IMG/VR virus record: IMGVR_UViG_3300027963_000042
Coordinates: 1 to 64,000 of that record
Reading direction: 5' to 3' (one strand)
Length of the DNA stretch: 64,000 bases
Origin: an uncultured virus (IMG/VR IMGVR_UViG_3300027963_000042)
Taxonomy: Duplodnaviria > Heunggongvirae > Uroviricota > Caudoviricetes
Shown here piece by piece: positions 1 to 64,000 of the stretch. Made by a program: the position numbers and the translations under genes. Position 1 is the first letter of the stretch, and every line of letters begins with the position of its first letter. The notes under the pieces are model-generated. The model ran no database searches. It was given only the letters and a program-made list of their open reading frames with translations, and had not been told where the DNA came from.

Positions 1-50
1 ATTTCCGTAGCTTTTTTCTTGAAGTCGTCAAATGATACTATTCTTTCCAT
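1..50 (-). CDS. Partial CDS, N-terminus MERIVSFDDFKKKATE, running off the window
   Basis: ATG at 50-48, GATATATA motif at 73-80 upstream, N-terminal motif shared with other late genes. Confidence 0.6.
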   Translation of the reverse strand, partial: MERIVSFDDFKKKATE

Positions 51-88
51 TTTTTAAATTTTTATGTTTATGTATATATCTATCTTCA

Positions 89-679
89 CTATCTAATTAT
101 GTAATCTGTGTATTTAGGCTTTGCCGGTGTTTCGTTTGGAAAATAATACTTTATTGTCTTTTTAGACTTTTCTAGGTATATCGTTTTATAAAATCCGCTA
201 GGAACGGTGGCTCCCGTTGGGAGTTTAATTGATTTCTTATCAAAAACTAGCGTTATAGTAACTGTTACTTTCTCTCTTTTAGCTAATTCCCTCTCATATT
301 CCTCTAGCATTCTCCAAACCCCTCTGTTTAAATATTGGTTTTGTAAAGCGCAGTTTAAATAACTAAATGTTTGGTGCAAAAGCTCCTTAGTGCAATTGAA
401 ATCAGCTGCAGGTGCTAAATGCCCTTTATCATAAATATTCTTTACGTAATCTTCATTATCTGATGTTTTGATCGAGTCATTGGTATAAAAATCCATGCCT
501 GCTCTAGAAGCCGTCCCATTTGGACACTGTACGATATATTGTATCCAGGTGGGCTGTTCTAATTTTTCGCTGTATACCACTTCATATATTGGGGTTTTTA
601 CCTTAACCTCTTCTCTAAATTTCTGCCCAAATACTAAGGTCGGTAATAATAGTATTAATATTAATTTTTTCATTAACAA
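89..679 (-). CDS. DNA/RNA non-specific endonuclease (NucA/EndoG family) with signal peptide
   Basis: YDKGHLAPAADF motif, LNRGVWRMLE, hydrophobic N-terminus; likely start at ATG 673. Confidence 0.9.
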   Translation of the reverse strand: MLMKKLILILLLPTLVFGQKFREEVKVKTPIYEVVYSEKLEQPTWIQYIVQCPNGTASRAGMDFYTNDSIKTSDNEDYVKNIYDKGHLAPAADFNCTKELLHQTFSYLNCALQNQYLNRGVWRMLEEYERELAKREKVTVTITLVFDKKSIKLPTGATVPSGFYKTIYLEKSKKTIKYYFPNETPAKPKYTDYIIR

Positions 680-710
680 TTTTTACTACTATTTATCAAA
701 ATATCTGAAT

Positions 711-3062
711 TTATTTAGTCCAGCTCCTAGCCTCTATAGCATCCATTACCTGCTTTGCCGATATTCTCTTGGTGCATTCAAATTGTCTAGATGTTCCTTT
801 ATGCTCTGGACACCAGAACCAATCCCCGGAATCAAATGGGAATTTTTCGGGTGAGTTAAAACAGGAATTACAAACGTCTTCCTTGTGGACCCTAATACAA
901 TCCTCATCAAACTCATTATCCTTCTTGGTTACCCCTGATATCACGACAACTTTTTTCCCTAGTGCATGTGCCACCCAAGATAATCCACTGGAAAGCCCTA
1001 CGAAGAATTCGCAATGCTCTATCCAGTGCATCATTTCTGTAAGCTCCATGCCTGTCTTATTCATGCAGTTCTTAGGGATCTCGTTCCAATTTCCTTCTGT
1101 ACCAAAGCTATAATATCGATCTATACAAACTGGGGTTAGTCCCTTCTTAGTAAGAAGGTCACATAATTTTTCCCAAGAATTGTTATTGTTCCAATGCTTA
1201 GCCTGAGCCGTACTATGGCTGGAGAAGCAAACATACTTCTTATTTAAAGGAGAAGGTTTACCAGATGTCTTTAACTGTGGTCTAACTTTGCCCATATCGG
1301 CTAATCCTAGCTGTTTAGCGAAGCCTATTTGTAAAGGTAAGTCATAGATATAGTCACAGCATATAATGTCTGTATAAGCGCTTAAATCGCCTGGCATTTG
1401 TATCAGATTCACATTGGGATATAGATCTTGATACAGAAACCCAAAATTACCAACAACATCGCATTCAATCCCATGTCTTTTAGCGTACTCGTCTGCATAC
1501 GGCATGAACGATATGGTATCACCCAATGCAGCTGTTTTTAAAATTATAAGCGGATTATGGGATTTAACGTGATTGGGGCTAAAGTAAGATATTATCTGAT
1601 CCGTGTTTAGCACTCTATAAAATCCAGACTCGTCATCACCATTATATTTAAAATGTGGTACATAAATGTCTTCAAGGTATTTTGATTTTTCAGATATTGA
1701 AGGAATACACTTAGTCGAAGACACAAAGTCCTTGAGTATGTCCTTGATATCGTTTCTTCTTATAGTTCCGTCCTCTATCAACACATGTTGATCTGTTAGA
1801 TCCATCTTAATTGTTTTTAGAACTTCCACACCATCCTTTATAAAGATCTCCCAGTCAATATACTCGTTTTTATCATCAGGAATTGTTGACCAAGCTCTTC
1901 CGTTTTTTGCGGTATTTAAAAATGATTTAATCGATCCAGTTCTGCCATCCCTAAAAAATATTGATTGTCCTACAGCTTCCGGATATGAGCATTTATAAAA
2001 ATGAGGATGTCTTTTAAACCACGAGTAAAATCCATGATCTTCTCTCTTTTCTATTCTTTTAGGAATTGTCCGATAATCATTAAGTATAAGATCCTTTTGC
2101 GATATCTTACCGAATGATGCATAGTCCATGAGCATTCGTGAAACGATAACCTCCCATGATATTAAACTTCTTTCCTCTTTACATTCAAGAACATACTGTG
2201 AATATCTTTTCATCACATCAGAAACACCATCAACTAGATCTACTGTGTTTGCGGTATCTATTCTTTTCATCCCCTTTAAATCAGCCTCCATTAAACCGAC
2301 AACAGGGATACCCATTGCTATGCTTTCAGTAACTGTTAGATTGGGATGCCCGGCCTCAATAGAACCTGGGTTTAAAAAGATGTGGTGCTTTCTCATTTCT
2401 GAAAGCGAATCCTCATAATTCAAATCATATATTAAATTAAGTTTTCTGTATGATGCTACCACATTATTCTTCTCAAAAAACTCCTTGTTGTTTTTACTTG
2501 GACATATTATAGTTATTGGTAGATCCAGTACTGCAGCACACTCTATTCCAGGAATGAATCCCTTTCTATCGAATAATGGATCTCCTAAAAGACCGTTGTT
2601 TGCCATCATTATTAAACTTGGTCCTTTTTCGATAAGGTCTTTTGATCTATCCTCGAAATAGTAATCTTCTAAATTAGCTCCGTGGCTGAGATATCTTAGC
2701 TGTGGTAAAGAATCGAAATAATCGACAAGATATTTAGCATGAACAAAAGATAGAACAGATCCCTTTATAGCTTCCAGATTTTGTTTATAAACAGCTGAAT
2801 CCTTTCCTAAATGATGTGCGTGGTGGTCGTGGTGAGAAAAGACATAAGGAATGCCTCTCTCTTTTAAAATTAAAGCTAGATTAGCCATGTGTACATGAAC
2901 GATATCCCATTCACCTACCCTGACGTCATCTGTGTAAATTATTTCAACTTCATGGCCAAGACCTCTTAATACCTTTGTGTACTCCCAGATTATTTTTTCT
3001 ACTGCTCCCCATCCGTTAGGGGGTATCTGAATTACTCCTGGTGTGATTTGTGCTATTCTCAT
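711..3062 (-). CDS. Glycosyltransferase fusion: GT4-like N-terminus plus autotransporter O-heptosyltransferase (Aah/TibC)-like C-terminus
   Basis: IPPNGWGAVEKII; ALGDTISFMPY; FFVGLSSGLSWVAHALGKKVVVISG; Cys cluster CNSC..CP..FEC. Confidence 0.8.
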   Translation of the reverse strand: MRIAQITPGVIQIPPNGWGAVEKIIWEYTKVLRGLGHEVEIIYTDDVRVGEWDIVHVHMANLALILKERGIPYVFSHHDHHAHHLGKDSAVYKQNLEAIKGSVLSFVHAKYLVDYFDSLPQLRYLSHGANLEDYYFEDRSKDLIEKGPSLIMMANNGLLGDPLFDRKGFIPGIECAAVLDLPITIICPSKNNKEFFEKNNVVASYRKLNLIYDLNYEDSLSEMRKHHIFLNPGSIEAGHPNLTVTESIAMGIPVVGLMEADLKGMKRIDTANTVDLVDGVSDVMKRYSQYVLECKEERSLISWEVIVSRMLMDYASFGKISQKDLILNDYRTIPKRIEKREDHGFYSWFKRHPHFYKCSYPEAVGQSIFFRDGRTGSIKSFLNTAKNGRAWSTIPDDKNEYIDWEIFIKDGVEVLKTIKMDLTDQHVLIEDGTIRRNDIKDILKDFVSSTKCIPSISEKSKYLEDIYVPHFKYNGDDESGFYRVLNTDQIISYFSPNHVKSHNPLIILKTAALGDTISFMPYADEYAKRHGIECDVVGNFGFLYQDLYPNVNLIQMPGDLSAYTDIICCDYIYDLPLQIGFAKQLGLADMGKVRPQLKTSGKPSPLNKKYVCFSSHSTAQAKHWNNNNSWEKLCDLLTKKGLTPVCIDRYYSFGTEGNWNEIPKNCMNKTGMELTEMMHWIEHCEFFVGLSSGLSWVAHALGKKVVVISGVTKKDNEFDEDCIRVHKEDVCNSCFNSPEKFPFDSGDWFWCPEHKGTSRQFECTKRISAKQVMDAIEARSWTK

Positions 3063-3065
3063 TTC

Positions 3066-5000
3066 TTAATTTTTTCTTTTTGCAAATATTACTCCGTGAT
3101 CTGCATTGTTATCAACCTCTTTTTGTATTAATTCATCATAAAGCTTAACCGCAAAATCAGCGCTAACTAATTTTTCTATTAACATATTGACCCTTCCGTC
3201 GTTATTGTCATGGAATTCTAGAATTATATTTTTAGCTTTAGCTAGAGATGCAATATCAGTATTACTAAGAAGATCATATTCAGCACCCTCTATATCAATC
3301 TTTAGAAGATCAACTGAATCATGATCAGACATCAAAGAGTTTAGTGTTTGCGATTTAACCAAAACAGTATTATCACCTATAGTTTTAGCAATGCTTGAAA
3401 CTAGGCTGTTTCCTGGATCTACACTAAGATTAACATCCTCGCCATCCGCGGTCAAAGCAATCTCACTGAAGATAACATTTGGATTTTCTGAGTGCATTTT
3501 TCTGAATTCATTAGCGGCTAGGTGATTTGGTTCTATTGAGATAACTTTTTCAAACCCTACATCTAAACAATACTCTGTGAATAATCCAACATTAGCACCA
3601 ACGTCAATAGCAACTTTCTTTCGGAATATGCTATCGGTCATAATGTCATATATTCGGTCAGTAAAGAACTCTTCATAGTTTCTAAATATAGGATCTTTTG
3701 TATCCAATCTGCAGATCTTCTTTGTTACGTTCCTAAATCTTATTATAGATTCTGAGATCACCTCTTCTCCCTGTTTATATTCAATTAAGAATCCACCAAA
3801 ATTTGCATTATTTTGGAAATCGTAAATGTGGATGGGCACTGGGATTATCCAATATGATCCACCTAAACTAAAGTTTATAGTGCAATGAAATATATTAGAA
3901 CCGCTGTCCACATCCTTAACATAAACATCACAATCGAGTTCCTTTATGTTTCTTGAATCCCCTATATAAACTATATCAAGTTTATTATCCCATGGAGAAA
4001 ATTTATGTATAAACATATCGCTTTTATTATTCATAGCTAATTCTTTTTTAAGTTCTAATATTTCTCCTATCTGGTTTGCTATCCCTGTTTTATCATCACT
4101 TATAAAAAACTTTAGAGTGTTTGATTCCTGATACATGTCAACGTAGACAGGGAGATTTCTTAGGAGCAATGGGGCTTTCCAAGATATTGCTTCTTTGATA
4201 ACAAGAGGGCTTGTTTCTTTATCATTAAATAAAGGTATTGACGGGAATATAACAAGATCCGCTGCCTGATAGAATAGATCTACGTCATCCCTTTCTCCCC
4301 ATACCTTACAATTGCTGGGAAGATTGCTTGTGATAGGATTCCAATACCATTTAAAATTATCAGCCATTGTACCGATGAAATGAAATTCCACTTCTGGTAG
4401 TAGCCTTGCAATCTCTGCTGTTTCCTTTTGATTTTTTCTTGGTGTAAATATACCTATTTGGATTACGTGTTTCTTATTAGGATCCAGCCCTAATTTTGCT
4501 CTGCTATCTAAATAATCTCTTACAGGTTTCTTAGCTATCTCGTGCTCGATAACTTCTATGGGTACTTTAAGATCTCTTAACAGATTAACCTGCCAAGGGC
4601 TAACGACCACAAATTTATCGGGAAGGTATATTTTTTCTTCAGGTGAAACCGATGAATCGTGCATGGTCTCAAATATTTTATATTCTCTGTCGTCGGAGAA
4701 TATAATATCCAAAAGATGGTGACTTAAGAATTGCTCGCAGGGTTCTTCGAAATGTATAATATCAGGTTTCATCTCCTTAATCGCCTTGATAAGAATATCC
4801 TCAGGCTTTTCCCCCCATGTTATTATTCTCTCCGCACCAAGTATGGATTCTATTCTTTTCCTGATTGTATTATAGGAAAACTCGTGTCTTTTTTCAAAAA
4901 CCCAAACTTCAGCTTCGTCTTTGATTTTGTCTATTTTATTCTTTAAATATTCCGGCATTCCTCCGGTAGACAGATATGGTACAATATAAAAAACTCTCAA
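3066..5000 (-). CDS. GT4 glycosyltransferase fused to FkbM-family methyltransferase
   Basis: STGGMP, RKNQ, ETSPLVIKEA in the GT part; IDVGANVG and LKIDIEGAE in the FkbM part. Confidence 0.85.
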   Translation of the reverse strand: MRVFYIVPYLSTGGMPEYLKNKIDKIKDEAEVWVFEKRHEFSYNTIRKRIESILGAERIITWGEKPEDILIKAIKEMKPDIIHFEEPCEQFLSHHLLDIIFSDDREYKIFETMHDSSVSPEEKIYLPDKFVVVSPWQVNLLRDLKVPIEVIEHEIAKKPVRDYLDSRAKLGLDPNKKHVIQIGIFTPRKNQKETAEIARLLPEVEFHFIGTMADNFKWYWNPITSNLPSNCKVWGERDDVDLFYQAADLVIFPSIPLFNDKETSPLVIKEAISWKAPLLLRNLPVYVDMYQESNTLKFFISDDKTGIANQIGEILELKKELAMNNKSDMFIHKFSPWDNKLDIVYIGDSRNIKELDCDVYVKDVDSGSNIFHCTINFSLGGSYWIIPVPIHIYDFQNNANFGGFLIEYKQGEEVISESIIRFRNVTKKICRLDTKDPIFRNYEEFFTDRIYDIMTDSIFRKKVAIDVGANVGLFTEYCLDVGFEKVISIEPNHLAANEFRKMHSENPNVIFSEIALTADGEDVNLSVDPGNSLVSSIAKTIGDNTVLVKSQTLNSLMSDHDSVDLLKIDIEGAEYDLLSNTDIASLAKAKNIILEFHDNNDGRVNMLIEKLVSADFAVKLYDELIQKEVDNNADHGVIFAKRKN

Positions 5001-5081
5001 TGTTTTGTATTTATAGGTTCTATTGTAAAAGTCAAATAAAATTTCGGGTAAAAGTATTAAAGGGGTGCCTTTGTACGAAAT

Positions 5082-5894
5082 TTATTGATCTAGAGATTCG
5101 CCACAGTTAGGGCAAAATTTCCATGTTTTTTTCTTGGATCTTGTTCCACATCCGGTACAATAATCCCTAATCTCAGTAACCTCTACAGGCTTAGCTGATC
5201 TCGGAAGAATTTGATACTCCGATGTGTAACCGCAATACCAGGAGTAACTACCTGAATCTTTTCCGAAGTCCTGATCAGATTTTTCCCCCTTTTCTACTCT
5301 ACCGGTTTCAAGCGAACCTGCAACCGAGCAGTTAACTAGTCCAGATAATCTTTTAGAAGAGTAACCAATCGTACCACTCAATGCTGAAGTGTTGCTAGCG
5401 TAATAAACATTGTTGGTCGTAGTTCCTCCGAAAATAATAGGATTCACTGTTCCTGGGTCGTTCGTCCAAGTTTGGTGATAAGGTACATAGGCTGTCCCTG
5501 TTGAAAGAGGGCTCCAACTGTAACTCGTGTGTTCCGGATAGAACTCAACCTTTACCTTACCGTTGTTTTTGATTGCCTCTTTAGCCTCTTCTGTGTCATC
5601 AACATCGTAAGTCGAGAATAAGAATTTCTTCTTCTCTTCGATGAAACGATCCAAGAAGTATCTCTGCCCGGGTCTAAGTACTAAACCTGAGCTACTGATA
5701 ATCTTGTCATTGAGATAGATTTTAGCTAAATAGGATGTTGATGTTGGATTATAGAGCTCGATTTGAAACTCTTGTCCATTGTCTAGATAAACTAGATCTT
5801 CCTTTGAGCCGTAGATTTTTTGTCTGTTGTTGGATACGGCTATCCAAGCTTGTGGTTTTGGAGTACTGTATACCCCGATCGTGTTGTTTTTCAT
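5082..5894 (-). CDS. Hypothetical phage protein with C-terminal zinc ribbon
   Basis: 270-aa ORF ending CTGCG...FCPNCG. Confidence 0.8.
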   Translation of the reverse strand: MKNNTIGVYSTPKPQAWIAVSNNRQKIYGSKEDLVYLDNGQEFQIELYNPTSTSYLAKIYLNDKIISSSGLVLRPGQRYFLDRFIEEKKKFLFSTYDVDDTEEAKEAIKNNGKVKVEFYPEHTSYSWSPLSTGTAYVPYHQTWTNDPGTVNPIIFGGTTTNNVYYASNTSALSGTIGYSSKRLSGLVNCSVAGSLETGRVEKGEKSDQDFGKDSGSYSWYCGYTSEYQILPRSAKPVEVTEIRDYCTGCGTRSKKKTWKFCPNCGESLDQ

Positions 5895-5917
5895 TTTACC
5901 TTTTTCTTTTTTTTAAA

Positions 5918-5967
5918 ATCCCATCGCTGCTATTGCTAACAACTCTAAGGCCATTTTGACCCGGGAC
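5918..5967 (-). ncRNA. Putative structured 5' UTR RNA (three-way junction with GCAA tetraloop)
   Basis: GUCCC/GGGAU closing stem, GGGUCA-AAA-UGGCCU and GUUGUUA-GCAA-UAGCAGC hairpins; the G-U pairs work only on the minus strand. Confidence 0.55.
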
Positions 5968-6018
5968 ACTAAGTACGAAAGGCACCCTTTAATACATTCT
6001 ATATATAATCACTGGTTA

Positions 6019-6480
6019 TTACCAGAAATCTTCTCCCTCTTGCCCATTTGAGTATTCATTATAACCACCCAATGAATTATCATAGTCATCATCCTCAAAT
6101 TCTGCATCGCTAAGGAATTCCCTTTCTGATTCAGAAATTCTTTCAAACCAATCCCCGTTGTCTTTATACCAAACGGTGTTTATAGCGGGTGTTCCTGCTG
6201 TCCACTCTATTTTTGAATCATTCGATAAACCTCCTGGTATAATTGAATCTAGATCGTTGACTACTTTTTCTAAATCGTTTTGTAGATCTGTGTCTAGTTC
6301 TACATCATCAACGTATATTTCTAAATATTCATTAAAGTTAGGTTCCATACAATCAATAAAGATATTATATAAAATAATGAAATCTTCTCTTGATTCCATT
6401 AGTAATTTAATATCTAATATTTCGCTAGCTTTAAACTTGTTATTGGTTATTAGCTCTGCATTTAAAATGTAATTCTTCAT
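6019..6480 (-). CDS. Hypothetical acidic protein
   Basis: 153-aa ORF in the prevailing gene orientation. Confidence 0.7.
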   Translation of the reverse strand: MKNYILNAELITNNKFKASEILDIKLLMESREDFIILYNIFIDCMEPNFNEYLEIYVDDVELDTDLQNDLEKVVNDLDSIIPGGLSNDSKIEWTAGTPAINTVWYKDNGDWFERISESEREFLSDAEFEDDDYDNSLGGYNEYSNGQEGEDFW

Positions 6481-6514
6481 TATTTTTTTAGTTGTATATA
6501 CCCATAATGCTTCT

Positions 6515-6799
6515 CTATTTTATTTGGCTTCCCCTAACTTTTATAGTTTCCTCTGTTATCGGTCGAGAATAAAGACTCATTATTTTAGTTCCCTCTACAT
6601 TAGTAAAAGTAATTCTACTTTTCTCGTTTGGCCTCAGTGTAATCGTAACATCACCAGGTTCTTCTGAAATGTCACTCCATGCAAAAACAATAGGATTCTC
6701 GTTATCAAATTGAAAAACCCATTCGGCATCTTTGAAATTTTCTGGTAATCCTGCTATTGTAGCGGATTCCCCCTTTAGTTCTATGTTATTATCTTCCAT
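6515..6799 (-). CDS. Hypothetical protein
   Basis: 94-aa ORF, ATG start, tight gene packing. Confidence 0.7.
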   Translation of the reverse strand: MEDNNIELKGESATIAGLPENFKDAEWVFQFDNENPIVFAWSDISEEPGDVTITLRPNEKSRITFTNVEGTKIMSLYSRPITEETIKVRGSQIK

Positions 6800-6805
6800 G
6801 TTATT

Positions 6806-7409
6806 TTATATAAAGTTTTGACAAAATGTTTTTCTGTGATGTTTGGATAAACCGATTTCTCTTATTGCTGAGATGTGTTCTGGTGTACCGTACCCAACAT
6901 TCTTTTCCCATAGATAATGTGAAAATTCTGGGCTGATAGATTTCATTAGCCTATCTCTATGAACTTTAGCTAAGATAGATGCTGCAGATATACATTGCAC
7001 TTTAGAGTCTCCTTTTATCACACACTCATAATCTATTCCCTTATGTCCAGGAAATCTATCGCCGTCAACATAAAGGAAATCCGGAACTACGCTACAAGAA
7101 TCAATAGCTCTTTTCATAGCTAAAAATGTTGCCTGTAAAATATTGATCTGATCTATTTCCTGTGGCGATGCTGCACCTATTCCCCATGCTATTGCATTTT
7201 CTTTTATTAGTGCTTCCACATCTTCTCTTTTTTTTAAGCTCTTTATGGTTTTACTATCTCTAATTCTAGGATCTAAAAAATCATTGGGTAGAATAACTAC
7301 TGCGGCAACTACTGGGCCAGAAAGACATCCTCTTCCTTCAGCCCACCTCGTCTACACCAGCAATAAATCTTAGCTCGCGTAGAAGAGGCGGATTATTATT
7401 TTCTATCAT
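6806..7409 (-). CDS. rnhB: Ribonuclease HII, interrupted by a 7-nt gap containing TGA at about 7334-7343
   Basis: Upstream frame MIENN..AGVDEVG* then downstream frame (G)RGCLSGPVVAA..RDSK..VDG..KGD..SAASILAKVHRD..NVGYGT..HRKTF. Confidence 0.85.
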
Positions 7410-7428
7410 TATTTTTATTATTAATTTA

Positions 7429-7509
7429 TTAAAATCCTCTTTGACAATATGCCATTGCATTTATCTTTTCTTTTTGCAACCACTGTAAATACTTAAATAA
7501 TCTTTTCAT
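7429..7509 (-). CDS. Small hypothetical protein (26 aa, MKRLFKYLQWLQKEKINAMAYCQRGF)
   Basis: ATGA overlap with the upstream stop; fills the intergenic gap. Confidence 0.4.
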   Translation of the reverse strand: MKRLFKYLQWLQKEKINAMAYCQRGF

Positions 7510-7691
7510 GGACTTTCTATTGGATAATTTTCATATTGAAATATTAAATCTTTAAGTAATTTGTTTTCTTGAATGACTCCTTCACATTTATTACCTTCTT
7601 GAAACACGGTCATACCTATAAAAATTCCAATAACAAACCCTATAAGTAATCCTAATCCGGCTGCTCTATATTCGGTTCTTCTATCGGACAT
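7506..7691 (-). CDS. Small membrane protein
   Basis: Single hydrophobic segment AAGLGLLIGFVIGIFIGM. Confidence 0.65.
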   Translation of the reverse strand: MSDRRTEYRAAGLGLLIGFVIGIFIGMTVFQEGNKCEGVIQENKLLKDLIFQYENYPIESP

Positions 7692-7704
7692 TTATTCTTA
7701 ATTT

Positions 7705-9261
7705 TTATGGTTTAAGTGTGGTGAATTCGCCTTTAATGAAATTGATGTGCTGAGCTTTACCGTCATGGTGAATTATAACGTGCGATTGAAGCCATCCGCT
7801 AGGCCCGATATTATAATTAACCCTTAGCTTAGTTGATGTACCTACTGCAAGTGCTCCGTCTTTTCTACCCGGTGAGTGATAGTGACCGACTACTATTTTA
7901 GTATTAAGTTTTCTGAATTGTACTAAGGATCCTCTGGTTCCGCTAGAACCAATATCTCCATGTTGGCCTAATTCCCAGCCATTGATTACCAAGCTATCGC
8001 TTCTGCCTAGAGTTTTGTACTTGGGGTATTTAGCGTTTATTAAATAAGGTATAACACCGTTTGGAGCCACACCTTTAAGTAGCAATGCACTGTATTCCAT
8101 ATACTCTATGGAATTTTTCATGGTCGAAGCCTTTCTCCAATCAGTTCCTTTTAGCCATCTATCCAAAAAATCATCATGATTACTTCTAACAATTACCACG
8201 TTATATTCTTCAAAGCTTTTTAATCCATCAAGCATGGCATCAACTTCACTCTTAAGAGAATTAGTTCCGTCTAATTCTCTTTGATATTGTATGAAAGGAT
8301 CTTTTGATTCGTGGTGGTTAATAGAAAGCCCATCAAATACATCATGAAGAACTACGTGTTCCGGTTTTAGATTCTTGAATAGATCAAGTGTTTTTAAAAT
8401 GACCCTTTCGTCATGCTGGCCGTAGTGAATATCTCCTAATATAGCAGCTGCAATCGAATCAATCTTAGAAACTTCCCCTTCCTCAACTTTATAGTATAAA
8501 TCGCAGAAATCCCCATCTTCGGTAGCTGTAACCTGTCTGGCAAAGAATGTATTTGCATCTTTAATTTCCACTATAACAAAACCTAATGTGTGATGAAATT
8601 CACCCTTCTTTCCTGATTTTGAATCGGTGTAGTTTTTAAGAGTACATGCTCCGGTGGTCATCATCATCTTAGGAAGATTTCCCTCGAGGACAGGAATTGT
8701 TTCCATATGAACTCTTGGTGATCCAAAGACGCAAGAATTAATTCCGCTCATACCTTGTAGTCCTGTCATTGGATCTACCGCAGTAGGTTGAATCTTGACA
8801 TCTGACATGATCCACATATGTTTATGAACCTCATGACGATTGGCATCAAGATATATTGCTATTCTATTTGACCATTCGTCATAACTTCTGTCAGAAAAAA
8901 CTGAAGTTGGATTTTTATATCTTCCTGCAATGACGTGAATGTCTGCATCTATCTCTTTGGCGTAAGCCTCTATGTTCATTATAAAATCCTCATGAACTGG
9001 AGTATCGTTCTGTGCCCAAGTAATTATAAATTTCTTTTTCTTCTTGTCAAATTTTCTTTCCTTAGCCTTTATGTACTGTGGTGACTCTGTTAGTGCTTTT
9101 TCTGTTATGCCTAATTTAGAAATCCATTTTTGTATTGTCCTTTCGGATTTTCCTATAAGATCACTTAGGGTTTTCATTCTCTGATCCCATGTTAAATCTC
9201 TGTTCCAGTAAATATCCGACATTTTAGATATTTGCTCGTCGTTTAATTCTTCAAACTTCAT
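7705..9261 (-). CDS. T5 A1-like protein: N-terminal HTH plus calcineurin-like metallophosphoesterase/nuclease
   Basis: GDIH, HDVFDG, SNHD, HGD, GHYH metallophosphoesterase motifs; ITWAQNDTPVH and TTGACTLKNY segments recall T5 A1; HTH-like GKSERTIQKW. Confidence 0.7.
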   Translation of the reverse strand: MKFEELNDEQISKMSDIYWNRDLTWDQRMKTLSDLIGKSERTIQKWISKLGITEKALTESPQYIKAKERKFDKKKKKFIITWAQNDTPVHEDFIMNIEAYAKEIDADIHVIAGRYKNPTSVFSDRSYDEWSNRIAIYLDANRHEVHKHMWIMSDVKIQPTAVDPMTGLQGMSGINSCVFGSPRVHMETIPVLEGNLPKMMMTTGACTLKNYTDSKSGKKGEFHHTLGFVIVEIKDANTFFARQVTATEDGDFCDLYYKVEEGEVSKIDSIAAAILGDIHYGQHDERVILKTLDLFKNLKPEHVVLHDVFDGLSINHHESKDPFIQYQRELDGTNSLKSEVDAMLDGLKSFEEYNVVIVRSNHDDFLDRWLKGTDWRKASTMKNSIEYMEYSALLLKGVAPNGVIPYLINAKYPKYKTLGRSDSLVINGWELGQHGDIGSSGTRGSLVQFRKLNTKIVVGHYHSPGRKDGALAVGTSTKLRVNYNIGPSGWLQSHVIIHHDGKAQHINFIKGEFTTLKP

Positions 9262-9296
9262 TAGCAAGTGTTAAGTTTATTATTAGCAAGTGTTAA
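9260..9296. repeat. 15-bp direct repeat ATTAGCAAGTGTTAA, two copies (putative operator)
   Basis: Copies at 9260-9274 and 9282-9296, 22-bp period, between promoter and ATG of the A1-like gene. Confidence 0.7.
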
Positions 9297-9360
9297 AGTT
9301 ACTGGTTATTATATACTTTTTCCAATTAAAGGTTTCAATTATATAAAAACGGATAAGCAG

Positions 9361-9639
9361 TTAAAAATTATAAGCTTTATCAGAAAATCTTTCTCCTGTA
9401 GCTCCTACTATATCATCATATATTTTAGACTCTTCCGCTTCTCTTTCCAGCTCCTCGAAGAACTCTTTTATATAAGTGCATTTTTCAAATTCCTCGGTAG
9501 ACTCATAGTATACAAGAAGAGATTTTTTGATGCTTTCCCTCTTGGGGTATATTTTTGCTGACAATATGCTACCGACTCCATATTTTTTCATGGTAGCTAT
9601 TGCATTTTCGAATACCCCTCTATCTATTTTTCTTTCCAA
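9361..9639 (-). CDS. Hypothetical protein with EEFEKC motif
   Basis: 92-aa ORF; motif shared with neighbours. Confidence 0.65.
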   Translation of the reverse strand: MERKIDRGVFENAIATMKKYGVGSILSAKIYPKRESIKKSLLVYYESTEEFEKCTYIKEFFEELEREAEESKIYDDIVGATGERFSDKAYNF

Positions 9640-9645
9640 TTCTTA

Positions 9646-9834
9646 TTATATTGTTGTTGGATTATCTATCTCTTTTATTATGCTTAAAAGATGATTGCAT
9701 TTTTCATAGTCCTCAAAATACTCAAGTAATTTTATGCAATCTAATATTTTATCTTTATCCCGGATTCTTTCTCTTACTATCGCAGAATAGATTATTAGAT
9801 TCTTGTTGTATATTTCCTTCTCATTATCTTTCAT
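9646..9834 (-). CDS. Hypothetical protein with EDYEKC motif
   Basis: 62-aa ORF. Confidence 0.6.
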   Translation of the reverse strand: MKDNEKEIYNKNLIIYSAIVRERIRDKDKILDCIKLLEYFEDYEKCNHLLSIIKEIDNPTTI

Positions 9835-9911
9835 GAGATCATCATCCTGATATTATTTAATTTACAAAAATTGTAGTATTTGCGAATAGCTAGGTTCAGC
9901 CTTTTATAAAC

Positions 9912-9944
9912 AAAAAACCCTCATGCTATATATTAACATGAGGG
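9912..9944 (-). terminator. Rho-independent terminator
   Basis: CCCTCATG/CATGAGGG stem followed by a U run on the minus strand. Confidence 0.7.
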
Positions 9945-9965
9945 GTATTTTAACTAGTTATTGTC

Positions 9966-10352
9966 TTAAGGAGCTACTCCAAAAATAACTTTTAGTGCAA
10001 TAGCTAATATAGCTCCAAAAATAATCCAAAGAGCTTTATTAACACCGCTTTGCCATTTCTTAAGAGAATCAACATCGATATTAAATTTCATATAATCTTC
10101 ATATCTGTTTTCTTCAGCTAATCTAAATTTGGTATTCTCATTAACTTTAACAATAACGCCAGATTCTGGATCAAGAAGCTTTTTCTTCATATCCGAAATA
10201 TCATCCTTCATAGACCTTTGGTCTTTCTTAAGATCCTCCATTGTTGTTTGCAGGTGTTTTAATTCACCATTCGGCATATTAGCTTTAAGATGATTCAGTT
10301 CATCTAAAATCTGCTTCATTAAAAACGTGCTTGTTATATCTTTTTCTTCCAT
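9966..10352 (-). CDS. Coiled-coil protein with C-terminal transmembrane helix
   Basis: Heptad-rich region then ALWIIFGAILAIALKVIF; GATATATA upstream. Confidence 0.7.
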   Translation of the reverse strand: MEEKDITSTFLMKQILDELNHLKANMPNGELKHLQTTMEDLKKDQRSMKDDISDMKKKLLDPESGVIVKVNENTKFRLAEENRYEDYMKFNIDVDSLKKWQSGVNKALWIIFGAILAIALKVIFGVAP

Positions 10353-10437
10353 TGTCTTTCGGTTAATTTTGCCCAATTCCCAAAAGATAACTGATTATAT
10401 ATCCTGGAAGGTCTAAGATCTAAATGGTTTTTAAAAA

Positions 10438-10662
10438 TTATCTGAGGGTTTTTCCCTGAGGATATTCAACGGTTATTCCAATTGAGAACTCACTGAATAC
10501 CTCGAAAGCATCTTCCGATGCTTTTACGTAAAATACACCATAGAAAGGCTCATCTTTTTCGCACACTTTATCCGTTATTATTTCACAATTAAAGTAGTTT
10601 ATAAGGGAGCAAGCCTCTATATGAGATTTGGGATCGTGGGTTTTTACGTAAAATTCAACCAT
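10438..10662 (-). CDS. Hypothetical protein
   Basis: 74-aa ORF coupled to the upstream gene. Confidence 0.6.
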   Translation of the reverse strand: MVEFYVKTHDPKSHIEACSLINYFNCEIITDKVCEKDEPFYGVFYVKASEDAFEVFSEFSIGITVEYPQGKTLR

Positions 10663-10946
10663 TATCTTTTCCCAGTTACTATTTCTGATATGATATTACT
10701 GTTCATTCTATAGTAATTTTCTTCAGAGTCCTTAACTAACATTAATACCTGATCTATAGTACCCATTAATTTCATGCTCTTTTCCTCGAACACAAATTCA
10801 GAACCTAGATGGCTAACCTCTAAAGAGGCTCTACGAATCCATTTGGTTTGGTTCCTTCCGTAAAGATCCGCATAGTGTTTAAGCATTTCCTTACTGGGGG
10901 CTTTAAATGGGATTAATTCGGACTTTTTATTTTTATTATCTTCCAT
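10662..10946 (-). CDS. Hypothetical protein
   Basis: 94-aa ORF with overlapping start/stop. Confidence 0.65.
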   Translation of the reverse strand: MEDNKNKKSELIPFKAPSKEMLKHYADLYGRNQTKWIRRASLEVSHLGSEFVFEEKSMKLMGTIDQVLMLVKDSEENYYRMNSNIISEIVTGKR

Positions 10947-11124
10947 AATAGATTGGGTTCTTTGTGAGTTCTTTAATGTCTATGTGTTTATTGTCTTTTA
11001 GTGAGCCTGCTATTTTTCTCATTTTATCACCCAATTCCATGTTGTTTGGTGTTTCCTGTGTGATCATGAGAATTAAATCTTTCAAATCCTCGTAGTTTTT
11101 TGGTGTTTGTAGTTCATCATTCAT
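10936..11124 (-). CDS. Hypothetical protein
   Basis: 62-aa ORF with TPNNMELG motif. Confidence 0.6.
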   Translation of the reverse strand: MNDELQTPKNYEDLKDLILMITQETPNNMELGDKMRKIAGSLKDNKHIDIKELTKNPIYYGR

Positions 11125-11142
11125 TGTGAATTTAGTTATTTT

Positions 11143-11928
11143 TTACATATTAGACTGCCTCAATATGCCTTTCTCGCTATTAAAGCAATGTAACGAAGTT
11201 ATGTGCATAACAAAGTAACCAGGGGTAACATCTGACCATCTTTCAGGATCTCTTTGTTTTAAGTTGTCTAACAACCACATAAGTTTTCTGCATGCCATAT
11301 AAACATCGTCTCTAAAGTGTCTTATATAATCACATGATCTTATGTAATAAGTCATATGAATCCAATTTCCTCTCCTGATAAACTGATATCCCAAGGTGCA
11401 TGGTACGCGTTCCCCGTGAACTGTTCCTGTATCTTCTGGAAACCAAATAGGTAAAAATGCTTGTCTAGTAAAAGGCTCTCTCTCCATAAGATCTACCACA
11501 TCGCCAAAATCGCCATATTCATATCTAATACCTTCCATTTTACTATTAGGAACCTCCGAAGCAAATTTAGGCCAAATTCTTTCTGGGTATGTATGTGAGA
11601 ATTTATCATGTCCTCCGAATTGAGCGTTATTTTTCTGAGCAAAAGGCCATCTAACATGCGATGGGGGAGGATTTAATGGTTGACCCCCTACTCTCTCACC
11701 AAAATGCTCATCTGCCCAAGGCAAATTTGGTCTGATCTCCGTTACTAATTCATCTATGGTGTGTGGCATAAAAAACTGGAAAGAATGATTCATACTTTCC
11801 CACATATCGTCAGGAGATTCTATCCCCTGCCATCTTTCTGTTTTAACAACATAACCGTGATTAAATAGTTCCTCCTTGGTCCATTTAATTGCTTCGCTTG
11901 GTTTGTAAAAAGTTTTTATGCCTGCCAT
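11143..11928 (-). CDS. Thymidylate-synthase-fold enzyme, probably dCMP (hydroxy)methylase
   Basis: TRQA, catalytic PC, RSCD and SLH motifs; Asp at the position equivalent to E. coli ThyA Asn177. Confidence 0.75.
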   Translation of the reverse strand: MAGIKTFYKPSEAIKWTKEELFNHGYVVKTERWQGIESPDDMWESMNHSFQFFMPHTIDELVTEIRPNLPWADEHFGERVGGQPLNPPPSHVRWPFAQKNNAQFGGHDKFSHTYPERIWPKFASEVPNSKMEGIRYEYGDFGDVVDLMEREPFTRQAFLPIWFPEDTGTVHGERVPCTLGYQFIRRGNWIHMTYYIRSCDYIRHFRDDVYMACRKLMWLLDNLKQRDPERWSDVTPGYFVMHITSLHCFNSEKGILRQSNM

Positions 11929-11974
11929 ATCCTAGTTTATAGAAGTTTTAGAATAAAGTGAGAAATAAATTTCA

Positions 11975-12634
11975 CTATACATGTAAAATTACTGGTGAAT
12001 TTTTAACCTCGTAATACAAATCAAGAATACTTGCATTTACGTAGATTACGCCATCCTTTTCAACTACACCATCAGCCTCGTGGATATGGCCAAAAACATG
12101 AACCTTTAAATCAGAAAGGTCCTTTATTTTATTGGCTAATTCAGGACATCCAACTCTAAGACCTGATTTAGTAGCATCAAGTGTTAGGTAAGGTGGTCCG
12201 TGGGTTATTAAAATATTAGTGTCTACTGGGATAAGATCCCAGTGTTCATTTATTTTCTCCTCGACTCTATTAAATGCCCAATCATGAAACCATGGGGTGA
12301 CTGGACTACCCCAGAATCTTAAACCTTCCAATTCAACCCCACTGTCATTTAAGTATATTATTCCTGGTCCTATTCTATCCAGTATATCTTTTGCTGCCTC
12401 TGGCGAGTCTTCGAATAAAAAATCATGATTACCTGCAATCATGATTTTATGTTTAAATGGTAATCCTGAATACCACTCTGTAAATTCTTCAACCTCCCAT
12501 TTTCTTCCTCTATATGAAATATCACCCGCATGTACTATAATAGCATCAGGATGGTTCCCGTATATCTCTTTAAGTTGAGCATCTATTTCATAGTGCTTGG
12601 TGTGGGTATCTGATATTAAAACTAAAGTTGGCAT
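11975..12634 (-). CDS. Calcineurin-like metallophosphoesterase
   Basis: SDTH, HAGD, AGNHD, THGPP, GHIHE. Confidence 0.9.
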   Translation of the reverse strand: MPTLVLISDTHTKHYEIDAQLKEIYGNHPDAIIVHAGDISYRGRKWEVEEFTEWYSGLPFKHKIMIAGNHDFLFEDSPEAAKDILDRIGPGIIYLNDSGVELEGLRFWGSPVTPWFHDWAFNRVEEKINEHWDLIPVDTNILITHGPPYLTLDATKSGLRVGCPELANKIKDLSDLKVHVFGHIHEADGVVEKDGVIYVNASILDLYYEVKNSPVILHV

Positions 12635-12664
12635 CTGTTATTATTTTCTTTAATTTTAATTGTT

Positions 12665-12967
12665 TTAATGATCTGCTTTGCTAGTGTCATTAGGCCCAGC
12701 TTCTGCCGGCTTAATATTAACAGAAACGTGTTCTCTGTTACATGCATGAATAACTTTAATTTTAATAGTATCGTGGATGTAAATAACTTCCTGCTTAGGA
12801 CAAACGTGTGATTCTTTTACCAATTCTTTACTATGTAATCCCAAAGAAGACTTTCTGGTCATAGCAATTATAACCCCGAATAATAACATCATAAATATTA
12901 ATATTATAACAGAAATTGGGATTATGCCTATCCAGAATACGCCTCTAAAGTTATTTTTGTTTTTCAT
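12665..12967 (-). CDS. Membrane-anchored hypothetical protein
   Basis: N-terminal TM helix, IHDTIKI motif. Confidence 0.65.
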   Translation of the reverse strand: MKNKNNFRGVFWIGIIPISVIILIFMMLLFGVIIAMTRKSSLGLHSKELVKESHVCPKQEVIYIHDTIKIKVIHACNREHVSVNIKPAEAGPNDTSKADH

Positions 12968-13373
12968 TTAGTTTTTTTATTATTGATTTAAGACTATGCT
13001 GAACGTTATTTTTATATTCATCCTCCATCTGATTCCTTCTTTTTTCTACCTCCTCTATAAAAGTTTCGGTTAGCATCCTTTCTGATTTTTGTGAAAGAGG
13101 AACGTTATATCCATATACATGATTTACTATTGATATCTGATTGTGGCCTAGTACTAAAAGCATAGACTTATCTCTAGTTCTTATATAATATTTTCCTGAT
13201 AAAGGGGAGGTAAGAAGCTCCGACTCAGGATCCTTTAAAAGTTTTCTGAATATAGATGCGGTTTCTCTTTCGCTCTCTTCTATTTTGGAGCAATTTAACG
13301 GATTCATTATTCGATAAAATTTAATTCCTATTTTCTGTGTAATTCTTTTTAGCGTGTGAATTCTGTTGTCCAT
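12951..13373 (-). CDS. Hypothetical protein
   Basis: 140-aa ORF downstream of an early-type promoter. Confidence 0.7.
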   Translation of the reverse strand: MDNRIHTLKRITQKIGIKFYRIMNPLNCSKIEESERETASIFRKLLKDPESELLTSPLSGKYYIRTRDKSMLLVLGHNQISIVNHVYGYNVPLSQKSERMLTETFIEEVEKRRNQMEDEYKNNVQHSLKSIIKKLNEKQK

Positions 13374-13411
13374 TTTTTTAATTTGTTGATTAGTACTTTT
13401 TTTATTTTATG

Positions 13412-13442
13412 CAAATTTATATAGCGATCCCGAATAAAAAAA
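13412..13442 (-). promoter_or_regulatory. Putative early promoter, TTTTTTAT-N-CG-N11-TAnATTTG (also 16414-16445 -, 28110-28140 -, 40153-40185 +, 42841-42872 -)
   Basis: Five intergenic copies with an identical 11-nt spacer; TAnnTTTG is the Bacteroidota -7 element. Confidence 0.7.
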
Positions 13443-13452
13443 ATATTTTCAC

Positions 13453-13491
13453 AAAAAAACCTGCTAATTTATGATATTAGCAGGTTTTTTT
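13453..13491. terminator. Rho-independent terminator, possibly bidirectional
   Basis: AAAAAAACCTGCTAAT..ATTAGCAGGTTTTTTT. Confidence 0.75.
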
Positions 13492-13510
13492 AATATAGTT
13501 TCGTTATACA

Positions 13511-13822
13511 TTAACTTAGAAGCATATCGTTTCCTTTATCCTTTGACTTCCTCTCTTTTTTAACTGCAGTTTCTTTTTTAACTATCTTCGCCTTAACCTT
13601 CTTTACCACTTTTTGTTTTGTTGGTTTTTCTTTAACTTCGGTTTTTTCTAATTCTGGTGTAGGTGAAGGCACATTCTCTAATATAACAGGGTATTCATTT
13701 TTTGTAACCTCGGGTACTGTTACTTCTGGTTCTGTTACTGTTGATTCTTTTTTTCTGTTAAATAATAAATATCCGATGTAGGAAACTGCCAATAAGATTA
13801 ATAAGACGATTAAGGTTTGCAT
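13511..13822 (-). CDS. Membrane-anchored protein with Lys-rich tail
   Basis: N-terminal TM helix, low-complexity EV/K region. Confidence 0.7.
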   Translation of the reverse strand: MQTLIVLLILLAVSYIGYLLFNRKKESTVTEPEVTVPEVTKNEYPVILENVPSPTPELEKTEVKEKPTKQKVVKKVKAKIVKKETAVKKERKSKDKGNDMLLS

Positions 13823-13845
13823 AAATTTAGTTTTTTAATTTGGTT

Positions 13846-13874
13846 ATTATATATTGATTACGCTGATTTGTTTC
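13846..13874 (-). promoter_or_regulatory. Putative promoter GAAAC-N17/18-TATA (also 9308-9336, 14389-14418, 29954-29981, 47731-47759)
   Basis: Five intergenic minus-strand copies with conserved spacing. Confidence 0.55.
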
Positions 13875-13910
13875 AAAAAAAATCCTTGTCAATTAGATTA
13901 ACAAGGATTT
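13875..13910 (-). terminator. Terminator downstream of tmRNA
   Basis: AAATCCTTGT/ACAAGGATTT stem plus U run. Confidence 0.75.
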
Positions 13911-13914
13911 CGTG

Positions 13915-14377
13915 TGGATCTGCAGGGAGTCGAACCCTGGTCTCCTTCAGTTAATACTAAGAATTCATTCACAGGCTTAGAAAGTTTTTTATAAACTTAC
14001 AAACTAATCGGGTTTATGACACCAGCAAACATTTTGCTGTCTTTTAGTGACTTACAGCTTCAGTCAGAGAACTTATACTAACAGCGATCTTAAGGGTATT
14101 GATGTTATCTCAGGGTTACTGATCATAAGCTCTACTTTTTTGGTACTGTTAACCCTTTTTCCCAACGTCACATTTTTTTAAACGGAGTAAGTGAGACTCC
14201 GGAGGTTATGCAGCGTAAGCGTACTCAACCTCAGTTACAGGAGTACCAAACGAGTTGATAGCGTCCCAAACTGATTTTTTGCCATTTATAGCTTTATATA
14301 GGTTATTAAAGTGTTTCCAATACTAACACTGCCTGCATTCAAAGAACTACGCCTGCGGATCAATTCCGGTCAGACCC
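13915..14377 (-). ncRNA. ssrA: tmRNA (about 463 nt), tag ORF 14283-14206 encoding (A)GKKSVWDAINSFGTPVTEVEYAYAA
   Basis: Acceptor stem GGGTCTG/CAGATCC with G3-U wobble, T-arm CAGGG-TTCGACT-CCCTG, ATAAAT-GGC resume context, tag ending YAA-stop; CCA not encoded. Confidence 0.9.
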
Positions 14378-14432
14378 ATTTATTATGTATCTATAGATTA
14401 AGATGGATTATTTGTTTCGGTGACATATCGCT

Positions 14433-15377
14433 CTATAAATAGTCCTTTATATTAGCATAGGTAGCCAAAGCCTTGTACTTTCTCGCATCTTCTGGTGGTA
14501 GATTAGTCATTTCTTTATACATTAGCACCCTATCTTCATCTCCCATCTTCGGCCAGCGTTTTTCTAGAGCTTTCTGATAAGCCATTCCGCTTTTCATTAG
14601 CGCAAAGATGGCGTCTAAAGTTGTTTCAGAGACTGGATTACCAACACAACTGAAAGCCACATCAACTTTCTGAGGTGCTCCCACCAGGGTGGTGAGCTGA
14701 TTATTCTTACAACTGAAAGCCCCATCAACGCTCTGAGGTGCTCCCACCAGTGAGGTGAGCTGATTGTCATCACAATAGAAATCCCCACCAACTTTCTGAG
14801 GTGCTCCCACTAGTGTGGTGAGATGATTGAGACCACAACTGAAACTCCCACCAACACTCTGAGGTGCTCCCACCAGTGAGGTGAGCTGATTGTCATCACA
14901 ATAGAAATACCCATTAACGCTCTGAGGTGCTCCCACCAGTGTGGTGAGCCGATTGTCATCACAATCGAAATACTCACCAACGCTCTGAGGTGCTCCATCA
15001 AGACTCGTGAGCTGATTATTCTCACAATTGAAATACCCACCAACGCTCTGAGGTGCTCCCTCCAGCGTGGTGAGCTGATTATTCTTACAATAGAAACGCC
15101 CACCAACGCTCCGAGGTGCTCCCACCAGTGAGGTGAGCTGATTCCCCTCACAATCGAAATGCCCACTCACTTCCCCGAACTTAACACCTTTAAGATCTGT
15201 CAGACCCTGTTCGTCACAATCGAAATCCCCATCCACATCGACAAAACCTGTTTGGGGATTAAGTTTCCATTCACCATCAGCACATTTATCCAGCCACTTG
15301 ATCTGCTCTTGGGTAAGTGCTGGTGCAGATGCTGATGCACTGGCTTCGAATATCTGATATGGTTTAATGTACTTGAT
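14433..15377 (-). CDS. LRR-like repeat protein, copy A (8 x 22-aa units); true start probably non-ATG at 15377
   Basis: Units FxCxxNQLTSLVGAPQSVGGx; N- and C-terminal caps homologous to 30612-31547. Confidence 0.85.
   Translation of the reverse strand: MKYIKPYQIFEASASASAPALTQEQIKWLDKCADGEWKLNPQTGFVDVDGDFDCDEQGLTDLKGVKFGEVSGHFDCEGNQLTSLVGAPRSVGGRFYCKNNQLTTLEGAPQSVGGYFNCENNQLTSLDGAPQSVGEYFDCDDNRLTTLVGAPQSVNGYFYCDDNQLTSLVGAPQSVGGSFSCGLNHLTTLVGAPQKVGGDFYCDDNQLTSLVGAPQSVDGAFSCKNNQLTTLVGAPQKVDVAFSCVGNPVSETTLDAIFALMKSGMAYQKALEKRWPKMGDEDRVLMYKEMTNLPPEDARKYKALATYANIKDYL
14645..15170. repeat. Tandem 66-bp coding repeats, about 8 units
   Basis: Recurrent ggtgctcccaccagtg-ggtgag core every 66 bp. Confidence 0.9.
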
Positions 15378-15381
15378 GCTG

Positions 15382-15389
15382 TATATATC
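15382..15389 (-). promoter_or_regulatory. Putative late promoter GATATATA (15 exact copies just upstream of genes in the window)
   Basis: Copies at 73, 10396, 15382, 16806, 18795, 21375, 30599, 31555, 38317, 39834(+), 47020, 51854, 53412, 56733, 58437. Confidence 0.75.
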
Positions 15390-15464
15390 CGGGTCTCAAT
15401 GTATGTTTTGACATATGCATCTCGTCAAAGATATTAAAAGCATTTACTATTTCTTAATTTTTTA

Positions 15465-15530
15465 TTACTCAGAGTTGCTCGTGAGCCAAAAGGCTAAGAT
15501 AATGAGAGCTAATACTATAAAAAATTCCAT
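15465..15530 (-). CDS. Possible 21-aa membrane peptide MEFFIVLALIILAFWLTSNSE
   Basis: ATG 8 nt after the SLT stop; entirely hydrophobic core. Confidence 0.35.
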   Translation of the reverse strand: MEFFIVLALIILAFWLTSNSE

Positions 15531-15538
15531 AATTTACT

Positions 15539-16060
15539 TTATCTAATTTTATAATTATAAACATCAATTGCATATTGATTTACCATTGGCCTACCTGTAT
15601 TATAAGCGCCGAATACTAATTTCCAATCTCCATAAGTTTCATATAGATGTTTCAGTAATTTCATACTCGTTTCAATATTAAACCTTATGTCTGTTCTAAG
15701 ATTGTTTCTATCGATGACTTTATCTTTCCACATCATCCTAGCAGTTGCCGGCATTATTTGCATTGGTCCTACTGCTCCGGCACAACTTTCTTGACCCGGA
15801 TTATATTTCCAATGAAATGGACCTTCATATCTCGTTTCCTTAAATGCTACGCCAAAAGCGTAGTTTCTTGGTATCCCGTACTGTTCGGAATATTTTTCAA
15901 TGTAATAATACATTTGAAGGCAAGGCGGGGATTGAGAATTTATAGGATTTCCCCTTACCGCTATTTCTGCTTCGTTCTCTATCTCTTTAGTTTCTAAATA
16001 AAAGAAAGTCAGAATAGCGAGCATCATTGCACCCAAGAGTGTGTATATGCCTCTGAACAT
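15539..16060 (-). CDS. Lytic transglycosylase (SLT domain) with N-terminal TM
   Basis: KETRY catalytic Glu, GAVGPMQIMPATA, AYNTG. Confidence 0.9.
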   Translation of the reverse strand: MFRGIYTLLGAMMLAILTFFYLETKEIENEAEIAVRGNPINSQSPPCLQMYYYIEKYSEQYGIPRNYAFGVAFKETRYEGPFHWKYNPGQESCAGAVGPMQIMPATARMMWKDKVIDRNNLRTDIRFNIETSMKLLKHLYETYGDWKLVFGAYNTGRPMVNQYAIDVYNYKIR

Positions 16061-16389
16061 TATTTAGATTTTTGAGCATTATAAATCTGATTAGCACGTA
16101 GATTAAAAATAATATCCATTACGTTTTTGTCATAAAGTTGATATGATCCAGATTTAATGTCCATTAGCATTAATTCATTATCTCCGCTCAGATAAACCTT
16201 AGTCTCCTCACCTGTTTTTGCAGTTTGCATTTTGTGGGTTTTTAGAGTCGTCTCGTATCTATGATAGATCTCTGATGCTGCATAACCCGAGGCCATTGCA
16301 GTAAAAATGATAGCCACTTTGCCTAAATTGTTGAAGAATTTTTTCAGATTCTCAGTAAAGGTCTTGAAGTTAAAATTGTACTTTTCCAT
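16060..16389 (-). CDS. Membrane-associated hypothetical protein
   Basis: ATG 16389 downstream of an early-type promoter; one hydrophobic segment. Confidence 0.65.
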   Translation of the reverse strand: MEKYNFNFKTFTENLKKFFNNLGKVAIIFTAMASGYAASEIYHRYETTLKTHKMQTAKTGEETKVYLSGDNELMLMDIKSGSYQLYDKNVMDIIFNLRANQIYNAQKSK

Positions 16390-16483
16390 GTTTTTCTTTT
16401 TTAAAGATTTAAACAAATGTAAGACCAGTACACGGGATAAAAAAATTTTTCAGTGATTATTCACAGCATGGAAAAAAATAGAT

Positions 16484-16801
16484 TTAATACTGAAATCTTT
16501 GAACTTGATCTATACCGTTGTAATTAATCTCAGGATTCGGTGACATTATAACAGAAATACCATCGGATAAATCATATATGCTCTCAATATAGCTTTGAAC
16601 CTCATCCTTCTTTGATTTGTCTATACCTAGTTGATTGAGTGCGTCATTAGTAATCTGATCGACAGAATTCATAAAATTTCCGCTATCATGAAAGTTGAAG
16701 TATTTTTCATATTTTTTTAGCCAGTTTCTAATCTCTGCTTGTTGTTCAGGATTAAGATCTAAGTCGTCCATATAGTCGGAGAATTCTAGTATTTTTTTCA
16801 T
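16484..16801 (-). CDS. Hypothetical (putative virion) protein
   Basis: MKKILEFSDY N-terminus, GATATATA upstream. Confidence 0.7.
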   Translation of the reverse strand: MKKILEFSDYMDDLDLNPEQQAEIRNWLKKYEKYFNFHDSGNFMNSVDQITNDALNQLGIDKSKKDEVQSYIESIYDLSDGISVIMSPNPEINYNGIDQVQRFQY

Positions 16802-16830
16802 TCAATATATATCATCTAAATTACATTCAA

Positions 16831-17127
16831 ATGGAAGGCGAAGAACAATTACCAGGAGACGAGATATCTGCGGATAAGTCTCAATTAAATCAAGAAATAG
16901 GAAGAGAAGAAGGACAGGGATCTTGGGATCAGTTCGAGACGGAGCCAGAAGAAGATCCCAACACAGAGATTGAGACTGGGCAGGAAGAACCTGAAGTTAT
17001 TGGAAATGATTCGGAAGAGGAAGAAGATCCAATAGATTCGGAAGAGGAAGAAATAGAGCAAAAAAATACCCTGCAAGGCGAGCCAAACAGAGTATTATCA
17101 TTTAAGGACTTCTCTAATAAAAATTAA
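16831..17127 (+). CDS. Highly acidic hypothetical protein
   Basis: 98-aa Glu-rich ORF ending RVLSFKDF. Confidence 0.65.
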   Translation: MEGEEQLPGDEISADKSQLNQEIGREEGQGSWDQFETEPEEDPNTEIETGQEEPEVIGNDSEEEEDPIDSEEEEIEQKNTLQGEPNRVLSFKDFSNKN

Positions 17128-17306
17128 TCCTCTGAAGTGCTCTTACCTAGATCTCTTCTAATTAGTCTTCTAACATAGTGAGATATTGATACCGGTGCAT
17201 CGCCTTTAGCCAATGCGCTTTTAGCGATTTTTCTGCTAAGATCGGTTAAATCCTCTTCAGATAGAAGTACCTGTATCTTTTCTGTTTTTTCTTGTTGATT
17301 GCTCAT
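17124..17306 (-). CDS. Ribbon-helix-helix DNA-binding protein
   Basis: KIQVLLSEE strand followed by helices, SISHYVRRLIRRDL. Confidence 0.65.
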   Translation of the reverse strand: MSNQQEKTEKIQVLLSEEDLTDLSRKIAKSALAKGDAPVSISHYVRRLIRRDLGKSTSED

Positions 17307-17312
17307 ATTGTT

Positions 17313-18770
17313 TTATTTATTTTCAAAGTAGATTCCTGCATGGGCTTCACCCTTTGCTTTACCCGGACTATATTTATCTTCAGGCTCTTCAGTAACCACG
17401 AATGCCTTATTAGGGTTTACTATTAATCCCATTCTTCTCATTAGTGTTCTATTTGCTAAGAATGGTGTGCTTTTATCTGTTCTGCCGACAGGGGAAACTT
17501 TAACATTAGGTATTAGGCTTCCGTTAAATTCAAGGTTAATTTCTATGATAGGTCTAGTGTGTGTATCGCTTCCTATTTCAGCATCAGAATATCCAACGAT
17601 ATCATTAACGAACTTTTTATCACCAACTGACCAAATAAGCTTTTTACCATTCTCTTCAATCTCGTCTGCATGAAGAGAGCAGGATTTTGCACCATTTCCT
17701 GTGTCAAATTTAGCTACCATGTCACCAATTCCAGGTACAGATACTTTCTCAAGATAACCAATTTCTAAATTAGCATAGCTCCAATTAGCCTTATCTAAGA
17801 TGTAATCAAGTACATCATTAACAATGGGTTTACCTATAGCCTTGGAAATACCCTCGGTTCCAGGGGATGAATTAACCTCTAAAATATATGGTTTCTTAGT
17901 TTTCTTATCTATCATGATATCTACTCCACACCAGTGGCATCCAACTGCGTTAGCTGCTTTGCAAGCTATTTCTACTAAATCCTCTGGAATTTCGTAATTT
18001 GATACAGATCCGCCTAAAGAATAATTAGTTCTAAAATCTTTATCTACCGCCTCTCTTTTCATAGACCCTAATATAATACAGTTGTCTGAAGATGGTTTGA
18101 TTGGATCAAAGTTCTTAATTATAACCTGAATTCTAAGGTCAAAGTTTGAATCGATTTTTTCCTGAACTAATATCTCGCTGTTCTCGTCAAGTTTTCTTAT
18201 CGTTTGATATACAGACTTTAAAGATGCGTAAGAATCCACAATAGAAACCCCGATACCTTGGGTTCCTGATAAAAGCTTCATGATGATTGGGAATTTGCCA
18301 CCTATCTTTTCTAGTGCAGAATCAAGAAATTCCTCATTCGGTACTAAAGCATATTTAGGAACGGGTAATCCCGCTTCCTCCATATATTGTGAAGTTATGT
18401 ACTTATTTTCACAAACCTCAATGGATTCCAGTGTATTCACAGTGAAATATCGGTCAGCTTCTAATTGTGTCAAAATTTGCTTAGTGTAAGAGTTTTCTAT
18501 CACTCCTCTTCTTGGTATAATCACCGTTGAATTGGGATCAATTAAAATTCCCTCTTTTCCAGTTTTTAATAGATGCCCATTATAAACTTTTTCTATCATC
18601 ACTTGATTTACGTCAACCACATAGCATTCAACGCCCCTTTTTTCGCATTGTTCTGCGAAAGACTTAGATGTCTTACTTCCCTGCGTATTTCCGGTCAGAA
18701 CTATAACCTTAGTAGTTTCACCTTTTGCTTCATTCAAAAAAGACCAAAAATCCAATACTTTACCAGCCAT
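17313..18770 (-). CDS. RimK-family ATP-grasp ligase fused to a retropepsin-like (RimK-associated) protease
   Basis: GTQGIGV, DFRTNYSLGG, GVDI, LEVNSSPG; C-terminal AKFDTGN. Confidence 0.85.
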   Translation of the reverse strand: MAGKVLDFWSFLNEAKGETTKVIVLTGNTQGSKTSKSFAEQCEKRGVECYVVDVNQVMIEKVYNGHLLKTGKEGILIDPNSTVIIPRRGVIENSYTKQILTQLEADRYFTVNTLESIEVCENKYITSQYMEEAGLPVPKYALVPNEEFLDSALEKIGGKFPIIMKLLSGTQGIGVSIVDSYASLKSVYQTIRKLDENSEILVQEKIDSNFDLRIQVIIKNFDPIKPSSDNCIILGSMKREAVDKDFRTNYSLGGSVSNYEIPEDLVEIACKAANAVGCHWCGVDIMIDKKTKKPYILEVNSSPGTEGISKAIGKPIVNDVLDYILDKANWSYANLEIGYLEKVSVPGIGDMVAKFDTGNGAKSCSLHADEIEENGKKLIWSVGDKKFVNDIVGYSDAEIGSDTHTRPIIEINLEFNGSLIPNVKVSPVGRTDKSTPFLANRTLMRRMGLIVNPNKAFVVTEEPEDKYSPGKAKGEAHAGIYFENK

Positions 18771-18793
18771 TAATATTTTATTATTTTTATAAG

Positions 18794-19066
18794 CTATATA
18801 TCACTTATCTGGTCTCTTAAAAAGTGCTTAACCATTATTGCCTTCTTTAATTCGTTCAGCTCCTGTACAATTTCATGTTCTTCCTCTAAATAGAATAGGT
18901 CAATCATCTGATCCAGATTAAATAGCTTAGTTATTGAGCCTATAGAATTTGTTTGAATATACCGTTTTTTACCCTTTAGGACTAGTTCGGTCTCTTCTAA
19001 TATGAATTTACGGTATAAATCATAGTTATCAAGTATGTTCCCCTGTGGCGTGTTTTCTCTCTCCAT
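18794..19066 (-). CDS. Hypothetical protein
   Basis: 90-aa ORF. Confidence 0.6.
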   Translation of the reverse strand: MERENTPQGNILDNYDLYRKFILEETELVLKGKKRYIQTNSIGSITKLFNLDQMIDLFYLEEEHEIVQELNELKKAIMVKHFLRDQISDI

Positions 19067-19238
19067 TGGATTTTATTTTTTCATAAAGCGAATCAAGATA
19101 GTCCATAGATTCCTTAGGACCTATTAGGGCATCTGATTTTCCCACAACCGCATCCAGAAATTCCTCGTCCGAATTATAGTCCTTCCTTCTTTCCTTTAGT
19201 ACCTCTATCTTCTGAATATATCTTTTGTTGAATCCCAT
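19029..19238 (-). CDS. Hypothetical protein
   Basis: 69-aa ORF beginning MGFNKRY. Confidence 0.6.
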   Translation of the reverse strand: MGFNKRYIQKIEVLKERRKDYNSDEEFLDAVVGKSDALIGPKESMDYLDSLYEKIKSNGERKHATGEHT

Positions 19239-19242
19239 AGTG

Positions 19243-20223
19243 TTAAAATAAAGCGTTTATTAAGAATAAATTTGGACTTATTGTATTATAGCCCATAACC
19301 TCAATGAATCTATTAATAGGATCCAGAATTGTTTTGGTAAATTGCATGTCATGGTCTATTGGGGGTGCATATTCATAAGGATAAGTTCCCTGTGCATAAG
19401 CAAAAACGTTATTGTCCATAATGGACTTAGTCTTAACAAAATAATAATTGATTTTTTCTCCACTTCTAATTAATGGGTACTTGTCTTTATATTTTGATCT
19501 GTTCAGCAGAAGATTATGATAAGCTGCTGCTCTAACTTGAATAGGACATCCCTTTGTGACTTCTAATGCACTTACATCATTAAGGATATACTTTTCATAG
19601 TTATTAATTGCTATTGCAGCAGAGATGTTCCTAGGCTCCTGTATTTTAAAGTCCCTTTTAATATCTTTAAGCTCTTTTACAAATTCTCTTATATCGAATG
19701 CACGGCCTTTAGAAAAAATGAATTTTGTTAGGTAAATTAGTTTCTCCCTAACAAAAGGTGGGGTTCCGCCTTTGATCATTTCCACTCCTACTGTCTTTAT
19801 TTGTGAGAGAGGCTCCATATGTAGACCATCTGCATAAACTAGATTGGTAACATATTTTTTCTTACCCAAGAATATTCCATTTATAGCTAAATTTTCCATC
19901 TCAAAATCCTGGTAATTTATCGTGCCCCATTTTTTGGAATATTTCTCAAAGCATGCTTTAAGATAATCTTCTAACCTATATTCGTTTATCTTTAAAATAA
20001 GATCTTTCGGATCGCCATTCCAATCACATGAATCTACTACCTCCTGGAAGGTGACATAGTTCGAATTATGCACCAATATGTCATTAGCAAAAAAAGTTTG
20101 GTTATCATAACCCTCCTCGTCTATTTCTAGATCATATACATACTCGTCCTCAAATTCACCGATTTGTTCACATGATACTATTTTTGAAAATCTGGTTGTT
20201 GCTTCTATTTCTTCCCTATACAT
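19243..20223 (-). CDS. DNA polymerase B C-terminal fragment preceded by split-intein C-half (53 aa, 20223-20065)
   Basis: YVYDLEI..FFANDILVHN/S intein blocks F and G; then KKKY, KTVGVE, VRAAAYHN polB motifs. Confidence 0.9.
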   Translation of the reverse strand: MYREEIEATTRFSKIVSCEQIGEFEDEYVYDLEIDEEGYDNQTFFANDILVHNSNYVTFQEVVDSCDWNGDPKDLILKINEYRLEDYLKACFEKYSKKWGTINYQDFEMENLAINGIFLGKKKYVTNLVYADGLHMEPLSQIKTVGVEMIKGGTPPFVREKLIYLTKFIFSKGRAFDIREFVKELKDIKRDFKIQEPRNISAAIAINNYEKYILNDVSALEVTKGCPIQVRAAAYHNLLLNRSKYKDKYPLIRSGEKINYYFVKTKSIMDNNVFAYAQGTYPYEYAPPIDHDMQFTKTILDPINRFIEVMGYNTISPNLFLINALF

Positions 20224-21356
20224 AATCTAGTAATATTTTTATAAAATTTAGCATTGTTTTTATTTTTGTAATAATCAGATTCCCAAACAACTATAGTTCT
20301 TATTCCGTGATGTTTTTCTAATAAATGATATTTCTTTTCATCCTTTTCCCATAAATCTTTTGCTGTTACCCCGCCTTTCTTACATAAATTGAAATGAACA
20401 TCACATTTGTATTTTTTTGGATTTGCGTGGTAATAGTCACCATTAAATTCTATAGCCAAATTCAGTTCTTCTATATAATAGTCAACCGAGTATGTTTTAT
20501 TAAATTCTTCTATGTAAAAGATACGTTCGCGATTCTTTCTGGAGTAGCTCGTGTTAAATTTAGTACCGATTAAAATGTCAAGACTATCAAAAAAATCTTG
20601 AGATGCTCTAGATACACATCCAGGAGAATTTATTCCTTTAGCTTTATTAATTAACATTAATTTATATACATTATATCCAGATTCATCACCATGTTTCTCT
20701 ATGAACCATTCCAATGACTTACCGTTGGTTATTTGTTTTTTACAATAATCGCTAAATATTTTTTTACCTTCTTCGTCGCCATGTCTATTTATTAAATTTT
20801 CTTCAGTTATAGCCCGGGATTGGTTAAATTCATCAAAATCACTTTGCGTCCATCCATATTTCTCCTTTTTATATTCAAAAGTATTAGTAACAGCCTGGAG
20901 ATTTCTATATTTCTCCCATCTAATATTACCATCTATTTCTCCATATTTTTTTACTAAATTTTTTAATGTAACCGCTGTTGTTTTAGTAAATTCATTAGCA
21001 ACATCATCAGGAATATTATATGCATATCTGGTTATTCTGTTCATAATATTGAATACTCTAGATTTATTCATACCCGAATATTCATCAAATTTTTTATCCA
21101 GACAAAATGAACATACAGATAAATAATATTTATTACCACCTACATTCTTAAATGATTTTGAACATGGATTATTAGTTTCATATTTTACATTTCCGTCTTT
21201 GCCTAAACGAATTAATGAATTTGGATAGAATATAGATTCATTGCAATCCCTACAGTATGATTTATCTTCTATTAGGTTTTCGAGGACCTTCCATAATTCT
21301 ATTGTTTTATCCTTTCTGTATTTTGTAATTAGCATTTTTATTATTGCTGTCTCCAT
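20205..21356 (-). CDS. Free-standing putative homing endonuclease (Vsr/EDxHD-like C-terminal domain)
   Basis: YSVDYY..AIEFNGDYYHANP..VVWESD; repeated KYG/RHG-x-EEG motifs; lies between the two intein halves. Confidence 0.75.
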   Translation of the reverse strand: METAIIKMLITKYRKDKTIELWKVLENLIEDKSYCRDCNESIFYPNSLIRLGKDGNVKYETNNPCSKSFKNVGGNKYYLSVCSFCLDKKFDEYSGMNKSRVFNIMNRITRYAYNIPDDVANEFTKTTAVTLKNLVKKYGEIDGNIRWEKYRNLQAVTNTFEYKKEKYGWTQSDFDEFNQSRAITEENLINRHGDEEGKKIFSDYCKKQITNGKSLEWFIEKHGDESGYNVYKLMLINKAKGINSPGCVSRASQDFFDSLDILIGTKFNTSYSRKNRERIFYIEEFNKTYSVDYYIEELNLAIEFNGDYYHANPKKYKCDVHFNLCKKGGVTAKDLWEKDEKKYHLLEKHHGIRTIVVWESDYYKNKNNAKFYKNITRLCIGKK

Positions 21357-21373
21357 ATATTATATAATTTGTA

Positions 21374-22078
21374 TTATATATCGACAGAAACCTCTAAAAC
21401 TAGATCGGTATCAATATTAATTTCGCTTGCCTTTATGTGTATCTTAATTCCGTCTCTAAATACAGTAAGAGAATGGTCATTAGTTACTATTACTTCCTTA
21501 CCAGTTTCAGTAACAAGTTTCCATTTTGCTTTTCTGACTTTATGTCTTATTATTTTTTTGATTGGTGAAAATGTTAGAGATTGGTCTATATAATTTAGCG
21601 ATGCCAAATTATCTGGTTCTATTATTTCATTACCCTTATAATCGCTAATAAAACCATCAGTTTTAGAAAACATCGAAAAAAGATCACAAATCGTGATTTT
21701 ACTTGGCTTATTTGCATAATTTATGATCACCTCGCTATTGGAAACTAGGCTGTCAGTGTCACCATATATTACGAGAGGTTTAGAAACCCTCTTAACCGTG
21801 GTTAATTCTAACTTTTCGTGGAGTTCCTTATCTACATGCCAATACTCATGGAAATATTTATGTAATATTTTCTCCGAATATTTAATCAAATCCTGGCCCT
21901 GAAGTGTAACTGCCTCTGCAACGTCAGTGTTAAAGCAAACAAACCAATTATTTCCAATCGCTCCGTAGATGGAGTTCATCGTTAATTTTACAGCCTGTTC
22001 CTCGTTCTTTAACTCGTTCTTTAGTGAGGTAAGTTTTTCTATTCTTTCTTCAATTTCTTTTATTTCTTCCTGATTCAT
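21374..22078 (-). CDS. DNA polymerase B middle fragment (motifs B and C) followed by split-intein N-half (125 aa, 21751-21377)
   Basis: KLTMNSIYG, YGDTD/SLV; intein block B VTNDHS. Confidence 0.9.
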   Translation of the reverse strand: MNQEEIKEIEERIEKLTSLKNELKNEEQAVKLTMNSIYGAIGNNWFVCFNTDVAEAVTLQGQDLIKYSEKILHKYFHEYWHVDKELHEKLELTTVKRVSKPLVIYGDTDSLVSNSEVIINYANKPSKITICDLFSMFSKTDGFISDYKGNEIIEPDNLASLNYIDQSLTFSPIKKIIRHKVRKAKWKLVTETGKEVIVTNDHSLTVFRDGIKIHIKASEINIDTDLVLEVSVDI

Positions 22079-23011
22079 TTATCTTAAATTTGTTGGGTCA
22101 TTTGATACCCTACCTATATTTTCAGGATTTCTTGGTGATTTTAGATAAACCCAATTGCTTCCATCGAATGTATTCCAGTAAATATAATCACTTGGCCCCT
22201 GATTGGTTTCGATGAAATCATAGCCAAAATTTCTTCTGCAGAAATTTAGAAAATTGAATCCCCCTGGATTTTTAACTATTTTACCATTCAAATCATTTAT
22301 AAGCAATCCTGAGATAGATTGATCGTGTCTGTGTCCAACTTTACCACAGTTTCCGACATCAACTCCGTAAAAATCCCTTACTGGTTCATCCAATGATGAT
22401 AAACTAGCACACTCATCTATAAGATTCCATTTTAACCACTCAGATACAAAATCTAGGGTTTTCTTTGATTTTTGAAAGACCATCATGCCTGAAGCATGCT
22501 GTATGGAATGGCGATACTTTTGCATGTCCATTCTATTCATACAGGACTCTGTGGTAAAGTTCTCATGCGTATGTGGAGCAACTTCGTTATTAACTATCCA
22601 AACACTTTCAGTGCTAAGTATACCACCGTTTGAGTTGCACAGTTCTTTTATAACGTCAAGGCTAAACACCGAAGAATCGAACGATAGATTAGTCCAATGC
22701 TCGGGGGAAACGTCATTATAGATTAAAAAATCTCCATTCCCTATTGACTTTAAAGCTTCTAGGATAGTGAATGGCTTATAGCATCTACCGTTCATAGCAG
22801 GATCATAATTATCTAGCATCTTTTTATTCTCCTTATAGAAATCTGTCGATAGTATATCATTAAATTTCCAAAAGAAAAAATTAGAGAATTCCATATGGGA
22901 ATTACCTCTAAGAGTTTCTAAAATAAAATCCTGAGTTGATGAATATTTGCCATCCTTACGCCCATATCTGTCATCAGATACGGTTACAAATGAAATGTTG
23001 CTTGTGCTCAT
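22079..23011 (-). CDS. Putative glycosyltransferase-like protein
   Basis: YKPFTILEAL, FLIYND, HRHDQS motifs recalling nucleotide-sugar transferases. Confidence 0.5.
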   Translation of the reverse strand: MSTSNISFVTVSDDRYGRKDGKYSSTQDFILETLRGNSHMEFSNFFFWKFNDILSTDFYKENKKMLDNYDPAMNGRCYKPFTILEALKSIGNGDFLIYNDVSPEHWTNLSFDSSVFSLDVIKELCNSNGGILSTESVWIVNNEVAPHTHENFTTESCMNRMDMQKYRHSIQHASGMMVFQKSKKTLDFVSEWLKWNLIDECASLSSLDEPVRDFYGVDVGNCGKVGHRHDQSISGLLINDLNGKIVKNPGGFNFLNFCRRNFGYDFIETNQGPSDYIYWNTFDGSNWVYLKSPRNPENIGRVSNDPTNLR

Positions 23012-23017
23012 TAATTA

Positions 23018-23779
23018 TTATTTTTCAACTAATCCTATCGCAATCGAAGTAGACGATTGTTCAGAGCACATGACCAATCTGTTATCGTGTACGTAAACTT
23101 GGCAAGTCTCAGCTTCCATGTATGATAATTGTCCTTTGTATATGTTTGAGATAACAGATTCCGACGTGGTTATTTCAGAAGCACCCAAATTAAGTTTGTA
23201 TCTGAATGAGTCACCAAATGAATGCGCATTTTTTTCGTTTATTTCAAATGCTAATACTTCCTCTGAGTTTGTTTCCAATCCACATAAGGAAAGAATTGTG
23301 GTAAAGTCTGATTGGTAGATCTTGAATTGTGCAACTGCATCTTCCTGTGAATGTACCATGCTTAAGATTTTATCTTCGACATAAGATAATAATCCTAGAT
23401 CTGCACATCTTAATCTGATGTTTAATGAAGCAGAGATAAGTTTAATCTCAGTAGATACGCAATCACCATCTACATTATCAGTAGTAAGTTCTAAGTAAAC
23501 GTCCTCTTCTGGTCTAAAGTGTTTAAATGCTTCTATTAATCTTGTAGCATCCAAAATACCAATTTTAATCCTATCAGTTTTTAATTTTGTCCAATCAACA
23601 TCTCCCTCCATAACATCAGATAATAAAATACTAGTGTATTTCATAACCGATTTATCCGCGGTGTGAACTTTTGAGAATAAGCTATCCTTCGTCAATTCAA
23701 GGATTACACTTTTTTCTACTGATTTAAGTCTTTTTAAAAAGACTAGAAAATTTTGGATGCTCGTTATTCTTAATTTCAT
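23018..23779 (-). CDS. Putative DNA polymerase sliding clamp (gp45-like)
   Basis: 253 aa, two-domain size, position in the replication cluster; motif evidence is weak. Confidence 0.55.
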   Translation of the reverse strand: MKLRITSIQNFLVFLKRLKSVEKSVILELTKDSLFSKVHTADKSVMKYTSILLSDVMEGDVDWTKLKTDRIKIGILDATRLIEAFKHFRPEEDVYLELTTDNVDGDCVSTEIKLISASLNIRLRCADLGLLSYVEDKILSMVHSQEDAVAQFKIYQSDFTTILSLCGLETNSEEVLAFEINEKNAHSFGDSFRYKLNLGASEITTSESVISNIYKGQLSYMEAETCQVYVHDNRLVMCSEQSSTSIAIGLVEK

Positions 23780-23816
23780 TTTCTTATTATTTAATAGTTC
23801 TAGATTTATTTTGCAA

Positions 23817-25223
23817 TTAAATTTCGTTTTCTTCTAAATTTTCATCAGAAATTACCGTATCCTCTTCATCTGGTACCTGATAAACTTCTATTCCCTCTAT
23901 CTGATTTGTCTCGAATAGATTTATCATGGGTTTGAATGACTTAATTTTACCTAATGCCTGTATTTTCTTAGCCGCTTCTTTGTGTATTTTTTCCTGATCC
24001 TTTACAAGCTTTTTAGCTTCAGTTATTTTTTCTTTTAACTCTTTGATATCAATCTCGGTTTGTTTAATATGATCAGAGCTTAGCCTTATTATTTCAATCC
24101 TCTGCAATCTCTGGGAGATCCAATTTTCAAATTCTCCCAGAAATGCTATGATCTCATCGTTTGTTCTTTTCTTAGATATCATGAAATTAAGGAACTTTAG
24201 TTTTGCTTCCAAAAACTGTAGCTCTCTAGAATAGTCGCTAAGATCCTTTAATAACCTTTTTAGCTTAACCAATTCAAGATGACCCTTGAAATGATCTAAG
24301 TACTCTTTGACAGAGGTGAATTCCATAACGCCACCGTCACGAATGAATATAACATCCTCTGTAACTATAATCTTACACATCCTTGATATGATTTCAACAA
24401 TTTCGGTAAACCTGGTATTATCCATACCCCTTAGTGAAACTATAAGATCGCATTTACTTTGTGACCTGTTCTCTATCCTATACTCACATCCGGAGTTTTC
24501 TAATTTAGAATCTAGCTTATTTATAAAGCTATCATATCTCATTACCGGTGGTAAATCGTAGATGTGTATTGTTTTTTTCTTAGCATCAACATCAAATCCA
24601 CTTTCAAATAACCACGTATTATCCTCGTTTCTAAATTTTGATATCTTACCTGAGAAATCCTTAAAATATGGTTTAAGCAATTTCGGAGATCCATTTAGAT
24701 ATTCTATAATATCTTCTAATTTTCTAGGAAGGATGTTACTTCTGTACCCTACTGCAATACCAACAACGTGAGTTAGTAATCCAACAGGAACTTCAACATG
24801 AAGCCAATCGTGGCCACCCTCTTCGTTCTTGTCATTAAGATCATAGTTTTTGAATAGAAAATCTTTGATCTTGCTATTGATTTTAACCGACGTGTATCTG
24901 GGAGCAGATGGACTTGGATTGACTGGGGATCCAAAGAATCCGTCACCTTCTAAAACACTGAATGAGCATCCGAAAGGTCTAGCTAATTTAGATATAGCTC
25001 CAGAAAGTGAAGAATCCCCATGATGATAAAGCCCGGTTTTGATTACCTCTCCAACCAAGCCAATGGTCTTATTAAATTTTCCAGGGGAGTTCTCTAATAT
25101 TAATCTCTGAACTGGGGTTAAAGCATCATAGAAATTTGGTATACCTCTGCTTTGTAAAACATATAATGCGTACGTTCTATATTGATGATTTATTTGATCC
25201 GATATGCTTAAATTTTGTAACAT
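23817..25223 (-). CDS. Type II topoisomerase, GyrA/gp52-like subunit
   Basis: DALTPVQR, YHHGDSS, SAPRYT active-site Tyr, GIAVGY. Confidence 0.9.
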   Translation of the reverse strand: MLQNLSISDQINHQYRTYALYVLQSRGIPNFYDALTPVQRLILENSPGKFNKTIGLVGEVIKTGLYHHGDSSLSGAISKLARPFGCSFSVLEGDGFFGSPVNPSPSAPRYTSVKINSKIKDFLFKNYDLNDKNEEGGHDWLHVEVPVGLLTHVVGIAVGYRSNILPRKLEDIIEYLNGSPKLLKPYFKDFSGKISKFRNEDNTWLFESGFDVDAKKKTIHIYDLPPVMRYDSFINKLDSKLENSGCEYRIENRSQSKCDLIVSLRGMDNTRFTEIVEIISRMCKIIVTEDVIFIRDGGVMEFTSVKEYLDHFKGHLELVKLKRLLKDLSDYSRELQFLEAKLKFLNFMISKKRTNDEIIAFLGEFENWISQRLQRIEIIRLSSDHIKQTEIDIKELKEKITEAKKLVKDQEKIHKEAAKKIQALGKIKSFKPMINLFETNQIEGIEVYQVPDEEDTVISDENLEENEI

Positions 25224-25238
25224 TATAAATTTTTATTA

Positions 25239-25550
25239 TTAACTGTTTCTTGAGCCCTTAACTAGATAAATTATAAACGATTCGATCAATACTGAAACAC
25301 CGCTTTGAATTATTGGGTATGCTATGTAGCCAACCCATTTGTATGTTGTTATGTAAGGAACTTCATCTAGTGCTAAAAGTGGAACGAATATAATTATCCC
25401 AACCCATAACCCTGTGCATTGTATACAGGAAAGTAGTTTTCCAAAAAATGGATACTTTACAAGAAGGTAATTTCTAAGTGGATCAAATATAGATCCGTTT
25501 ACTAGGATTGACGTAAGTGACCATCCAAGAAATAAATATAGTGTAATCAT
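25239..25550 (-). CDS. Membrane protein (DUF1360-like)
   Basis: LLSCIQCTGLWVG motif with TM helices. Confidence 0.6.
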   Translation of the reverse strand: MITLYLFLGWSLTSILVNGSIFDPLRNYLLVKYPFFGKLLSCIQCTGLWVGIIIFVPLLALDEVPYITTYKWVGYIAYPIIQSGVSVLIESFIIYLVKGSRNS

Positions 25551-25553
25551 AGT

Positions 25554-26597
25554 TTAAAAATATTCTATTGCTTTCATTTGTTCTTCTGTAAGGAATTCTG
25601 GTATTTTAACATTTACCTGGACTAGGATGTCACCAAATCCAAATCCATTAAATTCTGGTAATCCTTTGCCTTTTAATCTAAATATCTTACCTGGTTGTGT
25701 TCCAGGGGGAACTTTTATTCTAAAGCTAGATCCGGTTAAGTTGGGAAAATCCATTTCAGTACCTAGACAAATATCTTTGAATGAAATGTATTTCTCGCTT
25801 ACTAAATTTATGCCATCTCTACGATAAACAGGATGTGCATATTCTTCTATTGCTACAACAAGATCCCCTGGATTTGAAGGTGCCTTTGCCCAATCACCTT
25901 TAGCAGCCAAAACGTAAGAAACACCATCTATAGATCCTTTAGGTATATTGAAATCAACCTCTTCCTCTTTTTTAACCGTACCTGTTCCTGAACAGTCATT
26001 ACATGGCTTTCTAGGTTTAGTCCCATGTCCTCCGCAAGATCTACATGTTTCCTGTGTAACCATTTCTCCGAATTGATATTGAATAGTTTTATTAACCCTA
26101 CCAACTCCCCCGCATGCAGAACAATTTACAACGTCAGCATTTTCTGCACCGGTACCTTTACATGGATCGCAGTGGACTCTTCTATTAAGTTTGATCCTCT
26201 TATTTACCCCCGTCATCATCTCCTCCAAAGTTAAAGCTACGATAGTGTTTATATTTCTACCCTTGTTTACCATTGGCTCTTGAGATCTCTTACCCTGACC
26301 ATTGAAAAACGATGAGAAGTCTCCGCTTTGAAATGGATTTGTTCCGTTCCAGAACTGTTCAAATGGATTACCCCCACCCGCTCCAGAGAATGGACTTGGG
26401 TTATCGTGTTTTGATTTTTTGTTCGGGTCAGATAAATTATCATAAGCCTCAGAAACCTCTTTAAATTTTTTCTCCGCATCGGGATCATTCCCTGTTTTGT
26501 CCGGATGATATTTTATAGCTAACTTTCGGTAAGCCTTTTTTATTTCATCTGGTGAAGCTCCTTTATGAACTCCTAATATTTGATAGTAATCTTTCAT
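25554..26597 (-). CDS. dnaJ: Chaperone DnaJ
   Basis: J-domain HPD, G/F region, four CxxCxGxG repeats. Confidence 0.95.
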
Positions 26598-26607
26598 CTT
26601 GTTATTT

Positions 26608-26943
26608 CTAAGATTTAAAAAGGTTTTTTATTCTAGAAATACTTGGAGATTCCTCTATAAATTCCCTGTTTTTCCATCTTTCTTTAAATTCTTTGCTTAA
26701 ATCTAGAACTTCCTTGCAAACTTCATAATCTTCTAATCCTTCCCAATAATTGAGAATCCTTTCAGTAAAGCTATCTAGCTGGAACTCGTCATTAAACACA
26801 TAAAGTAAATCGTTAGTTCTACTTCTCAGCGAATCTATAAAAAGATCCTGAACTGCTCTTTCTATATGCTTCTTTATAACTTCGAACTGCGGATGCCCAC
26901 CCTCGTTTCTGAAATCATTTATTTGGAAACCCCCGCTGTTCAT
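26608..26943 (-). CDS. Hypothetical protein with EDYEVC motif
   Basis: 111-aa ORF. Confidence 0.65.
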
Positions 26944-26946
26944 ACT

Positions 26947-27186
26947 TTATATCGAAAATTCATTTAGTATTCTAGCTACAGTGTTGAAATTATCAATATC
27001 ATAAAGATCGGTCATTTCCAACCCAGATTCTTTGATACCTAAATCTGTTTTTTCTTTACCGAAACTGTCACAAAGATATTCATACTTTACCAAAGCTTCC
27101 GTATTACTATCAACAGTATATTTAATCTCCTCTGTGTTTTCTTTATTAAGAATCATATTCTCAAAGTTCTGTATGTTCTCTCTCAT
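26947..27186 (-). CDS. Hypothetical protein
   Basis: 79-aa ORF. Confidence 0.55.
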   Translation of the reverse strand: MRENIQNFENMILNKENTEEIKYTVDSNTEALVKYEYLCDSFGKEKTDLGIKESGLEMTDLYDIDNFNTVARILNEFSI

Positions 27187-28105
27187 AATTTAATGATTTT
27201 TTATTTTCTTCCAAGAATTTCAACAAAGCCAAATCCTTCATTTTTACTTCAAACTCTATATCAAAATTAAGACCATAAGTTTCAACCCTTCCCCACACCC
27301 AGTCGGTGTGTGCAACCTCTTTCGATGATTCGTCTTCATAAAGTTTTTTAGAATCCGAATAATGAGTAATAGCTGGGATTTTTTCCGGCCAAGTAGATAG
27401 GCATAGAGCTAGTGCTTCTTCCTCTGAATATTGGGAAGGGTTACATCGATTATGCAAATAATCAAAGGTAATTGGAATTCCTAGTGGCTTATATATTAAA
27501 TGAAATAGATCAACCGATGTATACTGGGATTTCTTATCATCAACCTCAACAACCAGCCTTTTCTTAACCGAATCGGATAGTCTTTGGAAATTTAAACAGA
27601 ACCTTTCTGCAGCTTCTTCTTTTGATGGCTGTGTAGTATTTACATGTATGTTTATAGGATAAAATAAATTCCTATCGAGACCCATTAGATCAAAGATTTC
27701 TCCATGCTGATTTAATTCTTTTATTGCTTTAGTAACTACTGATGGATTCACTGAAGCTAAAACTCCATATGGTGATGGGTGAAATGTTATTCTCTGATCA
27801 GTTCTCTTTGCAAAATCTCCACACGATTTCAGTATCTCTAAAATAGCCGGATAATCGGGAAGATCACTTATTTCATATTCAGAGCACCAGGGAAAGATGT
27901 CACTGGACATCCTAAACATCCTTATATTATTATCATCATTCCACTCTAGTATATGTCTGAGATCTAATACATTCTTTAATGCAAGTTCAGAGGCATAAGC
28001 GATTCCTTTTTCTAAAAAGGTCTTTTTAACCATTCCCCTATTTGTAGAAATCTTTTCCTTAGCTAAACTTAAATTTATACAACAATAACCATATCTTCTT
28101 TCCAT
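27161..28105 (-). CDS. uvsE: UV damage endonuclease UvdE/UvsE
   Basis: GYCCIN, FRMSSDIFP, ITFHP, NIHV, FDYLH, HYS, EVKMKD. Confidence 0.9.
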   Translation of the reverse strand: MERRYGYCCINLSLAKEKISTNRGMVKKTFLEKGIAYASELALKNVLDLRHILEWNDDNNIRMFRMSSDIFPWCSEYEISDLPDYPAILEILKSCGDFAKRTDQRITFHPSPYGVLASVNPSVVTKAIKELNQHGEIFDLMGLDRNLFYPINIHVNTTQPSKEEAAERFCLNFQRLSDSVKKRLVVEVDDKKSQYTSVDLFHLIYKPLGIPITFDYLHNRCNPSQYSEEEALALCLSTWPEKIPAITHYSDSKKLYEDESSKEVAHTDWVWGRVETYGLNFDIEFEVKMKDLALLKFLEENKKSLNYEREHTEL

Positions 28106-28141
28106 TCAGTAAATGTATTAAAATATTTCGATATAAAAAAA

Positions 28142-29929
28142 TTAAACAATCGAACTTAACCATTTTTTTCTCTCCATTGCGGACTTACCAAATGCCATAT
28201 CTAAATGGTACTTAGTTTTCTTGTCTTCAATTAAAACTGTTATTCTTTTATTCTTCATAACATAATCCCAGTCTTCAAGAGATAATGAGCCAAGTCCTTT
28301 TAGGTATCTTACGTTTCCTTTATCAGATTTACCCGATCCCTTCTTAAATTCTTCAAGTGAGTAGAAATACTTTTTAGACTTATCGCCAGTAGTAACTAAA
28401 GGTGTTTCCAAAAACTGTATTCTTCCCTGCTTAATCATCCAAGGAAACCAAAGATAAAATAGATTTATTAAGAGTGAAGTAATGTGTGCTCCGTCAGGAT
28501 CCTGGTCAGTAGCTATAACAACCCTGTCAAATGGACACTGTATATTTTGTCCCTCTGGATCCAGATTTAATATCTGCATCAATTCTAAAATTTCTCTATT
28601 ATCAGAAAGATCGGATAAGCTTCTTGCATTTTTAATTTTTCCCTTTAAAGCATAAACAGCTTCTTTCTTGGGATCTCTTTTTTGTAATATAGATCCCATG
28701 GCACTAAGTCCTTCCACTATAAAAAGGGTTTCTGGTCTGGAAGATGCAGAGGGAAAGTATTTATTTGATTGTTTTATTCTAATTGATTTCTTATCCCTTC
28801 TTATCTTTTTTAGCTCAGTCTCTTTTTTTCTGGCATCTACAGCCTTCCTGATGTTCTTGTAAACCTCGCTCTTAAAGAATCTAGCCAATATAGGATCAAA
28901 GTGTTTTGCTATGGTTGGCTCTACCTCTTCTCTTTTAGAAACGAATTTAGTCTTATTCTGATCCCCGAATCTAACGATGCCAGGAGAAAGATTCAATACA
29001 ATTAATGTGTCGTAAAAATGGTGTCCCAAAGAATCATCCAGCTGTCCGTTGATTCTATCGAGAATTATCTTTTGGTGGATGCCAGTACAAAGAGCACTGT
29101 TTACAAAAGAGAAAGATCCAGACTCCGAAGTTTTTTCCCAGATTAGTATTTCACCTATCGGGGTTTTTGCAGTCCAATCGGGTGAAAGGAGACTTGTTAT
29201 ATTCTCTGTTTTTCCATCCCAAATGAAATCAATCTTAAGGCTGGCAGTTTTAGATTCGGTCTCTAATACTCTTTTCTTTAAACAAAGGTATGATTTTATT
29301 GTTTGATAATCCCATTTTGAGTTATCAAAAACCTGGTGATTTGGTATGAAGGTTACTCTAGTCCCTGTTTGCCTACTCTTTGCTTTAGGGGTAACCTTAG
29401 CAGAAGATGCTTTAAAAGTTTTCCAAGTCTGTAAATAAGCTTCATTTGGATTGATCGTTTCAATCTCAAACATATTTGATAAGGCATTAACTAAGCTAAC
29501 CCCCATACCATTCGTTCCTACGAGGGTTTCTGTGATTGAATCATTATCAAAATTGGATCCAGAACGGAGCATGGAAACAGCAGTTTCGATGTTACTTAGA
29601 CCACTCTTTTTGTTTATCGTAGATCCGTTGGTAAATCCGTCTCCGGTATCGGTAATAGAAACAGAATTCTCTTTTATGTTAACATCGACTATTATTTTCT
29701 TCATCGGTGTAGACATCCTTTTCGCTTCGTCTACCGAGTTTGAAAACACTTCATCAAATAACTTATACATTCCAACCGAATGTTCTTTTACGACGCCCTT
29801 AATGATGCCTGCGTCAATTATAGGAAGTGTTTCCTCGCTCCTTTTAACACTGCCAACATAGATTGTTGGTCTTTTTATAATGTGTTCAAAATCTGTAAGA
29901 ACCTCGATGGTCTTATTAACTTTACTCAT
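28142..29929 (-). CDS. Type II topoisomerase, GyrB/gp39+60-like subunit
   Basis: EHIIKRPTIYVGS, GTNGMG, VEGLSA, LKGK, TDQDPDGAHI, YLKGLGS. Confidence 0.92.
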   Translation of the reverse strand: MSKVNKTIEVLTDFEHIIKRPTIYVGSVKRSEETLPIIDAGIIKGVVKEHSVGMYKLFDEVFSNSVDEAKRMSTPMKKIIVDVNIKENSVSITDTGDGFTNGSTINKKSGLSNIETAVSMLRSGSNFDNDSITETLVGTNGMGVSLVNALSNMFEIETINPNEAYLQTWKTFKASSAKVTPKAKSRQTGTRVTFIPNHQVFDNSKWDYQTIKSYLCLKKRVLETESKTASLKIDFIWDGKTENITSLLSPDWTAKTPIGEILIWEKTSESGSFSFVNSALCTGIHQKIILDRINGQLDDSLGHHFYDTLIVLNLSPGIVRFGDQNKTKFVSKREEVEPTIAKHFDPILARFFKSEVYKNIRKAVDARKKETELKKIRRDKKSIRIKQSNKYFPSASSRPETLFIVEGLSAMGSILQKRDPKKEAVYALKGKIKNARSLSDLSDNREILELMQILNLDPEGQNIQCPFDRVVIATDQDPDGAHITSLLINLFYLWFPWMIKQGRIQFLETPLVTTGDKSKKYFYSLEEFKKGSGKSDKGNVRYLKGLGSLSLEDWDYVMKNKRITVLIEDKKTKYHLDMAFGKSAMERKKWLSSIV

Positions 29930-29984
29930 ATTTTTATGTAATTAGATCCGGAGATTATATGCTTAGATCAATCAAAGTTTCAAT

Positions 29985-30018
29985 AAAAAACTCCAACATT
30001 TAAAAAATATTGGAGTTT
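29985..30018 (-). terminator. Putative terminator
   Basis: AAACTCCAA/TTGGAGTTT stem plus U run. Confidence 0.6.
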
Positions 30019-30042
30019 AAGTTATTTAAAGGGATCTAATAA

Positions 30043-30579
30043 TTAAGATTTATTAAAATAAATCTCCATTATTTGATCTGGTGATATCTTAACAGTGTAG
30101 TAGTCTTTTAAACTTGGCTCTCTTTTAATCTTGCTTACAAAAGAAGCAGGAATACCGATTAAATAATCCTTTCCGATCTCTCTAACAACTCCTTCGATAG
30201 CATATTCAGAGTCAACAAAAACGTTAATTTCGTCTCTGTATTCTTCATCCTCTGGCCTATCAGCTCTTTCGATTCTACTTCCGTATATAGCTTGTTGTCT
30301 TTGAGCCATTCTTTCTCTTTCCTTTGTCATTAAATCCCTAACATACTCAGGAGCGTTTTTACCTTGGGTAGGTAAATCCGCAATAACATTAACAGAAGCA
30401 AGCTCACCAGCTTCAACCTTGTTTAAAAGTCCTTCGATAACCGCAGGAATTTGGGTCCATTTAATTTCCATTTCTGGTTTAGACTTTGTATCCTTTACGA
30501 ATTCTGCCTCATCATAAACTGGTATAGCACCTTCGTTTACCTGATTTTCGTATGATTCATATTCTAGTAAATGTTTCAT
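30043..30579 (-). CDS. Hypothetical (putative virion) protein
   Basis: MKHLLEYESY N-terminus, GATATATA upstream. Confidence 0.75.
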   Translation of the reverse strand: MKHLLEYESYENQVNEGAIPVYDEAEFVKDTKSKPEMEIKWTQIPAVIEGLLNKVEAGELASVNVIADLPTQGKNAPEYVRDLMTKERERMAQRQQAIYGSRIERADRPEDEEYRDEINVFVDSEYAIEGVVREIGKDYLIGIPASFVSKIKREPSLKDYYTVKISPDQIMEIYFNKS

Positions 30580-30611
30580 TAATTTAATATTTTTTCTTTA
30601 TATATCATTTA

Positions 30612-31547
30612 TTATAAATAATTCTTTATACTAGCATAGGTAGCCAGCGCCTTGTACTTTCTTGTTTCTTCTGGTGGTAGATTAGTCATTTCTTTATACA
30701 TTAACACCCTATCTTCATCTTCCATCTCCGGCCAACATTTTTCTAGAGCCTGTTGATAAGCAATTCCTTTTCGCATTAGCGCAAAGATGTAATACAAAGT
30801 TGTTCCAGAGACTGGATTACCCTTACAATCGAAACCCCCTTTAACGCTCTGAGGTGCTCCCACCAGTGAGGTGAGCTCATTGTCACTACAACTGAAATCC
30901 CCGCCAACCGTCTGAGGTGCTCCCACTAGTGAGGTGAGATGATTGTGTTTACAATAGAAATCACCTTTAACGGTCTGAGGTGCTCCCTCCAGTGTGGTGA
31001 GCTCATTGTTCTGACAATAGAAATCCCCGTCAACGCTCTGTGGTGCTCCCACCAGTGTGGTGAGTTGATTATCAGCACAATAGAAATCACCGTTAACGGT
31101 CTGAGGTGCTCCCACCAGTGAGGTGAGCTGATTGTCAACACAAACGAAAGTCCCGTCAACGCTCTGTGGTGCTCCCACCAGTGTGGTGAGCCGATTGTCA
31201 TAACAACGGAAACTTCCACCAACGGTCTGAGGTGCTCCCTCCAGTGTGGTGAGCTGGTTATCACTACAATAGAAACTCCCGCCAACGCTCTGTGGTGCTC
31301 CCACCAGTGAGGTGAGCTGATTATTCTTACAATCGAAATACCCGCTAACTTTCCCGAACTTAACACCTTTAAAATCTGTCAGACCCTCATCTACACAATC
31401 GAAATCACCATTCACATCAACAAGACCTGTTTGTGGATTAAGCTTCCATTCTCTTTTTGTACATTTATCCAACCAGCCAATCTGCTTCGCTGTAAGTGCA
31501 GCTGTCGCACTGGCTTCGAATAGTGCATACGGTAAAACATGTTTCAT
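30612..31547 (-). CDS. LRR-like repeat protein, copy B (8 x 22-aa units)
   Basis: Same repeat unit and caps as 14433-15377. Confidence 0.88.
   Translation of the reverse strand: MKHVLPYALFEASATAALTAKQIGWLDKCTKREWKLNPQTGLVDVNGDFDCVDEGLTDFKGVKFGKVSGYFDCKNNQLTSLVGAPQSVGGSFYCSDNQLTTLEGAPQTVGGSFRCYDNRLTTLVGAPQSVDGTFVCVDNQLTSLVGAPQTVNGDFYCADNQLTTLVGAPQSVDGDFYCQNNELTTLEGAPQTVKGDFYCKHNHLTSLVGAPQTVGGDFSCSDNELTSLVGAPQSVKGGFDCKGNPVSGTTLYYIFALMRKGIAYQQALEKCWPEMEDEDRVLMYKEMTNLPPEETRKYKALATYASIKNYL
30824..31350. repeat. Tandem 66-bp coding repeats, about 8 units
   Basis: Recurrent ggtgctccc-ccagtg-ggtgag core every 66 bp. Confidence 0.9.
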
Positions 31548-31627
31548 GACTCATTATATATCTAAAAATTAATGGTGGTTTATATGCAGTTCACAGGGAT
31601 CGCTATTTTAATCTAGATTTATAAAGC

Positions 31628-31659
31628 AAAAATAAAGCAGACCGAAGTCTGCTTTATTT
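31628..31659 (-). terminator. Rho-independent terminator
   Basis: AAATAAAGCAGAC-CGAA-GTCTGCTTTATTT, UUCG loop on the minus strand. Confidence 0.8.
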
Positions 31660-31685
31660 AATAAACATATTTTAAATTTAATAAA

Positions 31686-32951
31686 TTATCTTCTTTGCAT
31701 TTGTTGAGCTTTTTCAGCTGCTTGCATCTGCTGGATCTTCTTCATTTTCTCTTCCGATCCCTTTTTATAGAAGTCCATATTTTTTCTTAATCTCGTCTTC
31801 TCATCCTCAGGTAAGGTGTTAAAGAATGGTGCACTTAAGATTGCTGCGGTCTTTTCTACAGATAAATCAGGATTTCCTATATAATATGCGCAAAGTGAAT
31901 ATTCATCCAGAAGTCTCCATTGCCATATCTCGGGCTCAACGAATAGGATATCCCCAGTTCCCCTTGTTTTTATAGCAATATCACCATAAGCAAAAGCAAT
32001 AAGAAATCTTTTCTGATCTCTAAGTTTTCTCATAGTATGGAAAACAGCTTCTAGTCTTTCTGGTCTGTATTCCCAAGCTCTAGAATAGCACTCGGTAACT
32101 TCTTTGTCAGATGCACCAATCTTCTCTTTAATTTTAGCAATCATATACATTGAGTAATAAACTTCCTCTGGCCATTCCCCCATGGCAATTCTTTTCTCGT
32201 AAGCCTCGATAGCTTTCTCGTGTTGCTCTGAATCCCTGTAGCTTTGTGCTAGATAAAACATATATCTGGTGTTATTAGGCTCATCGACTAGAGCTTTTTC
32301 TAATATAATAGCATCATTAGCATATTTTTCCTGTAATGAATTAGCTCTTTTTAATGGTGAGATATCAGCAATAACATAAGACATTGGAATTATACCCTGT
32401 GAAATCTCGGGCTTGTCCAAATGTAGGTATTCATGGAGTACCCCTTTATAAACCCAGTCCTGATCTGATTTTACAATCTGTACCCTATGGTATTGTAATG
32501 TGTTAAGTTTATATAAAATCTGATATCCGTCAGGCTCATTTGTTAATCCTGCAAATGGATTAGTTCCGGGAACTTCAGGATAGAATGTATCATCCGCATC
32601 TATTATCCATCTGTAATCGCATCTTCCCTTTGCTAGCACTAAACTCTCTGTTCTATTAACCTCAAAGTTAACCCAAGGTCTTTCGTGGAGCTCGCCCTCA
32701 ATATTAAGTTCTGCCATTGTTTCTCTAATGACATTCAAAGTGTTATCCTTAGATCCCGTATCAACTATAACCCAATACGAAATATACGGTGCAACAGCTT
32801 TTAAACATTTTGCTATTGTATCTTCCTCGTCTTTTACTATCATAACCAAGCATAAGGATATTTCTTGCTTGTTAGATAAAGGTTTTGACATTGATGCAGT
32901 TATGGGTTTTATTTTCCCCATAGGGACTGCTTTTTTCTTAAATTTACTCAT
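31686..32951 (-). CDS. GT2 glycosyltransferase with TPR repeats
   Basis: LVMIVKDE, VDTGS, IDADD, GVLHE; TPR-like FYLAQSYRD. Confidence 0.88.
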   Translation of the reverse strand: MSKFKKKAVPMGKIKPITASMSKPLSNKQEISLCLVMIVKDEEDTIAKCLKAVAPYISYWVIVDTGSKDNTLNVIRETMAELNIEGELHERPWVNFEVNRTESLVLAKGRCDYRWIIDADDTFYPEVPGTNPFAGLTNEPDGYQILYKLNTLQYHRVQIVKSDQDWVYKGVLHEYLHLDKPEISQGIIPMSYVIADISPLKRANSLQEKYANDAIILEKALVDEPNNTRYMFYLAQSYRDSEQHEKAIEAYEKRIAMGEWPEEVYYSMYMIAKIKEKIGASDKEVTECYSRAWEYRPERLEAVFHTMRKLRDQKRFLIAFAYGDIAIKTRGTGDILFVEPEIWQWRLLDEYSLCAYYIGNPDLSVEKTAAILSAPFFNTLPEDEKTRLRKNMDFYKKGSEEKMKKIQQMQAAEKAQQMQRR

Positions 32952-32978
32952 TGGTTGTATATTTTAATTATTATAGAT

Positions 32979-33629
32979 CTATTTTTTGTTTTTCCTCCTC
33001 TTTTTTGGAAATAAAGTAAAGTTATCCGGTTCATCTATTTCATTAAAGGTTATTGTGATTTCATGGCCAGATTCTCCGCTAAGTGTACTAATTTTTTTTA
33101 TGTTCCTATTAAAATCTTTAAGTCTTATAGATTCCACGTTTATCTCTGAGTTTTCATATAGCCAGTATTTTATTTCATGATAATTCTTTTCAAAAACTGA
33201 GTATCCAAATTTAGAATCACACTGGGATATTTTAATCTTAAAAGTTCTAAGTCTTTTTGAAAAAATCTCTAATGAAATCATATTATGCGGATTACCCGAT
33301 GCTACCAATCTATTTTCTAAATCCAATATAAATAAACACTTATATTCTCCTAACATAGCTGACTGGCTAGATATTCCTGATTTTTCTAATGAGTTCTTTA
33401 TACTTTCGTATGGGTCTTCTGGAGAATATACATCAACAAAACAGGATATTTCCGAAGTTTCAAAATCCCTAATTGTTCTTACCTCTAGATCTGAATGCTC
33501 TTTGAATACACCAAGTATTATATTAAGGGAATCCTGTAGTAGGATTCTTTTCTTTTGTATTTGATTTTTTTCTTCAGAAATTTTTTCTTTTAGAGACCTC
33601 ACAAAATTCCCAGATATACTTTCTGTCAT
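32979..33629 (-). CDS. Hypothetical protein
   Basis: 216-aa ORF. Confidence 0.65.
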   Translation of the reverse strand: MTESISGNFVRSLKEKISEEKNQIQKKRILLQDSLNIILGVFKEHSDLEVRTIRDFETSEISCFVDVYSPEDPYESIKNSLEKSGISSQSAMLGEYKCLFILDLENRLVASGNPHNMISLEIFSKRLRTFKIKISQCDSKFGYSVFEKNYHEIKYWLYENSEINVESIRLKDFNRNIKKISTLSGESGHEITITFNEIDEPDNFTLFPKKRRKNKK

Positions 33630-33638
33630 GGTCTAGAT

Positions 33639-34265
33639 TTATTTTTTTGATTTCAAACCAAGTCTTTCCCTGACTTGTTTTAGCACTTTATCCTTTCCTT
33701 CGTTAGCTTCTACCTTTATAAGCTTACGACTTTTTTGATAAAAGTCTAATAATGGAAAAGTCTTCTCGTGATATTCTTTGAATCTTTTCTCAACTATTTC
33801 TTCGCTAGCATCATCTTTTCTATTCTCTTCCTTAGCTCTGCTTTTTATTCTTTCCTTAGCTACTTTATCAGGAAGATCCAAGTAAATAGCATGATTCAAA
33901 CCTAAGCCCATTCTACCTAAAAGTGAATCTAGTCTTTTTGCTTGCTTTATCGTTCTAGGAAATCCATCAAGGATAACATTAGAACTGGGATCAATTTTTT
34001 TAAGTTCAGCCCTGAGCATTTTTATCATCATATTATCAGGAAGTAGATTTCCAGCATCTATGATTTTTTTTATATCTTCATCTTTGGAATTTCTTATGAG
34101 ATCACCAGTTGACAAGTGGATAAAGTTATAGTCTTTTTTTAATTCCTTAGATAATGTTCCCTTACCTGATCCAGGTGCTCCTAAGATAACAAGGATTTTA
34201 CCCTGGTTATCAGGAAGTTGTCTTTCATTTAGTGCAAAATCTTCAAAAGTTTTTATTCTTTCCAT
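33639..34265 (-). CDS. adk: Adenylate kinase with phage N-terminal extension
   Basis: GAPGSGKGT, HLSTGDLIR, LDGFPRT, RKDD. Confidence 0.92.
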   Translation of the reverse strand: MERIKTFEDFALNERQLPDNQGKILVILGAPGSGKGTLSKELKKDYNFIHLSTGDLIRNSKDEDIKKIIDAGNLLPDNMMIKMLRAELKKIDPSSNVILDGFPRTIKQAKRLDSLLGRMGLGLNHAIYLDLPDKVAKERIKSRAKEENRKDDASEEIVEKRFKEYHEKTFPLLDFYQKSRKLIKVEANEGKDKVLKQVRERLGLKSKK

Positions 34266-34279
34266 CTTTTTAATATTTT

Positions 34280-36760
34280 TTATGATCCACAGGCGATACA
34301 ATCGTCTGGGTTGTCCAAGCTACAAACTATTCCGGATGTAAGCTCTTCCTCTGCTGCTTTGCTTAATTCCTCGCTAGTCATGCTTCCTAAGTCTATTTTC
34401 TTGGATTCAGTTTCAACGTCCTCCATTCTTTTAAGAGATTCTTTAGCTTTGGTCATATCTATCCCTAATCCTGCAATTGCATCAACAGCAGATTTAGTTC
34501 TTAGGTAGTACATACCAGTTTTAAGTCCTAGCTCCCAAGAGTGAAAATGTGCTGCCGTTAATTTAGCAGAGTTAACACCCTCAATGAATAGATTTAGAGA
34601 CTGTGACTGACAAATAAATTTACCTCTATCAGCTGACATTTGGATTAGATCCTTTTGTTTGATCTCCCATACTGTCTTATAAACTTCTCTGATCTCCTGA
34701 GGTATTTGTGGGATATTCTGAACAGATCCTTTGTGTAAGATAATAAGATTTTTCATATCCTCACTCCAAAGATCTAATGATATTAAATCCTTAACAAGGT
34801 GTTTATTAACTAAAACAAATTCTCCACTTAATGTTCTTCTCGTATAGATATTAGATGTGAAAGGTTCGAAAGCTTCGTTATTACCCATGATCTGAGCTGT
34901 TGAAGCAGTTGGCATAGGGGCTAACAATAAAGAATTTCTAGCTCCATTCTTCATAACATCCTTTCTTAATTTAGCCCAATCCCATCTTCCTGAAAGTTGC
35001 TCGTCTTTAAATCCCCAAAGATTGAATTGGAAATCACCTTTACTTAATGGTGATCCGTCAAAGGTTTCATATTTACCGTCTTTTTTAGCTAACTCCATTG
35101 AAGCTGTCATAGCTGCAAAGTATATAGTTTCGAAAACTTCCTCGTTAGTTTTCATAGCTTCCCCAGAAGTAAATGCTATTCTCATATTAGCAAAAAGATC
35201 TGCTAAGCCTTGGATACCGATACCAATTGGTCTATGTCTAAAGTTAGATTTTTTCGTCTCGGGTGTTGGATAATAATTAATATCAATAACCCTATTTAAG
35301 TTGACCGTTGTTTGATAGGCAACATCATATAATGCTTTATGATCAACCTCGCATTTACCTCTGTTAATCTTAGCAGTTCTTGCGTCTGTTGATTTTAAGA
35401 ACTTATTAACAGGTATAGAAGCTAAGTTACAAACTGCTTGCTCATCTTTATCAGTGTATTCTAATATCTCTGTACAGAGATTTGAACTTTTAATCGTTCC
35501 AAGGTTTTGTTGATTTGATTTTCTATTAGCAGCATCTTTATAAAGCATATAAGGTGTTCCAGTTTCAATCTGGGAATCAATCACTTTGGTCCAAAGTTCT
35601 CTCGCTTTAATAACCTTTCTTGCTTTACCTGCAGCTTCAGCTTCAATATAAGCTTTTTCGAATTCGTCACCGTAAAGTTCCCAGAGTCCGGGAACGTCGG
35701 AAGGAGAGAACAATGACCAATCCTCACTGGCCTTAACTCTCTTCATGAATAGATCAGAGATCCAAAGTGCTAGAAAAAGATCTCTTGCTCTTAGTTCTTC
35801 TTTACCTGTATTCTTTCTTAGGTCTAAAAAATCTTCAATGTCTGCATGCCAAGGCTCGATATAAATAGCAAAGGATCCTTTTCTTTTTCCTCCTCCTTGA
35901 TCTACATATCTTGCAGTTTCATTGAATACTTTTAGCATCGGAACGATGCCATTTGATGTACCGTTTGTTCCTTTGATATAAGAGCCTGTACTCCTAATAT
36001 TATGTATGGCCAAACCTATACCTCCAGCATTCTGTGATATGGTGGCTACATCGGTTAAAGTTTTATAAATACCTTGTATAGAATCATCAGACATTGTTAA
36101 AAGAAAACAGGAAGATAATTGGGGTTTTCTAGTACCTGCATTAAATAATGTAGGTGTAGCGTGTGTCATCATATGGGTAGATAAAAGTTCGTATGTTTTA
36201 AGAACGTTCTTTGTGTCTTCTCCCCAAATTCCAGCAGCAACTCTCATATACATGTGTTGAGGACTTTCAGCTGGCTGTCCTTTCATCTTTAAAAGATAAC
36301 TTTTCTCTAATGTTTTAAATCCAAAATATTCAAAATTAAAATCCCTTTCATGTATAATACCACCATCAAACTTCTGTTTGTTTTTCATAACAGAGCTATA
36401 GGTTTCTTCGTTGATTAAACCTGCAGGTTGATTAGTTTCTGGATCTATGTAAGAATATAGATCTTGAATTGTTTCCGAGAATTTTTTCTTAGTTGATTTG
36501 TGTAATTTAGATACCGCAATTCTAGATGCCAATACCGAATAGTCCGGATGTTTTGGTATTAAAGAAGCTGCTGTTTCTGCTGCAAGATTATCTAGTTCAT
36601 CTGTTGTAATACCGTCATAAATTCCTGCAATTACTTTTTGTGCGATTTCAATCGGATCAATATAATCCCCATTTAGACCATAAGTCATTTTTCTTACTCT
36701 GTTTGATATCTTCTCGAATCTCACGGGCTCTTTCGAACCATCCCTTTTTATTACCTGCAT
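34280..36760 (-). CDS. nrdA: Ribonucleoside-diphosphate reductase class Ia alpha subunit
   Basis: ATP cone, LSSCF, SNLCTE, GMYYLR, C-terminal CIACGS. Confidence 0.97.
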   Translation of the reverse strand: MQVIKRDGSKEPVRFEKISNRVRKMTYGLNGDYIDPIEIAQKVIAGIYDGITTDELDNLAAETAASLIPKHPDYSVLASRIAVSKLHKSTKKKFSETIQDLYSYIDPETNQPAGLINEETYSSVMKNKQKFDGGIIHERDFNFEYFGFKTLEKSYLLKMKGQPAESPQHMYMRVAAGIWGEDTKNVLKTYELLSTHMMTHATPTLFNAGTRKPQLSSCFLLTMSDDSIQGIYKTLTDVATISQNAGGIGLAIHNIRSTGSYIKGTNGTSNGIVPMLKVFNETARYVDQGGGKRKGSFAIYIEPWHADIEDFLDLRKNTGKEELRARDLFLALWISDLFMKRVKASEDWSLFSPSDVPGLWELYGDEFEKAYIEAEAAGKARKVIKARELWTKVIDSQIETGTPYMLYKDAANRKSNQQNLGTIKSSNLCTEILEYTDKDEQAVCNLASIPVNKFLKSTDARTAKINRGKCEVDHKALYDVAYQTTVNLNRVIDINYYPTPETKKSNFRHRPIGIGIQGLADLFANMRIAFTSGEAMKTNEEVFETIYFAAMTASMELAKKDGKYETFDGSPLSKGDFQFNLWGFKDEQLSGRWDWAKLRKDVMKNGARNSLLLAPMPTASTAQIMGNNEAFEPFTSNIYTRRTLSGEFVLVNKHLVKDLISLDLWSEDMKNLIILHKGSVQNIPQIPQEIREVYKTVWEIKQKDLIQMSADRGKFICQSQSLNLFIEGVNSAKLTAAHFHSWELGLKTGMYYLRTKSAVDAIAGLGIDMTKAKESLKRMEDVETESKKIDLGSMTSEELSKAAEEELTSGIVCSLDNPDDCIACGS

Positions 36761-36782
36761 TTTTTAGTTTAATTATTTTTAT

Positions 36783-37766
36783 TTAGAAGTCTGTGTCGAA
36801 GTCGAACGAATCTTCTGATTTGTTCATTACCCCTGATTTTTGATACTCGCCAACTCTTTTTTCAAAGAAGTTAGTTTTCCCCTGTAGTGAAATGTTTGCC
36901 ATGAAATCGAAAGGATTTTCTACATTGTATACTCTAGAACATCCTAAATCCATAAGCAATCTATCAGCTACAAACTCAAGATATTGTTTCATCAAATCCG
37001 AATTCATTCCTATTAATCTAACTGGAAGTGATTCGGTAATGAACTCTTTTTCAATTTCTAGAGCGCTCATAATAATTTCTTTGATTCTCTCCTCCGAAAC
37101 TTTATTTGATAAATGATTGTTATGCAGCATAACAGCAAAATCCGTGTGCATTCCTTCGTCTCTCGAGATTAGCTCATTAGAGAAAGATAGACCTGGCATA
37201 AGCCCTCTTTTCTTTAACCAGAAAATAGAACAGAAAGATCCACTAAAGAAAATACCTTCCACTGCGGCAAACGCCACGACTCTTTCTTGAAAGTGCGGGG
37301 AGTCTATCCATTTAAGTGCCCACTCAGCTTTTTTCTTAACAGCAGGAATAGTATCGATTGCATGGAGAAGAGTGCTTTTTTCTTCCGGATCTTGAATATA
37401 TGTGTCAATTAAAAGAGAATAAGTCTCTGAGTGTATATTCTCCATCATTATTTGGAAACTATAAAAGAACTTTGCCTCAGTGTATTGAACTTCAGACAAA
37501 AAGTTCTCAGCCAGATTTTCATTTACTATACCATCGGAAGCTGCAAAGAAAGCTAAAACGTTCTTGATGAAATATCTCTCGTCGTCGCTTAATCTGTTTC
37601 TCCAATCGTTTAAATCCTGAGCTAGGTCAATTTCCTCCGCTGTCCATATGCAAGCTTGTTGTTGTTTATACATCTGCCAGATGTCGTGGTGCTCTATTGG
37701 AAATAAAACAAACCTATCTGGGTTTTCTTGCAGAATAGGCTCAGGTATAGAATAAAAATCTTTCAT
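36783..37766 (-). CDS. nrdB: Ribonucleoside-diphosphate reductase beta subunit
   Basis: [36 protein letters not shown]. Confidence 0.97.
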
Positions 37767-37783
37767 GTTTTTAATTAGTTTTT

Positions 37784-38263
37784 TTAATAATTGTTTTCTT
37801 GTCTTCTGATATTTTCTTTATTCTTACTTAAATAATAATTATAAAGCTCATCTGCGGTCATACCAACAGAGACCATCATATTAAATAAGAAATGCTGAAT
37901 ATCAACCAGCTCCATTTTAAGTTCTTTAACATCTTCTGGAGACAGGTCAGATACCTTCATGGAATAAGCTTTCTTGTGATTACTTTTCCATGGCTTCCAA
38001 ACTGCGTTACCAATCGATGTTTCTCCATTATTAGAAACACCGCCTAGAGCGTCATATGCTTCCGATATTTCATCATCTATTGCTCTGGTGTTCCAGAGCC
38101 AAAAGTCTTTAATCTCTCCTAAAGAAAGATTTGCGAAATCGTAACCATAGACTTTCTCCTGGGTGTTCTTTTGGAGTGTCATTAATGTGCCCAAGTGATG
38201 CGTGGACTTTACGTAGTCGTCCTCAACGGGAAGATCTTTGCATTGATTGTCTGTATTTGCCAT
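37784..38263 (-). CDS. Dimeric all-alpha dUTPase/dCTPase (T4 gp56-like)
   Basis: [27 protein letters not shown]. Confidence 0.85.
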
Positions 38264-38363
38264 ATTTGTGATTTTTGACTAGGTTTTTTTGTCTATGCCT
38301 CCACCACCGGGTTTTTTATATATCGATCTGTTTCCGGGGACAGGGGCTTGACGTGATTTATTT

Positions 38364-39764
38364 TTATATTTTGCCTATCTTTTTTTTCAGCTGATCGATT
38401 TCATATTCTAACTCTAACATTCGGTCCTTAGTTTTACGACGTTTACCGTACAAATCCTTAATAATTATTTTAAGTATAGGATCTTCTTCATCGGAAGCAA
38501 AGCATGCCCCGGAGGCAGTTCTAATCCAATCGTCTTTGGGATTTACTGGATTTTTACCTCTATATGCTTCAGGCGAAATGTTCCACTGAACCATTGTATT
38601 TGGGTATAGCGATGCAAAGTCATAGCAGGCTACCCATTCATGTAATCCTTTTATAGGTTCTTTAACATATCCACCCGCAAACTTGACGTGTACCTCCTCT
38701 CTTTTTTCCACGACAAATAGCTGTTTACGGTCTAAAAACTTTCTAAGCATTAATACTTCCGTCGACCAAACAGGGGAAAGGCATCGATTTATCTCCACTC
38801 CGCTAATCATAGCGATTTTAAAGAAAGTCTGCATGGTCTTTAACTTCTGATCAATATAATGTACTAAAGCACAGTCAACTACGTTATAGTAAATAAAGTC
38901 CTCGAAGTTTGACTGGTAAAGGTCTCGGAGGGTTCCGTTATATTCAATCTTTTTAAGTCCTATTGCTTTGTCTGCTACGTAGTCCAATCTATTGCTTTCT
39001 TTAATCTTGATAACTCGGTCCCACTTCTTGTAGATTTCTAAGTAGTCAAACATTAATAGATGAACCGGAAGCTGTTGCTTCCCTATAAGGTATCCCCCAG
39101 GTGAAATAATTTTTGGATCAATCCCAAGCTTCTTCGCTCTGTTAATAAGATAAGGCCAGTCATATCCTAGCCAGTTCCATCCTGTCATAACCGGCATTTT
39201 AGGTCCAAGTTCTTTAAAGAATGTATACATCATATCATATTCGGTCTCGAACTGTTTATATTTAAAGGACCATTCATCTCCAAACTTCTTGAAATATTCG
39301 TTGGTTTTCTTATAGATATTAGCTTGTTGTTCTGGTGTCAATGGATCTAGCCCTAAAACTATCAATTTACATTTGTCTGTTGCAATACCTATTGATAGAA
39401 CACGATTTTTAGCATTCTCTGTGTCTAGTGCTGCTGCCATATCTTCGGTTATCTCAACCTCAATATCGACAAAGTATTTCTTAGGGTTTTGATATACCCA
39501 AAGCGGGGCTGTTAATTCAGGATCTGCTTCGATTAGAATCTGAGCCATCCTATATTTGTCGTATTTTTGAGTTTTTAGTTTCTTTACCGAATCACCTGTC
39601 CAGGTTTTCCATTCTTTATCCTTAGAAGAATTACTGGGGCTGCACTTTTCCCAAACGAATCTTTCTGATTCCGGAATGGGTACATCTAGGAAAGCTAGGT
39701 CGCCTTCTTCTGTGAAATGTGATACTTTAAGATATTCCCCTCTGTTCTCAATGTCTACGATCAT
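38364..39764 (-). CDS. DNA polymerase B N-terminal fragment (3'-5' exonuclease plus motif A)
   Basis: VDIEV, GWNWLGYDWPYL, YNVVD, GGYV, YDFASLYP; ends in the fingers helix. Confidence 0.92.
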   Translation of the reverse strand: MIVDIENRGEYLKVSHFTEEGDLAFLDVPIPESERFVWEKCSPSNSSKDKEWKTWTGDSVKKLKTQKYDKYRMAQILIEADPELTAPLWVYQNPKKYFVDIEVEITEDMAAALDTENAKNRVLSIGIATDKCKLIVLGLDPLTPEQQANIYKKTNEYFKKFGDEWSFKYKQFETEYDMMYTFFKELGPKMPVMTGWNWLGYDWPYLINRAKKLGIDPKIISPGGYLIGKQQLPVHLLMFDYLEIYKKWDRVIKIKESNRLDYVADKAIGLKKIEYNGTLRDLYQSNFEDFIYYNVVDCALVHYIDQKLKTMQTFFKIAMISGVEINRCLSPVWSTEVLMLRKFLDRKQLFVVEKREEVHVKFAGGYVKEPIKGLHEWVACYDFASLYPNTMVQWNISPEAYRGKNPVNPKDDWIRTASGACFASDEEDPILKIIIKDLYGKRRKTKDRMLELEYEIDQLKKKIGKI

Positions 39765-39846
39765 TTTTTTTATTTACGTATGTTTTATACCAATACCATC
39801 TTTTTATTTCGATCTTTACTTAAGTTTCATGAAGATATATAAAAAT

Positions 39847-40152
39847 ATGAAGAATTTAAAAAACATTTCCCAATTTATTAATGAGTGGCTTGATTCACCG
39901 GGTAGTATCGACGTTCCTGGTCAGAATTCGGAAATTAGAGTCAATTCTAGAAATTACAAAACACAGAATCAGCAGCTTCCCGAAGTTGTTGATGCTATGT
40001 TCGAGGCAGCATATTTTCACGATTTTCTAGACGAAGAGGGTAAATCGGAAAAATTCAATAAATTTTTAGGCGAGGGTAAAAAATCAGGTGCTCAGGTAAC
40101 AAGCTATATAAAAGACTCTTTTAAAGACAAGGCATCTAAAAAGAGGGATTAA
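39847..40152 (+). CDS. Hypothetical (putative virion) protein
   Basis: MKNLKNISQFINE N-terminus; GATATATA at 39834. Confidence 0.7.
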   Translation: MKNLKNISQFINEWLDSPGSIDVPGQNSEIRVNSRNYKTQNQQLPEVVDAMFEAAYFHDFLDEEGKSEKFNKFLGEGKKSGAQVTSYIKDSFKDKASKKRD

Positions 40153-40199
40153 TTTTTTTATATCCGCATTAAAACATTAGATTTGTAAGAAAAAACAAT

Positions 40200-41198
40200 A
40201 TGTACTCAAAAATATATGACTTTTGTAAGGTCAAAAATTTAGGAAATTGCTACAGAAACGGTGAAACCCCAACGCCAAGGGTAAACTTCATATTAGATCT
40301 TTGCGATCAAATGGGGCTTAAATACGAGTTGGATATTTTCGCAGACAACAGATCTAGTGCTGGTGATGATATGACAATGAGGGATTTCCGCTACATACTA
40401 GATACCCTGTCACCCGATAAAAGAAAGGATGCACTGGATCTATATAAAGAATTCACCCAAAAGGTAAAAGATCTTGACACCGACTTTGAAAATTCGGGTC
40501 TAGAGGATGATGATTCTGCTATCGATTTCCACGAGGAAAAATATTACCAGCTGGAAGATGAATACTCTGAAAAATTAAAAGGAATTGCAGGAGAGATAAA
40601 AAAAGGTGTTAATAACTACTTCAATATAGTTCTTCCTGGAACATCAGATAAATTTGTTGTAGCACATCACGATATAGTAAATAAAGATTCTGATAATGCC
40701 AATGACAATTCTTGCTCAGTTATAAACGCTTTAATGATCAAGAAACTAAGACCTGAGGTAAACGTGGTTATATTAGACGGAGAGGAATTCGGAGGTATAG
40801 GATCTAATCAATTAGCAGAAAGAATTAAAGCAGGTGATTTCAAATGTAAATGGGTGCTTAACCTAGAGCTAACTGGTAAGGGCGGAAAAAGCTTCTTCGT
40901 TGGAGCTATGGGAACACCTTTAACAGATTGGATCGCAAATAGATTTGAATGCCCAATCGTAAATGTGCCATTCAATGATTCAGTGATATTTAAGAAATAT
41001 GGAATAAATAGCACTGTGATTAATCCTCTTCCTGTAACAGATGAAAAAAGCCCGGTTATAAATAAGGATGGTGAATATTTAAACTTTAAAATGCTATTCA
41101 ACTGTCACAAAATGACAGACTCAGTAGACAGCATTGATCCAAAAGATATGGAAGAATTCGTTAATGAAGTTTGTTTAAAAATAATAGACGAAGCTTGA
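40200..41198 (+). CDS. M28-family metallopeptidase
   Basis: AHHD, ANDNSCS, DGEEFGGIGS, LNLE, C-terminal H..D. Confidence 0.8.
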   Translation: MYSKIYDFCKVKNLGNCYRNGETPTPRVNFILDLCDQMGLKYELDIFADNRSSAGDDMTMRDFRYILDTLSPDKRKDALDLYKEFTQKVKDLDTDFENSGLEDDDSAIDFHEEKYYQLEDEYSEKLKGIAGEIKKGVNNYFNIVLPGTSDKFVVAHHDIVNKDSDNANDNSCSVINALMIKKLRPEVNVVILDGEEFGGIGSNQLAERIKAGDFKCKWVLNLELTGKGGKSFFVGAMGTPLTDWIANRFECPIVNVPFNDSVIFKKYGINSTVINPLPVTDEKSPVINKDGEYLNFKMLFNCHKMTDSVDSIDPKDMEEFVNEVCLKIIDEA

Positions 41199-41299
41199 GA
41201 CGTATAAAACTATTTGAAGAATTTATTGAGTATGTTATGCCGGTAAAAAAGCGTAACATGAAAAGCATAGTCATTATACCTAATTGGAAGGTCTATTAA
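41195..41299 (+). CDS. Small hypothetical protein (34 aa, MRRIKLFEEFIE...IPNWKVY)
   Basis: TTG overlapping the upstream TGA; shared N-terminal motif. Confidence 0.5.
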   Translation: MRRIKLFEEFIEYVMPVKKRNMKSIVIIPNWKVY

Positions 41300-41532
41300 T
41301 AGACAGAAAACCCTTGTTCAATTTCAAACTTATCCACATCTCTACCGACTATGAATTTTCCAACTAAATTATTATCCCTTTCTATTCTCATTCCAGCTAG
41401 TTCCAATTCTTCACCTATATTTATTAATGGTGAAAGCTTAACATAGTTTGCAGGTCCTCTTCGTTCATACATAGCTACTTTAAGACTTGCTTGTAAAATT
41501 GCGGCTATTAATTTTCTTTTTTCAATTTCCAT
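41296..41532 (-). CDS. Hypothetical protein
   Basis: 78-aa ORF containing RRGPANY. Confidence 0.55.
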   Translation of the reverse strand: MEIEKRKLIAAILQASLKVAMYERRGPANYVKLSPLINIGEELELAGMRIERDNNLVGKFIVGRDVDKFEIEQGFSVY

Positions 41533-41618
41533 TTAATACTATTTTACTTATCTTATTGATTTTGTAGTATTTTGTTTCACTTTGAAACTTAAAGGTAAAT
41601 TCTGTATAAAATTTCTTC

Positions 41619-42014
41619 TTATTTTATTTTTATAGAATCTAAATAAATTATTAATTTCTTATCTGTCGGTTCAACCGACAGATTTTTTTTAACAAAGATT
41701 TCCCAAGAGTCCCTTCCATATTTACCTATTCCTGGAAGCTCTATAGCATCATTAAATCCATCAACCCATTTCTGACTTAACTTTATTATCCGGGATGCTT
41801 TTACATTCTGAAATCCGGTTGTTTTTATGACCGCTGCCAGCCTTTCTGGATCACACCCAATAGTAGATATGGGCGTCGGGATAAGTTCAAATACGGAGCT
41901 TAAAATCGGTCTTACTTGCTTATTATTTGTTTGATTTAATAGAATACAACAAACCATCATTTTCCATGGCTCTTTCAGATAATCCTCCTGTATTAGTATC
42001 TCTCTTTCCTCCAT
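41619..42014 (-). CDS. HhH-GPD DNA glycosylase, MBD4-like
   Basis: PWKMMVCCILLNQT, LPGIGKYGRDS, PTDKKL. Confidence 0.85.
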   Translation of the reverse strand: MEEREILIQEDYLKEPWKMMVCCILLNQTNNKQVRPILSSVFELIPTPISTIGCDPERLAAVIKTTGFQNVKASRIIKLSQKWVDGFNDAIELPGIGKYGRDSWEIFVKKNLSVEPTDKKLIIYLDSIKIK

Positions 42015-42826
42015 TATATTTGTATTCCGGGTACCCAGTGGGTCATTCTACCGTCATCGGTAATCTCATGAACTACTATGTTGCCTAAAGGATCCTTATC
42101 CTTACGGTAAACATGAAAGGAGAAAACAAAATCCCCGTGGTTGTTGTCCATGTCAGTGTACGTGGCTAGAGTTGCTCCCCCTTGTTCATACGACGTTTTA
42201 ATTATGGTCTTTATCCATTCGCATAGCTTCTCCATTCTATCCATCGTAATGTCGCATATTTTTAAATGTGGAGAAATGCCAGCTCTGTAAAGTGCCTCCG
42301 ATTTTATATAGTTGCCTACGCCTGAGATGACCTTCTGATCCATGATAGCTTTGCAAATGTTTTTGTTTGGTGATTTGGTTAATCTAGCATAAAATTCAGC
42401 AAAAGGAACTTCATTATTTAACATATCTGGTCCTGATGAGTTTAGCTTCTTCCTAATCTCCTCGTGATCAGAATAGAAAGAAATGTTACCAAATCTCCTT
42501 ACATCCTCAAAGAAAACTTCGGAAGAGTCTGAAAATCTAAGTACAAAATGCGAATGCTTCCCTCTAAGGTCTCTCCATCCCCCACTCATGCCCAACGTGT
42601 TCCACATAAACAGATCTCCAATTTTAGCATAGATAAATTTACCTTTAACTCTGACCCAGTCAACCTGGAGTGGACCTGCTGATAACGCTTCCCTGATAAG
42701 TGAAATCCCGGTGGGTTCTTTCTTTAACCATTTTCCTCCGAGTATTTCAGCCTCTGTTAGTTCTTTATAAACTATTCTTTTGGCTAATCCCTCAGCCATT
42801 CTTCTTACTTCCGGTCCTTCTGGCAT
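42014..42826 (-). CDS. Fpg/Nei family DNA glycosylase
   Basis: N-terminal MPEGPEV, KGKF, DVRRFG, DQKVISGVGNYIKSE; zinc-less finger. Confidence 0.9.
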   Translation of the reverse strand: MPEGPEVRRMAEGLAKRIVYKELTEAEILGGKWLKKEPTGISLIREALSAGPLQVDWVRVKGKFIYAKIGDLFMWNTLGMSGGWRDLRGKHSHFVLRFSDSSEVFFEDVRRFGNISFYSDHEEIRKKLNSSGPDMLNNEVPFAEFYARLTKSPNKNICKAIMDQKVISGVGNYIKSEALYRAGISPHLKICDITMDRMEKLCEWIKTIIKTSYEQGGATLATYTDMDNNHGDFVFSFHVYRKDKDPLGNIVVHEITDDGRMTHWVPGIQI

Positions 42827-42865
42827 TTCTTTTCTTTTTGCAAATATAATCAATAGACCCGGTAT

Positions 42866-42901
42866 AAAAAAATAAAGCCGAGCTAATTTAGCCCGGCTTT
42901 A
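42866..42901 (-). terminator. Terminator after dnaK
   Basis: AAAGCCGAGCT/AGCCCGGCTTT stem plus U run. Confidence 0.7.
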
Positions 42902-42919
42902 CCTTATAATTTATTTATA

Positions 42920-44809
42920 TTATTGCTTGATTTCTTCGTACTCTACATCTTGTAAATCTTCCGCACTATCAGAAGTTTGTTCGGAAGGGGATTCAGTTGC
43001 TTGAGCTTGCTGATCTGCTGCATATACAGCAGAAGCTATTACATTCATCTTATCAGAAAGAATCTTCATTGTAGATTCGATAGCATCTAAATCGTCACCG
43101 TCCATGATTTTTCTTAATTCTTCTATTTTATCAGAGATCTCTTGTTTATCTGAATCACTTACCTTGTCGCCAAAGTCGCTAATCGCTTTTTCCATCTGAA
43201 AACACATAGAAGAAGCTTCATTAGAAAGCTGAGATTTTCTTAATCTCTCCTTATCTGCATCTGCATTTGCTTCAGCATCATTTTTCATCTTTTCAATTTC
43301 TTCATCAGTTAGCTTAGATCCTGATTCGATTCTAATATTTTGCACTTTACCTGTTCCCTGATCCTTAGCAGAAACCTTAATAATACCGTTGGCATCAATA
43401 TCAAATGTAACTTCAATCTTTGGAATACCCCTCATTGAAGGCGGGATATCAGTTAACTGAAATCTGCCAAGAGATCTGTTATCTGTAGCCATTGCTCTTT
43501 CCCCTTGTAATACGTGTATCTCCACTGCTGGTTGGTTATCAACAGCTGTAGAAAATACCTCGCTCTTTGTTACTGGTATAGTTGTGTTGGATTCGATCAA
43601 TTTAGTAAATACACCACCTACTGTTTCTATTCCTAGAGAAAGAGGGGTAATGTCTAACAAAAGAACGTCTTTAATATCTCCAGCTAATACTCCTCCTTGG
43701 ATAGCAGCTCCAATAGCTACCACCTCATCAGGATTAACGCCCTTGGAAGGTTTCCTACCGAAAAGTTTTTCAACTTCTTCCTGTACCTTAGGTATCCTTG
43801 TAGATCCGCCTACTAAAATAACCTCATCAACCTGAGCAGCTGTTAAACCTGCATCTTTCAATGCTTTCTTACAAGGTTCTAATGTTCTTTTAATTAGATC
43901 CCCGCACATAGACTCGAATTGAGCTTTAGATAATTTCTTTACGAAATGTTTAGGCCCATTTGAATCTGCACTTAAATAAGGAAGGTTAATCTCTGTCTCA
44001 TTAGAAGCAGAAAGTTCAACTTTTGCTTTCTCCGCACCTTCTCTAATTCTTTGATAAGCCGTAGGGTCTTTAGAAGCATCCACACCGGTTTCATCTTTAA
44101 ATGCAGCAACTACCCAATCGATAATCATTTCATCAAAGTTGTCACCACCTAAGTGGGTGTCACCGTTGGTGGAAAGAACCTCAAATACTCCAGATCCTAT
44201 TTCTAGGATTGAAACGTCAAATGTACCGCCACCTAAGTCATACACTGCAACCTTAAGATCTTTGTCACCTTTATCCAGGCCATAAGCTAAAGCTGCTGCT
44301 GTTGGTTCGTTAATAATACGGAGTACTTCTAATCCTGCAATTTCACCAGCCTCTTTAGTTGCTTGTCTTTGACTATCGTTGAAATAAGCAGGAACTGTAA
44401 TTACCGCTTGGGTAACAGCTTCTCCTAAATACTCCTCTGCAGTTCTTTTTAGATTCTGTAAAATTATTGCCGAAATTTCTTGGGGTACGTATGTTTTTCC
44501 GTTTGCTTCTACTACTACCTTATCACCCTTTTCTTTTTTTACTTTATAAGACATTTTACCTGCCTCATTTTTAATCTCCGAATACTTAGATCCAATAAAC
44601 CTTTTTACTGAATAGATAGTATTCTCTGGGTTAGTAACCGCTTGTCTCTTTGCAGAGTCTCCGATTCTAATGTCACCATCTTTAAAAGAAACCACACTAG
44701 GTGTAGTTCTTTTTCCCTCCTGGTTAACAATAACTGAGGGTGTGCTTCCTTCAATTAGGGAAACACATGAATTTGTTGTTCCTAGGTCAATACCAATTAC
44801 TTTTGCCAT
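42920..44809 (-). CDS. dnaK: Chaperone DnaK (Hsp70)
   Basis: [33 protein letters not shown]. Confidence 0.98.
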
Positions 44810-44969
44810 TTGTTTTAAATTTATTATTTTTAGTTGATTTCTGAGAAAAGATTCCGTTATAGAATCATATTTCCTGTAATAAATTAATCAAAATTAGATC
44901 CGAAAGAAATTTTTAGTCATATTGTCATTTCATTCCCAAATAAAGTGACTTTTTGTCTACCGAAGCCCA

Positions 44970-44998
44970 CAAAAAAACCCGATCTACCGACCGGGTTT
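44970..44998 (-). terminator. Rho-independent terminator
   Basis: AAACCCG/CGGGTTT stem plus U run. Confidence 0.65.
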
Positions 44999-45015
44999 GT
45001 CATATCAATGAAATA

Positions 45016-45474
45016 TTATTTCTTCTTTCTTCTCTTTACGAATTCAAGATAATTATCAACAGTCTTTGCTTTCTTTTTCTTAGCTGCTCCTGTTCCTGCA
45101 GTAAGACTTGTGAATTTGTCACCGGACCCATTATTAGTTGAATCATAAAATCCGCTATTAGTTGCACCTGCTGAGCTAGGTGGAGATGGATTACCCATTC
45201 CCGATACGTTGCCCAATGTAGCTAATCCCGGAGCTGGAGCTGCTGCTCCCATATCCTCATTCATTTTATCTTCGTCCATGCCTTTAGCTTTAAGATATTC
45301 TTTTAGCTGCCAGCTTTCTACACAGTAATCATTCTCATTTAGCCATTCGGTAACGGCTTTAACGTATTGTTCTGAAGATTCGCAATCACAAATAATGTCA
45401 TCTAATTCTTCTTCCTCATCCATCATGCAGATTAAGGTTTTTCCATTTGGTAATTGTCCTGTTGGGTGAAACAT
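45016..45474 (-). CDS. Hypothetical protein
   Basis: 152-aa ORF with ATLGNVSGMGNP and GSGD motifs. Confidence 0.7.
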   Translation of the reverse strand: MFHPTGQLPNGKTLICMMDEEEELDDIICDCESSEQYVKAVTEWLNENDYCVESWQLKEYLKAKGMDEDKMNEDMGAAAPAPGLATLGNVSGMGNPSPPSSAGATNSGFYDSTNNGSGDKFTSLTAGTGAAKKKKAKTVDNYLEFVKRRKKK

Positions 45475-45478
45475 ATTA

Positions 45479-45709
45479 TTAGTCTAAGGTTTGTTTTATA
45501 TTGGTTTTAAAAATACGAACTATATTGCCGTCCGGATTCTTAGTGATATATCCTATTATATCATTGTATATATCATATATGGGAGACTGTATTAGTAGTT
45601 TTCTGTTTAGATTGTCCAATACCCATTTGTTTAGGATCTTGCTTTCCTCTTTTGACATATCTCTTTTAACAGACTCAAATTCAAAACTGCTTCCTTTACA
45701 ATTACACAT
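45479..45709 (-). CDS. Hypothetical protein
   Basis: 76-aa ORF starting MCNCK. Confidence 0.6.
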   Translation of the reverse strand: MCNCKGSSFEFESVKRDMSKEESKILNKWVLDNLNRKLLIQSPIYDIYNDIIGYITKNPDGNIVRIFKTNIKQTLD

Positions 45710-46134
45710 TATCTATAATTTCCTTTTTCTTGTTTACGTTTAATATATTGCCAAAGGTATCTTAATCCCTTTGCATACTCAGAAGGTCTGCTAAAAGGCT
45801 TGCCAAAGTCTTTTATATCGTTTCCGTTACCCTCCATTCTTTCGCCGGGATTATCCTCATTCTTTAGTGGATTATATCTTCGAACCTTTCCTGTTGGGTG
45901 GATAGTGTAGAATACTTTATCGTGGCCCTTCTCGTTTTTATTGTTGGTTACCCTAATAAATTTTAGAGTGTTGTTGATTTCCTGCTGATGTGATGTATCC
46001 TCTTTGAAACCAAGTTCTATTAGTCTCTTATAGTCAACTGTCTTTCTAACAAGATCCAGGTTAAGTGATCTTCTAGAATCTGATTTGTATTCCTCATCCG
46101 GACTGTATTTTTCATATTCTAATAGGTACTTCAT
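45709..46134 (-). CDS. Hypothetical (putative virion) protein
   Basis: MKYLLEYEKY N-terminus. Confidence 0.7.
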   Translation of the reverse strand: MKYLLEYEKYSPDEEYKSDSRRSLNLDLVRKTVDYKRLIELGFKEDTSHQQEINNTLKFIRVTNNKNEKGHDKVFYTIHPTGKVRRYNPLKNEDNPGERMEGNGNDIKDFGKPFSRPSEYAKGLRYLWQYIKRKQEKGNYR

Positions 46135-46147
46135 ACTCTATATATAT

Positions 46148-46555
46148 TTACTTTAACTCCTCAAGATTCATCCGGCTTCCCTGACCCCAGTAATCTGCAC
46201 CCCCGTAATAGGTGCAAATCTCTTCATTTTGTTCTATGTCTCTAATTGCATAGAAGAAAAAAGTCTCCCTTGGTTCTGAACTTTTCCATGCTGCATTGGG
46301 AGAATTTGAATGATTATAAAGGGCTCCGTAACCAGTTGGTATAACCTGTGTAACCGGAGACACGCTAGGCCACATAAATCGATAGTGTTCTAGTACATGC
46401 CAACATGATGCATTTACGTGTAGATCCAGTCCTATAACTGTGCATTCTTCTATGATCTCACCCTTTCCTATTCTGGATTTAGCAAAAACACCATATCCGT
46501 GGATTGGACTAGGTGAAACGTAAACTTTTTCTGGTAAATAAATTTGTACTGCCAT
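46148..46555 (-). CDS. SET-domain lysine methyltransferase
   Basis: SPIHGYGVFA, YNHSNSPN, RDIEQNEEICTYYG. Confidence 0.9.
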   Translation of the reverse strand: MAVQIYLPEKVYVSPSPIHGYGVFAKSRIGKGEIIEECTVIGLDLHVNASCWHVLEHYRFMWPSVSPVTQVIPTGYGALYNHSNSPNAAWKSSEPRETFFFYAIRDIEQNEEICTYYGGADYWGQGSRMNLEELK

Positions 46556-46616
46556 TTGATCTGTTTTTTAAGTATAGGTTATACACACAAAAAGAAAAAC
46601 TGTTCCGGCTTAATAC

Positions 46617-46994
46617 CTATTTAGAATCTAGCCAATCCCTATAATCTTTTAAATTCTCCAGATTTTTCTTCCCTTTTTTCTTTTGCTTAGAATCGGGATC
46701 AAGAAAAGGTACTATTTTACCCGGGCCTTTTGGCTGGAACGTCGGAATACTGTCAGATCCAACAGGTTCCAAACTAACTGGCATATCACCAATGACTTCC
46801 TCATCCACATGGTGTGGCAAGTTCTTATGTTTCGTAGAAGCATATTTTTGAAGTTCCTTCTTAGTCATGCTATCTGCAAGATTCGTAATGGCTTTCTTGT
46901 ATTTTGGATTGAGATCGGAAGGTTCCATCGCTCCCACTTTTATTGCATAGGCCTGGGCCATTAATCGTTGTTGTGCTGTACTAAGTGCTGGCAT
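46617..46994 (-). CDS. DUF3008-like protein
   Basis: MPALSTAQQRLM..SMTKKELQKYASTKHKNLP. Confidence 0.7.
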   Translation of the reverse strand: MPALSTAQQRLMAQAYAIKVGAMEPSDLNPKYKKAITNLADSMTKKELQKYASTKHKNLPHHVDEEVIGDMPVSLEPVGSDSIPTFQPKGPGKIVPFLDPDSKQKKKGKKNLENLKDYRDWLDSK

Positions 46995-47042
46995 TTCTTC
47001 TGTTGATTTTTTTGTGATCTATATATCCACACAAAAAAGGAC

Positions 47043-47285
47043 TTATAAATATAAGTCCTTTTGTTTTTTGTCCCATTCACTTTGTGTTATGGGTTTAGAG
47101 GATAAATCCCAATTCTTATCTGGATTGATAATTTTCTTTTTAGATTTGTACCAATCATTGAAGGTCCAAATAAATCGATTATATCCTTTGCCGACTAAGG
47201 CAAATCCACTGTCCCCTGGTTGAATAGCCATTGGCGATTGAGGGGGAGCATAAAAACTTGTTTCAGGATTTTTTGTTTTTGACAC
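47043..47285 (-). CDS. Hypothetical protein
   Basis: 80-aa ORF. Confidence 0.65.
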   Translation of the reverse strand: MSKTKNPETSFYAPPQSPMAIQPGDSGFALVGKGYNRFIWTFNDWYKSKKKIINPDKNWDLSSKPITQSEWDKKQKDLYL

Positions 47286-47287
47286 TT

Positions 47288-47497
47288 TTAGTTGCCTACG
47301 ACAGCCTCTATTTTTGATTTCGTAACTTGAGTTGTCTCAAATCCTCCAACTGAACCATCTAAGTATTCAGCCATTTTAGTTTCTACGTCAAGAACAGATT
47401 CGCCAGATACTAAGAATTCTGCTTTTTTATAAACAGGATCACCGTTCTTGTTAACCTCTCCAGATTCAAAACTTGTTTTAACTACGTAATAGCTCAT
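47288..47497 (-). CDS. DUF4494-like protein
   Basis: YYVVK..EFLVSGESVLDVE..VTKSKIEAV pattern. Confidence 0.55.
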   Translation of the reverse strand: MSYYVVKTSFESGEVNKNGDPVYKKAEFLVSGESVLDVETKMAEYLDGSVGGFETTQVTKSKIEAVVGN

Positions 47498-47522
47498 TAG
47501 ATTTTTAGTTTTAAAATGTTAA

Positions 47523-47702
47523 TTAAGCTTTTTTGTTTTTAAACTCTTGCACTTCTAATCTAAGATCTTGAGCAAGTTTTTTAAGTTCCTGCATAGCTTG
47601 TCTTACTCTTGTACCAGCTGAGCCGTTACCTTTGTCGAAAAACTTTTCAGCGTCTCCTTGAGTGCTTTCGATTAATGCTTTGATTTGTTCGAATTTTTCC
47701 AT
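47523..47702 (-). CDS. Histone H1-like nucleoid protein (Hc1 N-terminal family), 59 aa, absent from the ORF track
   Basis: MEKFEQIKALIESTQGDAEKFFDKGNGSAGTRVRQAMQELKKLAQDLRLEVQEFKNKKA. Confidence 0.85.
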   Translation of the reverse strand: MEKFEQIKALIESTQGDAEKFFDKGNGSAGTRVRQAMQELKKLAQDLRLEVQEFKNKKA

Positions 47703-47762
47703 GATTTTTTTGTTTTTTTAAATTGTTATTATTTATACTTGTTTATTACCGATTGTTTCATC

Positions 47763-48326
47763 TTATCTGCTAATTAATACAGATTTTTTTGTTGACCCCT
47801 GTTGAACTGACCAATTAGACCCTAAATAAGAAATGATAATTGACTTCATAAACTCAATATATTCACCCTTACCGTCAAATTCTAAATTGTCCTGTATTTC
47901 ATCATATATTCTATTGGTCTTAGGATTTGATTCTAGATAGCTGCTTAAACATTTCGATGCATATTCCATTATTCTAGAAACCTCATTTCCACCTGCTTTG
48001 AATTTCATAGTGTTAGGCTGGGGAACTTCCTCTTTCTCTACCGCTATGTCTTCTATTAATTCATGTGAAATTTCATTTAATGTAAGCACACAATATGAAT
48101 TTTTAGGTCCATCTATAACTTCATTATTGGAATATTTTCCGATTATGAAATGAAATCCTTTTTCATTCTCACCCCTTTCATCCTCTATATTAAAGAAGTA
48201 GTTGTAAATATCCCCGTTTTTTACCAAGAGGAAAGGAGAAGTACCGAATCCATCTGATTCATGCATAGACCTTGACTCCAGATCATTTATTTTGAATTGC
48301 TCGAATGTAGATATTATTCTTCTCAT
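47763..48326 (-). CDS. Hypothetical (putative virion) protein
   Basis: MRRIISTFEQF N-terminus. Confidence 0.7.
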   Translation of the reverse strand: MRRIISTFEQFKINDLESRSMHESDGFGTSPFLLVKNGDIYNYFFNIEDERGENEKGFHFIIGKYSNNEVIDGPKNSYCVLTLNEISHELIEDIAVEKEEVPQPNTMKFKAGGNEVSRIMEYASKCLSSYLESNPKTNRIYDEIQDNLEFDGKGEYIEFMKSIIISYLGSNWSVQQGSTKKSVLISR

Positions 48327-48334
48327 TTTATTTT

Positions 48335-50356
48335 TTATTTTTCTATATTTTCTTTTAGAGATTCATTCTCAAGATCTGCGATTTCACTCTCAGTTACGAT
48401 TTCCTCTGATTCTTTAATTTCCTTTCCGTTAATAGAAGAAAGTAAACTATTATAGAAAGAAGAAACACCCTGTGGTACAAGCTTTTTAAATGTTAGGAAA
48501 TCTTCGTTCCCTATGGAATTTCTAATTTCTGTTCCTGTCGTTGTTCTTGGGGTTTCTACAACTTCTATTTCTTCAGAGAAATCACCGCCAGCTTTTTTAA
48601 GGTATTCTGATTGTTTCCTGTAATCATCCACCCTATCGTCGCCAGCTCCTATTAGATTAACTTTATACCCCATTTCTTTTGCTATACCATATATAACACC
48701 CAATAATCCTTTTTTAGTTGCAAAATATCCATCAATTAGTCCAGGATGATCCTTAACTACTGCTTCCATATACTTGCCAATAAGATCCTCATTGAATGGG
48801 GATTTGCCCGATTTATTATGACCTGGATTAACCACAGCAACTATACTAGGTAAACCGTTTTTCTCTTTAAGTAATTTTGCCATCTTTATATGACCATTAT
48901 GGAAAGGCTGGAATCTGCCAACTAAAATATTAACCTCATTAAGCTCCGGTTTTTTGTCTTCCCCTTTTTCATCTAATTTAGGTTTTTCTATGTCCTTCTT
49001 AGTTGTATCTATTGTTTCCAAAGCCGAGATAAATTCATTATAAGAACAGAAGTGATCATCATCCTTAGTGCTCTCTTCAGATTCACTAGTTACGTAATCA
49101 ACTTTTTTAGGCTTTAAATTATTCTTTTTAAAATCTAAAAATGAAGGCATTTCTGACTCCATTACAGCAGGTTTCTTTGTTTCAGTCTCTACCCTTTTTT
49201 CTATTGAGGATACGAGTAAATTGAATTGATCTATTATACCTGGTGTGATTATTCCACCTGCTCTCTTTTTAATCTTTCTGAATGAATTAAGAATAAGCTT
49301 AAATAGCGATCCAAAAGCTTCGTCTTCTTCCAAATACTTTAGTACTCTTCTGTCAGTTATAAGATTCTTATTCAGTCTGAAGTCTTCTTTCTTTAAATAT
49401 TCTGGCTCTTGAAAATCTGCACCTTTGTATTTGTATCCATATTCGTCTAGGAATTTAGAGAAGACATCAGAAATAAAAGAAATGTATCTCTCATCTTCGG
49501 TAGTTCCTGCTATTTCAAAAGTATCCACACCATTTTCTAGTATAAAGTTCATCACATCAAGTATAGTGATACCTAAGAAATCACTAGGTTTTTCCTCTGT
49601 TCTTTTCTTAGCCTTTGATTTTGCAAGCTCGGTAAAAACAGGATCTACCATTTTAGATAAAATAGGTTCTTGCTCTTCATCTTCTTCCCCGAATCTAAAT
49701 ACTATTCCTTCTATTGGCTTTTCCAAATCTGCATTTAGAGCAGTCTTTTTTAATTCCGGATTAAGCACACCAATAATAAATGCAACGAAACTTCTTGTTT
49801 TATATTCGGTTACAAGATCTTCGAAAGGTGTTCTTAAGAAATCGAGTATTCTATCTTTCTGCTCTTTTTCAAGATATCCCTGAAAAATGATAGGCGGTCT
49901 TTCTACCCCTAATAAATCTGCCCATGTATCTAGATCATTCTTACCTTGAATTGTTCCCTTAGGTTTTTCGCTCTGATCTTTCTTATGGATATAAGAAAGT
50001 ATTAGATTATTCTTAGGCACTTCATCATAAACGATCTCAACTGGAGCACTATTTGCAAAGTACTCTAATCCAAATCTCCATCCCCTAGGAATTTCTTTTA
50101 TTATGTGGGGAGGCAATGATTCAATATACTGTATTGGTTTTTCGTAGTACTTCATTAAAGTCCTATCTACCAGGGTTATTGGATTTCTCTGATCTCTTTT
50201 ATAAAAATTAAATTTTCCTGTTTCGCTATCTCTTTCAACAATGAAAGCAGACCCGTCCATTTTCTCGTTAACGGTAACATAAGTGTTGAAAAGATTATCG
50301 ATGAAATCTTTCCCCTTCTTATTATAGAGATCGTATAAATGACTAATTCCTGCCAT
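48335..50356 (-). CDS. ATP-dependent ligase-like nucleotidyltransferase domain fused to HIGH-family cytidylyltransferase/NMNAT-like domain
   Basis: NEKMDGS, GLEYF, EGIVFR, SKMVD; C-terminal GRFQPFHNGH, GDDR. Confidence 0.7.
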   Translation of the reverse strand: MAGISHLYDLYNKKGKDFIDNLFNTYVTVNEKMDGSAFIVERDSETGKFNFYKRDQRNPITLVDRTLMKYYEKPIQYIESLPPHIIKEIPRGWRFGLEYFANSAPVEIVYDEVPKNNLILSYIHKKDQSEKPKGTIQGKNDLDTWADLLGVERPPIIFQGYLEKEQKDRILDFLRTPFEDLVTEYKTRSFVAFIIGVLNPELKKTALNADLEKPIEGIVFRFGEEDEEQEPILSKMVDPVFTELAKSKAKKRTEEKPSDFLGITILDVMNFILENGVDTFEIAGTTEDERYISFISDVFSKFLDEYGYKYKGADFQEPEYLKKEDFRLNKNLITDRRVLKYLEEDEAFGSLFKLILNSFRKIKKRAGGIITPGIIDQFNLLVSSIEKRVETETKKPAVMESEMPSFLDFKKNNLKPKKVDYVTSESEESTKDDDHFCSYNEFISALETIDTTKKDIEKPKLDEKGEDKKPELNEVNILVGRFQPFHNGHIKMAKLLKEKNGLPSIVAVVNPGHNKSGKSPFNEDLIGKYMEAVVKDHPGLIDGYFATKKGLLGVIYGIAKEMGYKVNLIGAGDDRVDDYRKQSEYLKKAGGDFSEEIEVVETPRTTTGTEIRNSIGNEDFLTFKKLVPQGVSSFYNSLLSSINGKEIKESEEIVTESEIADLENESLKENIEK

Positions 50357-50366
50357 GTTTTAAATT

Positions 50367-51299
50367 TTAACCAATTCTGTTTATTTCTGTTGGTATTTCT
50401 AGACCAGCTCTTTCAAGATATTCCAGAAATCTTTGTTTTATTTCAGGTAATCTTTCGTGTAGATCAAATTTTGGATCTTCTATTATATCTAATAAAGCCT
50501 CGAAAGTTTTAACATCCTCTAGTTTATATCCCTGACCCAATGCAAAGTTTATAAATTCTTGAGGATCTCTTGTCACAAATCTTTCGCTTCCCTCTAATTT
50601 CTTAGAGTGTTTTAATCGGGGGATTCTAATTCCTTTGTATGATTTCGTGTGCCAATATAATCCGTCACTAAGAATCAATACAGGTGCATTATAGTCCATG
50701 ATTTCCCCAGTTTCATCTGTATCTATTATTTCTTTTCTAGCGGATAGTATGGCTGATAAAAGCCAGTTTCTGTGTGCTGATTTGTATTTACTCTCGTCCA
50801 CTTTATAATTGGGCGAATAGTAAATAAAATCTGCCCATTCCATGCTGGATAATGGGATAAGGTCCAATTGAACTATGCCCTTTTGTAAATCACCTTCTAT
50901 TGGCCAGCCAAGGCTAACCACGTTTAATCCCTTCAGATAATTTATTTCTGGTTCAAATCCAAGTGCTTCTGCAAGTTGTGTTCTTAGTATGCTATCAACC
51001 GTTGCCGAACATTCTTTAGCGCCTACCCCATGCTCTCGTGAAAAGAAAGTTGTATCATAGCCAAGATCAAGATCACCTGATGTGTCATCGGGATTCTTTT
51101 TCTTACCTATGCTTCCGATTATAATATATTCCTCCCCGTACTTATCAACATCTATACCTAGAATGGGGAAAAGAATTTCTTTGATACTATCAAGGGTTTT
51201 AGGAAATTCATCTTCACGAATTCTCCTTGAGGTTTTTATGGCAGCGCCACCCTCAAATATCTTGGAAAAGCATGAAAAATTTAAAACAGTATTACCCAT
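50367..51299 (-). CDS. Pol-beta superfamily nucleotidyltransferase
   Basis: IGSIGKK..SGDLDL..VQLDLI. Confidence 0.7.
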   Translation of the reverse strand: MGNTVLNFSCFSKIFEGGAAIKTSRRIREDEFPKTLDSIKEILFPILGIDVDKYGEEYIIIGSIGKKKNPDDTSGDLDLGYDTTFFSREHGVGAKECSATVDSILRTQLAEALGFEPEINYLKGLNVVSLGWPIEGDLQKGIVQLDLIPLSSMEWADFIYYSPNYKVDESKYKSAHRNWLLSAILSARKEIIDTDETGEIMDYNAPVLILSDGLYWHTKSYKGIRIPRLKHSKKLEGSERFVTRDPQEFINFALGQGYKLEDVKTFEALLDIIEDPKFDLHERLPEIKQRFLEYLERAGLEIPTEINRIG

Positions 51300-51837
51300 T
51301 ATTTTTTTGAATCTTATCATAATATCTTCCCATAGCACCACTTAAATAGCTGCTATATTGTTTCTCGTCGTCTGTTTTAGGCTTAAGCGGATTATAGTTT
51401 TTACCGAAGTAGCTTTTACCTTTAAGAGCACCTGATTTATAGAAATCTTCAGCATCTTTCTGTGTAACGTTCTTATCCCCTATTTTTTCCTTCTCCCAAT
51501 CATCCAAGACATCTTTCTCTTTAGACTTAAGATCAGCTTTAGACATTTTAGAATAGCTATCTTTAGAATCACCTTTAAAGAAAAAATCAGAAATAGCAGC
51601 TCCTGAGCTAGCTATCAATCTTCCGAAAAGTGGAATAATTGAATTTATTCTATTAATCGTTGCCCTTCCTCCGTCATCCGGACCTGGATCAGTATCTCCC
51701 CTAAGCTTATCGTACTCGTATTCCATGTTTGCATCCACCTTTCTAAGCCATCTGCTTAGTTTAGTATTGCCTTTATATAAGTCGATTTCACCTTCAGTTA
51801 GCGATTCTGTAAAAGTATCAAATTTCTTTATCCTCAT
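51292..51837 (-). CDS. Hypothetical (putative virion) protein
   Basis: MRIKKFDTFTE N-terminus, GATATATA upstream. Confidence 0.7.
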   Translation of the reverse strand: MRIKKFDTFTESLTEGEIDLYKGNTKLSRWLRKVDANMEYEYDKLRGDTDPGPDDGGRATINRINSIIPLFGRLIASSGAAISDFFFKGDSKDSYSKMSKADLKSKEKDVLDDWEKEKIGDKNVTQKDAEDFYKSGALKGKSYFGKNYNPLKPKTDDEKQYSSYLSGAMGRYYDKIQKNNG

Positions 51838-51868
51838 TTCTGTAGTTTTTCTTTATATATCCCTAAAA

Positions 51869-53407
51869 TTAAAGTTTTACCTTGTATATCTTATATTCGA
51901 AGGATTCGTTCTTATAGATCTGAATTCTTGCTTCTGAGTGTTTAAGTAGATAGTTTTGGTACTTAGGCGAAGAAAAGTCATCAACAAAGTCTATTATGTT
52001 AACTTTTTCCTTACCCTCCATCTGTCTCATTCCCCTCCCTAAACTTTGTTTAATTAGAACCTCACTTTTATATGACTCAACCAAAAAAATGTTATGTAGG
52101 TTGTTTATTGAGATTCCCGTTGAGAATGTACCATAGGTTGCAATAAGTATTTTATTATTTCCTGATGCCATTCTTGATTTGTATTCCTCCCTTAAACCCT
52201 CGTTTGTGTCGCCATCTACATAGAAAACCTCTTTTTCGCTATTCTTCTCCCTGAGTAGGTTCCATATCTGTTTGCCATACTCATCCTTAACAGATTGGAA
52301 TAGCACCAAAGAATTCTTAGATGTTTTACTTATAAAGTCTACTACATAATTAAGCCTTTTCTTGCTTTCAACTACAAGTTTTCTCTCCAGATTATAAACC
52401 TCATTCCCTTCTAGATTATTATTATTAAGCTTTAAATCAGCAAGTTTATCCTTATATTCTTTTTCTAACCAATCCATAACGACTATCTTGATTGAAACCG
52501 GTGTTGCATAATTATTATCGAAAAGAAAACTAGGGGATATCTCAACTATAAGTGGACCGAGAAATTGCTGTATAGTCAAATAATCCGCCGTGCCCCTTTT
52601 AGTTAGTGTTCCAGTTAGTCCGAATCTCCACCTAGAGTGCATACAATTTGCAACAATCTTTTTGATAGACATTGAATTTGTATGATGTGCTTCGTCAACA
52701 AAAACCAAATCAGCTTCTTCGAAGAATTCAGGATCTTGTTTAACCAAAGACTGGAATGTACCTATAATAACATCACATCCTTCTCTTAATTTAGATCCGC
52801 CACCTATTTGTTGTATCTTAGAACCTAGCTTATGTAATCCATAATCTTCAAAATCCTCACTACCTTGGAAAACCAAGTTTGTACTAGGAACGATCATAAG
52901 GAACTTTCTAATAAGTCCTTTCTGTCTAAGATATGCAAATATCATAAACGAGATTAGAGTCTTGCCAGATGATGTTGCAACCTCAGAAATCGAGTATCTA
53001 TATTTGATTAGCTTCCATGCTGTCTCAATCTGGTAATCCCTTGGCATCTTATTTGGATCACCGCCAATGCCGCCTTCAAAAAATTCATTAACCCATTCGG
53101 TATACTCCTCCAGGGTCAAGTCCTTACTAACTATTTTATCGAGACCGTTTATCTCGATCTCTATTCTATAATCTTCGCCGATTTGTAAAACTTCTCTCCA
53201 TAGGCCTATTGGAACTTTCCATGCGTTACCCTTCTTTTCAATAAAGCATATATTTCCATCCCAGATTTTTTTCTTAACTAAAGGATGGAAATAGAAGTTG
53301 TGTATCTTCTTGGTTAATGATATATCTATTTGTTTCTTCTCAACCTCGTCAAGTGCTTCAGTTAGCACTATCCATTGATGGTCGTCAGAAACTTGGAATT
53401 TAATCAT
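51869..53407 (-). CDS. uvsW: UvsW-like SF2 DNA helicase
   Basis: PRDYQ, ATSSGKT, VDEAH, GLTGT, FSTGISI, QSLGRGMR. Confidence 0.92.
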   Translation of the reverse strand: MIKFQVSDDHQWIVLTEALDEVEKKQIDISLTKKIHNFYFHPLVKKKIWDGNICFIEKKGNAWKVPIGLWREVLQIGEDYRIEIEINGLDKIVSKDLTLEEYTEWVNEFFEGGIGGDPNKMPRDYQIETAWKLIKYRYSISEVATSSGKTLISFMIFAYLRQKGLIRKFLMIVPSTNLVFQGSEDFEDYGLHKLGSKIQQIGGGSKLREGCDVIIGTFQSLVKQDPEFFEEADLVFVDEAHHTNSMSIKKIVANCMHSRWRFGLTGTLTKRGTADYLTIQQFLGPLIVEISPSFLFDNNYATPVSIKIVVMDWLEKEYKDKLADLKLNNNNLEGNEVYNLERKLVVESKKRLNYVVDFISKTSKNSLVLFQSVKDEYGKQIWNLLREKNSEKEVFYVDGDTNEGLREEYKSRMASGNNKILIATYGTFSTGISINNLHNIFLVESYKSEVLIKQSLGRGMRQMEGKEKVNIIDFVDDFSSPKYQNYLLKHSEARIQIYKNESFEYKIYKVKL

Positions 53408-53419
53408 TATCTATATATC

Positions 53420-53863
53420 TTATTTTACGGTGGACCCTCTTAAATATTCCTCAAGCGATATTCTTTGGCGAACCCCATAAAGCATATGATCCACAGTTTG
53501 TACTGTTTGATCTATAAATTTTCTGTGACTTTCTACAAGCTCTATCTTTTCTGCAATCTCAGTTAAGTCACCTTCAATTAATACTGTCTTTTCATTAGCT
53601 CCATATCTAACATCGCTTCTTTCCGAATAATCCTTTAACTTCTTTGCTCTCTCTACCCTTCCCTTTGAATTCAGTTTAGATACAATAGCTGCTAGCTTAT
53701 AACTATACTCAAGTAAAACTTGGCGTTGGCTGAAAAGATCAACCTGAGCTTTAGCTAGGGTTTTTATATCCTTCATCATGATGGCTATTACTTGTATTTT
53801 CTCTCTCCATTCGCCTCTTTCGTTTTCGAAGATCTTACTAAAATCAGTTTTTTCTGTTGACAT
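53420..53863 (-). CDS. UvsY-like recombination mediator
   Basis: Helical 147-aa protein adjacent to uvsW, as in T4-like phages. Confidence 0.55.
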   Translation of the reverse strand: MSTEKTDFSKIFENERGEWREKIQVIAIMMKDIKTLAKAQVDLFSQRQVLLEYSYKLAAIVSKLNSKGRVERAKKLKDYSERSDVRYGANEKTVLIEGDLTEIAEKIELVESHRKFIDQTVQTVDHMLYGVRQRISLEEYLRGSTVK

Positions 53864-54202
53864 TTAAAATAGTTTATTTTTATCTTTATCTTTATTTTTA
53901 CTGCTAGTTAGACTTACCACCTTAACAGAATTTTTATTTTTTTCGCTCTTCTTTTCTTTAGGTTCCTTTACTACAGGTTCATCAAATTCCGTGCTGACCT
54001 GATCTATTAGATTATCCTTCAGCTTAAGTGGGAATTTTATGCGAGGGGAACTTCTCTCATCACACTGTTTTTCCCATTCACCAGTTTTGTCCGTGCCTGA
54101 GCTAGGATCATTTATCAATAAAATATCTAAGGTCAAGTGCTTCGTTGGTAAAGTAGTTATCAAATCTCTTAATTTTTTTCCCCGTAGTTCTAAGGTGAAC
54201 AA
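53864..54202 (-). CDS. Hypothetical protein, start uncertain
   Basis: ORF overlapping the primase 3' end. Confidence 0.45.
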   Translation of the reverse strand: MFTLELRGKKLRDLITTLPTKHLTLDILLINDPSSGTDKTGEWEKQCDERSSPRIKFPLKLKDNLIDQVSTEFDEPVVKEPKEKKSEKNKNSVKVVSLTSSKNKDKDKNKLF

Positions 54203-55172
54203 CTAGATCATTAAGATCCCATTTTCTATTCTTTGTTATATTATTTTCTTCCAGAAATTTTCCCCAATTGAAAACAGTAAATCCTTTAGCTAAAAGATCC
54301 ACGCTTTTCTCTATTCCTGCTTTATCCCAATCATACCAATATCTTAGATCCTCAAATTCAAACGGAAATTTATTCTCTATTGAGCAAAGTCCAGCAGAAT
54401 TTGTCCACATCCAAGAATCCATTGGTCCTTCGAATATTGTAATAGGCTGACCGAAGTCCAAGAATCCTATACCAAAAACGTGAGATATGGGATCGATAGT
54501 TCTTGCTTTTTCTATAAGCTCTACATCTTTCCAATTTAAGAGTTTTTCGTAAATACCACTTAATTTGTAAGTGAGATATTTAGATGACCCCTTTATTGAA
54601 TTCATGTTTCTAACTTGTAACCCTATTATCTTATCGTCAGGGGTAAGATTAAAAAGAAATAGCCTTTCTTTTTTTCCGTCCCAGGCAAATCTTGAATCTA
54701 TTCTCTGATTTCTTTTTTGGATGTATCTTTGTATTTTAGATCCCCAAACTTCCTGGAGGCTTAAAGCATTCATAAAGTCTGCTCTCTTTATTAAAATATC
54801 AGAGATATCGTTATCGAAAAAATAGCTGATGTCAACCTTACCATATACAGTTCTTCTTTTAGTACGGTTTTCTTCAATGATAGTTTTTATCAGATCCTTT
54901 TCGCTTCCAGTTAGTTTGTTAAGCAAACCAAAATCCTTCATGAGGGTTATAGAATCTTTGAATATTCCGCAACCTCCATTATAGCATTTATATGCCATAG
55001 TATCCAAATAGAAATTTCCCCGTTTCTTTTTACCGTCATTGGAATCACCACAGTACGGACAGGAGAAATTCAATCTGTTACCCGCCTTATAAACAATTTG
55101 TTTTGCCGGATTACCTTGAAATTCTCTGTTGAGTATTACCCCGATTAGATCTTCTATTCTTTCTGGTTGCAT
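54108..55172 (-). CDS. DNA primase (T4 gp61-like)
   Basis: Zn finger CPYCGDS..CYNGGC; TOPRIM FEGPMD..YDWD. Confidence 0.88.
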   Translation of the reverse strand: MQPERIEDLIGVILNREFQGNPAKQIVYKAGNRLNFSCPYCGDSNDGKKKRGNFYLDTMAYKCYNGGCGIFKDSITLMKDFGLLNKLTGSEKDLIKTIIEENRTKRRTVYGKVDISYFFDNDISDILIKRADFMNALSLQEVWGSKIQRYIQKRNQRIDSRFAWDGKKERLFLFNLTPDDKIIGLQVRNMNSIKGSSKYLTYKLSGIYEKLLNWKDVELIEKARTIDPISHVFGIGFLDFGQPITIFEGPMDSWMWTNSAGLCSIENKFPFEFEDLRYWYDWDKAGIEKSVDLLAKGFTVFNWGKFLEENNITKNRKWDLNDLVVHLRTTGKKIKRFDNYFTNEALDLRYFIDK

Positions 55173-55176
55173 AGGA

Positions 55177-55207
55177 TAAAAAAGGGGACAGCAATAAAGC
55201 CGTCCCC
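55177..55207 (-). terminator. Terminator after the SSB gene
   Basis: GGGGAC/GTCCCC stem plus U run. Confidence 0.7.
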
Positions 55208-55221
55208 GGTTAGGTTATCTA

Positions 55222-56196
55222 TTAAAGATCGTTATAAAGATCCTCTAATGAAGATGAAGTTGAGCTAGTGTTAGGTCTAGACGGAGCTTCAGTTTGAGCT
55301 GGTTCTTCTCTTTTAGTTGATCCAACTTTAGTCTGAGCAGCTTCAGCGTAGATATCATCTGATGTACTAGCAGGTGCATTTGGTACGCTTCCAGTCGAAG
55401 CTGTGGCAACACCACCTATGATTTCATTAATAATACGAGCTTCCGGAACGGTGTTCTTAATAACACTCATAATCTTTTCAGTCATTTCATCGTCCCAATC
55501 TTTGTAATCAAAGCTTGTTAGATTTTTAGGACCTTCGTTTAAATATTCCAAGATAGCATTCATGTCATCTTGATCTTTATTCATTGATTTTCCATTTACT
55601 TGAATCGAACATTTCTCGCCAACGAAAGAGCATAAATCGTAGTTGTTCCATTCTCCTACTTTTCTAACTTGGACTGCAAATAATTTACCCTCGAATAAAT
55701 CAAAAGGATTTGATGGTTCGCCATACTCGGGTTGAAGCTGAGCTTCAATAAGCTCGTTTAATTTTTTACCAAATTTAAAGATCATTATCTTTCCTTCTAA
55801 TTCTGGCTTATTCTTGTCCTGAACGATTTGAACTAAAGAATAGTAATCCTCTTTTCTAGAAAATTTCTTAGCAAGCTCTTGATCTGCTGCAGAATGAGAA
55901 TTTTTTAATTTCCAAAAAAGATCTTTAAGAATTGATCTTTTTCCTACTGTGGAAGGACAATCAGCAGAAAATGCATTACCACTAATAGGATCGTTTAGGT
56001 AAACGTAGTACTTGTGGATTTTTGATTTTGCTGGATTAGCTGGATTAGGTACGAATCTCATTAAAGATTTATAAACTCCGTCTTTTCCATCCTCCGGATA
56101 CGGTTTGTAAAATTCAAGGTCTTTTCCTGCTCCTTGTTTAGCAGTTGGGGTTACGAACGCTTCTGCGTCGAGATTGAAGATGTCTAAATTGCTCAT
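55222..56196 (-). CDS. Single-stranded DNA-binding protein (T4 gp32-like)
   Basis: RFVP, CPSTVG, EGKIMIFKFGKK, NPFDLFEG, NYD; acidic C-terminus. Confidence 0.88.
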   Translation of the reverse strand: MSNLDIFNLDAEAFVTPTAKQGAGKDLEFYKPYPEDGKDGVYKSLMRFVPNPANPAKSKIHKYYVYLNDPISGNAFSADCPSTVGKRSILKDLFWKLKNSHSAADQELAKKFSRKEDYYSLVQIVQDKNKPELEGKIMIFKFGKKLNELIEAQLQPEYGEPSNPFDLFEGKLFAVQVRKVGEWNNYDLCSFVGEKCSIQVNGKSMNKDQDDMNAILEYLNEGPKNLTSFDYKDWDDEMTEKIMSVIKNTVPEARIINEIIGGVATASTGSVPNAPASTSDDIYAEAAQTKVGSTKREEPAQTEAPSRPNTSSTSSSLEDLYNDL

Positions 56197-56288
56197 GTTT
56201 TTTAAATTTAATTTTTAGTTTTACTTTTTGTTTTCTTTTTGTTTCTATTAATTTCTATTTTTTCATTAAAATTTTCTTTTTTTTCTAC

Positions 56289-56576
56289 TTATATCTTTGT
56301 GATGTTGTATTCTTTTGTGATTAACCTACCTGTACGAAGACCGTTTTGTGACCAATGTGTTTTTATTGGAGCACTAGCTATATCTCCGTAGCGAGCTTGT
56401 AAATGACCGTTACGATTATTGTGTGATGCTGTTATCTTTGCGATAACACTAAACGAATTTAAAGATGGGTGAGATGCCTCTTCTGCAGAGTATAAATACT
56501 CTGACCTTTTAGAAAAATAGTTTAATTTTCTAGAGGTCTGCTGTGTGTTCTGTTTCAAAATTTCCTTTAATTCCAT
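56289..56576 (-). CDS. Hypothetical protein
   Basis: 95-aa ORF. Confidence 0.5.
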   Translation of the reverse strand: MELKEILKQNTQQTSRKLNYFSKRSEYLYSAEEASHPSLNSFSVIAKITASHNNRNGHLQARYGDIASAPIKTHWSQNGLRTGRLITKEYNITKI

Positions 56577-56733
56577 AAATTTCTCTTAATTCTTTCTTTA
56601 AATACAATGTTATCCAAGTTGCGCCCACAATATCATCAATCGGTTTGTTAACTACCTTAGCTGGTGTTATCCACTCAGTTTTGTTAGTTTCTAATATATT
56701 AGCAAAGATTGCTAAATTTGTTTCATTCTCCAT
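56530..56733 (-). CDS. Hypothetical protein resembling the C-terminal end of a RuvC-like protein
   Basis: VVNKPIDDIVGATWI mirrors VVKKPIEDIVDSVWV of 57499-58167. Confidence 0.55.
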   Translation of the reverse strand: MENETNLAIFANILETNKTEWITPAKVVNKPIDDIVGATWITLYLKKELREIYGIKGNFETEHTADL

Positions 56734-57512
56734 ATATATCCACCTGCTTTATTTCTTTTTCCGTTTATACACAATGATATCTTAGAGGAGGATACACTAA
56801 TATTCTTATTTCTTAAAAAAATAACAGCATCACTTATTGATGGGAATACATCAATATATAATCCGTCTATAGAATATCTTTCCACCTGAACCCTGTTACC
56901 TGGTTTCTTTCCAATCCTCGATTCAGACATTTTATTTCTAGTAAAATACGAGAATCCACCAGATTCAGAAATTAATTTAATTCTATTTTCAGAATGATTT
57001 TTTCTAGAAACGTCAGACCATTTCCTACCAGATGATGCTATGGATCTTAATTTTTTTGTATACTCAGAAAGATTCGATTTTTTAATTTTTTCAATAACAT
57101 CAGTTCTACTCATTACCTCCTTATGTTTAATTGATTTTTTAAGCCTTGCTTCCTCGTTCATAGTTACACCTAATCTACTACCAGCAATACCACATATATT
57201 ATACCCTATATTTGGATTATTCGGATTTAATGTATCCAAGTAATATTGCTCACGTTCCAATAAATCCAATTTATTATCTATAATCTCAAGTATTGCAAAC
57301 TTAAAATATTCATACCCATGTAGATTATACGAATTCTGTAATCGTAAATTGTGATGTTTATTTTTTCCAAGATCTGAAATATGCTTATCGAATCTTTTTC
57401 TAAAATTTAATGCTGAACCTATATAGAATTTATTATCAATAGTATTATAAATTCTATATATACCACTTTTTCTAATATTGTCAGGAGCTATATCTAATTC
57501 ATAATTTTTCAT
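56712..57512 (-). CDS. GIY-YIG homing endonuclease with NUMOD-type C-terminus
   Basis: SGIYRI..FYIGSA..R..H..LEREQYYL..GYN; C-terminal ISLCINGKRNKAGGYIW. Confidence 0.9.
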   Translation of the reverse strand: MKNYELDIAPDNIRKSGIYRIYNTIDNKFYIGSALNFRKRFDKHISDLGKNKHHNLRLQNSYNLHGYEYFKFAILEIIDNKLDLLEREQYYLDTLNPNNPNIGYNICGIAGSRLGVTMNEEARLKKSIKHKEVMSRTDVIEKIKKSNLSEYTKKLRSIASSGRKWSDVSRKNHSENRIKLISESGGFSYFTRNKMSESRIGKKPGNRVQVERYSIDGLYIDVFPSISDAVIFLRNKNISVSSSKISLCINGKRNKAGGYIWRMKQI

Positions 57513-58167
57513 TTTCGATGGTATATTTTAAAAATTTAGCAACCCACACAGAATCAACGATATCTTCTATGGGTTTTTTTACAACACCGCTTTTAGTTTT
57601 TATCAAATTAATGTTATTTTCCAATATTTTAATAAAATTGTAAGACTCTGAATTATTAGAGATTATACTATTTAGCATATCTACTTTTTTAAATGATCCA
57701 CTTCCTGCAAATTTCTTTATTGTTGTTGGGGGAAAAACAAAAAATCTGTTTGAATCGCCGTCCAGAATATCAAGTATTTTTGATCTTAATATACCGGTTG
57801 ACATTGATATATCAATTAAACTATTACCGCTTGACCCAAAAGATATTCCCTCCATAGCTATATAAACATCTGGATTATTGGAATATTTACTAATTTGTGA
57901 CACTATTATATCAGTAAGATAAGCGAAAGATTTAATCTTTAATCTTTCTGATACATGATAAATAACAGAATTATTTTTTTCCTTCTTAATTAATATAAGA
58001 TTCGTTTCTAAGCTTTCCGATAATAATTTGAATTGGTCATTTCTAGAAAGCATTTTATTTATGTCATTATCAGTTTTAAATACCGATATAACATTAAGTA
58101 AATCCCCATCAATGATGCTTATTCCGGTTGAGTTTAAACTATAATCTATTCCTATATATAGATTCAT
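57499..58167 (-). CDS. RuvC-like Holliday junction resolvase
   Basis: IGIDYSLNSTG, MEGISFG, PTTIKKFAG, EDIVDS. Confidence 0.8.
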   Translation of the reverse strand: MNLYIGIDYSLNSTGISIIDGDLLNVISVFKTDNDINKMLSRNDQFKLLSESLETNLILIKKEKNNSVIYHVSERLKIKSFAYLTDIIVSQISKYSNNPDVYIAMEGISFGSSGNSLIDISMSTGILRSKILDILDGDSNRFFVFPPTTIKKFAGSGSFKKVDMLNSIISNNSESYNFIKILENNINLIKTKSGVVKKPIEDIVDSVWVAKFLKYTIENEKL

Positions 58168-58183
58168 ATAAAAAATTTATGAA

Positions 58184-58417
58184 TTAAGAAGGGTGAATAA
58201 TCTGGCCCACCGATCCGGTATATCCATAAACTTTAGCAAGCTTTTCGAAACAAGATTTCATTTGTGCATCTGTTAAACAACTTACCAAGTCATTTAATAC
58301 TCTTTGGTCGTTACCTGCAGCAGATACCAAAAGGTTTTTCATTTGGTCCTTTTCATCACCTAGTGGCTGACCATACTTCATTTCGTTTAATTCTTTTACG
58401 TCTGAAAACTTTTTCAT
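58184..58417 (-). CDS. Hypothetical (putative virion) protein
   Basis: MKKFSDVKELNE N-terminus, GATATATA upstream. Confidence 0.65.
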   Translation of the reverse strand: MKKFSDVKELNEMKYGQPLGDEKDQMKNLLVSAAGNDQRVLNDLVSCLTDAQMKSCFEKLAKVYGYTGSVGQIIHPS

Positions 58418-58444
58418 CTTTATTGTTTAATTTAATTATATATC

Positions 58445-58996
58445 TTACTTGGCTTCAAGAACTATATCTAAATAGTTACATTTAAAACCTAGATTAAATG
58501 TTGTATATGCAGGGTTATTGTTTGTGTAGTTTAACTCTAATTCAGAGAAAGAAGTAAATAAGACCTCCTGAAATGTCACTGACATAACTATGTTACCCTC
58601 GTTGTCCATTATTCTTAGTGGAAGTGACTGGATAAAAACCTGATTACTAGCAAAATTAAGAAAATCTAAAACTGTATCGAGCATTATAAAATAGTTTATA
58701 AATCCATCAGCCATTTTAAAGATCATAGTAAATTCCTTAGAGAAAAGATCCTGCGTAGGCGTAGCACTCTTGTAAGCTATTTTTTTACCCAAGTTTCTAA
58801 CCTGCTCTACTGAATCTATCGATAATCCAGGAAATCCCACCGATTGTATTGTGCTATTTACATATTGAGCAACATCATCAAATGGAATAGGTTGTTTCTT
58901 GATATAGTCTTCATACTTCTTAGTCACCCTTTCCGAAAAGAATCCCCTAGGAAAGTTGAAGTAAAAGCTATTTGATTTTGGATTAAGTAGCATCAA
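58445..58996 (-). CDS. Putative tail tube-fold structural protein
   Basis: IQSVGFPGLS, ELNY..TFNLGF pattern recalling T4 gp19/gp3 folds; structural context. Confidence 0.5.
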   Translation of the reverse strand: MMLLNPKSNSFYFNFPRGFFSERVTKKYEDYIKKQPIPFDDVAQYVNSTIQSVGFPGLSIDSVEQVRNLGKKIAYKSATPTQDLFSKEFTMIFKMADGFINYFIMLDTVLDFLNFASNQVFIQSLPLRIMDNEGNIVMSVTFQEVLFTSFSELELNYTNNNPAYTTFNLGFKCNYLDIVLEAK

Positions 58997-61215
58997 TTCC
59001 TTCTTATATTATGTAATGTTGCTGGTAAAAGAATTCCATCTGCAGCTGTTTTAAACTCAAGCTTGGTTAATCCAGGATATTGGAGGTACCCAGGTTTACC
59101 CACACTTAGGAAGTAATCAACTATTGTTTGATCCGCCCATCCGCTATCATGAAATCCTAATATATGTGCAGATAAAGCGCTTATTAGAGCATCACCTTGC
59201 AATGCTGCGTTTATAGGATTTGTGCTGGGTACTGTATTTACTACCGGTGTACCGGCAGTACCACCGGATGCTGGGGTAACCCCTTTAACTACACCTCTGG
59301 GTGCTGCTTCTGTCCTTTGGGGTGCTGGTACCCTGCTCGGTTTAACAGATTGAGCTCCAGTTGCTCCAGTTGCATCGGTAGGTAATGTTACAACCTCGAA
59401 TTCTTTTTTCCAATATCCCCAGAATAAAACTGATGAGGATTCATTAGACACTGGGTTTTGTGATGTTAATGTTACCGGGGCTAATGTCAAACTTTTTTTT
59501 GGCTGAACCCCTGCATTAGACTGAGCAGTTACATTGCCGTTTATTATAAAGAATCTTCTATCAGTAAACTTAAGTATTTTAGTTGACTGTGTCTCATCCA
59601 TCTTGAAAGCAAGCTCACCTAAAGCAGGTTTTGCTATATCATTATCAAGTAATGTAGGCACATAATTTTTATTTCCCGAATTGTCCAGAAAAGCAATCTT
59701 ATAAAGACCACTATTACTTAAATCTATTTCAACTGGTATACCATTAGGACCTGCTTTAACAAACTTAAATTTATAATAGTTATCAAAAGGGGAAATAGAT
59801 ATAGTAAGTTTACCTGAGCCTAAAGCGGTAACATTTGAAGTTCCGTTATTTTGGGTTAGATTTCCGTTGGTAAAAGTTAGATTTGCTGAAGTAGCGGTTA
59901 CGTAGTTTTGTTGTATAAAAACATTGGTGTATCTAATAATTTCAATAGGAGGTGGTGACTCAGTGTTACTTGAACCTACACTAATAGAAGAGGTGGAATA
60001 AACTCTGTTGTATATTTTCTGAACCTGAGGCAGATTTTGAAGCTTTATTGGTGTTATGGTTGTTCCCCACTGTGCAGGATTATTAGAAGCATAGGATGAT
60101 ATTCTAATGACTCTACTTTGATCGACACTGTTTATTAATGACATTGTATATCTCAAAAAGAATGATGATGAATACGCTGCATTTCTTACGATAGGTCTGT
60201 AGTAATTAGGCGAATCATAAGCAGTTGTTTGTGTTGACTCAAACCTAGATGTCTCGATTATAGCAGCTCCTATTTGTTCAAGAACTTCTATCTGATGGCT
60301 TATGTAATAGCTATTACCTATCGAGTTTTGAAAAAGAATAAAATCCTCCACAAATCCTTCATTATCTGTTGCATAATATTCAAAGAATTGACCTTTTGCT
60401 GATTCTTTTATAGTTGCCCCTATATTAGAGAAAGGATCTTCCTGCTCTAAAGAAAGAAGAGCAATTCTTGCAGAATCATATCTCGAATACCCCTCAAAGT
60501 CAGTAGTACTTTGTACCTGCCACGCAGAGATTCTGATAGGTGCATCCGAAACGAAACCATCTCCGCTCTGGCTTATTAGTGAAGCTAAAGTTTGAGGTCT
60601 GAAGTAATCCGAAGCAGCAAGATACTTATAGTTCATATCTTTGAGATTCGGTATCTTAATCTCAAAGTATTTATCATAAATATTCGAGCCTATGACTACA
60701 GGGTTAGGATTAAGCTCGTAATCTTGTTCAGTTCCTTTCTTAAGTAGTATTTGAGAAGCAGTTACGTAATTTAAGTTCTGATCTTGAAATTCTATTTTAA
60801 GTATTAAACCATCTATATTAGAAAGGTTATATCCAGCTCTAATATGATATTTAATAGTGTCATAAATCACTAATAGGTTAGACGGGAATACTATCGGGAG
60901 ATCTGCAGTATTAGTTAACTTATCCGAATAATCGTTGAATGGAATTATTAGATTTGAATCTAAAGTAATAAAAGAGTTAGTACTAATTTGTACAACACTA
61001 TTGCTTGCACTGTTGTGCGTTAAGTCATAGTCACCATTTGGGTTGAATATCTGTACAGCATTATCCTGATAACCGTTGATAAGTTTATCGTATCCTATTG
61101 TTGATGGTCCGCTGTTAACAAAGTGATCCTCTGGCTGCGGTTGATCAGCATACATGTACTCCATTAGGAGATACGGGGTAAGCTGAACGTATTTTGATGT
61201 TGTGCTGTAAGCCAT
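58993..61215 (-). CDS. Putative virion structural protein
   Basis: 740 aa, beta-rich, low-complexity linker, structural region. Confidence 0.6.
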   Translation of the reverse strand: MAYSTTSKYVQLTPYLLMEYMYADQPQPEDHFVNSGPSTIGYDKLINGYQDNAVQIFNPNGDYDLTHNSASNSVVQISTNSFITLDSNLIIPFNDYSDKLTNTADLPIVFPSNLLVIYDTIKYHIRAGYNLSNIDGLILKIEFQDQNLNYVTASQILLKKGTEQDYELNPNPVVIGSNIYDKYFEIKIPNLKDMNYKYLAASDYFRPQTLASLISQSGDGFVSDAPIRISAWQVQSTTDFEGYSRYDSARIALLSLEQEDPFSNIGATIKESAKGQFFEYYATDNEGFVEDFILFQNSIGNSYYISHQIEVLEQIGAAIIETSRFESTQTTAYDSPNYYRPIVRNAAYSSSFFLRYTMSLINSVDQSRVIRISSYASNNPAQWGTTITPIKLQNLPQVQKIYNRVYSTSSISVGSSNTESPPPIEIIRYTNVFIQQNYVTATSANLTFTNGNLTQNNGTSNVTALGSGKLTISISPFDNYYKFKFVKAGPNGIPVEIDLSNSGLYKIAFLDNSGNKNYVPTLLDNDIAKPALGELAFKMDETQSTKILKFTDRRFFIINGNVTAQSNAGVQPKKSLTLAPVTLTSQNPVSNESSSVLFWGYWKKEFEVVTLPTDATGATGAQSVKPSRVPAPQRTEAAPRGVVKGVTPASGGTAGTPVVNTVPSTNPINAALQGDALISALSAHILGFHDSGWADQTIVDYFLSVGKPGYLQYPGLTKLEFKTAADGILLPATLHNIRRN

Positions 61216-61226
61216 TTAATTTTAAA

Positions 61227-62072
61227 TTATTTTCCGAATTGTAAAAATCTTGGTGAATAGTGAACCCCAAATCCGATATAAAATCCAGGAGAAAGTCCAA
61301 CAGATGATCCAGAAATACCGTATCCAAGCTGAACCCCAAGTCCAAATTCTTTTCTAGCTGCTTTTAAAGCCTTTCTAGTATCTGCATTATCTGTAATGTC
61401 GAAAGAGTTAATGTCATTAAAAGTTAAACCTGGATAGGTTGTGGTTACCCTTGTCATCATTCTTTTAGTTTTTGGATCTCTGTATATTCCTGTTGTGATA
61501 TCTATATTTTGTTCTAGATTCAAAGAAGTAAGACCAGGTAAAATTGTAGCTATGTATTTGGTTGAATCTAAAGGATCCACATTAAGACCTATTGTATATG
61601 GGGTTTTTCCTGATATCATCAATCTATTTTTTCCTGTCATAATTGGATTATGAAGGAAATTAATTGATTCTTCTCCATTAGGATCCTTAACAATTGTTGA
61701 TACTATCTTAACACTATCCCTAATCCCGGTAACGATATTTATTACTGAGTTTGGTGTGTTACCTCTTCCGCTAGATTTTAAACCTAACTGATATATCAGC
61801 TCTTGCTGACTTTTAGAAAGCTCTGAAGATTTTAGCTCGTAAGCTGATTTTTCCTGAATTAAATGTCCATTCTCGCTTTTAATAGTTCTTACACTATCTA
61901 AAGATGCGAGATAGTTATTGTGATCTCTCTTAGCTTCTGCCTCTATGTGAGATATTTGCCCGCATTGTTTTAAAAACAGCAAGATCATAATAATGATAAC
62001 AGCAAGCATCGTAAATCTGCTGCTTAATACCGAAGATACTTCGGATAGTGTATCCTTATTTAATAATTTCAT
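61227..62072 (-). CDS. Membrane-anchored coiled-coil protein, possible spanin-like
   Basis: N-terminal TM, coiled coil, Gly/aromatic C-terminal beta hairpin. Confidence 0.5.
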   Translation of the reverse strand: MKLLNKDTLSEVSSVLSSRFTMLAVIIIMILLFLKQCGQISHIEAEAKRDHNNYLASLDSVRTIKSENGHLIQEKSAYELKSSELSKSQQELIYQLGLKSSGRGNTPNSVINIVTGIRDSVKIVSTIVKDPNGEESINFLHNPIMTGKNRLMISGKTPYTIGLNVDPLDSTKYIATILPGLTSLNLEQNIDITTGIYRDPKTKRMMTRVTTTYPGLTFNDINSFDITDNADTRKALKAARKEFGLGVQLGYGISGSSVGLSPGFYIGFGVHYSPRFLQFGK

Positions 62073-62319
62073 ATATAACTTCTTTTTTCCATTTTAGACC
62101 CATAGGATCCAGTTGTCCTTCCCCATATTTTTCTGCTAACGAATCAGAAAAGTACTTCTCTCTTTCCCTGCATTCTTCAAGTTCTTGAATTAATTCAGAA
62201 GATCTGATCTCCATCTTCTTGATTGTTTCCTCTACTGTCATTATTTCCCCATGAATTCTGATAAACTCTTGGGAAATACTTAAAACATCTTCTTTTTCTT
62301 TTTTAGTTAGTTCTGTCAT
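62056..62319 (-). CDS. Small coiled-coil hypothetical protein
   Basis: 87 aa with EKYGEGQLD motif. Confidence 0.65.
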   Translation of the reverse strand: MTELTKKEKEDVLSISQEFIRIHGEIMTVEETIKKMEIRSSELIQELEECREREKYFSDSLAEKYGEGQLDPMGLKWKKEVIYEIIK

Positions 62320-62348
62320 TTTATTTTATTTTTTTAGCCCAATCCTGA

Positions 62349-64000
62349 TCATTTCCCTGTTTTTGATACAGTAGCAGTAGCAGCAGCACCAGAGGCAACA
62401 TAAGTAGTAACTATACTTCCTACACTAGCATAATTAGTCAATGATATGTATCCGCTAATTCCATCACACGTTTTCCAAAATACCCTAGGATTTGCGTTAG
62501 TTGTACTAGCTATGCCCAAAAAAGTTAAATCGACATATAAACACTCGGTAGGGTAAGCGTTCAAAGAAGGTTGGTATCTAAATCTCATGTAATACGGGAT
62601 TGATGATATAGTGGATCCCCCGCCCTTAGCTGAATTGAAACTAAAGTAATTATATACTAATCCAGCTATTTTATATGATTGAGAATTACTAATATCATTC
62701 AAGAATATTCTATATGTGTTGGTATATCCAGTATTATAAAGTCCATCCACATTTTGATCATATGAAGTAGGAATTCTAAGGAAAACCTCATTGGCAGCTG
62801 GTAAGTTATATGAAGTAGGCGTAATTAACATCATATTGCTGTCCCAAAGAGAAACAGGAGTTAAATCCATTACGTTATAAACAGTTGCCGAAGTTGTCGT
62901 GGTTGCTGCCAAATATCTTGCGCTCAGCGTAATAGTCGAAGATCTAACCTCCCTTACTCTCTTAACTGGATAAAGATAAGGACCTCCTGTAGCTCCAGCA
63001 GCCTGTCCCCCTGTAGATCCGAACGTGGTCTGTATATGTTTTCCAGAAGAAACCGACCCTCTAGCTTTAGCAGAGAATATTGGTGCGTTTTTAAGATCAA
63101 AAAATTCAAAAGCAGAATCCTGAGTGCTAGAAGCTAGAATTGATATCCCTGCTGTTGATGTAGATACCCCCGAAGGGTTATTCTTAGTAGCATCAAAAAC
63201 TGTTTGCCCGAGATAAGAGTAAGTATTAGACTGTACTTTTATAGGTATTCTTGAGGATAAAGTTGTAGAAGAAAGGGTTAGGTTAGAAGAAGCTATCGAA
63301 AGATTTCCTCCAACCCCGATAGTTGTATTTGAGTATAAATAAAAATTACCTGTTCCCCCTATATTAATATTCTGAACGGAGCTTATCTCTGCGTTATCCC
63401 CATATAATATAGATCTTGCGGTATATGAGTCTATAGTAATCCCATCTCTAGAAGATATCTCAAGATTGCCCGTAGAATAATATCTCAATGAAGCTGAATT
63501 ACCCCCTGTTCTCCAATAGAAACCAGGTACTCCCGTTGAGGTTGCTCCTGTTTTAGAGAAAGTTAATATAGGCCTGGTTATCTGATCTTCAGTAGAAATT
63601 AATAACTTGCTTCTATTTGGATTTATTCCTGTGATTGTGGTATAATCATCTCCTATAACTAAAGACGTGTTAAACGCACTTAAATTAGAATTTATGCCTA
63701 CCACATACTTGTCTGTTACCCCAGCAGGTCCTACTATACCTCCATATATGGAAAAGTACGTAGAAGTAAATAACGAATATCCTGTATATGACCAGGAACC
63801 TCCAGTACCTAAGGTGCTTATCTGATAGTCACTAGTATTAGAATCTATCCACATATCGAAAGCATTACCTGAGGTTGGCTGGTCATCCATCTTAGACCAA
63901 AGGGTACCTCTTAAACCAGTAGCTCCAGTAGCTCCTTTTTTTCCTGAAGGCCCAGCATATCCTGCTGGACCCTTAAGTCCTTGCTTCCCGTTAGGTCCAA
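62349..64000 (-). CDS. Tail fibre/structural protein with collagen-like segment, 5' end outside the window
   Basis: Frame stays open beyond 63890 with GPNGKQGLKGPAGYAGPSGKKGATGATG; Ser/Thr/Gly-rich. Confidence 0.7.
   Translation of the reverse strand, partial: GPNGKQGLKGPAGYAGPSGKKGATGATGLRGTLWSKMDDQPTSGNAFDMWIDSNTSDYQISTLGTGGSWSYTGYSLFTSTYFSIYGGIVGPAGVTDKYVVGINSNLSAFNTSLVIGDDYTTITGINPNRSKLLISTEDQITRPILTFSKTGATSTGVPGFYWRTGGNSASLRYYSTGNLEISSRDGITIDSYTARSILYGDNAEISSVQNINIGGTGNFYLYSNTTIGVGGNLSIASSNLTLSSTTLSSRIPIKVQSNTYSYLGQTVFDATKNNPSGVSTSTAGISILASSTQDSAFEFFDLKNAPIFSAKARGSVSSGKHIQTTFGSTGGQAAGATGGPYLYPVKRVREVRSSTITLSARYLAATTTTSATVYNVMDLTPVSLWDSNMMLITPTSYNLPAANEVFLRIPTSYDQNVDGLYNTGYTNTYRIFLNDISNSQSYKIAGLVYNYFSFNSAKGGGSTISSIPYYMRFRYQPSLNAYPTECLYVDLTFLGIASTTNANPRVFWKTCDGISGYISLTNYASVGSIVTTYVASGAAATATVSKTGK

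Follow-up and report, generated by a model that had tools for sequence, protein, structure and literature searches.

The window analysed here, a stretch of 64,000 nt, belongs to a 137.8-kb IMG/VR virus record (IMGVR_UViG_3300027963_000042) that is estimated to be 50% complete. On its minus strand lies a gene whose 5' and 3' untranslated regions can base-pair with each other across the coding sequence. The features of this locus, in minus-strand order, are the following.

6000..6007, minus strand: TATATATA box, a promoter-like -10 element read from the sequence, 4 nt upstream of the 5' arm.
5973..5995, minus strand: 5' arm (U arm) of the long-range helix, identified by sequence reading, a repeat finder and gapped comparison, with covariation among relatives.
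5978-5984, minus strand: UGCCUUU segment inside the 5' arm, complementary to the ribosome-binding region as well.
5913..5972, minus strand: predicted three-way-junction leader RNA of about 60 nt directly after the 5' arm (RNAalifold consensus, covariance model).
5963-5972 with 5913-5922, minus strand: helix P1 of the leader (RNAalifold consensus, as for the next four).
5958-5962 with 5948-5952, minus strand: hairpin A of the leader.
5944-5947, minus strand: first junction of the leader, UAGA.
5937-5943 with 5926-5932, minus strand: hairpin B of the leader.
5923-5925, minus strand: second junction of the leader, GAU.
5895..5912, minus strand: A-rich spacer and Shine-Dalgarno-like AAAGGUA (5897-5903) before the ATG, read from the sequence.
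5082..5894, minus strand: coding sequence for 270 aa (ORF and prediction), comprising an Ig-like beta sandwich, a linker and a C-terminal CxxC...CxxC zinc ribbon.
5082-5084, minus strand: TAA stop codon, read from the sequence, the ATG being at 5894.
5054..5076, minus strand: 3' arm (D arm), 5 nt past the stop; its helix with the 5' arm is predicted in the MFE as well as the centroid structure of the 956-nt mRNA.
5036..5085, minus strand: local helix X, formed between AAAUUUCG (5076-5083, reaching into the stop codon) and CGAAAUUU (5039-5046), assigned by eye.

The minus strand carries, in order, the TATATATA box, 4 nt, a 23-nt arm, a 78-nt leader, the ORF, the TAA, 5 nt and a second 23-nt arm. 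Direct reading and the repeat finder agree that the arms at 5054-5076 and 5973-5995 are reverse complements with 896 nt between them, and their gapped comparison gives 22 identities in 24 columns with two gaps, corresponding to the 22 bp and two one-base bulges described in a sequence-only reading of this locus. That reading also held that the 5' arm begins just past the promoter-like box, that the 3' arm starts 5 nt past the stop, and that a single gene (ORF 5082-5894) with a structured leader is enclosed; all three points stand, and the leader is predicted to be a covarying three-way junction. Its description of the arms as GC-rich fits their GGGTGCC core only, the whole arms having 43% G+C versus about 35% for the window. 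The bare match is not rare: over 25 Markov shuffles of the 137.8-kb genome, inverted repeats of equal score within 3 kb average 0.92 per genome, and the actual contig contains four. The unusual feature of the inverted repeat is its placement and not the match itself. Coding sequence takes up 95% of the contig, and among the 12 best pairs no other has both arms wholly outside genes; the present pair, moreover, brackets exactly one gene. No second copy of the 23-mer arm is present in the 137.8-kb contig. Each arm is also able to fold on itself into an imperfect hairpin of 5-9 bp; that of the window 3' arm has five pairs and is followed by an interrupted T run. By eye, the 3' arm lies in the loop of helix X in the window's clade, a U-rich run follows the helix, and compensated variants of it occur in loci L020, L021, L031 and L032, in a stretch where the MAFFT alignment loses register.

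The zinc ribbon of the encoded protein, named as such in the sequence-only reading, has four invariant cysteines in a C-terminal CxxC...CxxC arrangement. An AlphaFold2 model built on 86 sequences (mean pLDDT 74.7) predicts a confident beta sandwich at approximately residues 10-125, joined by strands at 194-231, a disordered linker rich in S, T, G and N at residues 127-191, and the zinc ribbon at the C-terminus. The 270-aa protein has no significant family match in PHROGs, NCBIfam or Pfam; the Pfam DZR match, at 19.2 bits, is below its cut-off of 27.3, and the best PDB profile matches are weak (E 0.016-0.8) and are to ribosome-associated Zn-ribbon RNA-binding proteins. Foldseek returned nothing from the PDB at E <= 0.001, and VIA-align found generic Ig-like folds only (Z <= 6.2). 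In a library of viral models, 29 proteins matched at E <= 0.001, a phage homologue among them, the others being uncharacterised proteins of giant viruses, nudiviruses, baculoviruses, nimaviruses and iridoviruses.

Relatives of the protein were found in 22 phage records, comprising 15 Prevotella Lak phages and seven genomes of 462-735 kb labelled 'uncultured phage', as well as in 17 IMG/VR loci and at no fewer than 203 places in metagenome contigs, 80 of which were kept. The set used for comparison consists of about 96 non-identical loci with enough flanking sequence, in each of which the gene was called, and spans protein identities from 30% to 100%. At the nucleotide level, blastn of positions 4000-8000 against the phage collection gave no match.

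The complementarity of the untranslated regions recurs throughout this set. The helix was scored between a 5'UTR window at -135..-65 and the first 36 nt past the stop, and the cognate helix scored at least 26 in 68 of the 96 non-identical loci, as against 1.8% of 6152 non-cognate pairings, in which the 5' region of one locus was combined with the 3' region of an unrelated one. The geometry is constant: the 5' arm has its end 71-103 nt upstream of the ATG, at 74-93 nt in the majority of loci, and the 3' arm starts 1-23 nt past the stop, mostly at 3-15 nt. The arm sequences themselves are wholly different between subfamilies, and more than 12 unrelated arm types, mutually complementary each time, can be distinguished. 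A large group outside the window's clade combines GACCUUGUGGUU with AAUCACAAGGUC, including one G.U pair, while other pairs are built on UAGAGCCUGAC, CUGGGGAGCC, GGUUAACUCC, ACAUUAGCUCAAGU, UCUCACUUUGUU and UAUAGCUGUUCG. The helix measures just 11-15 bp in most of the other subfamilies, with a range of 11-23 bp for the family. Among 20 arm types, which were chosen by eye and some of which share descent, the mean cognate score is 33.5 compared to 17.1 (sd 4.2) for non-cognate combinations, the cognate partner is strictly the best in both row and column for 15 of the 20, and none of 200000 permutations matched the cognate sum. With an automatic, cruder clustering into 30 groups, none of 100000 permutations did so. 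Single-linkage clustering on 8-mers or 7-mers had been dropped, as A-rich words merged nearly all loci; the arm types were then picked by eye and the unpicked control on all 96 loci was added. Similarly, RNAduplex energies of 150-nt flanks versus mononucleotide shuffles were uninformative, being dominated by huge internal loops.

Changes within the window's clade follow the same pattern. In 16 full-length loci, aligned with MAFFT and not fitted to structure, 90.4% of cells are paired, a figure that falls to 39-45.5% once the partner is displaced by 1-3 columns. Double changes occur at four pairs (10 cells), among them A-U to G-C in L013-L016 and G-C to A-U in L018, and all 13 one-sided changes give G.U or U.G on the mRNA strand. 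Across 60 distinct arm pairs, with G.U and A.C scored alike, 51 G.U and 30 A.C combinations were counted, a moderate bias towards the sense strand. The pairing is thus assigned to the sense strand, since the wobble pairs fit the mRNA strand only. The sequence-only reading had proposed to test whether UTRs of homologues are complementary and covary, and that they do is borne out by the 68 loci with their unrelated arms and by the compensatory and G.U changes in the window's clade. Coincidence between two unrelated local hairpins, namely the terminators of the upstream gene and of this gene, would agree with the imperfect hairpin in each window arm and with the roughly 0.9 such repeats expected per genome by chance, but cognate complementarity between unrelated sequences in so many loci already contradicts it. 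In addition, by eye, the 3' arm of L017 and L021 has lost its own hairpin and kept its pairing with the 5' arm. A coincidence is hardly credible.

The helix is absent in 28 of the 96 loci, and 12 of those 28 have a loop-loop pair instead. This variant characterises a subfamily without the 3' arm, in which 13 loci carry UCACGG in the loop of hairpin B together with a CCGUGA terminator loop that is invariant while its stems vary. Among 95 loci, both motifs occur in 13, the leader motif alone in one, the terminator motif alone in none and neither in 81, the subfamily being one clade and representing one evolutionary event. This variant indicates that what is conserved is a contact of the leader with the 3' end. 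In the window, the U:D helix is present in the MFE and centroid structures of the 956-nt mRNA (z = -3.2 on 20 shuffles), and its predicted occupancy is 0.60-1.00 in all 12 arm types folded, although the local hairpin of the 5' arm would form first during transcription. Selection for the 5'-3' pairing as an RNA feature is very likely. Judged from these comparisons, a selected, family-wide pairing on the sense strand by which the message folds into a closed loop is the most likely reading, and the suggestion of the sequence-only reading that the mRNA ends are clamped together is supported by the covarying cognate UTR helices.

Predicted promoters and terminators place the arms relative to the transcript. 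An ATATA box occurs at the same position in all 16 sequences of the window's clade, with no full -35/-10 site at the window locus or elsewhere in that clade. In other subfamilies this position is taken by a sigma-70-like site (TTTACA/TTGACA-16..18-TATAYT). Such a site was found in 31 of 66 distinct upstream regions, and in 16 of those 31 the -10 element ends 5-7 nt before the start of the helix, which would make the first base of the 5' arm the start of transcription. A terminator-like hairpin with a T run follows the gene in 41 of 67 loci and, in 33 of those, begins at or past the end of the 3' arm, while in L043 and L050 the 3' arm is itself part of the terminator hairpin. No terminator-like site was detected in 4700-6600, or in the window's clade by a separate scan. 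At least in the other subfamilies, the arms would therefore appear to lie within the transcript, between predicted promoter and terminator. Pieces of the gene were found in three metatranscriptome runs from three studies, as assembled contigs of low depth from public runs, in which neither transcript ends nor strand nor level of expression can be read. Two of the RNA contigs, from two studies, end inside the 3' arm, at 5069 and 5075, which at this low depth is weak evidence either way. A further RNA-library contig (5833-6148) runs from the upstream gene over the 5' arm and could represent either read-through transcription or contaminating DNA. Positions 5555-5782 and those below 5042 have no RNA contig cover, which is uninformative in assembled contigs.

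The sequence-only reading had raised, as an alternative, a DNA-level cassette with terminal inverted repeats. If the arms bounded a cassette able to move or invert, or were a pair of sites in the DNA to which a protein binds, the flanking of exactly one gene would be accounted for, and recombination between the copies could also yield concerted change. A cassette is nevertheless unlikely, because gene order is conserved where the flanks of relatives match (a 153-aa protein upstream in 21 loci, RNase HII in 19 and a glycosyltransferase downstream in 14), because G.U changes on the sense strand would count as A.C mismatches if the opposite strand or a DNA repeat were concerned, and because the arms fall inside the predicted transcription unit, between promoter and terminator; they are, furthermore, often just 11-13 bp long. 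No recombinase is encoded among the seven neighbouring proteins scanned, as had been noted before, and no inversion joints occur in the contigs of an independent DNA run, from which rare forms can escape. The DNA-level explanation is accordingly given very little weight.

A second proposal of the sequence-only reading was that the arms form an RNase III or processing stem. In such a case, RNase III or another double-strand-specific activity would excise a monocistronic mRNA from a longer transcript. Stems that flank rRNAs are cut by RNase III in this way. The duplex of approximately 22 bp with two bulges in the window's clade, which lacks a recognisable promoter and terminator of its own, would suit such a role; coaxial stacking on P1 could lengthen the helix, and the RNA-library contig that bridges the upstream gene and the leader is what read-through transcripts would give. 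RNase III acts, however, on a continuous duplex of about two helical turns, for which 11-15 bp is short, and helices of this length, bracketed by their own promoter and terminator, prevail in most of the other subfamilies, while the loop-loop variant provides no long duplex at all. RNase III processing is consequently hardly the family-wide answer, as most helices are of 11-15 bp; it is conceivable for the window's clade alone and is considered unlikely overall.

The region between the 5' arm and the ribosome-binding site is itself structured. RNAalifold, applied to 21 leaders, gives a consensus of P1, hairpin A, a UNGA junction, hairpin B, a RAW junction and the closing strand of P1, and the covariance model derived for it (R1) scores 100.8 bits at the window leader. 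In 100 sources this model matches 96 times, always on the gene's own strand, with a single match in the whole window and a single one in the whole 137.8-kb contig, and the leader accompanies the gene family down to about 30% protein identity. In 84 distinct leaders, 94.8% of cells are paired, versus 63% in shuffles and at most 45.7% with slid columns, and double changes are seen at all 21 leader pairs; these counts were made on a model-fitted alignment and lean toward the model, the effect size being large. Positions U47, G49, A50 and A92 are invariant in all 84 sequences, while position 91 varies (55 G, 28 A and one U). Rfam 15 has no match to the leader: the best hits in 5000-6060 are unrelated, with E 1.4-9.7. 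Elsewhere in the window, a tmRNA is the only Rfam 15 match. As judged from sequence comparison, the leader is a new structured RNA family whose fold has been selected. In its modelled secondary structure it resembles a k-junction, with respect to both topology (strand order P1-5', hairpin A, bulge and GA, hairpin B, RA, P1-3') and junction bases, the tandem G.A / A.G signature being present at the sequence level. The predicted bulge has two unpaired bases, N48 and the invariant U47, in addition to a mostly G.U closing pair that could open.

A highly conserved three-way junction with invariant junction bases would also be expected if the leader were a riboswitch or another ligand- or ribosome-sensing element with the arms as its expression platform, and k-junctions are known in TPP riboswitches, as the accessible parts of PMC4005666 and PMC10573300 describe. 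No Rfam riboswitch matches, though, the gene is not recognisably one of metabolism or transport, and beyond the junction there is no conserved internal loop that resembles a pocket, so that a sensing element appears highly improbable. The structured leader beside the closed loop probably controls the stability or translation of the message. Ribosomal-protein leaders and T4 gp32 exemplify proteins that regulate their own mRNA. The encoded zinc-ribbon protein could likewise bind its own leader, perhaps together with the closing helix, and so repress or stabilise its mRNA as an autoregulatory RNP, which is compatible with the closed loop and may be the leader's real role. The restriction of the leader to this gene family, with one copy in the contig, points in this direction, as do the basic nature of the C-terminal zinc ribbon, its weak profile matches to ribosome-associated RNA-binding proteins, and the recognition of k-turns as protein-binding sites in the available text of PMC5061560. 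RNA binding is putative, however, the matches of the protein being sub-significant or generic, and autoregulation is possible but rather unlikely on present evidence.

The 5' arm has a second potential partner. Within the window, its UGCCUUU segment is complementary to the AAAGGUA of the ribosome-binding region, and in other arm types the corresponding arm/RBS matches are GCCUG/CAGGU, CUGG/CCAG, UUAACU/AGUUAA, CCUUGUG/UAUAAGG and CCUUGUU/AAUAAGG. Over the 20 types, the cognate 5' arm and RBS score 12.75 on average compared to 9.77 (sd 2.84) for non-cognate combinations, and none of 200000 permutations reached the cognate sum. Control regions show nothing comparable, with 26555 of 50000 permutations for ORF positions +4..+23 and 6226 of 50000 for the spacer. 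As the core of the 5' arm also complements the RBS, and does so according to arm type, the 3' arm resembles an RBS decoy. In the centroid structure of the isolated window leader, UGCC is paired with GGUA. Predicted RBS accessibility shifts by at most 0.12 upon removal of the 3' UTR (12 types), and approximately two or more U:RBS base pairs are expected in the 3'-truncated RNAs of four of the 12 types only. The folding predictions thus support an RBS switch in part, and thermodynamic support for it is thin.

Taken as a whole, the arrangement is probably a cis-acting RNA architecture of one mRNA, and not a DNA element, in which the arms close the message into a loop. The transcript would start at or beside the 5' arm and would continue with the k-junction-type leader, the A-rich ribosome-binding region, the ORF and, a few nucleotides past the stop, the 3' arm. 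Pairing of the arms would close the whole message into a loop, and both the start and the stop codon would therefore come to lie within about 100 nt of one junction. The closing helix would bury the 5' end, shielding it from 5'-end-dependent decay as in the hbs mRNA of B. subtilis, and would keep the anti-RBS segment of the 5' arm off the ribosome-binding site. Stability and full translation would then be reserved for full-length messages that retain their 3' UTR, while in incomplete or 3'-trimmed messages the 5' arm would fold back on the RBS. This particular mechanism, in which burial of the 5' end and sequestration of the anti-RBS segment license the full-length mRNA, is put forward tentatively, with clearly less than even confidence. 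More doubtful is an extension to a three-partner switch, silent with the 5' arm on the RBS and open with it on the decoy past the stop, in which translation would be licensed only while the complete 3' end survives and the k-junction leader would dock the encoded zinc-ribbon protein to give a self-regulating RNP.

If such a three-partner switch were to exist, it would constitute a prokaryotic-virus 'closed loop' that has been kept across huge phages down to 30% protein identity. UTR-UTR pairing in bacterial-type mRNAs has so far been described by experiment for a handful of single genes, and here selection appears to have maintained the pairing principle throughout a family of uncultivated huge phages, natural covariation doing the work of compensatory mutagenesis. 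The more than 12 orthogonal arm pairs form a natural series that is directly testable in reporters, and the architecture supplies a concrete model for how a message may sense its own completeness. It further marks out a protein that is abundant and conserved in Lak-type and related huge phages as one probably under tight control. A thin search of the literature on huge-phage UTR structure gave no account of this pairing among the papers listed, which is no proof of its being unpublished.

Helices that act over long distances are found in the genomes of the RNA phages MS2 and Qbeta and in the flanking stems of rRNA operons. As would be the case here, these extend over hundreds of nucleotides and make translation or processing depend on RNA folding, but they belong to RNA genomes or rRNA precursors, whereas the present helix is located in an ordinary mRNA of a dsDNA phage. 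In the icaR mRNA of Staphylococcus aureus, the 3' UTR reportedly pairs with the Shine-Dalgarno region and represses. The phage arrangement differs in that an RBS-like 3' arm pairs with an anti-RBS-like 5' arm, and it would activate and not repress. The two systems share a pairing between UTRs that involves RBS-like and anti-RBS-like sequences, as far as the accessible text of the icaR report goes (PMC3868564). The k-junction is described in the available portions of PMC10573300 and PMC5061560 as a k-turn whose non-bulged strand bears an additional helix, and the phage leader shares with it the invariant G-A after a short bulge and the R-A on the other strand. It differs in that only two clearly unpaired bulge bases are predicted, the likeness being at the level of secondary structure. 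Compared with the TPP riboswitch, the leader stands in the mRNA context of a phage gene and has no sequence match to the TPP family of Rfam.

The closest likeness is to the hbs mRNA of B. subtilis, in which a 14-bp interaction of the 5' and 3' UTRs modulates cleavage by RNase Y, according to the accessible part of the report (PMC5737220). Common to both are a short UTR-UTR helix (14 bp as against 11-23 bp here), a small and probably highly expressed gene, and a proposed shielding of the leader from ribonucleases that ties stability to translation (PMC5737220, in part). By contrast, hbs is, in the same text, a single bacterial case established by experiment, while the phage helix is known from sequence comparison across a family with full turnover of the arm sequences, has its 5' arm at the predicted first nucleotides of the transcript, and has a three-way-junction leader attached (PMC5737220). 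Distant anti-SD-like sequences are reported, in the available text of PMC12697547, to pair with the RBS and reduce expression in bacterial mRNAs, and the 5' arm similarly contains a pyrimidine-rich, anti-SD-like segment, namely CCUUU, CCUG, CUGG or UUAACU according to the RBS of each subfamily. Such sequences are harmful and depleted in that account, but in the phages they are conserved and have a decoy partner in the 3' UTR (PMC12697547). By analogy with the parts of these reports that are available, we infer that the phage architecture may correspond to an hbs-like stabiliser with an added licensing step (PMC5737220), a step that would fit because distant anti-SD-like sequences can silence an RBS (PMC12697547).

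The RNase HII gene near the zinc-ribbon gene is interrupted, both in the window and at the homologous loci L012, L015, L017 and L020.
6806-7460, minus strand: interrupted RNase HII gene
The break lies directly 3' of the catalytic GVDEVG motif in all five copies; the first frame closes at a stop and the remainder (GRGCLSGPVV...) resumes in a different frame, while in L017 the remainder stays in the same frame, past an in-frame stop. Seven of the twelve copies examined are uninterrupted, and the five interrupted copies have a distinct N-terminal peptide in common. The interruption does not look like a sequencing error; it appears to be conserved, either as a recoding site or because the gene is split.

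Two further genes are encoded on the same strand.
7705-9267, minus strand: 520-aa protein matching PHROG 1745
13912-14377, minus strand: complete tmRNA gene within the phage contig (Rfam score 62.2 bits)
The PHROG 1745 match of the 520-aa protein has E 3.6e-148, and that family is annotated as 'DNA transfer protein'; the protein also shows a weak match to a metallophosphoesterase family and is presumably similar to A1 of phage T5. The tag peptide of the tmRNA is EVEYAYAA according to ARAGORN.

The next gene past the 3' arm of the zinc-ribbon mRNA encodes a 644-aa glycosyltransferase-FkbM methyltransferase fusion. Read by eye, a promoter-like pair sits between this arm and the TTG start, at which no Shine-Dalgarno sequence was seen.
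5030-5035, downstream to 5000, minus strand: TTGACT...TATAAA promoter-like pair
The leader RNA motif occurs twice, about 590 nt apart, on a 1726-nt metagenome contig (L035), which could reflect a duplication or an assembly artefact.
L035:76-160 and L035:668-752: leader RNA motif copies (99.4 and 96.9 bits)

The zinc-ribbon protein itself was compared by its predicted fold.
5082-5894, minus strand: predicted Ig-like sandwich and zinc ribbon (protein model m57c7b8e73d09)
Twenty-nine viral models match at E <= 0.001, including uncharacterised proteins of giant viruses and nudiviruses, as well as baculovirus P22.2, nimavirus wsv390 and the ranavirus immediate-early protein ICP-18. On these modelled structures, the protein may represent an old family common to phages and large eukaryotic DNA viruses.
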